Positions 1-64,000 of a stretch of DNA of 64,000 bases are shown in pieces. The stretch is from Botryllus schlosseri. Lineage: Eukaryota. Under the pieces are notes generated by a model, which made no database searches, had not been told where the DNA came from, and saw nothing but the letters and a program-made list of their open reading frames with translations. A program made the translations under genes and the position numbers. Each line of letters opens with the position of its first letter. Position 1 is the first letter of the stretch. The DNA lies in the NCBI GenBank assembly GCA_051294905.1, contig CM119372.1, forward strand, positions 20,648,001-20,712,000, given 5' to 3'.

Positions 1-202
1 GGTGCGCTATATCTGTATAGTTTGACTGCATTTCGATCGTTGCCGTAAGGTCGCGTTCTGCGGATTCAACTCTTAAATCCGGCGTCATCAGATCACCAGG
101 ATTAATTGCATCAAAGATATCCGCGTTCTCTTCAAATTGCGATTCGAATGCATTTGGTTCATAACCAAATTTGTCAAGATTATCTATCTGAACCGCGGCC
201 AT
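1..202 (-). CDS. 5' part of an acidic ORF running off the window edge (MAAVQIDNLDKFGYEPNAFESQFEENADIFDAINPGDLMTPDLRVESAERDLTATIEMQSNYTDIAH...), product unknown
   Basis: Manual translation: ATG at 202-200 and 67 open codons to position 1. TATAAATA on the minus strand at 288-281. Absent from the ORF track because the stop lies outside the window. Confidence 0.55.
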   Translation of the reverse strand, partial: MAAVQIDNLDKFGYEPNAFESQFEENADIFDAINPGDLMTPDLRVESAERDLTATIEMQSNYTDIAH

Positions 203-406
203 TGTATAATAATTAATCTAACTGCTCCAACGTTTATATCTGTGACAGCGAAGTATAACAATCGACTCGTGGGTGTTGGCTATTTATAGATTTAATTTTT
301 CACACGCTAACACAGACCTCTTCTTTCTAGGTGATCGAGCGGTATATTTCACCATTTTAACACCCGCGGTGTCATGGTTTACTTTTTCAGTTGATAGTTA
401 CTCGTT

Positions 407-760
407 ATGGTAACTAGTGTGATTATTGAGAATTACCTTCTGAATTATCATAACTTAACAACCCCCACCTTGAGTGAAACGGAAAAATTCATCCACAGAG
501 TGCTAGATTTCTATGTGCATGGAGAAAACGTGAACCGTGTTCGAAAGTGTGATTTTACCGCGTTGGTTAACTCGATTCGATCATACGGTATCGACTGGAA
601 TGGTGTTTTTAGTGTCATAAGCATTGCAGCGATGAAAAGTGACATTCGTTCGATTGCATTGTACAGAGATTTAACAACAGACATCTTGAATACTCACTAC
701 AGTACATTGATAATTGACTGGGTAAGAAGAAAATTCATTCGTGTCGTTTGTCACTTGTGA
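407..760 (+). CDS. Small helical protein, putative divergent (viral-type) Bcl-2-fold protein
   Basis: 117-aa ATG ORF. TSVIIENYLLNY resembles BH4/helix 1; FTALVNSIRSYGIDWNGVFSVISIAA resembles BH1 (F..V..ELF.DG.NWGRIVA); LTTDILNTHYSTLIIDWVRR resembles helix 6-BH2. Visual alignment only. Confidence 0.5.
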   Translation: MVTSVIIENYLLNYHNLTTPTLSETEKFIHRVLDFYVHGENVNRVRKCDFTALVNSIRSYGIDWNGVFSVISIAAMKSDIRSIALYRDLTTDILNTHYSTLIIDWVRRKFIRVVCHL

Positions 761-875
761 ACGGCATCCTTTCTTACAGAACTCCTGTAAAGTTTATTTC
801 AATCCAAGTCTATTCACGCGGGTCATCAGGATTATACAAAGACTGTTAACTCACTCAATACCACGTGCCTAATTC

Positions 876-883
876 TATAAATA
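876..883 (+). promoter_or_regulatory. TATA box upstream of the OB-fold ORF
   Basis: TATAAATA about 40 bp upstream of the ATG at 923. Confidence 0.5.
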
Positions 884-922
884 TCGACGGGTTTGTTGAT
901 GACTCCCACTTTATCAAACGAT

Positions 923-1534
923 ATGGCATCGAACAGCGTCAACACTATGCAAGTCGGAGCAACTTCAAATTTTCACGTCGGCGTCAAATTCGTCTCATCA
1001 CCCAAAAGAGGTGGCGTTAGCCAATATCTCAAAGGTATATTCATCGATGGCAATAACGAAGAGATATCTTTCACGTGTTTCAATCGTGATTTGTTCGGGA
1101 ACCTTGAGAAAGCATTCACCAAACGAAAAAAACTCATGGTCAAATCCGGTTGGGTTCAAATTGATAAATTTACTGGAAAACCTGCTGTATTACTTGGTCG
1201 GGCTTCGTCAGTAACTCTACATGGAAAATCGAGACATACGACTGAAGAATACCCATTATTGACCTGTGAATCGGTATACGGAAATAAAGATGAATACGTC
1301 TCGATCACCGCTACTTGTGTTTCTCGAGAGGAGAAGATGGTCAATTCTGGTGCCGGAAAGGAGTTGAAATTATACAGTTTTACATTGAAGGATGATACTG
1401 GCGAGGTGGTTTTGGATCAATGGAACAAAGCCTCGCTCGTACCCGGGAAGAATTATCAACTCACTCGTGTTAAAAACTGTGTCGGCAGCTTGAAAATCGA
1501 TCAGTTAACTAGACTTGTCGAATTGAAAGAATAG
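923..1534 (+). CDS. Intronless tandem OB-fold single-stranded DNA-binding protein (RPA1/SSB-like), 203 aa
   Basis: First ATG at 923, in frame with the track ORF at 893. Second domain YVSITATCVS...KELKLYSFTLKDDTGEVVLDQW...PGKNYQLTRVK matches the RPA-type OB pattern (L.D.TG.I.LTLW). First domain has the equivalent IFIDGNNEEISFTCF. Confidence 0.75.
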   Translation: MASNSVNTMQVGATSNFHVGVKFVSSPKRGGVSQYLKGIFIDGNNEEISFTCFNRDLFGNLEKAFTKRKKLMVKSGWVQIDKFTGKPAVLLGRASSVTLHGKSRHTTEEYPLLTCESVYGNKDEYVSITATCVSREEKMVNSGAGKELKLYSFTLKDDTGEVVLDQWNKASLVPGKNYQLTRVKNCVGSLKIDQLTRLVELKE

Positions 1535-1780
1535 TTTGCATATTTGTATACCACAATACAATATTTCATTTTCACGTAAAATGTATGACCTATGTGTTTC
1601 GACAACTGGGTTAGCGCGGTGTTGTTCTACTGATCGAGGTGTGAAAATTGTGCTATCGCGATGAAGTTGCGACTGTGAACAGCAGACTATTCTGTAGGCG
1701 CGAAACAGCGAATAAGCCGAAAGTATTATTCCGCTAGCAATCAATAGCGAGGAAAGAGAACACGATCGGTCATTTGACAC
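1505..1780 (-). CDS. Possible small membrane protein convergent with the OB-fold gene
   Basis: 91-codon frame with a hydrophobic stretch (LSSLLIASGIILSAYSLF). No in-frame ATG (GTG start), so it may be spurious, spliced or decayed. Confidence 0.25.
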   Translation of the reverse strand: MSNDRSCSLSSLLIASGIILSAYSLFRAYRIVCCSQSQLHRDSTIFTPRSVEQHRANPVVETHRSYILRENEILYCGIQICKLFFQFDKSS

Positions 1781-1974
1781 GACTAAACTACGATGTCATA
1801 TATAATAATTTACGATCAAACTATTTCGCACTGAATGGAATAGTGTAATATTCGATAGTAGCGGTTGGCCGGGAAACAATCCCACACGCAGATCATTCGA
1901 AATATAGGTCGCACTGCGTAAATCCTCTTACAAGCCCCGTTTCCGTTTGTGCGGTTATTGTTGGTGACTATTCA

Positions 1975-2362
1975 ACACCACGCGAGAGATGTCTGAAAGT
2001 ACGAATCACGACCGCACCCATAAGAACACATGGCGAGTCACCAACACAGCCTATACGCGAAAGCACGACATGCGAAAGTACGACGTGCGAGAGATGCCTT
2101 TACCCGAAAGGGCGACATGCCACCACGAGTTTTCGATGCGATGTGCGAGAGATGCCTATACCTGAAAGTGCGACATGCCACCGCGAGTTTTCCATGCGAT
2201 GTGCGAGAGATGCCTATACCTGAAAGTGCGACATGCGAGCGCACCCATAAGAACCAATGGCGATGTGTGAGCGGAAGGGGGGTCTAAAAGTGCGATATGC
2301 CAACACGAGTTTCCAGGCGATGTGCGAGCGGGCCCATAAGAACCCCACCCACCTCACGACCG
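1975..2362. repeat. Subterminal array of degenerate ~57-59 bp direct repeats
   Basis: Recurring GCGAGAGATGCCTATACCTGAAAGTGCGACATGC units (~2083-2237), CCCATAAGAAC three times (~2017, 2244, 2333) and TCACGACCG twice. Confidence 0.8.
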
Positions 2363-2839
2363 ATCATACTAACTACTGCAGGCCAAGGGTTAAAAGGACG
2401 AGCAAGACATATTCCTAGCGAAAGGATGGTTGACATAACTGGACGCGACACACGCTTTCTCCGTGCACATGTTGCTGAAGAAGAAATCACCGTGATACAG
2501 GGGCTATTTCACGCCGTTCGTATAGCAATTTCACTCAACACCAATGCAAATTTATTCCAAAACTACTTTCTACTTTTCAAAATCCAAATTGTAAGGTAGA
2601 AAGGAAGTATCCTAGTCTAAAAACATAACCACTTGAACAAGTTTTGTGCAGGTATACAAAACCTACTTGTGAACTCGAAAAATGTGTCACATGCACAATT
2701 GCACATGCACAATGCACATACAGACTCGATCGCCATTCAGTTGCGTAAACCTTTCATGCCATACTGATCGAATTCCAATTCAAGCTGCGCTAGGTCGTTG
2801 ATTTAAAATTTGGCAAGTGTTTTTATTAGTCGGCAGCAT

Positions 2840-3361
2840 TCATGACTTTCGGTTCCTCGCACGAGCGTCCAACACTCTGTAAAATTCCAGGCCTATTTTC
2901 AATGTCAGACTTATGCATATAAATGACACCAGTCCTATGAAGCAGTTGTATAGCCAGTTGGAATTCGACGAAGTGTCCAATGGTCTTCGACGAAAAGCCG
3001 GACGGTGTGTTTTCGCAGAACTCTCCAGCCTCACAGTCTTTCCTTCGTGTGCTGGCTTGTAACATTCGAATTCCTCGTCTGTCATATCGACCTGTCTCAT
3101 TTCCGCGATATCCAATTCACGCTGGCTTTCGAGCTGTTTCAGCAGGTAGAGGCGTCTGTTATCCAATGCCCACCAGTTATCCCTCTTCCACGTGACCCTA
3201 ATTGTGGGAATGTCGTCGACGCTAAGCTTCTTTTTCAAAATCCTTTCATAGACTGATACTAAGGATTGGTCGTTGCTGAAATGATCGGATATGGTTTCCG
3301 TCGTATAACGAACTTCTGACGGCTTTATCCAGATCACGGGATCAAATCGACGTCTGGACAT
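2840..3361 (-). CDS. Intronless ParB/sulfiredoxin-like domain protein with C-terminal transmembrane helix, 173 aa
   Basis: ATG at 3361. Motifs IKPSEVRYTTETISDHF..IPTIRV..WWALDNRRLYLLK. Hydrophobic segment WLYNCFIGLVSFICISLTLKIGL followed by a basic tail. TATAAAA on the minus strand near 3451-3445. Confidence 0.7.
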   Translation of the reverse strand: MSRRRFDPVIWIKPSEVRYTTETISDHFSNDQSLVSVYERILKKKLSVDDIPTIRVTWKRDNWWALDNRRLYLLKQLESQRELDIAEMRQVDMTDEEFECYKPAHEGKTVRLESSAKTHRPAFRRRPLDTSSNSNWLYNCFIGLVSFICISLTLKIGLEFYRVLDARARNRKS

Positions 3362-3633
3362 TCTATTCAGGAAGTCTATACTACAGTACAAAAAGTCTGT
3401 ACAGTGTACTGTACAGAGTACATATGTCCTCGGATTCCGTCACAGTTTTATAGTTCCCCGACGGAGGTATAGCGCATGCTAAATCATCACTGAACGGCTG
3501 ATGTCGGCCTACCGTAATTCAATCGGTTGATTATTAACATCCATCGATGTTGACAGACGTGACGAACGGCTTCATTTAATTTAAAGCTATGTCACTCGTT
3601 AAATCTCATGTTAAAATCTACATGACTGACTAC

Positions 3634-4049
3634 TAGGGTTACCATACGTCTGCTTTTAAGAGGAGATCTGTCCTCTTTTTTTTAAAAACTTTTTTGAAAG
3701 TGTCCTCGGAGGACGCCCAAATGTCCTCTTTTTTGATAATTTTTCCTCTTTTTTGAAAATTTTGGTTAAATACAGGTTAAAATTCGACTGAGATACAGGA
3801 AATCATTACTAAAGTAACCTTCCGGCGGCTATTCCGGGAGTTGAGCCGGAAAGGTGATCTATTTTTTTAGTCATCGAACGGAGAATTCAAAAAAGTGTTT
3901 ATTTCTGGAGTCGAGTCGGAAAAATGACCTTTTTTTCAACCGACCACAAGGTCGGGGCAAATTTATCATTTTTTCCGGATTTTACTCCAGTAAGTATGAA
4001 AGTTTGAAAACATGTTCTCTTTTCACATTTCCAACATATGGTAACCCTA
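3634..4049. mobile_element. hAT MITE (TAGGGTTACCATA termini)
   Basis: TIR TAGGGTTACCATA / TATGGTAACCCTA; 8-bp TSD ctgactac / ctgaccac. Confidence 0.85.
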
Positions 4050-4937
4050 CTGACCACACCGCGGTCATGTCAAGTCGTCAAACGTCTATCAAAGGTTGAT
4101 ACACCAGCTTGCAATATAGGCCTAAAGGCCTAAGCACTAAGCACTAAGCAAGCACAAAGTAGCCTGCACAGTGCACATATGCACAGTTTCACACGCTCAT
4201 ATGAAATATAGGGTTGACTGCATTAATAAATTATTACAAACATTATCCACCATACATCTGATGACATTCATGTCCCGTCCAACACTATTCTCCGTGACCC
4301 CCTCCCCCTTGGCCTATTTTCGAACCCCAGATAACCCCACCACCACCATACACACAATCGACGAAAAAACAAGGCAGAGAAAAATGTACACTGTACAGCA
4401 GTGGTTCCCAAAGTGGGCGCCAGCGCCCCTGGAGGCGTTCGCGAGCGTTAAGGGGTCGCTGGTCATGAAATAAGCGATTGGGGGGGCGTTTGCTATAAAA
4501 GTGGGCGATAGGGGGCGCTGAGAACAAAGGGGGTCGTGCAGTAGGTTTAGAAGGCAACTGCTGCGTAGTGTTGAAACGATTGATAAATAGAGCAGCTAAA
4601 TTCGCAGTAAACGCGCAGATTCGATTCAGTCAGGGCAATTTAGGGTAAGGTTACTATATTTTGTGGATCAAATTCTGGACCTTCTTCAGGGCCCCCTAGA
4701 GGATTTCACAATAAGGTACGAACACATTAGTGTCACTCAACATGACGTCACACCAGCGAAGCTTCGCCTGTAGACTGTATACAGGAGTGACGTGAAACAT
4801 AGATTTTGAATTGGGCCATCTCTAATATGAGCGCTGGTGATTGCTTGGGTCTACAACAGATTTTCTGACGGGCCGGATGAAATCGTCTAGTGGACCTTAT
4901 CCGGTCCACCGGTTGTGTGTTTGACAGCTCTGTTAAA

Positions 4938-5908
4938 CAGTGTTGGGATCAAGTCACTACCTTCGAGTCACGAGTCATTTCGAGTCATTGCGCATTTTGA
5001 CTCGAGTCAAGTCAAGTCAATCGATTTTCGAAGGTGACTCGAGTCAAGTCAAGTCACTCGATTTTTGGAGGTGACTCGAGTCAAGTCGAGTCGAGTCAAG
5101 TCAAGTCAAGTCAAGTCAAATCACGAGTCAAGTCACAATTCAAGTCAAGTTGCCTTTTCCAAGTTAATAAGCATGATTACGTCATTGCATTTTGCTAGCT
5201 GTCTGAAATACAGGTTGAGTGGTCATTGTTTTTTTTTACCGATGAACGAATATAGAGTTAAATATACACGCTGTATCGCTCACATATAGGCTACGTAGAA
5301 CTACTAAACTACGTAAGTAATTGCATACCCTCAGTTTATAGTCACCTTCCAAAATAGAGAATAGAGAAAGGAATTGATAGGATGCAATAAATTACCTATT
5401 TACGAGCCTGCGCCAATTGGTGGGGACTATATGTAAACTATATTCGAATTCAATTTTAATAACACAAGAGGTTGGTTAAGGTAAGAACAGAGAAGTGAAA
5501 TATACATTTTTCTATCAAATTACTTTACTATACTAGTTTACGACAAAGTAAGCTGTAAGCTTCGACTTCGTTTGCGGTCAATATATTTGTGAGAGTGAGA
5601 AAACAATGGAGGCTCAGTAAAACGCACGATCATTGAATGATTGGTCGCTCTCGCGGGTTACAGCAGCGTTTCGTGAACAATTCGACATACGTGAGATACA
5701 GTGACTTTTATCGACATCGATTACTTGATGACTTGAAATTGACTCGTGAATTTTGCTCCGAGTCACGAGTCAATCCTCATTTTTGATACGCCGAGTCAAG
5801 TCAAGTCAAGTCATTTTAGCAAAGTGACTCGAGTCAAGTCAAGTCATACGAAAAAGGTGACTCGAGTCTGACTCGAGTCAAGTCATGACTCGAGTCATCC
5901 CAACACTG
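4938..5908. mobile_element. hAT MITE with (G/A)AGTC and TGACTCGAGTCA subterminal repeats
   Basis: TIR CAGTGTTGGGAT / ATCCCAACACTG; perfect TSD ctgttaaa. Confidence 0.9.
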
Positions 5909-6824
5909 CTGTTAAACCGTTCGGTCGGTGCGGTTGTCTGGTTGTGGGGTGTAACCAGGTCCGAAACAACATTTTTATTATCCCCCGTCCGCCCAAAAAA
6001 GCAGTAATCTTGGGCCCACCATAGGGTAATCGATGCAACTACTTGCGGGTTTACTATATGCATCTGCTTGTTACAATTTGTGAATGAAGTCTGCCAATAA
6101 TATTGGTTCTTCCATATATTCCTATAAGATATACCAGTAGAATGTAGATTACACAGCCGGTGGTTCCCAACCTATAATGGCCGTGAGCTCATTTCCAATT
6201 TGAAAATGTTCCGGGGTCCAGCTCGAAAAATGATGGGCTGATTAATAAAAAAGTCAGCTTGCCAAACTTACTCACTGCCTATTTTAGAAGCTGATGACGT
6301 CCAACATCTTCGCGATGCTCAGAATAAAGGCAAACGACCCCCAGGTTTAGAACAACTGTCTTTGACCAAACATCCAAGCGGCCTTAATCAACTCTAGGAA
6401 TAAACAGTTCTCTTATAATCGCGATTACAATTAGACTTATTATTATACTTATTTTCATTTATTTTTGATTGCATTTTGGCGAAGGTGATACGTGGTCCCC
6501 ATATTAATATCTATATACGGTGTATGAAATCGCATAATAGCCATGCTGGCATAGTAGCTAGTTTGTTTGTTTTATTGAACAATTGTGATGATCATTATTC
6601 GCGTTCTTCCAAATTCACAGATCAGATCGCTGGCTGCAAAATATGACCTCGCGGGCTGCGTGTTGATGACCCCTGATATAGTGAAAAACGAGCAAAGCTT
6701 GGTATACAGACGTTAATCATTCTCACGGTGATGAGACTCCACTGTGATTTGATATGAACTGAACTTTTGGCTGTATTTATTTCTCATTCACAATTTCATT
6801 CAATTTCCAAGTTTTTCCGAATTC

Positions 6825-6960
6825 AGTAATTCTAATTCTAATTTTAATCTAATTTGGAAAAGCTATGAAGCTCTAATTCTAATTTTAGTCTAATTTGCAA
6901 AAAGCTGTATAGCTGTAATTCTAATTGTAATCTAATTCGAAAAAGCTGAAAAATTTCTAG
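6825..6960. repeat. Three degenerate ~45-bp AT-rich tandem units
   Basis: Repeated AATTCTAATT.TA.TCTAATT.G.AAAAGCT. Confidence 0.6.
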
Positions 6961-7393
6961 TTGTCCAAGTCTGACTGGAGTCGGATTGACTTTTTCGTCG
7001 TTGCCCTTCCTCGCTCATATTTGATAGAACGTGTTTTTGGTGCCGTGACAAAGTTTCTGACTCACAGCAGAAACCGACTTGACAGTACGGGACGTGGGCA
7101 CTGAAGATTTTTAGAATGAGCTTGCTCTTATCAAAAGTAAAAAGTAAAAACTCGAACCCAATATCTCGAGGATGATGATAATAATACCCCAGCTTCATCC
7201 GTCTCATTCTTAGCTGCAATAAATGCAGAACAGCTTTCGTTTTATGATTTAGGCGTGGTGAGGGAGTGTCGGGGGGGGGGGGGGGCTGGCACTTAATTTG
7301 TTGTCCAGGGGGCGGTAGCTAAAAAACGTTTTGGGAAAAACTGCTGTACACTTATGTCAAATATACGCAGGTATAATCTTATGACCTCTCTAT

Positions 7394-7883
7394 TGTTATG
7401 TTCGTGCATTTTACGTTGGTATCGTTTCTCTTATGTGTCTAGGATTAGTAATTACCGCCAATCATTATTTCCTCGTGTGTCGTGCTTCGTTTTTATACCC
7501 TGTGTTCTGTTGTCTCGTGGTCTTTCGTTTAACTGTACTCTGGATCGTGTCGCTTGTCTTAAAGTTATTCTGCTGATAATATACTGATTTCATATTGCAA
7601 CCTCGTCGTATTGAGTTATTGTTCAAACAAGATCAAGAACATAACAATTGGTGTCAGAAGTCGGATTCATATTTATTTCTGCGACTGAGATACATCATGG
7701 AAGCAAGTATATTGAAAATTCTTGAGAAGCAGCAGGCAATGATGGCCTACATGAAACAATGGCAAAAGTCATGACAGAAATGGCGCGATTGACGCAGAGG
7801 TTGAATCCCGGTGCGTCAACATCTGAAGCTATTGCAACCTCGTCGTATTGAGTTATTGTTCAAACAAGCTCAAGAACATAACA
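7394..7883 (+). mobile_element. Internally deleted Gypsy-type LTR retrotransposon (5' LTR 7394-7646, PBS 7649-7661, gag start 7697, last ~54 bp of the 3' LTR)
   Basis: LTR termini TGTTATGTT...AACATAACA (9-bp inverted repeat); PBS TGGTGTCAGAAGT complementary to a tRNA-Leu 3' end; LTR tail repeated at 7830-7883; 5-bp TSD tctat on both sides. Confidence 0.85.
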
Positions 7884-8453
7884 TCTATACATGCCTACTA
7901 TCAATATGCAGAACATGATATCGCGAGAGCGAGTCACCAACATTTCATTTTATCGCAATCTTGTGGGGTTTTGATCTTATGAGAATTTCAATAATATCTG
8001 TCTGACTGACACTGCATATTTTTCAGCATTCGAATGTTCTGGCATTTCCTCAATATTGGTAGTTGCACATATTCACTCCATCTATATTTATGCTTTGTTA
8101 GCCGATGTCACAAGATTTGCCGCTAGACCTGAGGAAGGGGGTATATTCGAAAATTTAGGGTACCTAATTAATGATGATGCATCTCAGGGTGGGCCCATTG
8201 TTAATCACTTTGTTGCATGTTGTTTTTCGTGACCTCCCATCAGGATTGTCGGTGTAGCTGTAGAGAAATTGAAAATATATTGGAATCACCCAAACGATTA
8301 GAAAAATTTTCTTTTTGAATTTGAATTTCTCTTGAATTAAAATCTCTCAAATACTTAGGATCCAATTCGTAAATCCAAATTGCATGTTGACTACCGTCAA
8401 GGTCAACACATGCTAATCAAAACACGTGCAAACGGCCGCATGTTTATTCTTAT

Positions 8454-8884
8454 TATGGTTGCATTTAAAACAAGCGGCGTTTAAAACACTTTGTTTTAAA
8501 CTTGGCAACTTTGTTTTGTTTTAAACAAACTCTTTTTAAAAAAAATTGTACTTTTTTCAAGTTGTGAAATTATGCCATAATTGTGTAAATACTTTCCCAA
8601 AAACATGCTTTATGAGCCTACGGACAATTACTACCGGATATAGCCGACGTATAGCGATATGGGATGGTTGGAACCCTCAAAATAGTCGGTTAAACAACAA
8701 TAGTACAGATACTTCGTCAAAGGAGCTATTTTTACCCTATATTTTCATTTGTCAATGCCCTTCCACTATGACGTCACAATTGAACATTCATGACGTCATA
8801 GCTGCTTAAGTAAAAAATCATGTTTTAAACAAGGGCTTTTAAACGTGTTGTTTTATATTGATTTTTGCTTTAAATGCAACCCTA
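8454..8884. mobile_element. hAT MITE (TAGGGTTGCATTTAAA family)
   Basis: TIR TATGGTTGCATTTAAA / TTTAAATGCAACCCTA; TSD attcttat / attcttag; inverted homologue at 13108-13661. Confidence 0.8.
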
Positions 8885-10017
8885 ATTCTTAGACGGCCGC
8901 AACTTGGCCATCCCTGATCAAGCATACTAGGAAATTTTATGATTATAGAAGTCGGATTTCAAAAAGGTAGTTACGTCAGGTCCCCGGCATCTGTACAATG
9001 CATCTTAATAGTTTGGAATATCACTTTCCTAAAATTTGTAATCGACAATTTGATATCCACAATTTCTACATACGAAAGTTTAAAAAATTCACGAAGGTCT
9101 CACTCCCCGACTGGGAACCACTGAATTATATCTATACAGTCGTAGAGAAAATACACAAGACAGAAATAGAATTGACTAGGCCTGATTTTGACATAAATCT
9201 CCTGACTGAACATCTTCCGTTGAACACAATATCTTCCATCTTGGCGTGTACGACATATTTCCTTCATAACATCGGCTGACAACTATATAAAGTTCGATCT
9301 CTGCGTGACTGCTGGAGCGTGATGCGTTTGTGTAAATTTCAATACATTGCAGCTCCATTACGGTGGCGTTCTGAAGCAAACGGCTACAGCCAATTTTTTT
9401 TCGTTTTACCCTTCAATTTGAAACCACATTATTTTTATAGTGCAATGCCCCTTTAAGATCACGATTCTTTATCGTCAACAAGTAAACAAGTAGAATTAGT
9501 GGGCAATATTGATACAATGCAGAATATAATTTCAGGAAATTGGTATGGGGGGGGGGGCGCATATGACCCACGGCCCAAATATTTAACATAAATTGTTCGA
9601 AGCAAAACATTGATTTGTCGACACACCATTCGCTTGTTGGAGATACATTGAAGTATACCCCACAAAAAGCTATGAATCGGAGTGTGAATACCATATAGTA
9701 CCTCTAGTAGTTGGTTAACAAACAGGAAGTTGAGTCCAAATTGGAAATTTTCGATTAAATACAATAATGATTTCGAATAGTGTATATTATATGTAGTCTT
9801 TCAAAAGCAATCTATACCTATACATGATCAAGAACAAGTGCAATTCATGTTATTAAAATCAATTTTGTCGGTTTATGTATGGGGGTGTCATATTCACAAT
9901 TGTTTTTCGCCAAAATACGGCATTTGAATGTGAACAAAGATTTGAACCATTCGCTACCATTGCAACGCGTGCGGCAAATATTTCTTCTTCTGTACTGGAG
10001 TATTATCAAATTTACGA

Positions 10018-10178
10018 TCAATCTGGTCCGTAAACCAGTGTCCGGCATAAAGATTCGTAACTTATTTTCCCAGTCCCAAGCTGATCGGCGTCTGATATCA
10101 GCTCATCTGCTTCCTCCGGAGAAAGGCTGTCTCCCAACGTCGTCAAGATCTCCCTCAATTGGGAACTATCAATTTGAC
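10018..10178 (-). CDS. Calmodulin-like EF-hand protein, coding exon 3 (GQIDSSQLREILTTLGDSLSPEEADELISDADQLGTGKISYESLCRTLVYGPD*)
   Basis: Acceptor tttttag|GT at 10179/10178; phase 1 matches exon 2; completes EF3 and EF4; TGA at 10020-10018. Not in the ORF track. Confidence 0.92.
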
Positions 10179-10640
10179 CTAAAAATACTTGAGTTTTAGT
10201 AAGAGATGTGATAGACTATAAGTAACTTGTAAACTATAATCAGGGATATATAGAACTGACTATAATTAGTTTGTTTGTTTGTTTTATTCGCACATACACA
10301 GTGGTGCTTATCGCAGTGGCGGCTCGTCCTATAGGGCAACTGGGGCATTGCCCCACCTAAAATTCTGTTCAATAACAATGATTTACTATTTATATACGCT
10401 CAGCAATCAATATATAGCGAAATCACGGCAAAAATCGCATTCTTTTTGTGCTTTCGCTTGTAAATGCCCATATATAGCGAAGTCTCTACGAAAATCGAAT
10501 TATCTTCTGTGTTTTCGCTTTGTAAATGCTTAACCGGGGCTTGCCCCGGTAGCGCTCATAATAAGCGTTCACTGTCTGTTCTCTCAAAGCCGCTCATAAT
10601 AAAGAAACGGTGAACCACTCTCTCTTATTCATCTAATTAC

Positions 10641-11067
10641 CAGAGATGAGCATGGATTAGGATTAGGTTTTGAAAAAACAGGATTTGTGAAATTTTGTCG
10701 GATTTGGATTGGATTTGGATTAGACATTTTTTTCAGAACGGATTAGGATTTGGATTGGATTTACCTATTTTCTGGGAGATTGAAATGTCGTGTGGCGAAT
10801 GGCGACAAACTTTATTCAGATCAGTTATTAATGTACTTATGGTTACTAAGTTATCTTGAATCAAGTGAATCGTTGGTTGTGAAAGAAAATTTTCGAATCC
10901 CTCCATTGCATAAATTAGTATTTTTTCTGAATTTCCAGTTGGAATCGGATTAGGATTGGACATGGAGTTGAATAAGAAAAAGTTATGGATTAGGATTTGG
11001 ATTTGGATTTGAAGGTTCGGATTTGGATTGGATTAGGACATAGAAATTTCAAATCCGCTCATCTCTG
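10641..11067. mobile_element. hAT MITE with GGATT subterminal repeats
   Basis: TIR CAGAGATGAGC / GCTCATCTCTG; perfect TSD ctaattac; absent at the equivalent site of the sibling element (~26835). Confidence 0.9.
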
Positions 11068-12167
11068 CTAATTACCGAGCAACCGGGGCAACTTGACAAG
11101 TCGCCCTGCCAGTGTGATGTAGCAATGGTATATAAACCTGAACTATGTTACCGTCCTATGCGTTGGGTCGACCTTTGCTGGTATAAGGCGATTTTGACGG
11201 TGTTTCGCAACATAATAATTCTTGAAACTTGGTATGTTATGTCGTGATGGTGGTATTTAACACTGCTCCAAGTTTCAGGGTTGCTACTTAAAGTTTAGGG
11301 TAGTAATTTCGTTTCCAAAGTTGACTGTGTGCTGATCCGTCTTGTATCGCAAACAGATTTTACTCAAAAGCGGGTATTGGTCTCCATTGATTTTGACGAT
11401 GTTCCATACCGATATCGGTGATGACATTTGGCATAGTAAGTCTTAATATTATAACGAACGCTGTACCAAGTTTTAAGTTTATCACCGAACTATATGTGGT
11501 GGTAATTTCATTTCTAAGTCGAGTGAGAGCTGACTCGTCATTTATCGCTAACAGATTTTACGCAAAACCGGTATTGGTCTTTATTGATTTTAACGATAGG
11601 CCTACTCCGTATCTAGATCGGTGATGAGCTTTTGGACAGTATGTCTTGATTTTAGTAACGAAGCTGTGCGAAGTCCCGAGGTTGACACTCAATGATTAGG
11701 GCTGTAATTTCGTTATCGAGGTCGAGTATGGTAGAGATATCTGACAGATAGGCCTAACTACCGCATTGCGGATTTCACGCAAAAGCCAGTGTTGGTCTGT
11801 GCTAATTTTAACTGAGTTTCATACTGAGATAGGGGATGAGATGATGATCTCATGAAACAGTTTACTAAGATTCTATTTACTTTATTTTATATTCTCCAAT
11901 ATCAATTTCACCGTGAAATTGTGGCCTTCAAGCCATTTGCTTACAACCCCCTGTCAAGCGGGATAGCTAGTTCGTTTTCGATGACGGCTAACAGCTGATG
12001 ACTAGATCAGCCTATTCCTCAATTCCTATAGTTGAAGAATCGCTTTCTTTCAACTTTGCTGAAGTAATTAGGCTCGATGCGTTAGATGTGCTCATGATTC
12101 TCAACGCTCTCATTCTGGGTATTCCAGATTTCAATGAGCTCGTCATTAAACTTTTTGCAACTATGAA

Positions 12168-12473
12168 GCGAGTGGCGCAGTTGGTTAAAACACTGCAGTC
12201 ACGACACCAATGGTTGGTGGTTCGAGTCACGGCTTTGCCATGTTTCTATGTGTCGGAGGTTTATCTGGGCTCCTCATCGCCGATCCCGCTGTAACACAGC
12301 GCATTGAAAAGCCCAGACGAAGAGAGAGCCGAACTCTTGAAAGATGGCAGCTAAAGATCGCGTTCCAGGAGCAAAAAGCACAAAGACTTCTGACATTTAT
12401 GAAATTGATGTACTGGGCGCAAATGACTATAATAGCGATAAGCGCCAATGATGTAATAAAACAAACAAACAAA
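12168..12473 (+). mobile_element. tRNA-derived SINE
   Basis: A box TGGCGCAGTTGG, B box GGTTCGAGTC, AATAAA-(AAAC)n tail, TSD caactatgaa. Confidence 0.85.
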
Positions 12474-13107
12474 CAACTATGAAATCACGCCGCGCGCAAT
12501 AGGCCTACTAATACAATGTTACAATATGCAGGTATCAACTACTGTACTTAATATTTTCTTTCGAATAATTTGAAATACGTAAGCTATATTAACCATGCCT
12601 AATGTCTATACCCCATACAAACCGTGTGTGACCACCACGAAGTCACATTTTCACGTAGGAATACACTATTGTGGCGTCATTTATACAATTAAAATCGCGT
12701 GCATCCCTTGCCCCACCACCCGATATTGTCACGAGCCGCCACTGGCTTATCGCCTCTATACGGTCATTTGCGCCACGACATTAATTTCAGTTATTTCAGT
12801 CCTTTGTCTTTGTAATGTTTCGGACGACTTCCATTCTCGCTCTCTTTCACCATCGGTCACGCTCGTATTTCATGCGCCCATATCTTGTACTTTGCTGCCG
12901 ACTTTTGGCTCGGCTCACCTTCACTCTGGGCTTTGGAAACACTGCTATTGCAGTGAGGTCAGCGATGAGGCGCCCAGAGAAACCTCCGACACATAGCAGT
13001 TGGTCCGAACCGGGATTCGAACCACTGCCATTGCTGTCGCGACGCTGGCGCTTAACCACTATAATTAGTAAACATTGCTTCGTCACAGTTAATTCGCATA
13101 TGTCGAC

Positions 13108-13661
13108 AAGGGTTGCATTTAAAACAAAAATCAATTTAAAACAAACACGTTTAAAACAGCCATTGTTAAAAATATATTTTATTGCTTTTTTAGCCACAAC
13201 GTCACGAGACTTAAATTGTGACATCACAGTGGATTGATACTGTCATATTGCTCCTTAAGAATTACAAGGGTCAATATAGGTCTTTTGACGAAAAAGGTTG
13301 CCAAACACTGTCTTAAACGGACCAAAGAATATATCTTTAACCAGGACTACATCGTCTTGCAGCAGTTTTACGGTCGGCTGTCATCATCATGATCATCAGA
13401 ACATTCATTCCGTACCAATGATTTATATCTACTACGTACTATAGCTGTTGAACAGACTATATCGAGGGTTCCAACCATCCCATATGGTATAGGTGGGCTA
13501 TAATCGTCGTCCGTAGGCTGATACAGCATGTTTTGGAAAGTATTTACACAATTATGGCATAATTATGCAACTTGAAAAAACACAATTTTTTTTTAAGTTC
13601 TTTGTTTAAAACACTGTTTAAAACATGTTTTAAACAACCATTTGTTTTGAATGCAACCCTT
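13108..13661. mobile_element. hAT MITE (AGGGTTGCATT family)
   Basis: TIR AAGGGTTGCATT / AATGCAACCCTT; inverted homology to 8454-8884; TSD not evident. Confidence 0.7.
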
Positions 13662-13782
13662 GCTGGTGCTTATTTAAAACGACTAAACGAGGGGTCACGT
13701 CTGGATTGGCCACCACACGCACTTGCAATCCTACATCTAAGTTACCACATATAAGCCTACAACTACAGTATTATACAAATAC

Positions 13783-13915
13783 CTGTTCCCAGCTGATCAA
13801 ATCGCCTGAACGACTCCAAGAGCTCATCATCAGGGTTTCCGCTGACTAAAGATTGCTTCAATAACCTCAGAAATGCTTCCCATTCCACGATGCCTTTGCC
13901 ATCCGGATCAACAAC
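13783..13915 (-). CDS. Calmodulin-like EF-hand protein, coding exon 2 (VVDPDGKGIVEWEAFLRLLKQSLVSGNPDDELLESFRRFDQLGT)
   Basis: Acceptor ttttccttacag|, donor ACAG|gtattt; 133 nt, phase 0 to phase 1; EF2 and start of EF3. Confidence 0.92.
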
Positions 13916-14641
13916 CTGTAAGGAAAAGAAAACACGAGACACATTAGAAACCACATGGTTCAATACGTCGAGCAAGCTCCATGGATATTATCCAATCTAG
14001 TAGCTCACAAATTTCGTATTACCGCCCGTCTCAGCGTATATATAGGCTGAATGAAATCCCCAGAACTAGAATAATTCAGCTATGAAAGTCTTCAACGTCG
14101 TATAGGCGAGAACCGCTATATAAATACAAATATATACAGTATACACATCAAATGAATGTCTTGTAACAATGTGCCAAGTGGGAATTGTCGGGTTAAACTT
14201 CCAGTCGCGGTAATTGAAGATTAAGAAACAATGATCCAAGGTCATTAAAATACTGAAGAGCTTGGAGGTACAGAACTTTAATATAGAATAGAATATTCAT
14301 ATTGAAATGAACCCTAATATCACTGAACAAAAATACTGAATGTGTCATGCGACGTAGGCCTACTGCATTTCCATAGGCTACATTAAATGCTATAAATTAC
14401 ACAGGAGGTGGTCAATAACGAAAGACTTCTACTTTTCGGAGTACTCAAGTAGGCTTTTCCTAATTGCACTACTGAAAAGTGATTAGGACTTTATTCTACT
14501 TCCGCATCGTCCTTTTTAGCAGCTTTCTGTTTTCGGCAAAACTAGGCTTGGAAAACCTATTCTACTTTTTCATATTCTACTTGGAATTGGAAATCGTTAC
14601 GTCGACTTGAGGAGATACTTTTACTTCTACTTCTACTAGAG

Positions 14642-14957
14642 CAGCGGCTCTCAAACTTTTTTTAGACACGTCCCCTTTATGACAGTGAAAAATTTCGCGC
14701 CCCTTATCGTCATATCACAAAATGCAATCGGAATGCAGGAAATCCCAACGGATAGTTACGTGGCAGGGAAGGTTATGACTTATCATGACAGTCATGACTA
14801 TTGACGAGAGAATTATCAAATATGAAATTCGGAGTATAAACAGAGCAATAACTATGAATTGGAGGTAAATCGCGCGGAGTGCGAATAATTTTTTCAGTTG
14901 ATCGCAGCTTCGCGCTCCCTTCCAGATGCTTTCACGCCCCCCGTTTGAGAGCCACTG
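14642..14957. mobile_element. hAT (Charlie/Buster-like) MITE
   Basis: TIR CAGCGGCTCTCAAAC / GTTTGAGAGCCACTG; perfect TSD tactagag. Confidence 0.9.
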
Positions 14958-15223
14958 TACTAGAGTATCAACTTCTTTGACCGTCTCTGGAATTAGCCTA
15001 CACCAATTCGATTTTTCGACAGATATGGATGTTGGCAATACAATGCTTTTGTAAGTATGTTAATGCATATACCGCCGAATCCTCAATAACGCGCAGTTGC
15101 GCACGCGCAAGGCTGACGAGAAACATTTCGCAGGAGACAGTTTGCATGCCTGGCGACGTTATGTAAAGTGATTGTGATCAACGTAAGGATTAGATATGTG
15201 TGCTCTCGACGCTCTGACTAGAT

Positions 15224-15494
15224 CAGTGGTTCCTAACCTTATTTTAGGCCCGCCCCCTTTATTATACTGAAAAATTTCGCGCCCCCCTCATCGTCATGTC
15301 ACAAAATCCAACCGAGATACTAGCAACTCCAGCAGATTTTTTGATGGCATGGAAGGCTATAACTGTTCATTAGAGAATTAAAAAATATGAAATTCGGTGT
15401 ATACATAGAGAAACAGGCGTAAATTTTTTTCTTCAGTTGACCGCTTCTTCGCGCCCCCTTCCGAGCTTTCACGCCCCCATGTTGGGAACCACTG
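15224..15494. mobile_element. hAT (Charlie/Buster-like) MITE related to 14642-14957
   Basis: TIR CAGTGGTTCCTAAC / GTTGGGAACCACTG; perfect TSD gactagat. Confidence 0.9.
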
Positions 15495-16482
15495 GACTAG
15501 ATCCTCGGTAACGTGAGGGTCAGAACGGCCGCGAAGGCGAGAAGACTGGTTGTGTGGTTTTACTGGAACGTTTTGAAATGCATTGAACTGTATTACGTGT
15601 ACTTAGTAAGGCTGTCTGTGTCTGTATACCTCCCGCGTACATTAACGGGGGAAGGTACACTTTTGTTGCGTCTAGCATCTCAAAATTTGGTGTGTGAGCT
15701 CATTATATAGTAATTTCTATGCTACGTAATATTTGGTTTCTCAGAATAACTCCTTGGGCCCATTATTATTTTTACGGGGGTCTTGTAATCGAAAGACCTG
15801 TACGATTGGAAGCCTCTCTTACGGTACCGACTACCGAGCCCGAACTTGCTGAACTAAGCTGTGTATAGCATTGTACAATGTACATTGCGTGCGTCTTGAT
15901 CGAATAAAAATATAATCTGGCGAACCGCCAGTGGCGATTACGGTATTGATATAAATTCATGGCGAGGCACAAATGAATCTACCGCACCGATTACAATTGG
16001 CCTAACAATCCGACAATCGCAGCGCAGCGAGACAATTGTTATCGATGTAGTGAGCTGACGGTGTATTATGAATTGCGAAGTTGCGACGGCCAGCGTGTAG
16101 TGCAGTGCAAATACCTTCTATTACTGATGGAGCTGTTATGTATTTCCATACCTACCTCCAATTGAGGATGGATGCGCTTCTTACGTAGCCTGCGTGCTAG
16201 TCAGTCAATATAGTCAGCCCTCAAGATTACCAGACCACATTCTGACATGTCGACCTCGCCTACCGACACATGGAGCATTCATTTTTGTCGCATGCTTATA
16301 CTTTGTTCTTTCTTTTATCCAGTGTGCTTGCACTTATTTACATGATATAGGCTGGGGATGGTGTGAACCTCTGAAAGCTTCAGGTTCGTGTGAACACGAA
16401 TGTGAACGTAATGACGTCACGTGACGTCATGTTGCTAATTCCAACCCTACATTTCAGATTTCAGTGACGTGATAGCCTATAT

Positions 16483-17221
16483 CTGGGCCGGCCAACCCGT
16501 GGCCCGCGAGAAGGTTTTGAGTGGCCCGCGAGGTAATTTCCGATATTTTTAATATCATCAAAACTGGATTGCACAGATTCTGAGCTTGCAAGGCCAACCA
16601 AAAATTTGATTAGTCTGGCCGCAATACTTGAGATGTGATGACTAAAATATCAGTTCCGACGCATTGACAGATCCATCAGCCATTCACATATTGGTACATC
16701 TTCGTACACTACAATAAAGCAGAATAATTTGCGATAGATTTATCAAAGGTAAAAATTTTCTACAAGCTTATTGCAATATGTTGTCACTCGTTTTCTTGTT
16801 TTTAATATTGTTGCCCTTTTGTGAAAATGGAAGAACACCTAATGTATCAGATTGAGTTTAACTATAGAGACCGTAGTTTAACTATAGTTTAACTATATTC
16901 GCGATTACAAGACAAAATGTCGTTCAACATATGCTACCTTGCGTTTGCGCTCGAAGTAAGACCGTCCACCGTGAAACCTATAGGCACGACATGATTGACG
17001 CATGTTGGTCACAGCTTTCGATATCGATATGTCCATGCCCCGAATAGCCCAGTCCTCGCAAACTTAGCCCAGCGATATACAGCAGGCCCGCAATATAGTC
17101 AAGTGATAATATTATTGACCTATGAACTTCAAAAAATTTTCGCGCTTCGCGCGGATAGTGGCCCGCGCAAAAGTTCGTCAATCGAATGTGGCCCTTGGGC
17201 CGAAAAGGTTGGTCAGCCCTG
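16483..17221. mobile_element. hAT MITE with GGCCCGC subterminal motifs
   Basis: Degenerate TIR CTGGGCCGGCCAACC / GGTTGGTCAGCCCTG; perfect TSD gcctatat. Confidence 0.85.
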
Positions 17222-17260
17222 GCCTATATCAATGTCCACGATACCTATAGCGACGACCCG

Positions 17261-17693
17261 GGCCACATAATGCCACAATGCTGAAGTATATATTGACGTT
17301 TTAAACGTCGCCAAATGCATCAACCGGGGCAATCAAATGATATAATAATATTTAATCCCATAAAATCAATATCTTCCGTCGATTTGCCAACAATTTCGAA
17401 GAGGACTCGGAAGGGAATATATTCTTACGCCTTAACGGAAAATGTACTCGGCGACTTAGTTGTGGCCACATAATGCCACAATGCTGAAGTATATTTTGAC
17501 GTTTTAAACGTCGCCAAATGCATCAACTGGGGCAATCAAATGATATAATAATAATTAATCCCATAAAATTGCTAATAAACCAATGATGATGATGAAAATC
17601 AATATCTTCCGTCGATTTGTCAACAATTTCGACGAGGACTCGGAAGGGAATATATTCTTACGCCTTAACGGAAAATGTACTCGGCGACTTAGT
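17261..17693. repeat. Recent tandem duplication of ~200 bp (17261-17460 and 17464-17693)
   Basis: Near-identical copies; the second carries a ~30-bp extra segment. Confidence 0.9.
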
Positions 17694-17805
17694 ATTGCTA
17701 CGTTGATATTGAGTAGAGTGTAAAACGGGTTTCTATACTTGCTACCGATTAAACCGATATTACCTACGCCTACGCCTCAAAACGTACCGAAATGTCTAAA
17801 AGTAG

Positions 17806-17878
17806 CGCCCAACGTGGGGCTCGAACCCACGACCGTTGGATTAAGAGTCCAACGCTCTACCGACTGAGCTAGCCGGGC
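17806..17878 (-). tRNA. tRNA-Lys (anticodon CTT)
   Basis: GCCCGGCTAGCTCAGTCGGTAGAGCGTTGGACTCTTAATCCAACGGTCGTGGGTTCGAGCCCCACGTTGGGCG: 73 nt, full cloverleaf, no encoded CCA, TTTT terminator a few nt downstream. Confidence 0.97.
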
Positions 17879-18884
17879 GACGCCGGCTCGAGGGAAAACA
17901 CATCTATTTATTTCGCAAAACTTTCTTCGAATCGATATATCTCCAAACTTTGCTTCGCCCAGTGCTGCTTTACCCCTATCGCCTGTACGTGTTGCAGTTA
18001 TGTACTAGCGTTGTACGTTTGCGTTTAGTTCGAAAAACCATTCAAAAAAACTGGATGGCTCTGCTTTCGATTATTGTTTGTATGGACTGGTTCGTTCGTG
18101 TTCAATGGCCTTTCCAATCCATGTTATTTTCTTATTTAAGTATTTAAATCTATCGATCGTTTGCATGTTAATTGTTAATATTTCAGTTCGACAAACCACA
18201 GTATTCAAAGTGCAGAGTCGTGCTATTCATCGTTTCGAAATAATATGTCATTGGGACTATTGGGAGCCAAGATCAGACAGTTGACTAGGGAGCAGTGACT
18301 ACTTGTGACCGCAGCAGTCTCTCGCTGGTGAAGGGGAACGCAGCAGCGCGACTGCAGTTGCAAATGTGCTAATTGATTGTTGGAAATAGAATCATCTTTT
18401 CAGAACCCAGGGGTTTGGATTTCGAACCCACACCTCTCCTAGGTATGCCACTGATGCGCACAACGTACGACCACAACATTCTCAATTCGACTACCGCTAA
18501 TCGCGCCAAATTATATGCAGTCGCAGTCGCTCATGGTCAAGACAGGCGAGTTATCACCACTGCGCTATATCACGAGTCATATGTGCGAGTGCAGCGCGTG
18601 TCTTGTCCTCCAGCGGAACCACTGAGACTGGCTCATGGAACTCTGGGGTTGCCGGGAACCCCGGTTAAGAAACACTCCATTCGATATATAGTCAGGGTCA
18701 GGACACAGCGCCGTAGCACCCACACGATCCACAACCAATTAAAGGGCCTGCTTACAAAGAACATTCGTTATGGGGTATGGGCTGCTTTGCAAAATCGATT
18801 ACCTGACTATAACTCAAGTCTGATAGGTTGAGTATTTGAGTCTCGATCATTATGACGTCATATACAATAAGAAAGACTGACTGT

Positions 18885-19380
18885 TAGGGCTGGGCAAAAT
18901 CGAATACCTGACTCACGTATTATGCTTCGAGTCGAGTGTTCTAATATAACTCATTATGACGTCATAACACTATACAAGATGTCAATGTTCAAAAACGTAC
19001 CTTTTATGCTACCACAAACAATATAACACTTGTTCTACGTCACATTAATGATACTTTGGTATTTTTTCGACCATACCGATTTCATTGCACTTTGTGACAA
19101 TGTTGTGGGATGATCATGACTACGGAAATGTGTTATTTCCAGTAACGTTCGTAGCTTTGTTCTATATGATTCGTATGCTACGATACGGCCAATCGAGGTT
19201 TCAAGGCTTCCACAGTAGAAAATGATATCGAATCTATAATTATTGTTGATGAATTAACTTACAGTGGCCAGAGCGTATAATTTCAGTACTCGAAAAAATC
19301 GTTTTTTACTACTCGACTCTAATCATAAAAATTAATACTCGATTCAGATTCGAGTACTCGAATTATTGTGCCCAGTCCTA
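18885..19380. mobile_element. hAT MITE (TAGGGCTGGGCA termini)
   Basis: TIR TAGGGCTGGGCA / TGCCCAGTCCTA; TSD ctgactgt / ctggctgt. Confidence 0.8.
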
Positions 19381-19424
19381 CTGGCTGTATTGTACGCGTA
19401 CTCGCGCATCTGTGTATATTTGAA

Positions 19425-19829
19425 TGGGGTTGCCATGCGTCCACCTTTTTGAGATTTTTAAAAATGTCCTCCGAGTAGGGGTACGACTAAATGTCCTCCA
19501 TTTTGGCAATTCGTCCTCCTTTACAGCTTTTATAGCTAAGATAATGGACAGATTGAAGTAAAAATGGGCATAAATGACGCTAAATAGAAAAGACGGACGT
19601 TCGAGCGGGAAATTCCTGGTCCGATCGAAAGTGACGATTTCAGTAAAAAAAGTAAACAGTGTGTAAATCGGAAGTCGAAAGAAAGTGACGACGTTTTTTA
19701 TTGTTTTAGTCAACTCACCAAATTTCACAGCAAAAATAGCGAAATCGGCTGTTTTCAGTTTTGATCAACTAACTTATCTGATCTGGTAAAAGAGTCCTCC
19801 TTTCCCGATTCCAAAATGTGGTAACCCTA
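19425..19829. mobile_element. hAT MITE (TAGGGTT.CCA family)
   Basis: TIR TGGGGTTGCCA / TGGTAACCCTA; perfect TSD tatttgaa. Confidence 0.85.
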
Positions 19830-20690
19830 TATTTGAAGAGCTTCTTGGAAGTGCAGAATTCATTTTACAATTGAATAGTGTATTCATATTGAAATGAACC
19901 CGAATATTTTCGACTGACACTCGTCAAGGCTAATAGTCAGCAACTAGTAGACAATGGGAAAGGACATTGTATATCAACAATCGTATCACAAAATATGACG
20001 TCACCAGCATCTGCGTATTTTATTTTTAAACCCTTTTCCTATCCTAAATATCAACGAGCTTCTAGTAAGCTTTTCAGTTTTTATCAATATCGGGAAATAC
20101 TTAACTTTCCGACTCAACGGACCTTTAGAAGTAGATTGACGTAGCGGGCTATAAGTGCTGAAGCTGAAGGCAACTATTGGAACCAAATCTTAAATTTAAA
20201 TCTCATCCTATACATCCATGATTCTCAGAAATAATTACAAGACACAGTCTTACATCAGGTATCGAGTTATATATATACAGTTGCACTTGTATGATGACAT
20301 GGTTCATAAAAAAATTCAAACAGCCTTATCTCATGTCATGCGATAGTTTGTGACAATGCCAATTTCAGACTTGAAGAGCGAAATTTGAGGTGATCTATAG
20401 TACGCTGACCAGATCATAATGCTGATACTCAGAATCAGTAGGATGTACTAACCTGCATATTGCGACAGGTATTTTGACATTTTGCGCTTGAGTCGCCAGC
20501 TATAAGATTATCGATCATTAAGATTATCGACCATTTTTATCTAAGTAGAAAGTAGCGGTAACTCCGTAAATTTCTACTCAGTTTCAAATAGAAGTGGCAA
20601 TACACGTCAAAACTACTTCAAGGCGAGGAAGAAGATGAATTTCAGAAATTAAATTTAGTCGATGGCTCGCATATACATTTAGCAATTATT

Positions 20691-21033
20691 CGGAGGCGGC
20701 CACCTTCGAATTTGCAAGACGTATACGCTATTCACGACTAATGCAAAATGACTAATGACACAGCAAGCAGGCGTCTTTTTCGAAAACATATTCAGTTACA
20801 TGGATACATCGCCTATTTCGCCCAGTTGTCATGACAATTTCTCTCACAAACTACTTTCTGCAAAATCGAAAGTAGAAAAATAAGCTTATTGCTTAAAAAA
20901 AACTGTTGAGGAAAAGTGGAAGTATAGTTAATAAACAAAATTAACCGGGTAAGTAGTACACTGTCAAGTCGGCAAACCCGACTTGAGGACTCGTAAAAAG
21001 TTGAAGTACCTATTTCGTTACTGACCGCCTCCG
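20691..21033. mobile_element. Decayed MITE of the CAGAGGTGGTCA family
   Basis: Ends CGGAGGCGGCCA / TGACCGCCTCCG with AAGTA-rich interior, as in 54628-54889. Confidence 0.55.
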
Positions 21034-21155
21034 CTTAACCTACACTCGTTTCAATCACTACTCGACTAGGTTTCGAGTGATCGAATCGTTTTTCTCGGCG
21101 TTGCCATCATATATAGGTAGCATATAGATCCACTAGCTGGGTTCTAACTACCCAC

Positions 21156-21332
21156 CTTTATTCTCTCACGAATCCACGCCTCCGTAGGAACTTGGCCACA
21201 TGCTCTTAAAACCGTTCCTAAATCAGTAGTAAGAATCGAGCCCTCCTTTCTGAAATCAAAGCTGTCGAAGTGGCGTCGAAAAGTAGACATTTGCTCATCG
21301 CTCAATTCTTCTGGGTTTAGTAGATCAGGCAT
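21156..21332 (-). CDS. Calmodulin-like EF-hand protein, coding exon 1 (MPDLLNPEELSDEQMSTFRRHFDSFDFRKEGSILTTDLGTVLRACGQVPTEAWIRERIK)
   Basis: Aligns to the calmodulin N-terminus ([44 protein letters not shown]); donor AAG|gtgggt; 177+133+161 nt gives 156 aa plus stop. Confidence 0.92.
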
Positions 21333-24300
21333 AGTGATCAGACTGTCAATCTAGTAAGTTTTGAATATGAACCTATAACAGACGAAGTCGGGATCACAAT
21401 AGTATCATTGGATGAAGAAATATCATTAGGAACAGATAGCATGTATTGGAATGAGTTCCTGGACTTCCCTTTTCACGTGGATTCTTTGGAAGATAACTGT
21501 GCAGAAAGCATAGTACATCTTGAATATGAAACGATTGTAGGGTAAAGTTCAGGCTGACGGTCTGCAGGTTTGAGTCCGTACTAGTTCGTCTCCAGAGTCA
21601 CTTCCTATAAGTGCTGGAGGTATATGTAGTCTCCTCGTCGTCAACCGACCCGTATATGCGGTGTCAATGCCGTGTTATTAATCAGCATTGGCAGCTCAGG
21701 AATGAAATTATGAATACCGCCTAAAGGAATCTTATACTTGTCAAAACACCATGAATACTAAACTATAGCTTCTATAGATCTTGTTCGTATATCCTATGCA
21801 GCCAAGTTCTTCACATGATAACGACGAAGATGGAATCAATAAACAGAACAGGCTACCTGGTTAATTGAGGCCTACTTGAAAACTTTATAAACGCTAAATA
21901 GCAGTCAAGTACTCTTATGATTGTGTATCCAAAGGCTATATCTCGCACCACTGTTTAATTATATTATTCTACTCGTCATCCTGTATCTAAACCTGTACTG
22001 TGTACCGTCAAGTATACGTTGGCTTGGTCAATGGCCTGGTCATATATTGTTTGTTTAACTCAAGAATACAATGGCTAAATATTATACCATCGACAATAGA
22101 GTATCATTGTTGGAATTTTGTTGTATTGAATTGGTCCGGAGTTGATAATTCATTGGATTTGGCGAATATATGATAAATGTGATATGTTCGACGGGGAACG
22201 GTAGCGATTGTAGAAGGTAGTAGCCAACGTAGTTCTCGAACTATCAATCGCGGTGAAGAGTGAGTTGTAATTTTTCGGGCTGACGATGTTTTCGAGGACA
22301 GTCGAAAGTAGTTCCGCCCGAATGAATTTATTGATCTCAAAATGAAAAATCACCATTCACCATTTTCAGCATGCCATTTTCAGCATACGACGCTTACTCT
22401 GAAGAACGGTCCACCAGACAGGTGTTATGAAATCGCGACCGCGTCACTATCTTTTTGGTATAATCCGTTAAGTTAACCGCGATTGATTTCATGCGCGTAG
22501 CATGACTGACTACTTTCAACCTCGAATTTGCATCGCTCTACAACTCGACATTCGGTATAGCCCAGTGGTCGGGAACTTGTTTTGTCCGAAGAGCCATATT
22601 GACATATTTTTTTTTTCATTTTCCCTCCCAAAGAGCCATACATGTCCATCAGCTGTTACGTCACAATTGAAAATTCCTGAAGTCATGGTAGCACTAATCA
22701 GAACTCACTATACATCGGATTCGTTGTGTGCGCCACATTTTCTCTGTGAAAACTCGAACTAATGATGCTGGTTGTCATACTTGAGCATGCGTAAACTTGA
22801 GTTACAAGAACGTCTAGTTCGCCGTGATGCTCCTTTTAAATGCGAGAATCCATGATCACATGCGTAGGTGGATCCAAACATGGTCACTACAGCATTATAT
22901 ACAGGCCTACCCTCTCTAAGCTGTTAACGAAAATTTTGAAACCTTCACTTATTATTGGTATTTGCTATTGATGTTCATGAATGAGTATAGATTTTGAACA
23001 TTTTTCTCCCCCAAATTCACACAATTTGCATTTTATTGTCTGAAAATAAAGCGTGAAACGCGAGGTAAGGCACAGACGGGCCAAGCCTCGCTATTGATAA
23101 CGCAATTCATCGTAAATAGCTTAGAATTTAATATAACTGATATTAATCTAATGTAACTGTTGCACTGATTCCGAAAATCTAAATACTGATCGACTTATCA
23201 ATTCTCATAGTATTTGGCGGTAACATATAACGTTGCGCTACACGCCTATTTTATCTCTGGTAGAGCTATATTTTCCGATCAAGAACGTGGATAGCTATGG
23301 CGTTGTTTGTAATTCGAGTTCGCGCCGTAGATCAGGAAGAAAATGTGTATTTGAAAACTGCGTTGTCATATTGATATTAGTGTCGCCAGGTCTGCTATTC
23401 TCTTTGATCAATCAAAGTATCGCCCAATCCAGGATTTCGAGTCGAATCGAATTCGCAAGTGATATTGGTCGCTGGCGCGACAGTAACTTAATTTCAGGAT
23501 TTTGAAAATATTTCGAGCCCCTAACTAAACCTGAAGACGGCATTGCCTTTACCTCTCAAAGACATGTTTATTGTTTATACTGCCACGGGAATAATTATTC
23601 TGGTCGTGATGAAAATTTACTAACAAGTAGCCGCAATTTTGATTAATTCAGTACGAAAATAAATATTTGGCAAAGAGCCATATCTTATACCCAAAAGAGT
23701 CATATATAGCTCGCGAGCCATAGGCTCCCTACCACATGATAGCCTATGTCCTCTACCGCCCAGTTCCAGCGGAGAAATTCGCCTCACATCGTAGTTTTCC
23801 ATTCTACGCTATTCCATTTGCTAAATTCACGCGTCACTATCAAACAGACTTTCCTTCAAAATCTAGGACCTTAATAAAAGTTGGACAGCGTCTTAAAAGT
23901 TACATTTCCTCATTTGCACCATCATGAGTAAATATCGTAAATCTCAACCTTAAGCCAAGTGAAGTGTTATCAACGTGTATGCGGAGCGGAAAGTCAACAA
24001 CGTCGTGGGCTTCAATTTCGTCTCTGATGAGAGGCCATCGTCAATACATCACTCAAGAAATGTAAATCCCATAGGTCCATCGGTGGCGATTTTGTGGACG
24101 CAATTCAAGGGTCACTTCATCACTGCCTTGGTGACTTAAGCGAGAGTAGCCTATAGATATAGCCTTATAGAAACTCCCAACACTTATGTATCGGAAACAA
24201 TCTTGTTGCGTTAAAGTTTATCTGCTAAACTAATTGATTAATTCGTTTTCAGAGATATGTTGTATTACCGCATATTAGCGGCATTGCTGTAATACTGTCG

Positions 24301-25088
24301 ATGTTCTCTACAGTGTTGCATAGGAAAAGAGCATGGAATGAATGATAGCTTTTACCGAATACCGAAACGAAAGAGACAGTCGACCCGATGTATTGTGACG
24401 TATTATAGAAACGGAAGTTTGAAAAGTACACTCATTCGTTCATGCATTGATAGTCTCGTTAATTGACTTTCCGTTATTTCGAAGCTTCACGACGTTGCAA
24501 TACAATGAAATGAAGAAGAGGAAAGCATCGAAGCAAATTGGCGCAGAATCGTACGCCGCTACCTATATACAAGTCAAAAGACGTCGAAGTGTATTTCCAG
24601 ACAAGAGACACAAATACACACAAGATCTAGCAAATACAGACAGAAACGCATAATCTGGACGAGCACACGAAATGGGGCTTCGAATATTGCTGTAATACTT
24701 GGTTACGTCCTCACCGCAATCCGCTATGCCATGGTGTTGTTCAACGTAATTCAGTCGGTTCTTTGGCATACCATTTAAGTCAGCGGTTTTAACCGGTATT
24801 CCACGGAACCACAGAGGTTCCCTTAATCAGTCGCAGTGCTTCCCTGGAGCTTTACACACACACGAAACTCATACATTTTAGTTATGATGACACACCACGT
24901 CTTGGCTATCATGGATACGCAGGGGAGGTTGGGTTTCGAAATCGAAAATCCGCCCTTCTGAAATGCCAATTCTATCTCCAACTTGCAATAGCTCATTTGC
25001 AGTCGACCAATCGGTATCACGCTGTTGTGTTAGGACCGAACAACATAACAACACTTCCCAAGGTGCAACCTCGCATATATCTTAGACT

Positions 25089-25341
25089 TAGGGTTACCGT
25101 ATTTTGAAAATCCAAAAAAAGGAGAACACTTTTTCAAAATTTTCAGACTTACAATACCGGAGTAAAATCCTGTAAAAATGTAAATTTTCCCCGACTCTGT
25201 GGTCTAAGCTCCCGAAATAGCAGCGTGACTCGTAACTTAAGTGCTGATTTACTGCATCTCAGTCGAATTTTAACCTATATTTAACCAAAACTCTCAAAAA
25301 AAGGAAAACAAACTCTTAAAAGAGAACGTATGGTAACCCTA
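25089..25341. mobile_element. hAT MITE, short inverted relative of 3634-4049
   Basis: TIR TAGGGTTACCGTA / TATGGTAACCCTA; shared internal sequence (CTCAGTCGAATTTTAACCT). Confidence 0.75.
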
Positions 25342-27794
25342 GCATATCTGAACTGGTATCTGCAGAAACTGAACAGCAGAAGTCACATTGCATTGCAATA
25401 AATATTCCTTATAATGTTTACGTTTTGGGTGAAAATCACCAACCATGTTCGTTCTTTTAACACTCTGTTGATGTACAGTTCGTTTTGCGCACTATAGTAC
25501 TCTATAGCCAGCCAGGGTTGTAATATATATACGCTTTTTCTCACTTTTAGCATGCATATAGTCAAGCAGATAAAGAGAGTTTCTGGGCCTATTTTCAAGT
25601 ATCGGTGCTGATAAACGAGAGTTAGATGAAGCCTTCTTATGGAATGTCTACCGTCATAAGACTTGGTCGAGTCATACGCAATGACTCGAGTACAAGTCGA
25701 GTCAATACTCAAATTGAGTCAAGTCGCGTCAAGTCATTTTTCCCTTTGTAAAGTCGTGTCATCGTTGTGAAATGATTCGATTCATGTCGAGTCAACGTCC
25801 AATCGCGACTCGAGCTCGACTCGAGTGTCATGACAGAGACAAGCTATGCCAAGCAAGTCCTTGAAAGTCCGGATAAGAATGAAAATACTCAACGATCCAT
25901 GATTGCTCAAGTTGACAACCCCTATATTATTGCACTGTGTTTCGCGATAGTAGAGATCTCAGCGGGTTTGATCTAGCCCAGTGGTTCCCAACGTGGGCGA
26001 TATCGCCCCCCAGGGGGCGATTTGTCGGTCCAGGGGGGGCGAAAATAGCGAAGGGGGCGATAGGGGGGCGAAAACGGACGAAGGGGGCGATAGGGGGGCG
26101 ATGGCGCGTTGAAATGGCTATATTGGCGTTCATGACCGTAACTGCCACACCCAAACCCCCAATTGGGATGGGGGCCCGAGCTCGAAGGGGGCTCATAATT
26201 TTTTCGTGAATTAACATTAATTATAGAGTAATATTTTAAAAATTTAAGCAAATTTTTCAAAAAATTTTCGCGCTGCGCGCCATTTCCTAGTCGCTTATTT
26301 CTTGCTTATTGGATACCCTTCCTTCAAGAAATAATACGCATGAGTTATAGAAATGGGCATCTCGGCGTCAGCCATTATCACACCATGACGCACCAAGACA
26401 TATGAAGTTTCAGGCCATGTAACATGCGACTCCGAGAAGAGTGGCAGAACGAGAAAACCTTGGCGGAAAAGGACTGCCTTTAGGCTGACCGACTTAGATA
26501 TATATACGATATACATCAGTGGCGGCTCGTCCTATAGGGCAACTGGGGCATTGCCCCACCTAAAATTCTGTTCAATAACAATTTAACCATTTATAGACGC
26601 ACAGCGCTCAATATATATCGAGATCACAGCGAAACCCGCGTTCTTCTTGTGCTTTCGCTTGCAAATGCCCATACATAGCGAAGTCTCCGCGAAAATCGAA
26701 TTCTCTTCTGTGTTTTCGCTTTGTGAATGCCTAGCCGGGGCTTGCCCCGGTAGCGCTCATAACAAGCTTTCACTATCTATTCTCTCAAAACTGCGCACAA
26801 TTAAGAAACGTTGCTTTACTCTCTCCTATTCGTAAAATGGCCGAGCAACCGGGGCAAATATGCTTGCTCGCCCCTAAGGTGTGATGTAACAATCGTATCG
26901 ATATCTGAACTCGGATACCGTGATATGCGTTGAGTCGACCGTTGCTGGTACAGGTCGATTTTGATGGTGTTTCACACCATGATAATTCTTGAAACTTGGT
27001 ATGTCATGTCGTGATGGTGGTATTTAACACTGTCCTAAGTTTCAGGGTTTCTACTCAAAGTTTAGGGTAGTAATTCCGTTTCCAAAGTCGAGTGTGTGCT
27101 GATCGGTCATGTATCGCAAACATATTTCACGCAAAGCCGGTATTGGTCTCCATTGATTTTAACGATGCTCCTTAGCTAGATCCGTCATGAACTTTTACAT
27201 GGTATGTCTTGATTTTAGTATCGAACGCTGTGCCAAGTCTCAAGGTTGACACTCAATGATTAGGGCAGCAATTTCGTTATTAAGTTCGAGTACGGTAGAG
27301 ATGTGCGCTGATCTGACACTTAGCCTACCTAACGCATTGCGGATTTCACGCAAAAGCCGGTGTATCTGTGTTCCATACTGAGATAGGTGATGAGATGATG
27401 ATATCATGAAACAGTTTACTAACATCCTCGGTTTGCATTCAAATATTTAGTTTTATTTTATATTCTCCAATGTCAATTTCACCGTGGAATGGTGGCCTTC
27501 GGGCCATTTGCTCACAATTACAACCCCTGTCAAGCGCGATAGCTGTTTCGTTTTCGATGGCGGCTAACAGCTGATCGCTTGATCAGCCTATTCCTCAGTA
27601 AATATTACGCAAAATTCGGCGTTGATCTGTTCGTATTAATTTTGACAGTGTACCATACCGAAAACGGTCATGAGGCTATACTTCTCGATGATTTCATGTA
27701 ACAGTGTACCAAGTTTTCGGCTTTCATCCACGTATTTATTCGGTAATATATTTTCCGAAGGCGATTTTGCAGCAGACATATAGACACTATAGAC

Positions 27795-28823
27795 CAGGGG
27801 TGGGCAAACTACGGCCCGCAACACCGTTCTGTGCGGCCCGCGAGAGTCTAAAGAAACTTTTAAAAAATATTGATAAAATGCGTACTAAAAATCGAATTAA
27901 TGCAGGGACTTGATTAACTTTTCTTCGTATATTTCACCATGACAATTCTAAGACAGTGGTTCTCAAACTGGTGGGCGCGCCCCCCTTGGGGGCGTGAAAG
28001 CATCTGAAAGGGGGCGCGAAGCTGAGCTGAACTGAACAAATTTTTCGCGCTCCGCGCGATTTACTTCCAATTCAAAGTTATTGCTCTGTATTTAGTCTCT
28101 CATCCACATGTCGTAACGTTCCATGCCATCAAACTATACCCGTTGGGTTTGCTAGCATCCTGGTTGCGTTTTGTGATATGACGATAAGATGGCGCAAAAT
28201 CTTTCACCATCTTAAAAAGTTTGAGAACCACTGACCTAAGGTAAATACTTAATATCACAGCGGGATAGCTGCAACGAGATTGATATAATTTGGATCACGA
28301 GTGGGATTTCAGATTCGACACTCCATTTTCAATTATTTCAGTGTTGTGCTTATAAAAAACGATTCGGGCGTGTCTTAGGTAGATTCATTGTCTGTATGCG
28401 TAGAATTGGGGTATTTATATTTTCTATACATAGTAGAAGCGTGTTTGAAGCCAACATGGTTATGATGCTGTCAGCATTGTGTGTCCTGGAACTGAGCCAA
28501 AAGTGGACAGATCGCTGCTCACAGATTTAAATTTCAATCCTGTTCTAACAATCGAGCCACCGACTTTCATCTCTATAGTTTTGACAAATTGGTCCGCCAG
28601 CCTATGAAATCTCGCCACTATATGTTTCTGACGCGTGTACGATATCATCGAAGCAATGTTTAGCTTGTTTTAAATAAGCACGTATATTATCTCCATGTCC
28701 TCACTATATAATCAAATATCAATATTGCGTTTTGGTTTATAATCCAAATTTTATATAGTGCGGCCCGCGAATGGATTCAGATGTTGAATGCGGCCCGCGA
28801 GCTCAAAAGTTTGCCCACCCCTG
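27795..28823. mobile_element. hAT MITE (CAGGGGTGGGCAAAC termini), itself containing MITE 27954-28233
   Basis: Perfect TIR and TSD ctatagac; inner element TIR CAGTGGTTCTCAAACT / AGTTTGAGAACCACTG. Confidence 0.9.
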
Positions 28824-29093
28824 CTATAGACCGTAAGCCGTATGTGTCGTGTGACAGTCTCCAGCCTCAAGGCCAGAATCTCCCAAGCTGTACCGGGACC
28901 GAATTTCCGAGGCTGCTATCCGTAGTTCTTCAGAATGATGTTTTGGATTCAATATGACATTTCCTTGTCCAATCTATGAGATAACAATTGCGTATGTGTC
29001 CGAACTCGTTGACCTTTCCAGTTAGGCATACGCAATCTCTCGATTTATAGTCATTTCCATTTCTGCAGATAAGTAGTCAGGTCAAGTGCGAAC

Positions 29094-30328
29094 ATGAATC
29101 GTGTTGAATCTTTGCTCCGTACGCCGTTTAGCCAGCTGCCTTTAGAGCAAAAATTAGAGGTAAAGCGACTAGGTCCGTATCAGCCTAGAAATTGCCCATT
29201 GATCCAATCGTACGCCGGAGGAAAGCGCACTCGTGCCTTTTCTTCAGCGCATTTCGATAAAAATGAATGGCTTACTTATGGCGAGGATAAAAACGCCTTG
29301 TTTTGCTTTTACTGTCTTTTATTCGACAGTGCCGGTACCGGAAGCAGTGGCTCTTGTTGGAACAAAATTGGTTATCGCGATCTGAAGCATTTGTCAGAGC
29401 GTCTGAAAACGCACCAAAAATCCCAAGTGCACATGGCTAGTGCAGTTAAATATAAATTGTTTGGCAGAGTAAATGTAATGTCGCAGCTCAATGAAAGTTA
29501 TCGCGTATCAGTCTGCAAGCACAATGAGCTTGTAGATAAGAATAGGCATGTTCTCTCTCGGGTGATTGATGCCATTAAATTTATTGGAGTTCATGAATTG
29601 CCGCTTCGAGGCCACGATGAGAAGGAATGCTCTCTCAATAGGGGGGTATTTTTGGATCTAATTAAATACACGGCTTCCATTGATAGCATTTTGCGCGAAC
29701 ATCTCGACACCGCGACAGTAGCTAAGGGTACCTCAAAGACTATTCAAAATGATGTGCTTGATTCGATATATCACATCTATCTACAGCATTTGTTTACCGA
29801 GATTGTTGACGCTGAATTTCTATCTATTCAGTCTGACGAAACAACTGACATTACGTGTTTGTCACAACTAGTCGTGATTTTTCGGTTCACGAAATTTGGT
29901 ATGCCAGTCGAACGATTCCACAGCTTTGTGGCTGTTGACGATCGCACTGCTGTCGGAATTTCTTACGTATTAAAAAAAACATTACAGCCCTATTCAGTTG
30001 AGTCGAAACTTATTGCGCAAACCTACGACGGCGCAGCAGTCATGAGCGGATCGCGACATAGCGTACAAGTTTTAATGAAAGAAGTTTACCCGCATGCGCA
30101 TTTTTTGCATTGCTACGCGCATCAGCTCAATCTTGTAGTGAAAAAAATGTGCTTAGGAATATCTTCTGTCAAGATATTCTTTGCAAATCTTTCAGGGTTC
30201 TCCTCCTTTTTCTCTGTTTCGCCAAAGCGATCTGATCTATTGCGCGACATATGCAAGCACCGGTTACCTAGATGCGTATCAACACGGTGGAACTTCCAAT
30301 CCAGAGTTGTGCAACGAGTGTCAGAGAG
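29094..30328 (+). pseudogene. Truncated hAT transposase (TTF-type zinc finger + DUF4371, ZMYM1-like), ~410 uninterrupted codons
   Basis: WL.Y...LFCFYCLLF, LPLRGHDE, SKTIQND, SIQSDETTD (first catalytic D), QTYDGAAVMSG (second D), HCYAHQLNL, TRW. Similarity is lost after ~30328; the catalytic Glu and hATC dimerisation domain are missing. Confidence 0.9.
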
Positions 30329-30564
30329 TAGGGTGGAGCATTTGGAACATTTGTTACCGCACTTCAAGTCACGCCACCGGCAAACCTCTCGCGGCACCTA
30401 CGTTAAAAATCATTGTTTACGGGAAATTCATGTGGCCATCATGAACGTTGAAAAACGCTACTGTGACGTCATATTGATAACAAGTCGCTTGCGGCCCTTG
30501 CCCCACCACCCGATATTGTCACGAGCCGCCACTGATATACATATATATTTAATTGCCCATAGGC

Positions 30565-31996
30565 TAGGGTTGCCATACGTCCGGAATTTCCCGGACATGT
30601 CCGGAATTTCACTGTTTTTACTGCGTCCGGGAGGAATTTCCAAAATATGCCCAAATGTCCGGAATTTTGAAGGCTTGAAAAAAGCTCATAATTTTTTCGT
30701 AAATGAACATAAACAAGATTGTTTTGGGGCATATTCATGAAATTTTTCTTCGCGCTGCGCGCGATTTAGTATCACATATCTTCGTTTGAATATCGGGACT
30801 ACCACCCTCTCAAAAACTGCAATAAAAATATAAAATAAAAATAGCAATTATAAGTCTAATTGTAATCGCAATTACAAGGTAACTGTATATTCATAGAGTC
30901 GGTTGAGGCCGCGTTTGGATGCTTTATTCAAAGATAGTTTGCCTTTATTCTGGGGTTTACGAAGAGGTTGAACGTAATCAGCTTCCAAAATAGGCTGTGA
31001 GTATAAATCTGGGCAAATTTGCCGACCATTAATTAGTAATCAGCTGGGCAACGCCAAGTTGGAAATGGAGTCGCGACATAAAAGATTGGAAACCACCGGA
31101 TGTGCGGTGTTTATATAGCTCAGTGGTGCAGTGCGCACAGGCAGGCTGATAAATAATCTTATCGGTGTGACATGATCATGACGCTACTTTCATTTTCGAA
31201 GTCATCATCCTCCACCAGCTCGACCGCTAACTCTGATCATATGGGCGGAGAGAGGATCAAAATTATATAATAATATATGGAAGAACCAATATTATTGACA
31301 TAATTCCAAAATACGCGAGGGAGATAGCGTATAGTTGTGACGATATGGGCCCACTAACCGGGCGGCTCCGGTACGATTCCCGCCGGAGGCTTATCTGGTC
31401 TCCTCTTTCCCCGCCGTAAAAAGCCCAGAAAAAGATCCGACGACAGAAAGCACTTACAAGGAATAGAAAGAACCATAAAGGACCGCGGCTTCATAAAATG
31501 TCAACATCGAAAAGAACTGTGACGTCGGGCACTATAGGCCTATCTGTCCATTACAACGCATTGTGTCTTATCGCATTGTAGGCTACCTTGTGTGTCTTGT
31601 TCAGATAAAAAAATATCCCAGCGATAAATTATTATCATTATCGATATTGATTATCGAAGAGGATTAGTTCTCCGCACTCTTCTGTAATTCATTCATATAA
31701 TTTACGACCAGATGCATATAGTAAGCCCCCAGAAGTTGCATCGATTACCGCACGGTGGGCCGATCAGTGTTTATTTGTGCGGGAGTGAGGTGAAAAAATG
31801 TGGCTTCGGCCCAGATTACATCTTACAACACACAGCCACATAATCCTGAACCGGATCGTGACCACCTCTAGTCGATAGACAAATCTTTGCTGGTGTGACG
31901 TCAAATTTATCGAAATGGGCTCATAACTCATTTAAAATCCGCTAGTTGGCGCTAAAGAGCGTCCGGAATTTGGATCACAAAAATATGGTAACCCTA
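30565..31996. mobile_element. Non-autonomous hAT element (TAGGGTT.CCATA termini, TCCGGA subterminal motifs)
   Basis: TIR TAGGGTTGCCATA / TATGGTAACCCTA; perfect TSD ccataggc. Confidence 0.88.
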
Positions 31997-34259
31997 CCAT
32001 AGGCGCCTAAATGGCTGGCGCCAAATGTTCCTGTCCTGGCAATCAGAATCCCACAAAAAATGCCATCTCGCAGAGAAAAATTAATTGCCAGTGCAGAAAT
32101 ACCAATTTGAAATCGTTCGCATCTTTTAGTTTAGCACGTATGGGCGATTTGAATATCTTTTGACATAGCAGACAGGCCACGAAATATCATTACGTAACGA
32201 AGTCAATATACCCACGGGTCCACCCGAATATGTTCAATTATTATTTACGGGCCCTACATTTTCCAAGACACCTCACTCAGCTTTTCCGGTATATCTGAAT
32301 ACATGAGCAGAGAGAGATAAAAAATTGAAAGCAATATCTATGCAATTCCCGACCATATTGACCGATCCAATCATGAATGATTGAAATTTTTCGCGAAATA
32401 AGCTGACTAACTAAAGAGTCCAACAATTTGTGCCAAGAAGTACCGGTAAAGAGGTATCGGGGGAGTTGGGTCTGAGGGGTGCAGAAGTTTGCTTTATCGC
32501 CCTATGGAGGGGGGGTCAAGACCAACGTATTGGGGGGGGGGGCAGACGAAGTTCTGTTACAGTTCTTCTGGAATCAAGTCAGAGAAATAACCTTTTTAGT
32601 TAGTGAACTCACCAACATTCAACTGGAAAAGTGTAATTTCGAGGTCGAGCCGAAAAGTTGACCTTTTTCTTAGTCAACTCGCCGGTGATTTCAGTATGTA
32701 TGCCAATTTTTCGGTTCCCAATATTTGGGGGGCGATGAACGGTGTGGAGTTTGAAAAGGGGGCGATGAGTCGAAAAAGGTTGGGAACCACTGATCTAGCC
32801 GATATCCTGATTCTACGAGACCTAATTCTATCCAAGCGCCTTCCATTTTCACGAAATGCAACGGTGTATGCGTCCACGTCCATGAATCATGTCAATTCGC
32901 AATAAATATGAATTATTATGCTCCATACGTAACGGAATGGTGTACTGGGCTTAGAGCACGAACACGGGTTATCTGCTCATGAGCAAAGCGACCTACTTTT
33001 CTGTCAGTTTTGGATGCTATCCGACTGGTTACCACTTAGTCAATAAAATATGGAATGGATGATAGGGTGGCGTCAATTTTTTTCGACCATCGTGATCGAC
33101 ACGCCGATTTCCCTTTTAATATGTGTTGAAATCGATAAAATGAACATCATGCATTTTTGGTGACAGCTCCCGAGAGCTAATGCGCGACCAATCGTTGTTT
33201 GCCTGTATCTTTGCCGGTATACTGCTAATATATATATATATTTACCTATTAGGCTACTTTGGGAGACAATCGCACTTATTTTTGTAGCAGTTGGGGGACG
33301 AAAAAAATTGGGAGACAATTTTGTGTCCCCCTAATTCTTGGCGACATTTTTCCCTCGGTTGCTATCGTCTGTTAAGCAAATCCGTTTGGGACCACGCTTA
33401 TTAGTCCCTCATTTGTCCCTTCCAAAAGAAATCAAGTCATGAAGTAGCAGGAATTTCGAGTTACAATGGCGACATTTTGACCCCTGTATAAACCCCGTAT
33501 TTTGAAAAGTGGCATTAAGTCGACAATCAATAGGGGGGATTTTCGTCCGCTTTTCGCGTGTATAAAATGACACCGCTTTGCATACATGATAGTTTTTGTT
33601 TAGGATTTACTCAGTTTAGACCATTCCAGTATATATAGGGATTTTAAGACTTTATACACTGTTTTAAAAAATGACGACATAAAAAATGCTGACTACCATT
33701 GTGATGACTCGACATAAGTTCTAGTTGCGATCTTGGTAGACACCGCGAATCGTACGATTTTAATGACGACTCCTATTATTTGGGCCCTGATTAGCTCTTG
33801 GCAAAGGCGAAAGGGCACTATACCATCGTTAAATTTTGTTGTTCAACACTCCTGATACATATTGTGAAAAAGAATCCCTGCTTTACCTTAATACAACTCC
33901 ATCAAATATATGTATTGGTTATAGCATGATAAATATTCTGTAGTATTTCCCGCACCCAATATATCGAGCTGATAGGTCGTTGATTTGCTTGTGTCAAGAC
34001 AGCTTTAAGATGCTCTGTCAGTTGCGAGCGTAAGGCATATACCTTTTGTCAGTTATTCTCAACCTTTCATGTCTTTGCGGACCCCTTTTGGACCGTCGCG
34101 AGCCTCAGCGAACCCCCGACTTTTATTTCTAATTTAGCTCAAATTATTGTTTCCGCTCAAGCCAGACAATGTTCAATGCGGTACTAAAGATGCATTGCGA
34201 CATATTGAACAGAGAAGAGAATGGAAAAACTACCAAGCACGGTTATTATTAATCTATAG

Positions 34260-36200
34260 CAGGGGTCGGCAACCTTTTGCTAGTCGCGGGCCAAATTTCA
34301 GGTGCACAACATTTTGGCGGGCCGGACCGGAATTTTTCTTAATACTATAGTTAACAGTCACGTCGGTATATTACCCTACAATGCTGCAATCTCAATCATA
34401 CAAATCACAAAAACAGCAAAACACATGTATTTACACTTCAACAACGCAGGATAAATGTGACACTTGGCGCAGCTTGCTTTGTGATAGGTTTTCAACTTCT
34501 GGCAACAAGTCAGATGAAGCTAGAATCAGGCCATATTCAGAATGTGCGTTGGGATACGTGATCTTAGCTTGCTCTTCGTGAATTTCATTGTTGAAAACTA
34601 TTGTTCACATGCGCACGTGCTACCCCAAAAGTCGATGCTACTTCTTTTGCATTGTTGGTCAAGCTGGGATGAAGACCCATTTCAAGAACGTACTCTTTGT
34701 CAAAGTCAATCAGCGATATGCTCTTTGTATGAAATTTGTCATTCAATTCAACTGAATGGCATTTCAAATGGGCCCATTTGAAATTTTCTGGCAATGGTAT
34801 TGGCGCCCACATTAACCGGAGTACTGGGTAGTCAGAATTTATTTTGTACAGAACGAATGTCGGAAAAGCGGATGGAAATTCATTAATTAAATTTGGTATT
34901 TCACAGTTACAAATGTATGGTGCTGGTACTAGGTTTATACTCTCTTCCAGTATAGGAAAGTGAGCTTAGTTAGTTGTTTCCCCCTGAAGTTGCAAATTCA
35001 ATTTGTTTAGATGTGACGTTAAATGTTCTACGAAAGCAAGATTAGACACCAATTTTCGATGACAAGATTATGAGTCGGCGATGTTTGTATTTTCAAGGAA
35101 CGTTGCTATTTCATTTCTTAGTTCATAGACTCGTGCAAGCATCTCGACGTAACAAAGCATGTACCCGTTTTGCCAGTGACACTTGCAACCGACGGGTTTG
35201 CCCAAGACACAGAAAACTTCAGAAGAATGCATATTGCTTGGAATGCCGAACGGCTTCTTGTAGTTGAAGTGCTATATGTTTCGTTGTTCTTGTGTTTGAA
35301 ATATACGTGACAAAGCAAAGCTTATTGGGGTAGGCCTATCTTTACTATTGCTTTTGGTCTGCATTCATTACAGTGGAACATATTGATTCAAAGGCTTTTT
35401 CGCGTGCGCCTTGTCAGGAGTTAGCGACAAAAGAAGAACTTACTGAAATATAGACATACGAAAACCAAATTGGCAAAATATGACGTAACAATGTAATATT
35501 AAAAAGGATCGCTAACAGCTGTACCGGTACTCCGGTAGTCATAACAAAGTGACAAGAGAAAATCAAATCATACAAAACACAGACAATTAGCGGTATTTTA
35601 TTTAATATTTTAGGATTGCATAGATAGGCCTACTCTTTGTGCTTGTTATTGTGCCGTTAACTTTTTGATGGGGGCACACGGGGGATCTTTGAGGTGATGG
35701 ATTCTGCTGTGGTGAATGTGGTTCTGAGAGCAATATTCAAGTTCAGTACCGCCAGTAACATTTGAGGTATCTCTGCGTTTCTCTGAGAGCTATTATGGTG
35801 ATTAACATTTAAAAAGTGGTATTCTGCGACTCACGCAGCAGCCTGATTCTAAAATCGGAATATAACGAACCCGGGCCAGTACGGGGCTCGTTCACTTTCG
35901 GACCAAAAACCATTTTTCTCCGTAACGCTGTACTGAGTTTGGTCCGAAAGTGAACTAGCCCCGCAGGTGCGTGAATTACATGTTCCGGAATCATAATCCG
36001 TAAGTGGAAGAAAACATTATAAATTTTGACATTTTTCGAAGCAGTGCTGCACTGCAGATTGGAACTCATTACGAAACGGCGGGCCGTATTCTTGTGGTAA
36101 CTAATCATATTCTTGTGGTAACTAATCATTTCGTCGCGGGCCGGACGATTTCGCTTGGCGGGCCGGATCCGGCCCGCGGGCCGTAGGTTGCCGACCCTTG
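34260..36200 (-). mobile_element. Decayed hAT (Buster/SPIN-Charlie-like) element with transposase remnants
   Basis: TIR CAGGGGTCGGCAACC / GGTTGCCGACCCTTG; TSD atctatag / atctaaaa. Minus-strand fragments MKFTKSKLRSRI..SDLLPEVENL...RQVSH (~34460-34600) and LARVYELRNEI (~35105-35140). Confidence 0.8.
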
Positions 36201-37639
36201 ATCTAAAACATGGGTACAGATATTCTATTTTCCTTATATTAACACACGGTAAGAAGCAGTCAGATTCGGCTATCAATTACGGCCCCGTCCGTTCAAGCCA
36301 AGGCAACAATACATATATTGACATTGACAGTCTGATGTTTAAGTGATCAGAGCGTCACGTCATCATCGTTGATCATTATGGCAGACTAGGGAGACCGCAG
36401 GCACTTTGATCAGAATTGCTTGACGGCAAATTCATTAAAGTGTCTTCCCAGCTATCTTGACGTCTCGATTGTTTGCAGTGGCTGAAAAACAAGGCAGCGA
36501 TCTAATGCCAAATTGTTAGCTCCATGCACAGTACATACGTTTGAAGATTATACACAACTCCAGTAAATTTCAAAACAAAAATGCAACATGATAGGTTGCT
36601 TCATCAAGATGGAGCTTTATCATAGGCCACACACTTGATTTTGAATCAATGAAACGAAAAGGCAGATGTTATCGTAACTATGTGCTCACTCACACAGCGT
36701 ATATATACGATTTATCAATATTTAGAAAGTATCTAGCTAGTTGAATTATTTGAAATTAATCGGGAAACAATATAAAGTTAACGTTACGCGATAAAAGTAG
36801 GCCTATTCCCAGATATATTGAGCGTGAAGTCAACATTTTACTAATTGAGTTCTGTGAACACCTTTTCAAGGACGATTCTAAATCCGTTGCTACTCACATA
36901 GACGTTTAATAATCTGTCAGAAAGCACGTTACGCAGTGAAAATCTACCACGGCACGAATTGAATTAGTGAGGGAAACATCACAGGACGCAGCCTCCGTTT
37001 GGCGACTGTTCTGTCCAGTACTTACCCTTCCGCGTGACGTAGTTAACGAAATATAATACTTACAACAGAAGGGAAATGCATTCTATACTGAATACTCACT
37101 TTTTGTCATGGAAAAGGAGTCAGCGTGGCGATCCAAATTTGTACGCTATTGTACGCAGAATTCAGCAGCTATGTAGAATACTCTTCAATACACAGAACGA
37201 ATCGTTCGATGAAAACACTGATTGGGAAGTAACTCCATCACGCATGTTTGCGTCTTTAAGTTTTCATATAAGATTCGTGTTAAGGATTCATGCTGATATA
37301 CTTGTCATGAAACTTTAGGGCCATGAGGTGCTAATACATCTTCTGCATCATTCTACATCATCTGCTAGTCCATCGTCCAAAGTAACGTCCATTTACAATA
37401 ACCTGCTAATACGCTGAAACTAATCTTTCAATCACTCGGTGACAGCGGACATGAGACCTTACCAGTTGATGGCACGCAATTGGTCGCGCGTACGTATACA
37501 ATACAAAAGTCATCGACCTAATTCAACATTGTGAATTGTGCCTATCTCTGTAAGAAAGGCGGCATGTTAAATTTTTTGTGATAAAAGTAGGCTATTCCTA
37601 AGCTACTGATCGATCTGTATATTCTGCGAATTCGGTAGC

Positions 37640-38512
37640 CTTTGGGAGACAAAAACCGACTTTTCAGACACCAATACCGGGCCATCCCCGTGCCCAAGCC
37701 GTTGAATCGGATATCATCGCGTTCAGTTCGACGAGAGGAAGACGGGGATAACTCTGTCGAACCCCTAAGACCAGCGGTTGTCGATCGGTATTTCGATCTA
37801 TGTTCTGATACCGACCGATCGAAAAACCAACTGCGTAACCCGTATTGGCGTACTATCACGGGTTTTTGGAAGAAAACTTTTTTCTACGCGTCTCAGCCCC
37901 ATTTCCCGGGTATCGTTGGAATCGTAATCGAATTACGCGTCTGCCGGTACCAAATTTATCCGGCTACGATATTCGGTTGGCGAGAAATCGGTGATTAAAA
38001 AAACTGTGAAAAAAGCGCTATACACTGTTTTTTGAAGGCCGATCCCGAGTCGGCTGAAAGTCCGATACGATCGTATCGGGTATCGGTCTACGCGGGACCC
38101 GAAGACGAACGCAGCGGTACCTCGTATGGCCCAGTGGTGTGAACGACCGAGACGGAACCTCGAAAAGCCCGCCTATGAAAAACGTGAACTTCTCGGATGA
38201 TCCACCGATCCAGGATAATCCGAGGATTATAATCGAAAAACTCCCATAACTCCGCTTCTACTGGTCGGAATTGAGTCAAATTTGGTTTGCATCGTCTTTG
38301 AAGACAGCTAAACAATTTCATGGGGTTGGCAGAAAAATTTGAATTCTTTTTCAAAATTTCATCTAATAAATTAAAATTTTTAATTTGATCTGCGGAGTCC
38401 TTTACTTGTTAGAATTGAACCAACTTTGGTGTGCAGTGTTCTTAGGGTAACCTGACAATTTAATAAGTCAATGGCTGGAATCCGAAATTTTACTTTATTT
38501 TTGAACAGCCCT
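37640..38512. repeat. Composite of MITE fragments (CGATAC/GTATCG-rich part plus right arm of the 59968-60621 family)
   Basis: 38240-38512 resembles the arms of 59968-60621 and ends TTTTTGAACAGCCCTA; left terminus not found. Confidence 0.5.
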
Positions 38513-38520
38513 AGTGTACG

Positions 38521-39094
38521 TACGTACAGTCCATTTATGATCAGTGCGGGACTTGAAGCACAGGCCTGCAGGCATAGGCGGAGCCTGGAGCCTATTCAAT
38601 CATATTACGTCGCATGCCATGCAATACCTCGTTTACAATGATGATGACCCCATTAAACGCCAATGTAATCAAGGAGGTTCGTAATTCGAAATGAAGATAG
38701 GTTGGGATTAGTTTATACAGGGTTTGGCGCTTTGGCCATGTTGATAATTGTAATTATAATTGATCGGGCAGGGTTATTACCAAAGGAAGTCATATGGGCG
38801 AATCGAAACCGTTAGTTAATTTGGCGGAGACAAATCCTTTGTAAGTGGCCGGGATGGTAATATCTAGAGATATCATAATGAAATGCTATTGTCTCACGTA
38901 CATTTCTACTTGTAAATGTACAGTACGAGTGCACAAGCACATACGTACATTTATGATTAGTGCGGGATTTGAAGCACAGGCCTGCGGACATAGGTGGAGC
39001 CTGGAGCCTAATAAATCACATAATGTCGCATGCAATACCTCGTTTACAATGATGATTATCTCATCCTGCGCCAAGGTAATTAAGGAGGTTCGAA
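38521..39094. repeat. Diverged ~155-bp direct repeat (38521-38684 and 38942-39094)
   Basis: Shared CATTTATGAT.AGTGCGGGA.TTGAAGCACAGGCCTGC...GGAGCCTGGAGCCTA...ATGCAATACCTCGTTTACAATGATGAT...AAGGAGGTTCG. Confidence 0.85.
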
Positions 39095-39315
39095 ACCGCA
39101 ACTGGCTGGTATCGCAACTGTGGATCATATCACTACGTTTTCTCGCGACGCTCTCACTAATTGAGTGGCCTTGAATTCGAGATCTAGACGTGTCTCCGAG
39201 TACAGGCGAATGTTGGGTTAGCTTTGCTGGATTTCAGGCGGTGCGTTCTCTTCGGTATCAAGCAGAATATTCATACACGTATCTGTTTAGAATTAGGTTT
39301 GACTAGTCTGACTAT

Positions 39316-39406
39316 ATGATGGATATACTAACCGACTCTGACTGCGACAACGAAGCATTTGATCCTAAGCCAATAAAGCTCGGAAGATATGTCTCTTCTG
39401 ACAAAG
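39316..39406 (+). CDS. Candidate first coding exon A of the C2H2 zinc-finger gene (MMDILTDSDCDNEAFDPKPIKLGRYVSSDK)
   Basis: ATG ATG, 91 nt, donor AAAG|gtacgt; phase 1 is compatible with exon 52998. Confidence 0.5.
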
Positions 39407-42400
39407 GTACGTACCATGTAATTCCGTATGATTGCATGTATTTCAATATATCAGTGGTTCCTAATTATCTATTAAACAAGTGGAAATAGTCTAGAGGGTA
39501 TTAAAGGACAACAGAAAGGTGGTATAACAATCTTTCGATTAAATTATAATCGCAAATTTACATTTGACAAATACATCAAGGTACGGCTCGTTCGTTGGGC
39601 TTTCTGAGACATAGGGACTATACGCCATGTGTTTCGGTCATCGTAATTTATGTAAAATGTGTGTCATGTGCGTATACAATTATGCATAGTGTTGGTATGT
39701 TTCTTCCCTGTACCATCATGAATGATTCAGTTTACTGATATGATCATACAGCTTCTTATACGAGTAGCATAATATTAGTTGTTTCGCTTGAAGCAGGCCT
39801 ACAGTAGGCCTATATCTATGTTGAAGTCGAAACTGGAAGTATTATCTCTACTCTTTACTCAACTATCAAATGTCTATACCACATTTCAGTTAATTTACTA
39901 TTCGAACAGAGCAATGATACAAAGTTTTAAATTATTGATTCGAGCCCGAAATAATTCCAATGCTGACGCCAAGTTTTGAAAACGAACCATTCATCATTAT
40001 GTCTATTATCAATTGAGTCAATTTGATGAGGAGTAATGTTTCGCAATGTTTCGATGATCGATGATATGGTATATTTCATCAAATAGCGTTGTTATCCACG
40101 TACAATGTACATTGTGCAATATGTTTACGGTTTGTTGACAAGGATATTACGTGATGTGTTCGCTCCCTTATTACTACCGTGTACCATGAGCCAGGGGTGT
40201 CAAACTCGAATTGCTTCGCCGGCCGGATTCAGACCTTCAAATCGCTCGCGGGGCGGACCAGTCACATCAATCAAAAATGTTACCTCAAAATCAACGCCTC
40301 AGTTGAGCACTTGAATACTCAATTATACAGCCCATGTATGATGCGGTTATACTCTATCAAACCCGTTATTCGCAAACAATAGAATTTTTTCAAGTCCGTA
40401 ATAGAACCTAGTCCAACCTTTGACGACTTTGTTATTGTCGATCCGTCTGCAACAGTAATTAAAGGCAAAGTCGCTATTGCTCTTCGTTGATTTTAACTAT
40501 GTTTCATATCGATTTGGGGAACATCATTTCGTATGGTATATTTTGATGCTGTCATCTTACCAAGTTTCAAGACTATGACTTTATGACTAGCGCAGTAATT
40601 TCGCTGTCAAAGTCGAGCATCTAGTAAATCAGCCCGCGCCAATATATGGTCGACTTTGATAACGTACTTACTACTTTAATTATTGGGTCACAGCCTTTAA
40701 ATCTTCATACAATGTTAGATGCCATCATGAAGATATACAATCCGAAATTTTGCCATATAGGAAACAATCAAAATGTACACATACCAATACTGTTTTTCGT
40801 GAAAAATCAGTTATGCGGTAGGCTGAAGGTCAGGTGATTGCATCTTACACTGAACCAATTTTTGAGGGTGTGACTCGGTGATCAGGATAGTAATTTCGTT
40901 ATGATAGTCGAGTATATCAAGTACATCGCTGACCTGCCATCTAGGCTACCGCATGATAGATTTTTCACAAAAGCCGAAATTGCTATAATGCTATATGTAG
41001 GTTTTGAATGTGTTTTATCCCGCGGGGGATAAAAAATATCGTATTGTATTGTATTGCCAGGTAGAGTGGAATGGGTTTGTTCGTTTGTGGTATTCATGGT
41101 GTTTGTCGACTACTATGGTCATTCCCCCCATAATTGCCGACTTTTAGCAGGGCCCACTTCTGGGCTTTTATAAGACGCCGCTTACAGGGATGAGATGGCG
41201 AGGGGGAATGTAAATTGATGCTGTGTGTTCGCGTAATATACATTTATTAGTTATTGATCATGGCAGTGAAGATATCGATTTCTTTGGATCCTACTTCCGA
41301 GCTAGGCCAACCTTCGATGTTATATGATTTCTTCTGACCGTCGTCGTTGAAATACCATTGAACCTTACAATAGTTATATGCAGCTAGTAGCCCAAATTAT
41401 AGATTTAATGAAATATGCTCGTGTCTTTTTAGGGTACAAAGAAATTGGAGAATTTGTGGAAAGCAGTGACATCCTGAAAGGTTTACCGGACATGCAAGAG
41501 GATAAAAATGGTTAAAACCAAAATCTTCAATGAGAGAAAAAGATGCCGCTCTGCACTGCATAAGGGGATGTCACAAATGCACGAATAGTCATGGACTATG
41601 ACATCAGACTTTCAGCACGTAGCGTCAGTGATCTCTAGCACTGACGACTGTAGATTACGATTGAGCAATTTCGTTTAGTACCTGGTGGCAATTTTAAATG
41701 TACAATTCGTTTCATGATTTTCGTTGCATTCTCTTCACAACATTTTGTAGCGAATGTGTTTTGATAAATTGGTTTCGATCGCATGCTTCGAACTATTTCA
41801 TTTCTTGGTGTGATTTAGCAGGTTGACATTGGTAGAATCGAACGATTTTTTGGCCGCTTTCAGCATTGGCTGGAGGATGCACCCATGGCTCACCATGGGG
41901 CGTAGCCGTATTGCTCGAGGTCCGAATTACTGAACAGTGAACAAGTTGGCGTATGGCTTAAAACAAATGGAAGTTAGCAATTATCAAGTGCCCAAGATTA
42001 TCACGAATCAAGATTCAATGTGATCTGCTGTAGGGTTTTTAAGAGAAACATGAATTTGGAGCGAAGTTTATACGGTAACTCCTTACAATTTGACGCGGCT
42101 ATAACATGGCGAGAGTCTGAGATCGGTTTAGAGACATGTTAAAGTGGTCTTTATTCGGTAATATTGGATCACAAAGTGTACAGTGCCTTAGTGGAAAAAT
42201 TGCCTCATAACTGCTAGTAGACTGTATGGTCCATGAGACGTTATACTTCCGAGGGATATTAGGGCTGCTTATATTAAACCGAATATATTTATTACCTAAT
42301 TAGAACTTGGATCTGCTATCGCGACAGAGTAGCCACGGCTGGCCAACGAATGTCATAGTGATTTGGATACTAGCCGTAAAAAACTGGTGATCTAATCTGC

Positions 42401-42474
42401 AGCATGGCCAACTGTAGCTTCTTATAAAGACACATGTTCCGTATTTTCACAGCAGTTTTCAAACGCAAATATGT

Positions 42475-42750
42475 GCGTGGTGAAATGGCATGGTCATTGG
42501 TATAATCCACAGCTGCAACACCAATGGGTTGTTGGTTCGAGTCCGGCTGAGGACGACACGAGAATTCCTACCCAAGTGTTGGAGGTTTATCTAGGCTCGT
42601 CGTCATCCTGTGATCCGCGTAAGCGGTGATTTATAAAAGCCTAGGAGTGGGCTGTGCTAAAAGTCGGTGAATACGGAATCAAAAAATGAATATAGGCATA
42701 CTCTAAAACTACGAAATTAGTCAAAACTCCATGAATAAAAAACAAACAAA
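42475..42750 (+). mobile_element. tRNA-derived SINE (family of 12168-12473)
   Basis: B box GGTTCGAGTCC, core GGAGGTTTATCT.GGCTC.TC.TC, AATAAAAAACAAACAAAC tail. Confidence 0.7.
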
Positions 42751-45700
42751 CGGCGAATTATATATCGCGATCATCGATATCGTACAAGGATGACGTCGTG
42801 GATTTCAAATAGTGACGTCAAAAGTGATTGTCATTGGTAAATGACTCTTTTGACGAAACTGGTTCCCGAACCTTGTCATATAATACGACGTCAATGTCCA
42901 CCTTAGTTCAGTAACAGCAATGGTCATGGTCTGGTAATTCAAAATGGCGAATTGTCTCCCTAAGTAACAAATGTCCACTAAAGTGGTCTATTAGATATTG
43001 AAAAAGTTGGGAAAAATTAGGGCGACCGCAGTTGGAGGACATTTCGTGTATATTCTAAACGCTGCGATATAAACCGCAAATCACCAGTGACAAAGCGCGG
43101 AATCGATATTCCAAAACCAATCGAGTTATTTTCAGACGCCTAGTTTGTCTCCTTCTGTTGGCGATAACTGTCGCCCAACTGCTTCAAAACAGGACTGTCC
43201 ACCAAAGTAGTCTAATAGGTAAATATATATATATATATATATACATATCGACTTTGTAATTAAAAAAAGGGCAAAAGAAAACAGTCAACAAAAGAACATC
43301 GAGCGATACAGTTTTGCGCTCGTGTTACCAGAAATGATTTGTGTTCCCGATCGGGTGGTCAATTTCCAGCCCCAGGTTGTATTCCGAAAAGCTTGTGTAA
43401 GATACGTTATCATCTATGTCAGCAATGGCCAATTATTTTCCCCGCGGGCCAAATGAAAGCAGAAAATACATCTTCCATCACATCCTAGAGTAGATACAGA
43501 CATAATTCGACTCGCCCCACCCGACAACGTGCAGTTCCCGTTTGGAATGCCGTCGTCACCGTCGCGCGTTGCAGGTATTTAATAATTCGTAGTAACAATC
43601 ACTTGATATTAGGACGGGTAATTATACACTCTTTGTAATTATTGTAAGAAGGCATTCCTATCGCGCCATCGTTTACCGAACTATCAGCGGCATTACAACT
43701 AGCTGAGGGATTAGCAAACGTTCTATTGAACGTAAATCGCTGGATGATAGCGAATATAACGTTCGTTTAGAAGTTGCTACCGTTCAATGAATTCCAATCG
43801 CAACAAACAACGGGTTCGTGGCGTCATTGGCCATCGGGTATTGTCCGTAACACCGTCTCGATTCCACGAAAAATAGGGTGCGACCTATATCGCAATAACT
43901 TGAATGCATGTCAACAACTATATCATCACCGATTGAAAGCATCGCGGTTTACCCACAATTCATAGGTATTGCTCTGTGTATAGTCCTAATTTCATATTTG
44001 AGAATTCTCTCATCAATAGTCATAACGTTCCATGTCATCAAACCATAGTGTCCTATATGGTGTCGACACAAGCAAATCGCACGGTTCAATGAAATTGTAC
44101 ACGTCACAGTTTTCATTTGGCTACAGGCAATTTGACGGTGATTTTTGACCGGCTTGCCGAGCATTAAATTTGATGAATCGGGTATCAATCGAAAGCTGAC
44201 TCTGCACTGATTACGAAAATATAAATTTTATTCCGCTCGCGGCCCTGGAACCCCCACAATCAGCCCCCAATTATTCATTGTAGAGTAGATTGGCAGTGTG
44301 ACGCAACAATGCTATCTGGTGAAACGAGAGACTAGCTCAAGAGCAAGGATGCGGCCGAGCGGCGAGAGTGGGATCAGCTGACGTCGCGGCAATAGCGATG
44401 TGCAAACGCGCCACAGAGAAACGCTGCGCTGTTGACACTTTTTCTATGCGTTCCGGTACAAGCGAGCACACACCAGCCTTTGACTTGTAAGGGTAGAACT
44501 TGGTCCACAGAATGTATTAGGGCCCTACCAATTTTCGCGCAATATCCTTCAGCTGATAAAGATATGTAGGCTACGTCTAAGTAGTCTACATTGGATATGT
44601 CAGACCTTTCAGAGGTTCCCACCATCCCTAGTAGATATGGTAGGCGCTGTTCGAAATAATAAAGCGCAAATATCCCGATTCTGAAGCACGAATAAAAAGT
44701 ACAGAAGCATTTACTGCCATTAGATGGGGGTCTGATTCCAAAGACTACTCCAAGTCGTTTCGACACCTTCCTATCTTTTTATTGTATCGCATTTTTGTGG
44801 TGTATTGAACTGATAAAAATTGCTAATAAACCGAACCAAGAACCAAGATTTGCTTCGTTGTGTTAATGTAATTTCGCCAAAAGAATATAAATGAATTTAA
44901 TGTATCGCATATTCGTGCTGGTTACAGTTGCAGCTGCATTCTATATCCAAGGACTCCACCACCGTACAAATATGTAATTTTGTATATTGGTGTAACAGAT
45001 AGCAAATAGCAACCACACGTATAATACTCGCGGTCAACTAGCGTAGGCAAGAAACTTGAGAACTATTAATGTTGCTACTTCGCTGCGATTATGCGACGCC
45101 ACTTTGGTAACACAATGTAATCGTATTGCTGAATGCACCTTTTGTCTCTCATTCATCATCGCCCACGGGTCGGAAAGTAGATAATAAAGGCAAAGGGTAA
45201 CGTTCAAGTCTGATATCCGATTCACGTTATCGCGTCGCTGCCCGATATCTGTTTCGGAACAGCGCCCACTAGCGACAGGACAACGGTATTTCATGCGCTG
45301 ACTGAGTTACGAACGGATGGTTGTCTAATGCGCAATCTAGTGTCAGTTTGATGGCGATTGTCTCACGGCAGGAACGCTATCAAAGTTCAACTGTACCAGG
45401 AAAATTGAAGGCTGTGATATTCTCACTATAACGCCACCGCTCATGATTAATGGTGCAGTTGTGATGACATTATATCCGATGGCCGCTGCCCAATTTGTCA
45501 ATTATCTGCGAAAACGTCTCGGATTGCCCTGTCATGAATGTAGTTACCCAGCGTTAAATCATTGTCATTCTGAGATACAAATTTCATGCCTGCAATCGTC
45601 GCTGTCAAATCGCCTGTCACAGCAACGCGACACGTAAATCCCGGTAACTTCTTTCCATGACAGCCAGCGATGACCACAGCCTTTCGAAGAGAGAGAAGCG

Positions 45701-47779
45701 CGTACGCGTTGCTGCGCAAGGCACGTTTTGTTTAGAAGAGAGGAAAGCGCAACGGGTGTTTTAGCCGTAGGTTCAAACGCGGCCGTTCGGACAACGCACC
45801 CGCTTGAACTTTTTCGAGGACTCGGAAACTGCAGCACGAGCCGAGCTCTTGCGAATGACCTCAGGATTGGGTTGGTCAGATTTTTTGACGGCTACTTTAA
45901 TCAAGTGACCAATGGCGGATAGCTCTGCAAAATTCATGGATGGGATATCGCTTTTATGACAGTTGTTGATCTTGGCTAGTCGTCGATCGGATTGTCGCCA
46001 CATTGATTTTTGGCAGTACAGAATATGCGTGCGCCGTTTATTTATGCATATGTTATCATCTGCAGGGGAGGCGTGTCTTCATTTTGAATTAATTGGAGGG
46101 TTGGGGAGCGCGCGCATACTTTAATAATTAAGAAGAAGTGTAGATCTTGAAAAAAAGTGAGGTAATGTAAGGCGTGATTGTGAGGTACTAAAAGTTGTGG
46201 GGCCACCGCAACTCGCAAGTTACAGATTCGACGCGTTCGCCATTACTGAAAGTTTAGCAAGTACTCTGCAGTCGGCAGCACCATTTGTTTACGAACACGA
46301 ACGAAGAAGCGCCCTTGTAGAGCTAATCTTTTGAATACTGCCTTGCAGCATTGCTTTTCAACTGCTACCGCAAGACGGTTTCCGTGACAAAATTTCAGGG
46401 CCAAACGCTCTGTAATTACTGAATGTTTCATGTCGCAATATATGATTTATTTATACCTCAGTGGTTCATAATCCTTCATGTTACAATGCCAACGCTGTGA
46501 CTTTGTGATAATTAAAACTAGGTTCCTTTACACGGGCGGGGTCGGGACTGATAGATATCGAAAAACAAGATCAATCAATTTTTTGTAGAGATTCATCCTT
46601 CCAAACCAACACGCAACAATATGTCGGGAACTTTGAGTAAAACCCAAGTGACAAATGTTAACTCAATGTTTCGAATGCTCGTTGCAAACGAAATCTTCTA
46701 TCTCGTACGCAACGCCCAATATTCTTTGAATGTGCGGCCTACGTTGTGCGCTTTACTGACCGCTGCGTTGTAATTGCGAAGGGTCATTAGGGAGGTTCAA
46801 TCAAGTGCGCGCGCTCTCTCCTTTAGCTAATTTATAAGGCGAGATTTGGATTTTTCAAGATCAGTGCAGCGACGGATTAAAGGAGACATTACATATTGCA
46901 ATGCGGAGCATCGTAAATATCTTCAGCTGAACGCAGATAAATTTTGTGTGATAAGGCTTGCCTCATTATGATATTGTGCCTTGTAACTCGCCCAATTCAA
47001 CGTTTCAAAACTGTGCAATGTGCCAACGCGGAAGCATGAGGGCAGTTTTCCAGGTTTTCATGGTGTTCAAAATCCCTGTAGTGATATACGGAACAAACGT
47101 GGTTATGGCAAAGGCAACGTATCTTGTCAGCTTGATAATCGTCAAGTGCAGATTGTGCACTGTGCAGGCTTTACTCCTGTACAACCTTCATGATAACCAC
47201 ATTGAGACTAAGTCCTATGCAATCGCTAGGATCCGAACGAAATTGAAAGAATACGTTACCGTTAAGCCCATCATCAACGCACAACTCGCGCATGCCGTGA
47301 AACATTACCGCTTCCTGTGTATCTGGGTCAGTGTGCGTGCTTTGCGAACTCCTGGCGGTAACTCACGGAACTGTGTCACACCGCGGTTCTGTCGCTGTTT
47401 TGCACAAATAACTTGGGAGTGAGGCTACTGATGATAGAGACTCCCTGCTATTCGATTACGGGTCAAGTGTGTACTTGTTCGTGTTTACGTCTTGTGAAAT
47501 AAATGGATTAAAATGCGAAGCCGACACCGTGGATCATGTCGCATTGGCCCGTGTTCATTAGCTGGAGCAATTCGTTGTGTTTTATGCGATTACCAGAATG
47601 TGACTTCGCAATCGGTTGCTATCTATCAAGAAAAAGCTTAAGAAAGCCTCACATACTGCAGCGTACGCACCGCGTTCATGATTCTAACCTTGTGCTGTTG
47701 TTTTCATTTTGATGACACCCTTAGCTAGATCGGATTATCTGCTTAATTCTGAGGCTTCCATCAACTTACGAATCCGCGG

Positions 47780-47855
47780 ATGATGGAGAGAAGTGACACT
47801 TACGACCCACAAAAGATTGGATTGAGAAGAGCGAGTGACTCTGTCTTTGAGGGAG
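47780..47855 (+). CDS. Candidate first coding exon B of the C2H2 zinc-finger gene (MMERSDTYDPQKIGLRRASDSVFEG)
   Basis: ATG ATG, 76 nt, consensus donor GAG|gtgagt; phase 1 is compatible with exon 52998. Confidence 0.6.
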
Positions 47856-50765
47856 GTGAGTCTTCACAATATGATATGAATATTATATGCTGGTGTCGGT
47901 TCGCTGCTCAATTCTGCATTGCTGCAACGTGGATGTACTTAAAAGTTGATAAAACCTTCCTGAAATCCATCTTATTATACAATTTATTTAACAAAGCAGA
48001 TTAATTTGCTTTTTTTGTGATGCCACCGTGTTTGAATTTATTGTTGGTCGAATTTCAACGGTAACTCGACTCAATGTAACACTGGTTCTGATAACAGCAA
48101 GAGAGCATATCGCGAGGTGCAGTTAATTTAGTTCCACTTGGTGACCGACATAGCACTGGTCCTTCACTGCAACCACTGGTAAGAAATTACGCATTGGTTT
48201 GCAATAACCATGTGACTCGCGCTAATTGCTCTGGGCCGATATCCTACTCACCCGCTCATATCCATTTTATAATGGATTTTTTAGTGCACTATTACAGCAG
48301 ACTTATGCCGCTGATGTCATCAGCTCTCTGCTCTAGTGAAACAAAAATATGCTGGTCCAAGATAATCAGTGCCGAGGAGGCGAGGACTGTTAGAGATTTA
48401 TGACACAATGACCCATCCTTATGATTATGACGTCACCACGAAAAGGTGATAGCAGAAAAATGATGAATACACTTTGACGCCGACCAAACATAAAGTAGAT
48501 TCGGTCTGGTGGGAGATGCAATCATTATTTGAGAGTCATGTTATGTGATGTAATAATTTTTACATAATCAAATACAGTAGAATTGTGACAAACTGAATTA
48601 TTATTGCAATAACCTTTGCAACAACCTTTTGGAGTTTTCATTTGTGGTATTTCGATTTTCCACTCAGTTCATTCCACAGTCCACACTGACAGCCGTCATA
48701 TTCAATTGGAATTCTTAACTCCCTTGTGATATATGTCAATAATATTGTGCTTACAGTTATAGAAACGTACACAATCAATTAACATTGTCGAAGAAACTAA
48801 TGTCGGGCTTCGGTATCGACGTATCGGTATATCTTACCGCATTTGACCCGGTGCTTAACAAACGTCGTGGTACACAGTGTCGCGTCGTGACCTCGTCGGA
48901 TGCATGCTTCGTATAATACGTGCATCAGAGTTTTTGTTAGAACTAATTCCCGACACCTCCACGTAACGCCTAGCTGTGCCGAACGCAAAAGTCGTTTGGG
49001 GGCATTCATGATGTTAAAATGACTCGAGGCATCCACCGGAAGAGCCTAGATCTTGTATCGACACGGTTGCGTTCTGCAAGGTGTGGCCTTTCCGTGATTT
49101 TTAATCAGATATATTGACATCAAACGTTGTCGATAAGATGCGAGATTGTTACTAAATTCGGCTGTGAGCGTCGAAATCTATAGGCTCACATTTTAAAATT
49201 ATTCGGTTCACAAGCACCGCGTTCGGGAATTCGCGCGGCAACCAGTGTAATCTGATACTTCTTTGCGAATGCGAGACGTGAATTCGCTCCAGCGAGAGGA
49301 TGCCGAGAAAATAATTTCCGCGCGTTGCAAAGTTTTCGTATGATTTTCGAATTGCCCCCAGCCTTCATTACGTTAAAAATAACGAGATGAAACATAGGAT
49401 GATTCAGACGGCGCGTTGGCCTATTGTAAAATCTACTCCAGCTTCCCTCTGTAACGTGAGACAGCATTTCCAATACCACAAACAGGAAGAAAATGTAGGT
49501 CGATTGCCAACTGTGTCGAAACGCTTAAACGCGATGCCTGATCGGCGCAAAAGCTGGCGTGGTTATTCCTATAAATCTACGAAGTATGTATAGCTTTACG
49601 AAAACGTCTATTCACCGCACCATTTCGAATTTATTTTAACATTACCGTTGATTTTGTTGCGCATTATTGTGAAAATACCGCAGCGGGTAATTATTAAATA
49701 TATTTTTTAATCCATTGATTCAAATGCTGCATGAAAGTTAAGAGCTGCAATGAAACAGTTCTCCAAATACACTGTACACAAGGGCCAAGGAAACTAACCC
49801 CAAATAATCTAACTCAATTTGGTATAATCACCGTCTTCGCTCCTCGTATCAAAGTGCCATTGTGCGGTTACATAATTTGAGCTGCGCATCAAGTACATAG
49901 GATTTATGGCAAAGTTGTACTGTAAACCCGCAAGTTTATCTTTAACCGACAATACGATTCGGTAGCACTTGAACCAGCTTGACCCTAGGAGATATTAGAC
50001 GTGAGCTTGATAATGAATATCTTGCGTACTGACAATAGCACGATCACGTGATCGCATTCGCTCATTTCTCCGAAATTGTGTAATAACACGACGGGCGCCA
50101 ACGCCCGAGGGCGAGGCGTTCGGCCATTTGATTTCGATGGCAGATAGCTTTTGAGGTTAAAGTCTTGAATAAAATATCCGGTCGAGGTGCTTCGACTTCT
50201 GTGTGTGTAATTAGCGAGGAAATCTAATGCGATCAAATGGTCCCGTATAGCAAAAATATTGAAACGAAGAACTTCTTCTCGTCCCAATTACGGGCGGAGC
50301 TACGCGCTGAAATACGGATTTATGTCGAACTTGATCGGAATATTGTCGGCTTGCGTAATCTAATATGTAGGTTCATGTCTTGGTGGTCACATATGGCTTT
50401 GTTTTGGGTGGGGGTTTTACGTTTATCTCGATTATTGAGCATGGTTATGGGGATTTGGGCAAACGAAAAAAAGATCGTATTTTTTTTACAAATTGCCCAA
50501 TCGCGATCAAATTCGCAATGCGCGATGTCACGTAGGTCTTGTTACAAATGGTTTCTATCACTAAAAATCCTCCATCAGAATTAGTCACTGTTTCTAATAA
50601 TTTTAAGAATTCTTTCGATGACAGTTAGGAGGATGAATAACCACCGAAATCTCATTCAATCCTTGGAGATATTTTCGTTGGTATACTTCTTCTCTGTATG
50701 GAATGATTAGAAAACAGTCTGTTACTTTTTGGTCAAGGCAGCCTATATACTTATTAACTATAGTC

Positions 50766-51590
50766 CAGGGGTGGCCAACCTTTTTGCTATTCACGGAAGC
50801 ATTTCGAGTAGTCATGTAGCCTACGGCCGCATGCCGGGTCATAGTTCGTAATGAACAAACTGGACGCCAAATACCAAATTAAACTGTCCATGCCCATTTT
50901 AGGTGAGCTCCAGACTAACCTTATCTATTCATATCGGTTTACTAGATAGGCTACGCACCGAAATCGCGAGTGGTTATGTTATGAATAGATTCTTAATGGT
51001 CGCGCAAAGCGCGAAAAAATTTCAGATTCACGACTGTATTTTGTCAGTTCGCAGTTTCACATATTACTATCAAACATTTTTCCTTTCTCAGCCAATGTGA
51101 TAAGATTCCCCGGTAAAATTGATGGAGGGTGTGTTTTCGAAAATTTAGGGCAAGTTATAAATGATGATGTATCTACGGGTGGACCAATTGTGATAAGTCA
51201 CTTTGTTATTTCTTGACCTCCCATCAGGATTGGCGGTATATTGGAAAGATATCGAAATCACCCAAACGCACCATAGAAACAAATTTCTTTCGCGAGGAGG
51301 ACACGATTCCAAGTTTGTATTTCTATATGGGGCGCATCATTTTTCGTTGCTGTTTACATCTGTACTGTGGTGCTTAGGGTGCAAAGGACGCTGCAATATT
51401 ATAACCGAAAAATGAAGTCGCGTTGAATCGCGCGCAGCAGGAAGAAAAAAATTGATCAAAATCTCCTAAAAATGTATGAGTAAATTCGCCAATTCAATTT
51501 TCATGTCGACGGCCGCCAACACATTCTAATTGAAATACGCGTCCACGGCCGCACAAATTTTCTGCAGCGGCGGCAGGTAGGCCACCCCTG
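50766..51590. mobile_element. hAT MITE (CAGGGGTGGCC termini)
   Basis: TIR CAGGGGTGGCCAACC / GGTAGGCCACCCCTG; perfect TSD ctatagtc; partial homologue at ~8130-8916. Confidence 0.88.
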
Positions 51591-52997
51591 CTATAGTCCA
51601 TAGTATAGTTACTATATTGTAGGAGTTTTAACATGCAAAAGAAGATTGCCCACGTGGAAAGGTATATTTCCGTTTAGTTGTCAACACACCTCGTAGAAAC
51701 ACAATGCATTCACTGAGATCCGCCTATTATATATCACTGCAAACGACTCATTTCAACAAATTCCTTCATATTCTAATCTTATAATCGTTAATGATTGTCG
51801 TGACCCGAGATGACGTTCATTAATTACTTCTTCTTGTGAATAATTTTGCAGAGCTCTCGATAAGCCATCACGGTCCATTTTGTACGAACCCACTATATTT
51901 GTTCAGTCCCGATTCCGATGTGTGCAGATGTCACGATTATTCGGAGAGATCGTGGTATTTGAGTTACAATTTTAGGGGGAAACGCTTTTTCAGCTATGGC
52001 CTGTGGAATGAATACAATTCAATAGCTTTACTTACCACAAATATCATCATGTTTCAAGCTAACATACCCCCATAGACGCTCGAGAACAGGTACGAACTTG
52101 ATTGCTAATGTACCGAGATTCGTGTTGATATTGCAAGATTGTTCTCTATCCAAGTGTAATCTACAACATCATGCGTATTGACCGAATCACGAATGGCAGT
52201 ATAATCGGTTTTAATCACCTTGGTTCGGGATTAGCTTGTGCATATTTTTGGCCTATAGGATGAATATTAACAGCTACATGGCTGTCACTTCAATTCCTAT
52301 TGCACTTTGCACACGGTTAGAAACAGCCATGTAACGATGTGAGCCGTTGTCAGGGATGAAAACATGAAATGCAGGCGCCTGACTTGAATTTCATTCCAGA
52401 GGTATTGACACATTTGCGATCACAAATCCTATACAAACTGACAGTCAACATTCGGCGTACTTGTTTTCCCTCAGATTCTGTAGCCGCGAGCTGAATAAGC
52501 ACGTATCAATTTGTCATCGTTTAACCTACAGAGAGATCGTGGCCGAAATGTGTAGAAATTGTGGCCAGTTTCAGAGCAAATGTTGTAAAGTGAAGGGACT
52601 GCCAGCAGATGTTGGTGTGAGAAGTCTTTACAAAACTGCTGTAAAATGTTGCATTGCCGCCAATTACTTGCATCCTCAATGTTCAATGACTTATTGAAAG
52701 CTCTATCGATTGAGAACATACTGTTGCTGTTTCGAAGATTGCTACAGTATTTTATGTCTGATTAAACTACAGATTATTCGAATCAACTTTTGTGATCAAC
52801 TGTCCGCGTGCGCGTCCCATTTAAACATGGTCATTGTTTGTGATTGTGACTGTCGCCAGAGTATAGGTGTTGGACTGATTGACTTTGCCAAATCTTTCCT
52901 ACATTTTCGTTGCATCGCAATCTTGCAATGTTTTAAATTGATGGAATACGAATAAAAATGATTGATTGACAATGGTCATAATATCCATTTCCTCAAG

Positions 52998-53183
52998 GTG
53001 ACTCCGAAGAATACCTGGGCCGCCCGCATATGTGCGAAACCTGCGGGAAACGATTCACGCTATTGGAAAACTTGAATCGGCATCAGATGATCCACACTAA
53101 CGAAAGACCATACGTTTGCAATTATTGCAACAAGAAATTTCGACTCGCCCAACACCTGAAGGAGCACATTCGCATTCACACCG
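52998..53183 (+). CDS. C2H2 zinc-finger transcription factor, exon with fingers 1-2 (GDSEEYLGRPHMCETCGKRFTLLENLNRHQMIHTNERPYVCNYCNKKFRLAQHLKEHIRIHT)
   Basis: Two canonical C2H2 fingers with a TNERPY linker; acceptor tttcctcaag|, donor CCG|gtaagt; 186 nt, phase 1-1. Not in the ORF track. Confidence 0.93.
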
Positions 53184-54627
53184 GTAAGTGCTGAACAGGG
53201 GTTTGTGACATTATTTGCCGTCAGGTGGCAGTGTTATGTCAACAGCGGACGAGTTCATAGTCCAAGTCTGCACGCGTGGTGGATTATCTGTTTCAAATTG
53301 GCCAATAGAGCAATGCACAGATTTTTAAAAAATTACGAACCTTTCCGCAGTGATTTTCGCAAAAAATAGATAATACGTGTAATTGACAGGCTTGTGACAT
53401 ATTATATTTGATCATCTGGTGAGGATTTTGACATATCGACTTCGTCCGCAGCTCTTGCCGACCCAGACATATGTACCTTCATTTTCTTTGCTCGCACATT
53501 TAATGCTAGCTTCCTGCTTCTCTTTTGGTGTACAATACACGTGCATCGTGCATGCATGCCTTATTACAAAACCTTTCTTCAATTTTCATTGCTAGCAATG
53601 AGCCCTGGTGTGTCTTTGATTGATAGACTTTACAAACTTATTTAGATCTTTCATATTCTTTGGTTTTATCGCGATCTTATGGTATTTTCAGTTGGTAAAT
53701 AGATAGTGGAGTGGTTGCTTGAGTCCTTGAACAGGTGATGTACACTACATTCTTAGAACCAATACTTGCTAACTATGTATTTACGAAATAGTCGAAAATT
53801 ATTGAAAGTTTCGGCAGCTTGATAACAACACCTGGAGATTATATGGGAAATCTCTCTTTCTAGTTCCAAGATTGCCACATTTCATATGACCCTCTATGTT
53901 GTCCAAAGACGTATGGCACAAATTCAGCAATGTATATCGAATTGTTATATGTACCGTAACAACACCAATCTGTTGACGTATGAAAATATTTCAGAGATGC
54001 GATGGGATATAGGGCAAAGCTCGACAGAGTTTGCACAATAGAATTATTCTAGGGCCTTCTTATGTCGGATAAAAACACCGATTGCCATGATGAACCCGCG
54101 CGACTCTTTTCAATGGCCTAGTTGCGCATGAACAGCGTTGCTGAAAACTATTGATCCGAACAAAATTTCGAAGACCCAATTGACCGAACCATAGCGGGAA
54201 AAAGGCTTCTTTGCCACAGGCTCTTCGCGAAGTAGGTATCGTTAAGTACTTCACTTCGAGAAATATGTAAAAGGAGACGACTAAAGCTGCGTTACTGAAG
54301 CGTAGAGTTATCTAGTTATTAGGTGAACTTTATTTGTTCGTGAGCCAATTCTGTCGCATTTCCCCATCGAAGACACACATACAATTCAATCAACCGATTC
54401 ACCTATGATGACGCACGGGCACGGCCATCTAATCAGCACTTTGCATGGTGTTGAATAGAACAATATCTCGCTTAGAGATGCACGGGATTGTTTGTATAAG
54501 ATTTTGGATTCTTAAAGGACAGAAATCTGGCAAACTTTTCTGATACAGGATTGGATCAGGGTTTACATTTTCGCCCCGTTGCCGCGTCCGGATCAGGACA
54601 GGGTTCTAAATTTCTAGTGCACGGAAG

Positions 54628-54889
54628 CAGAGGTGGTCAAAGTAGTCACCCTCGCTATTCAGGTAAAAGTAGAAATAACGCCGGAATTTTTACTCAATTA
54701 GAAGAAGGAGTGGTGGTTCACAAGTAAGTAAGTAGGCATTCTACGCCTATCTTTGCCTAAAAAACTTGAAACTGTCACGTAGAAGTACAAGTAGTCTAAA
54801 ATCATAACTACTTAATAACTAGTGCAAGTAGGCAAAATCTACTTCAAGTGCTATAAAAATTAGAAGTACTTCGTTACTGACCACCTCTG
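54628..54889. mobile_element. hAT MITE (CAGAGGTGGTCA termini, AAGTA repeats)
   Basis: TIR CAGAGGTGGTCA / TGACCACCTCTG; TSD cacggaag / catggaag. Confidence 0.85.
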
Positions 54890-55032
54890 CATGGAAGTGA
54901 CTTTCTGTTTGTTTGCTTGGCCGTGTTTTTTATGAACTTGAACTCGGCTGGTTTCTGCATTGCACCACGGTGTCGAAAACTCCAATACATTACTGAGGTA
55001 TAATTAGAAAAAGGTAGACTAAAGATGCAATA

Positions 55033-58000
55033 GGGCAATTCCCTGCACAGACAACCGATGTTCCCACCACTACCTCTCCAAATCTCCTGAAAGTTGGTAC
55101 ACTAACAGATGAGCTAATTCCAAACAGGATGAACTTGATTTTATGAAAATTGGACTTGGGGGCCAAAAGTTACGTCACTTTGAAAATTGACAATTTTCTG
55201 CTCATTTCAGGTCTGCACTTTCAGGTTTTATCAATGCAATATTCAAGAAGGTGTAGCTAGATGTTAGACGACAGTTGAGATACGGTACTTGGATTTATCT
55301 GAAGCTTGTCTGATCGTCTATATTTCCAAGTAAAATTTAATGCCCGCTAGGTTAGGGCCAAAGGTTAAATTGAGGGGGAATTTGGTCAATGGTCTAAAAT
55401 CAGTCAGGCGTTACACGATTTAGACTGCGGATTGCTCAAAAACATATTAAAATATTTTGGAAAATAGGATCTTAAATGAAAGTTTGCTTCAAGGAGACTT
55501 CGTTCATAGCTGTTTGATTTTGGCTATTAGACTGTAAAGTGATGAAATTGCAGTTTCAAGAGCACACTTCATTTGCACATAGAAATGCAGTAGTAGTAGG
55601 GTGCGTTCGGACATCGAGTCTGGGGTGTGTGTGGACATCATGTCTGGGATGTGTTCCGACATCATGTCTTGGTTGTGTTCGGACTGTGTTGCCATTAAAA
55701 CGTAGTGTCTGGGGTGAGTTCGTACTGTTTTGCCCCTCGGACATCGTGTCTGGGGTGGGTTCAGACAGTTTTGCAACTCGGACATCGGGCCGAGGGTGTG
55801 TTCGGAATGTGTTGCCATTCGGACATCGTGTCTAGGGCGCGTTCGGACATCATGTCAGGGGTGTGTTGCTACTCGGGCATCGTGTCTGAGGGGGCTCGGA
55901 CATCATGCCTGGAGTGTGTTAGGATTGTGTTGTCAATTGGACATCGTGTCTGGATATTTTTGTGCTGCGCCAGATATGCCTCAGACCTGATATCTGCGCA
56001 CAATTCTTATCCAGACATGCTCCGGAGCTGGTGCCTGCGTACTAAATACCTTCAGGCATTGTCCGAAACGGATATCTGCTCACTTAGTGGACACAGACAT
56101 ACGTCAGACGTGATACCCGCGTACTAAACGACGCGTGACCTATATATGACCTCTTTATTTGCGGTTTTTGCTTATTTCTGCGAGAGCTGGGTATATTCAC
56201 AGTAGTGATAGCTGAGTATATCCACATCCACAGTAGTGATAGCTGAGTATATCCACAGCTATCACTACTCTGGATATACTCACCTCAACTATCACAGATA
56301 ACACTACTGCAGATGTGGAAATACTCAGCTATCGCTACAGTGGATATACTCAGCTATCGCAGATATCAACAAAAACCGCAAATATAGAGGTCATAGGTCA
56401 AACGTCGTTTAGGACGCGGGCATCACGTCCGACGCATGTCTATGTCTATTAAGTGCGCAGATATCCGGTTTGGACCATGCCTGGGGGTATTTAGCACACA
56501 GGTATCAGCTCCGGAGCATGTCCGGATAAAAATAGTGCGCAGATATCAGGTCTGAGGTGTTCGGATTGTTTTGCTACTCGGACATCGTGTCTTGGGGGTG
56601 TTCAGATATTATGTCTTGGGTGTGTTCGGACTGTTTCGCAACGCGGACATCGTATCTGGGGGGAATTCGGATTGTGCTGTCACTCGGACTTCGTGTCTGG
56701 AAGGTGTTCGGACATCATGCCTGTGGTGTGTCCGGACTGTGTTGTTACTCAGACATCGTGTCTGGGATATGTTTGTGATGCGCCAAACATGCCTCAGACC
56801 TGATATCTGCCACTATTTTAATCTGGACAGTGGACATGCGTCGTAGCTCTTACCTGCGCACCAAATACCCCCAGACATATTCCGAATCTGATATCTGCGG
56901 GCTCAAGGGACACATACATGCGTCAGACGTGATACCCGCGTCCTAAACGACATTTGACCAATATATGACCTCTATATTTGCTGTTTTTGCTGATATCTGC
57001 AATTGCTGGGTATATCTACAGCAGTGATAGCTGAGTATATCCACAGTAGTGATAGCTGGGGATGTACTCAGCTATCACTACAGTAAATTTGGATATACTC
57101 AGCTACCACTACTGTGGATATACCTAGCTATCGCAGATATCAGCAAAAACGCGTCGTTTAGGACGCGGGCATCACGTCTGACGCATGTCTGTGTCCAGAT
57201 ATTCGTTTCGGACAATGCCTGAAGGTATTTAGTGCGCAGGCATCAGCTCCGGAGCACGTCTGGATAAAAATAGTGCGCAGATATCAGGTCTGGGGCATAT
57301 CTGGCGCAGCACAAAAATATCCAGACACGATGTCCAATTGACAACACAATCCTAATACACTCCAGGCATGATGTCCGAGCCCCCTCAGACACGATGCCCG
57401 AGTAGCAACACACCCCTGACATGATGTCCGAACACGCCCTAGACACGATGTCCGAATGGCAACACATTCCGAACACACCCTCGGCCCGATGTCCGAGTTG
57501 CAAAACTGTCTGAACCCACCCCAGACACGATGTCCGAGGGGCAACACAGTCCGAACACATCCAAGACATGATGTCGGAACACATCCCAGACATGATGTCC
57601 ACACACACCCCAGACTCGATGTCCGAACGCACCCTACTACTACTGCATTTCCATGTGCAAATGAAGTGTGCTCTTGAAACTGCAATTTCATCACTTTACA
57701 GTCTAATAGCCAAAATCAAACAGCTATGAACGAAGTCTCCTTGAAGCAAACTTTCATTTAAGATCCTATTTTCCAAAATATTTTAATATGTTTTTGAGCA
57801 ATCCGCAGTCTAAATCGTGTAACGCCTGACTGATTTTAGACCATTGACCGAATTCCCCCTCAGTTTAACCTTTGGCCCTAACCTACAGGGCATTAAATTT
57901 TACTTAGAAATATAGACGATCAGACAAGCTTCAGATAAATCCAAGTGCCGTATCTCAACTGTCGTCTAACATCTAGCTACACCTTCTTGAATATTGCATT

Positions 58001-58200
58001 GATAAAACCTGAAAGTGCAGACCCGAAATGAGCAGAAAATTGTCAATTTTCAAAGTGACGTAACTTTTGACCCCCAAGTCCAATTTTCATAAAATAAAGT
58101 TCATCCTGTTTGGAATTAGCTCATCTGTGCGTGTACCAAATTTCAGGAGATTTGGAGAGGTAGTGGTGGGAACATCGGTTGTCTGTGCAGGGAATTGCCC
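55033..58200. mobile_element. Foldback element with ~1.1-kb terminal inverted repeats, Sola2-like, non-autonomous
   Basis: GGGCAATTCCCTGCACAGAC... / ...GTCTGTGCAGGGAATTGCCC; arms ~55033-56135 and ~57150-58200 are near-identical; 4-bp TSD aata; internal ~21-22 bp minisatellite (TCGGACATC.TGTCTGGGG); no transposase. Confidence 0.88.
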
Positions 58201-59967
58201 AATAGTTTCTCAACCTTGAGCAGTATTTTTTGGATCCGGATTTGATCAGTATTGATTGAACAAGATTGGATCGGTATCCCGAAAAGCCTTGGTCCGTATA
58301 CATATTTACTCACGCGAATTGTCAAGAAAATACAAACTATAACACCGCAGGGGAAAATAATTCACGACACATTAAATGCCAAGATCGCAGTTGCAAACGG
58401 CGCCACTTGTTGTCCCAAGGGTAACAAAATGTCAAAACGTTATACTGCTATAACCCGCAAGGGGGTGAACGTATTTCATCATATGACACATACTTTTTGA
58501 TCGCAAATCTCATCAAATTGCTGCGTAAAGTGCATGTACCATATATCAGGTGTCATTCCCATTACTATAGCCAGGCGCGGTATTGTTTTGTTATCATTGT
58601 ATGACATCGTCTGATATTTTCTTTGTTTTAATTCTTGTTTCATATCCGGAAAACTACCCTGACGTTATACTACGTTTATACCGGGGTTTCATGTACGTTA
58701 CGCCAATCATACGTGTAACATAGCATTAGAGTTATGACTTGAGTATTTCTTGTTAATGTACGCTACACTCCTCGATCCCACCCTTCGGAGCTCCGACTAC
58801 AATATTTATAAGCGAATATTTAAAGCGTTGACGTGCTAGCCATTTATAAGCTGCTAAAATATAATTAGTTGATGCATGCGTAGATTACATACCAATCCAT
58901 GAACCTTGCTGAACCAGGCGATGATATACGACGTCGTGTTCGCGCGTATTGATTGACACGAGTGCATTTGAGGCGAATCTGCACGTAACGGGGATTTACT
59001 GAAATGTAGATCAATTGTTTCAATGGTCGTGTAAGCACATAAAACTGGACGCAACCATATACGGTGTGGATTATCATTTCGCTGCAGCTATTTTCGTGCG
59101 GTTACGCAAGACAACAAACAATCCGGCTCTCAGCGTGACATTTGACATTTCGAGAGCAGCGTTCTTGAGGATTAGCGATGTTGTGCTGGCCTAGATAAAC
59201 ATATATTTGCTGGTTAGCCAATGCATGGATGAATATTCATGCTGCAGCAGCTTACAGATATGTATGAGAAGCATAAAGCGATCATGCACAAGCAAAAAGG
59301 AAAATACATAACCCCGAAGTATCGCAAGAAACATAAAAAGTATATATAACGTATATTCGTTTAAACATGAATTTAATACCTTGCTACCTGAATTATTTGG
59401 TATCAGTTGCATTTCCATTTCCGGTTTTATTCAATTCCATTTTTTTAAAAATTATATGGATGAAGAGGTGAGTATTCGGCTTGCCATTGCATGCTTATAA
59501 GCGTAAGTTTCTTTTGGTGTTTAACTACCACTGGATAGTAATTCGTTAATGTGCACTGTGCATGTACACTGTACAGTTGTACACTGTACAGGCGTATACT
59601 TGCTTACACGAATTTCAACAAACAATAACTTCAATTCTGAAGTTTTGTATTCCAAACGGCTCGTTTATGAATAGCAGTACCATGGCAAATCAAAATGTGT
59701 GGCCCGTCATATGATAATGCGACACAATGAGAAACAAGAGAGCAGCATGCGCCACTTTATCATGCGTCACTTTGACGTGTGGTTCACAATCCCTAAACTT
59801 ACCCTAACCCCACCCTAAACCCGAAAGCAATCCTTATATATATCCTAACCACAAACCTAGCCTTTACCCAGTCCTTAATCTAATTGAACCATACCCATCC
59901 TTAACACTAGATTTTACCCCCATGCCGTAGCGTCGCATACTATTTTGTCGCATGCTCTTATGTCCAT

Positions 59968-60621
59968 TAGGGCTCTTCAAAAATGACTTTTTTTCTCAAA
60001 TCGCACTGGCTACTTGATCAAAATTGTTAGGTTACCTAATTTAAGCCTACACATCAAATTTGGTTCAATTCTAACAAGTAGCCGCATTGCTACAGGAGAA
60101 GAAAGTTTCTATATATTATATAAAAGTAAATAACAAAAAATTTGAAAATTTTCTGTTCACCCCGTGAATGTGTTAGGTTGTCTATAGAAACGATGTTCAC
60201 CAAATTTGTTTGAATTCCAACCAGTAAAAGCGGAGTTGTTGCCGTCGAAAAATTTAAATTTGAATAAAATAGTATTTACGGTGGGCACCACTATGATAAA
60301 TAATTAAAGAAATGGTCACTGTAGATACTATTTTATTCATAATCCAAATTTGTCGAGGGCGATAACTCCGCTTCCACTATTTGGAATTGAACCAAATTTG
60401 GTGAACATCGATTCTATAGACAACCTAACACTTTCATGGGGTGAACAAATTTTTTGTTATTTACTTTTATATAATAAATAGAAACTTTCTTCTCCTGTGG
60501 CAATGCGGCTACTGGTTGGAATTAAACCAAATTTTGTGTGTAGGCTTAAATTAGGTAACCTAACAATTTTATCAAGCAGCCAGTGCGATTTGAGAAAAAA
60601 AGTCATTTTTGAAGAACCCTA
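59968..60621. mobile_element. Palindromic MITE with ~270-bp inverted arms and 8-bp TSD
   Basis: TAGGGCTCTTCAAAAATGAC / GTCATTTTTGAAGAACCCTA; perfect TSD atgtccat. Confidence 0.88.
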
Positions 60622-61321
60622 ATGTCCATGGACCATCAAAACTTCCGAAGTTTTACCAAATGAACCTATGACTATAAAGCCATCATTTTCAACACCTTAT
60701 GAAACAAGGGAGGACTTTTTGAATACCGGCAGTGATGTTGACCGACTGATGTCGTGAATATGCAGCCGGGGCCTACGATACTTATATAGATATACTTAAA
60801 TATCGTAGGCCGCGATGCAGCCAATTCCATTCAGTAGTCATACCTGGAAAAATTATACTCCCTCTGCTAGTCAAATAACACACCAAGCACCTGTGCCCCT
60901 AGGTTATCTAAGTAAATCATTCGATTTTAAACTGTTTACAGTCGCCGAACAGTTCGGCCATTTACTTTACCGCGCAATAAAATGTAAATGAAAATCGCGC
61001 TCTTCGCCGATTTCCACCATAGCGTAGAGTGCAAAACTGATAAACGGCACTTTTTAGTGCCCAACTTCGGTTTCCCATCCGTTCCAGTGGGTAAAAACAA
61101 GTCAAATGCACCATTTCTTACGAAGATGCTCATGTTACCGATTACAGAACCCACTGCACCCATCTCCGTAACCATTTTATGTATTTGACTCGTTTTCACC
61201 CATCGGAGAGGGTGTGACAGCAAAACTTGATACCAAGAATCACCACCTATGGCTCTCATGTCTCTAACGTGTACTTTGTTCCGAATAACACGTCGACCAT
61301 AAATCCAAATTCTTCCCGCAG

Positions 61322-61653
61322 GAGAGAAACCGTACAAATGCAAAACGTGCGGTCGCGCGTTCTGCCAAATCTCCAACCTGAAATCGCACGAGAAGACGCA
61401 CACCAAAATCAAAGCGTTCAAATGCGACATATGCAGCAAGTGCTTCCGCCGCGCGTTCACTCTCAAGCAGCACAAGCTCACGCACACCAAAGGCTCGACG
61501 CAGTCCGACACACAAGCGACCGTTAACAAAAGCATGCCAAACTCGGTTTATCGCCCGTTTGTGAGAAAGCAAAACTCGCCGAATCACCTTCTCGAACTCG
61601 CCGAGCACGCTATGCACCGCCGTCGTTCGTTGGGCGACTCGAGACCCAGCCAG
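61322..61653 (+). CDS. C2H2 zinc-finger transcription factor, exon with fingers 3-4 (GEKPYKCKTCGRAFCQISNLKSHEKTHTKIKAFKCDICSKCFRRAFTLKQHKLTH...RPSQ)
   Basis: Acceptor ttcttcccgcag|; restores the TGEKPY linker across the intron; donor CAG|gtatgc; 332 nt, phase 1 to phase 0. Confidence 0.93.
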
Positions 61654-61885
61654 GTATGCGTGTTGTGCAGAGGCGGTCAGTAACGAAGTTGGTCCGCTTT
61701 TTCAAAGTACTGAAGTAGATTTTGCCTACTTGCACTACTTCCTCAAGCAGTTATGAGGATAAACTACTTCCGCTTCCACTTTACATTTTTTATGCAAAAC
61801 CTCTTGTGCTAAAGCTAAACTCTGGATTTTGGATTAGAGATGTATTTACAATTACATCAATTTTTTGAGTGACACAACTTTGTAC

Positions 61886-62010
61886 TAGAGCTGGGCATGG
61901 ACCGGAGCCGGATTGGATATCCAGCCGGATTTTCTCCTTTTTGGCCGGAGCCGGATCAGTACTTTTTCTGATACGGCCGGAGTCGGATCTGAACCGGATC
62001 AGTCCTTTTT
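61886..62010. repeat. MITE end with CCGGA repeats
   Basis: TAGAGCTGGGCA followed by repeated GCCGGA(G/T); matching terminus not located. Confidence 0.5.
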
Positions 62011-62688
62011 AACTAAGAAGAGCCCGCTTCCACCATCGAATCAACGGTTGAAGTGAAATGTTCATGGAGATAAACCCCATGCTAAGTCCAAGTTGGTGTA
62101 ATTACTTCAGATAAGGGAGGTTTGATCTTTTAGTATTAGTTTTCTGTTTGTATTCAAAACTATCCTGTGAGTAGATAATTATTATCGGAGTTTTGCGAAC
62201 CGGATCACGGTCATTTCTAGAATCCAGCCTAGGAGTCGGACCAGTGCTTAACAAACATGATCGGAGAAGGACAAGAGAATTTGTCGATCCGCTCAGCACT
62301 ACTTTGCACACACTGTATCACGATAACTGGATGTGTGGTATCTTTTCGAAACTGAGTTCGCAGTGACATGTTTCATATTCTGTTGGTCGCGAGGATGTGT
62401 GTTGCAGTTTCGATCGTACTCAGTCAAGTCATATCGGATCAACTGCTGAAAGTATGCCACCCATCGACCAAATGCACTTGCTCATATCTTCATTTTCTAC
62501 TTCCACTTGAAATAGTTTTGATATGTTTTGAAATCTAACTATACTTCTACTTGCAGTGGAGTAGAGTGTTATCTGCTTACTTCTAACTCTATACTTGAGA
62601 AGCCAACGTAGACGATTTTGACCATCTCTGCTGTCGTGCTCTCCAGCTAACCATATGCACGGTGTCAAGAACTTAATTTCTTTGACAG

Positions 62689-63084
62689 CTGCAACAAGCC
62701 GGATATCTACAAAGGTCCGGATACGGTGACACTTATCCAGTATCCTTGACATCCGCATGCCTGTCCCGACCTCGCATGTCTCCAATCTCGGCACCGGCCA
62801 GAATGACGCCTCCTTTCGTGTCCCCCGCGGCGCCTGGACGCATCCCGCAACCGTCCGAAGAAATGCTGCAGTGTCCGTCTCTGTCCGCGCTATTGCGTAC
62901 GGATTGTGAAAGCCGGGAGATGGCGGGGTATCTACAAAATGCTTTTTCAGCGTCTGATAGCGGAAAGCCATCGGATGCGTCGGGGTCTGTGGGAAAAGTC
63001 CGGGTTCCGGGCGCGCTGGAATCGAATGAGATTGGACGTATTGCAAGAACCCGTGGAGATCGCGACACTAATTTTAGCAAGTAA
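62689..63084 (+). CDS. C2H2 zinc-finger gene, probable last coding exon (Pro/Ser-rich: LQQAGYLQRSGYGDTYPVSLTSACLSRPRMSPISAP...DTNFSK*)
   Basis: Acceptor tttctttgacag| at 62688; phase 0 is in frame with the GC-rich ORF ending TAA at 63084. A possible donor (AA|gtaagg at 63081) overlaps the stop. Confidence 0.7.
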   Translation: MQQAGYLQRSGYGDTYPVSLTSACLSRPRMSPISAPARMTPPFVSPAAPGRIPQPSEEMLQCPSLSALLRTDCESREMAGYLQNAFSASDSGKPSDASGSVGKVRVPGALESNEIGRIARTRGDRDTNFSK

Positions 63085-64000
63085 GGCAGAAATTGAGAAT
63101 GAGTATCACCAGCTGTAATTTTGGTCGAACAATCATAAGAGGTAGATGTTAGCCTTCACGCGAAGCCGCTATAGTAAGAAATCGATAGCGCAAGTGCATG
63201 CGCTCTTTACTTTTCTTGGTTCTGCATTGTATAAAATAACCGAAAACATCAACACAACGTCAATGAAATAGTCCGGAGAAGAAGAGATGTTCTCTCTGGT
63301 ATTAGTAAGTCGGGTTCCGTAAAACTTGTCCATATCTAAATAACAGTACTACCACAAGCGGATATTGGAAATTGATTGCTCCAGACCTTATAACGATAAT
63401 AATCAATTCCCATATGTTGCTCATATTGTCGTTCTTCTTTTCCTTCAATTAAAAGTTCTTGAATAGATTTGCGAGTGTTGCATATCCTGCATGCAGTCAC
63501 ACAGGGTCAAAATCATTCATCCTTGAGTATATACGCCACGATCGTATGACTTAACATATCGCTTTCACATCCGCTTACACCTACACCAACAATATCGTGC
63601 TATCCGACAAGTAGTCCATAGCATTTTCGTAATCCAGGCCAACTATTTCGGTACGATTGGGCTATTATTGGGCCGGTATTGGCTGACTGTGTAGATCGCG
63701 ATAGGCTCCCGATACTATTTTAAATGACGTGGTGATGCAAACTTCGTTGCGCTGCAGAATAAAACCAGAGGTGCTCTATATCGGAGAACCACTTTTTCGT
63801 GGCTTATTGGTATTGTTATCGGGTGACATTCGATCTGCATCAAAATTACCGACTATGATAATATCTGTGGATCGAAGGCTTACTCCCCGATGTTTGTATA
63901 CCAACACATTGCATACAATGTCACACACCTCCATTTACGCGTATACTGTTGTGGGCAAACAAGCGCGACGTATGTCTGGATGGTATTTTTTCGTGGAATG

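Follow-up and report, generated by a model that had tools for sequence, protein, structure and literature searches.

A Botryllus schlosseri gene for a predicted tail-anchored protein of the Tox-ParBL1 type with an eroded family signature

Tox-ParBL1 was described in 2012 (Zhang et al., PMC3482391), with NGK_2271 of Neisseria gonorrhoeae as its type member. According to the accessible text of that paper, it is defined by a ParB fold with an [NT][RT][RT] motif that is equivalent to DGHHR and has mostly Arg in its last two positions, by a conserved N-terminal Ser/Thr that is absent from classical ParB, by an RHS/FilH/HINT toxin context, and by members in metazoans and protists. The same text suggests that eukaryotic ParBL1 domains have gone into core functions, and treats ParBL1 as a eukaryotic acquisition separate from sulfiredoxin (PMC3482391). 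In the parts consulted of more recent work on the ParB fold, a G-x-x-R loop holds phosphates and Srx, SerK, SbnI and ToxB use ATP (PMC12704722; 10.64898/2026.05.05.722872); when the lid Gln (Q52) of ParB is lost, binding stays and hydrolysis stops (10.1101/2021.05.05.442810). A 2025 survey based on PF02195 gathering cut-offs found sulfiredoxin to be the common eukaryotic form, and a 2026 preprint describes a sister group as an ATPase toxin (10.64898/2026.05.05.722872). Literature searches, from whose coverage subscription papers were largely absent, turned up neither a functional study of Tox-ParBL1 nor any account of anchored members in animals; the name "ParBL1" itself led to the 2012 paper alone, plus two unrelated matches.

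The gene described here lies in a window of 64,000 nt of the Botryllus schlosseri genome, on a contig called C2 below (coordinates are those of this whole stretch). In keeping with the first-pass annotation of the window, a single exon at 2840..3361 on the minus strand encodes 173 aa plus stop, with the motifs PSEVRYT..I...F, IPTIRV and WWALDNRRL; the list of open reading frames and the RNA reads agree on this structure. Raw RNA reads cover ~2802-3520 with no joint inside the gene, and define one unspliced, polyadenylated minus-strand transcript of 684 nt, from about 3485 to 2802. Its 5' UTR (3362..3485, minus strand) is ~124 nt long and contains two short out-of-frame uORFs (9 and 15 codons). 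The 3' UTR (2802..2839, minus strand) has 38 nt, with AATAAA at 2827-2822, 20 nt ahead of the transcript 3' end, and a poly(A) site at 2802, where four reads of run X21 have a poly(T) loose end. At 3485, five reads of run X23 carry a loose end that we take to be the template-switch oligo, and a further end of this kind lies inside the gene at 3300. The transcript may start slightly upstream of 3485, because X21 depth fades between 3472 and 3520. An upstream coding exon, for which an acceptor-like stretch 19 nt before the ATG was considered, was ruled out by reads that continue through that stretch. Expression differs roughly 35-fold among runs, summed depth over the gene being ~30-75 in X21, ~4-17 in X23 and <1 in X24; depth is 0-6 in the single-cell runs X19 and X20.

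Among the 18 coding variants listed, 11 are silent and 7 change an amino acid, and none is a stop or a frameshift. With the variants taken as alleles, these 18 give a pN/pS of 0.18 for the whole frame (binomial p 0.0003); the value falls to 0.085 in residues 1-113, and four of the seven amino-acid changes sit in residues 114-134, in the linker. The 173-aa frame is a genuine, expressed animal host gene, and it is under purifying selection. The single exon and the loss of many family residues (see below) might be expected of a decaying retrocopy or pseudogene, but that explanation is extremely improbable in view of the pN/pS of the domain, the intact frame among the listed variants, expression in several runs, and the reading frames kept in the Styela orthologue and in two relatives at 48-49% identity.

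The neighbourhood of the gene is marked by a Polinton/Maverick element of 15,585 bp, which extends from -13207 to 2377 of the window, has 714-bp terminal repeats that are 99.9% alike, carries an integrase-chromodomain gene, and is bounded at both ends by a 6-bp target-site duplication. Its right terminal inverted repeat occupies 1666..2377 and the adjoining duplication 2378..2383; the near end of the transcript is at 2802. The distance of ~450 bp to the end of a virus-like element, noted in the first-pass annotation, is close to the 463 bp measured here from the stop codon, but the suggested link to that element does not hold: the gene is not Polinton cargo, because it sits outside both the terminal repeat and the target-site duplication. 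A contig from run X13 fits the window from exactly 2378, and its other 122 letters do not fit the repeat, which suggests that a haplotype exists without the Polinton insertion but with the gene. The Polinton is probably polymorphic between individuals. Within the element, two overlapping frames (580 and 454 aa; no Pfam match) are labelled as the presumed polymerase region by position only, and a frame of 211 aa at 899-1534 (plus strand) has a faint OB-fold match (E 0.18) and is possibly a single-strand DNA-binding gene.

Both the gene and the Polinton fall within a tandem repeat of 83,353 bp whose copies are identical at every position, window positions -19554..63798 of C2 occurring again at 63799..147152; a 5.5-kb inverted repeat is found at the left junction. 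Since this region varies at about 2 letters in 100 in other individuals, the repeat is likely an assembly artefact; a very recent duplication is the less likely alternative. Elsewhere in the window, a 555-codon frame with DUF4371 at 29073-30740 (plus strand) is presumably a hAT-type transposase, and an exon at 61303-61683 (plus strand) has C2H2 zinc-finger motifs, recognised by eye from the translation.

Residues 9-114 (3020..3337, minus strand) are predicted by model and structure searches to have a ParB/Srx fold, of the Tox-ParBL1 type, in agreement with the fold first proposed for this protein. In the alignment-based model (82 rows, pLDDT 90.9), the chain is compact as far as about residue 113, continues as a loose linker and then forms a single long helix (134-172). 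The matches listed by Foldseek all have the ParB/Srx fold (ParB, Noc, Srx, Atu1540, SbnI, SerK, PadC), the best being ParB 6sdk (E 4e-4). A second, independent structure search (VIA) ranked the same six types first, for example 2hwj (Z 8.4, rmsd 3.1, 98 aligned) and Srx 6ky4 (Z 8.2, rmsd 2.8, 85 aligned), followed at lower ranks mainly by unrelated helices to which the tail aligns. The Z values are moderate, yet both structure searches are concordant and cover the domain. A single-sequence fold prediction (pLDDT 48) was not usable, and a homodimer prediction with ATP and Mg, made without an alignment, scored 0.00 and carries no weight in either direction. Pfam and NCBIfam hold no family for this protein, nor consistently for the 82 aligned members, none of which matches PF02195 at E <= 0.1. 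A levansucrase match in a profile search of PDB sequences was attributed to chance (E 0.64 or worse), and three mostly eukaryotic ESM Atlas clusters at 0.83-0.85 were taken as a lead only.

The DNRRL motif (residues 67-71; 3149..3163, minus strand) aligns to the G-E-R-R phosphate-binding motif of ParB, and the columns of N68, R69 and R70 are 98, 98 and 94% conserved in the family. The phosphate loop as a whole reads L-D-N-R-R-L, with no Srx-type catalytic Cys. After the domain the model has only a flexible linker of low pLDDT (residues ~115-134; 2960..3019, minus strand), which holds most of the seven amino-acid-changing variants, then one helix and the protein end, with no helix-turn-helix or dimerisation domain.

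A phmmer search of 1.84 billion proteins yielded 422 relatives at E <= 0.001. The nearest are two proteins of 174 aa (48-49% identity), and XP_039268685 of Styela clava is 38% identical over 159 columns, tail included. Named relatives come from Ciona, Clavelina, amphioxus, a hemichordate, many molluscs, a sea anemone and ctenophores, and, outside animals, from Euglena, a dinoflagellate and Closterium. The proposed kinship with polymorphic-toxin tips is supported: by hand count, 40 of the 89 longer relatives have an RHS, Hint, haemagglutinin or DUF4157 domain or are named as RHS proteins, and in all four longer relatives checked the domain forms the C-terminal tip. One plasmid copy (named pre-toxin-TG protein in UniRef) is followed 3 bp downstream by an 83-codon gene, an arrangement like that of toxin-immunity pairs. 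In other proteins (P0172, P0186, P0239, P0198, P0182, P0026, P0088) the domain is fused to SF1 helicase, alpha-kinase, RNA 2'-phosphotransferase, DUF2828, PUB or C2H2 zinc fingers.

Judged against the published description of Tox-ParBL1, rather than against the NGK_2271 sequence, the domain fits this family. The [NT][RT][RT] motif is present as N68-R69-R70; the columns of T20 and T23 are 91% and 83% Ser/Thr, and either may be the N-terminal Ser/Thr mentioned in the accessible text of PMC3482391; and the toxin-tip context (RHS, Hint, haemagglutinin) and metazoan and protist members were both found among the relatives. The Neisseria type member was not found in the genome, plasmid and viral collections, and the named matches include no Neisseria record. 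The novelty first implied for the protein stands in part: it is indeed uncharacterised, but its family was already described in 2012 with metazoan members. The fold label is not new either, as a scallop relative, A0A210PVN1, is already named "ParB/Sulfiredoxin domain-containing protein" in UniRef.

Nuclease activity, proposed in 2012 for ParB-type toxin domains, is very unlikely for this protein. Such activity was argued to be conceivable, although the original claim of a ParB nuclease is called erroneous in the same partly accessible source (PMC3482391), and ToxB is reported in the consulted part of the 2026 preprint to cause no detectable DNA damage (10.64898/2026.05.05.722872). The fusion of some relatives to SF1 helicases or RNA 2'-phosphotransferase speaks for such activity; the membrane tail and the absent DNA-binding domain fit poorly with it.

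Three trees place the protein apart from bacterial relatives, where "bacterial" denotes a carrier domain or name and not always a taxon. In a quick tree of 122 domains, from which six labelled rows of short coverage were left out, 47 bacterial-labelled rows separate from the other 75 (SH-aLRT 90, not starred). A careful tree of 51 rows groups the protein with its two nearest relatives (100/98), and unites 12 bacterial rows in a starred clade (99/91) without it; a grouping of its own clade with two tail-bearing Styela proteins (78/87) is neither shown nor rejected. In a FastTree of 364 rows its clade falls elsewhere, among eukaryote-like rows and beside zinc-finger-fused relatives. Deep branching order differs among the trees, and the 113 columns appear to resolve little, but in none of the three does the protein lie among bacterial rows. 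A single ancient bilaterian membrane-anchored clade was considered and rejected, since it appears in the quick tree (SH-aLRT 88) and is absent from the other two. The FastTree needs 16 changes to account for the distribution of tails, and repeated gain of a membrane tail seems more likely than one ancient anchored clade.

The genome itself contains at least 32 matches to the family, which provides the paralogue count called for at the outset: 28 are on contig C3, one each on C12 and C15, and two on C2, the latter being the two copies of the gene in the 83,353-bp repeat, which leaves at least 30 paralogous loci. The C3 cluster spans 24.92-29.21 Mb (L029-L058), with 25 of its at least 28 members within 26.09-27.30 Mb. 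In most C3 paralogues the family signature is complete; a subgroup carries NRM or NRT in the place of NRR, and no fewer than three members are broken or split. The C12 paralogue (L013, near 16.72 Mb) combines an eroded signature with a hydrophobic tail at its C-terminus, and it branches separately from our gene. In a scan for long frames over 200 kb of the cluster, 9 of 22 were set aside as paralogues themselves, and the remaining 13 included transposons only and no immune genes. A PF02195 match was found nowhere in the genome; by this route no sulfiredoxin was detected, for which introns or search sensitivity may be responsible.

Judged by its relatives, the gene is not a recent horizontal import, because the Styela orthologue has the same tail, bacterial rows stand apart, and at least 32 matches occur in the genome. 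The horizontal acquisition considered in the first-pass annotation is therefore not supported as a recent event, relatives being present in many animal phyla and bacterial rows forming a separate clade, and the reading as an animal host gene is supported. Recent bacterial transfer and carriage by the adjacent Polinton could both be proposed for an intronless gene, 463 bp from such an element, whose domain occurs in bacteria. They have almost no probability when set against the position of the gene outside the terminal repeat and 6-bp duplication, the empty allele with the gene suggested by the X13 contig, the tunicate identity of the nearest relatives, the starred clade of 12 bacterial rows, and the fact that one viral contig alone matched the family patterns.

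An unusual property of the protein is the loss of residues that are otherwise conserved in its family. At 18 polar columns (conserved at >=70%, and defined without the clade of our gene), scored in 288 complete domains, it keeps 10, the joint lowest value; of the other six domains at 10, four are near-identical tail-bearing proteins of amphioxus. Its two nearest relatives keep 11, most relatives 15-18, and the Styela orthologues all 18. The hydrophobic core, on the other hand, is retained at 19 of 20 columns. The polar residues kept are R18, T20, T23, N30, D67, N68, R69, R70, K75 and T109, and F28 is also intact, whereas those lost are the Gln and Asp at 21-22, the Ser/Thr at 65, and the Lys, Thr, Thr, Asn and Arg of a C-terminal motif (K-F-T-T-x-N-x-G..R). 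Identification of the lost Gln with the catalytic Gln of ParB was considered and is unsupported: a weak profile alignment to 29 canonical ParB domains (probability 38%, E 3e-4) registers the catalytic Gln with T23, which is kept as Ser/Thr. The lost polar residues could equally signal a new substrate. The anchored, signature-eroded form appears to be new within a known family, and was not found in the literature.

The C-terminus has the layout predicted for a tail-anchored protein, namely one helix followed by a short tail, and the first-pass proposal of linker, transmembrane helix and basic tail is supported, as a prediction, by hydropathy. Hydropathy and the model place the transmembrane helix, which starts with WLYNCF (WLYYCF in the Styela orthologue), at residues 136-158 (2888..2956, minus strand); the hydrophobic segment runs from residue 136 or 140 to 158, with a GRAVY of 1.7-2.2. 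The basic tail at residues 159-173 (2843..2887, minus strand) has a net charge of +3; taken as 13-15 aa, the tail has a charge of +3 to +4. Hydropathy gives no N-terminal hydrophobic run or signal peptide. In mammalian cells, proteins shared by mitochondria and peroxisomes have a mean tail charge of 2.5 in the available part of one study (PMC5450235), and by this mammalian rule the tail charge here is nearest to that class.

Membrane attachment seems to be a recurring theme in this family. Among 364 rows of relatives, 35 have a hydrophobic tail, some of these 35 being near-duplicate or borderline, and 16 have a CaaX-like end; in 150 representatives, CaaX-like ends number 9 against 0.21 expected. 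Counting same-exon tails only, one C3 paralogue in this genome ends in CTIL, and the C12 paralogue has its hydrophobic tail. The family thus appears to acquire membrane tails or CaaX-like ends repeatedly, which was not found in the literature before.

We suggest, tentatively and with somewhat less than even confidence, that this host protein, of Tox-ParBL1 type and predicted to be tail-anchored, is tethered to a membrane and works either as a regulator that binds nucleotides or as a weakened enzyme. It would derive from an animal family that is old and probably linked to defence. The tail would insert post-translationally into the membrane of an organelle and leave the domain on the cytosolic side; mitochondria or peroxisomes are somewhat favoured by the tail charge of +3 to +4 and the moderate hydrophobicity, with the ER possible. 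The DNRR loop would bind the phosphates of a Mg-nucleotide, most likely ATP, which is proposed because it is used by Srx, SerK, SbnI and ToxB, all without DNA-binding or dimerisation domains. Turnover would be slow or redirected, because Q-D and K-F-T-T-x-N-x-G..R have disappeared, in contrast to the core and DNRRL, which selection maintains; we infer this combination of binding and turnover by an analogy with ParB that is not residue-exact. The protein would then sense a nucleotide or temper a partner (e.g., an active paralogue) more than kill. The ParB/Srx fold of the first-pass annotation is retained; the notion of an active effector is weakened for this copy by its eight losses among the 18 conserved polar positions. 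Toxin ancestry, tandem paralogue expansion and fast divergence hint at an immune role, which is plausible.

The same residues can be read differently. It is possible, but rather doubtful, that the protein is a membrane-bound enzyme at full activity whose substrate has changed. It would then serve in cell-autonomous defence as an ATP-dependent phosphotransferase or hydrolase, directed at a membrane protein, a lipid or an invading microbe. DNRRL, R18, T20, T23 and F28 are all intact, the domain is strongly constrained (pN/pS 0.085), and the bacterial relatives are toxin tips, one of them the plasmid copy with a small gene at 3 bp. ToxB, according to the accessible part of its description, is a ParB-fold ATPase toxin tip that is active in plant cells (10.64898/2026.05.05.722872), although it belongs to the PF02195-positive group, unlike the family studied here. 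Loss of eight polar columns in a family of which most members keep 15-18, and transcription in several runs with no known inhibitor, are not what such an enzyme would lead one to expect.

We consider it unlikely that the protein has been domesticated, much as sulfiredoxin was, for a non-immune organelle function, such as the regulation of mitochondria, peroxisomes or ER in particular tissues or stages. A single locus outside the tandem cluster, the orthologue and tail conserved in Styela, purifying selection, uneven expression among runs of one study, and the core functions suggested for eukaryotic ParBL1 in the text available of PMC3482391 would all suit it. Identities of 38% to Styela and ~49% to the two nearest relatives, however, indicate fast divergence for a housekeeping gene, and tandem expansion and repeated gain of anchors mark the wider family. 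We give a low probability to a more general model: animals would keep a large, Pfam-invisible family of ParB-fold toxin-type proteins as membrane-tethered, cell-autonomous immune effectors, with tails and prenylation signals gained lineage by lineage and genes multiplied in tandem, and the gene described here would encode its catalytically disarmed, organelle-anchored sensor or brake in colonial sea squirts.

When compared with the systems described so far, the protein resembles Tox-ParBL1 in its predicted ParB fold, its NRR motif (NRT and NRM in paralogues), its N-terminal Ser/Thr, its toxin-tip relatives and its metazoan members. It departs from that norm in its eight missing polar positions; moreover, the accessible text of PMC3482391 makes no mention of a membrane tail, CaaX end or tandem expansion. 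The Gly position of the classical DGHHR or G-x-x-R loop is Asp or Asn in 87% of the family. With ToxB of CdiA toxins, which probably belongs to the classical Tox-ParB group, it shares a ParB fold that is free of DNA-binding and dimerisation domains and a phosphate loop ending in Arg. ToxB, however, has G-N-H-R and PF02195 in the part of the preprint consulted (10.64898/2026.05.05.722872), compared with D-N-R-R and no PF02195 match in 82 members here, and is a delivered bacterial toxin with an immunity protein rather than a predicted anchored host protein. The ParB/Noc CTPases (PF02195; 6sdk, 7bnk) are the best Foldseek matches, and the weak profile alignment (38%) pairs NRR with ERR, and F28 with the Phe of QPRKxF; unlike them, the protein has no helix-turn-helix or dimerisation domain, and the QPR of their lid is Q-D-S in the family and T-E-T here.

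Sulfiredoxin (6ky4, 1yzs, 3cyi), SerK and SbnI are likewise stand-alone ParB/Srx folds of similar size and provide a model for ATP use, but identity to them is 13-19%. The phosphate loop of Srx is G-G-C-H-R, with the catalytic cysteine, whereas that of our protein has no cysteine. The 2025 survey would have missed Tox-ParBL1 altogether, because it was built on PF02195, which none of the 82 members matches. The closest parallels are scallop A0A210PVN1 (P0112) and Styela XP_039268685 and XP_077967115, all uncharacterised, which combine the same domain with a C-terminal hydrophobic helix but keep 15-18 of the 18 polar positions, as opposed to 10. One uncharacterised member such as this gene is not enough to establish a new system. 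Small and easily expressed, the animal members form natural pairs of intact and eroded signature (Styela and the gene described here), so that the role of the fold in animals is directly testable.
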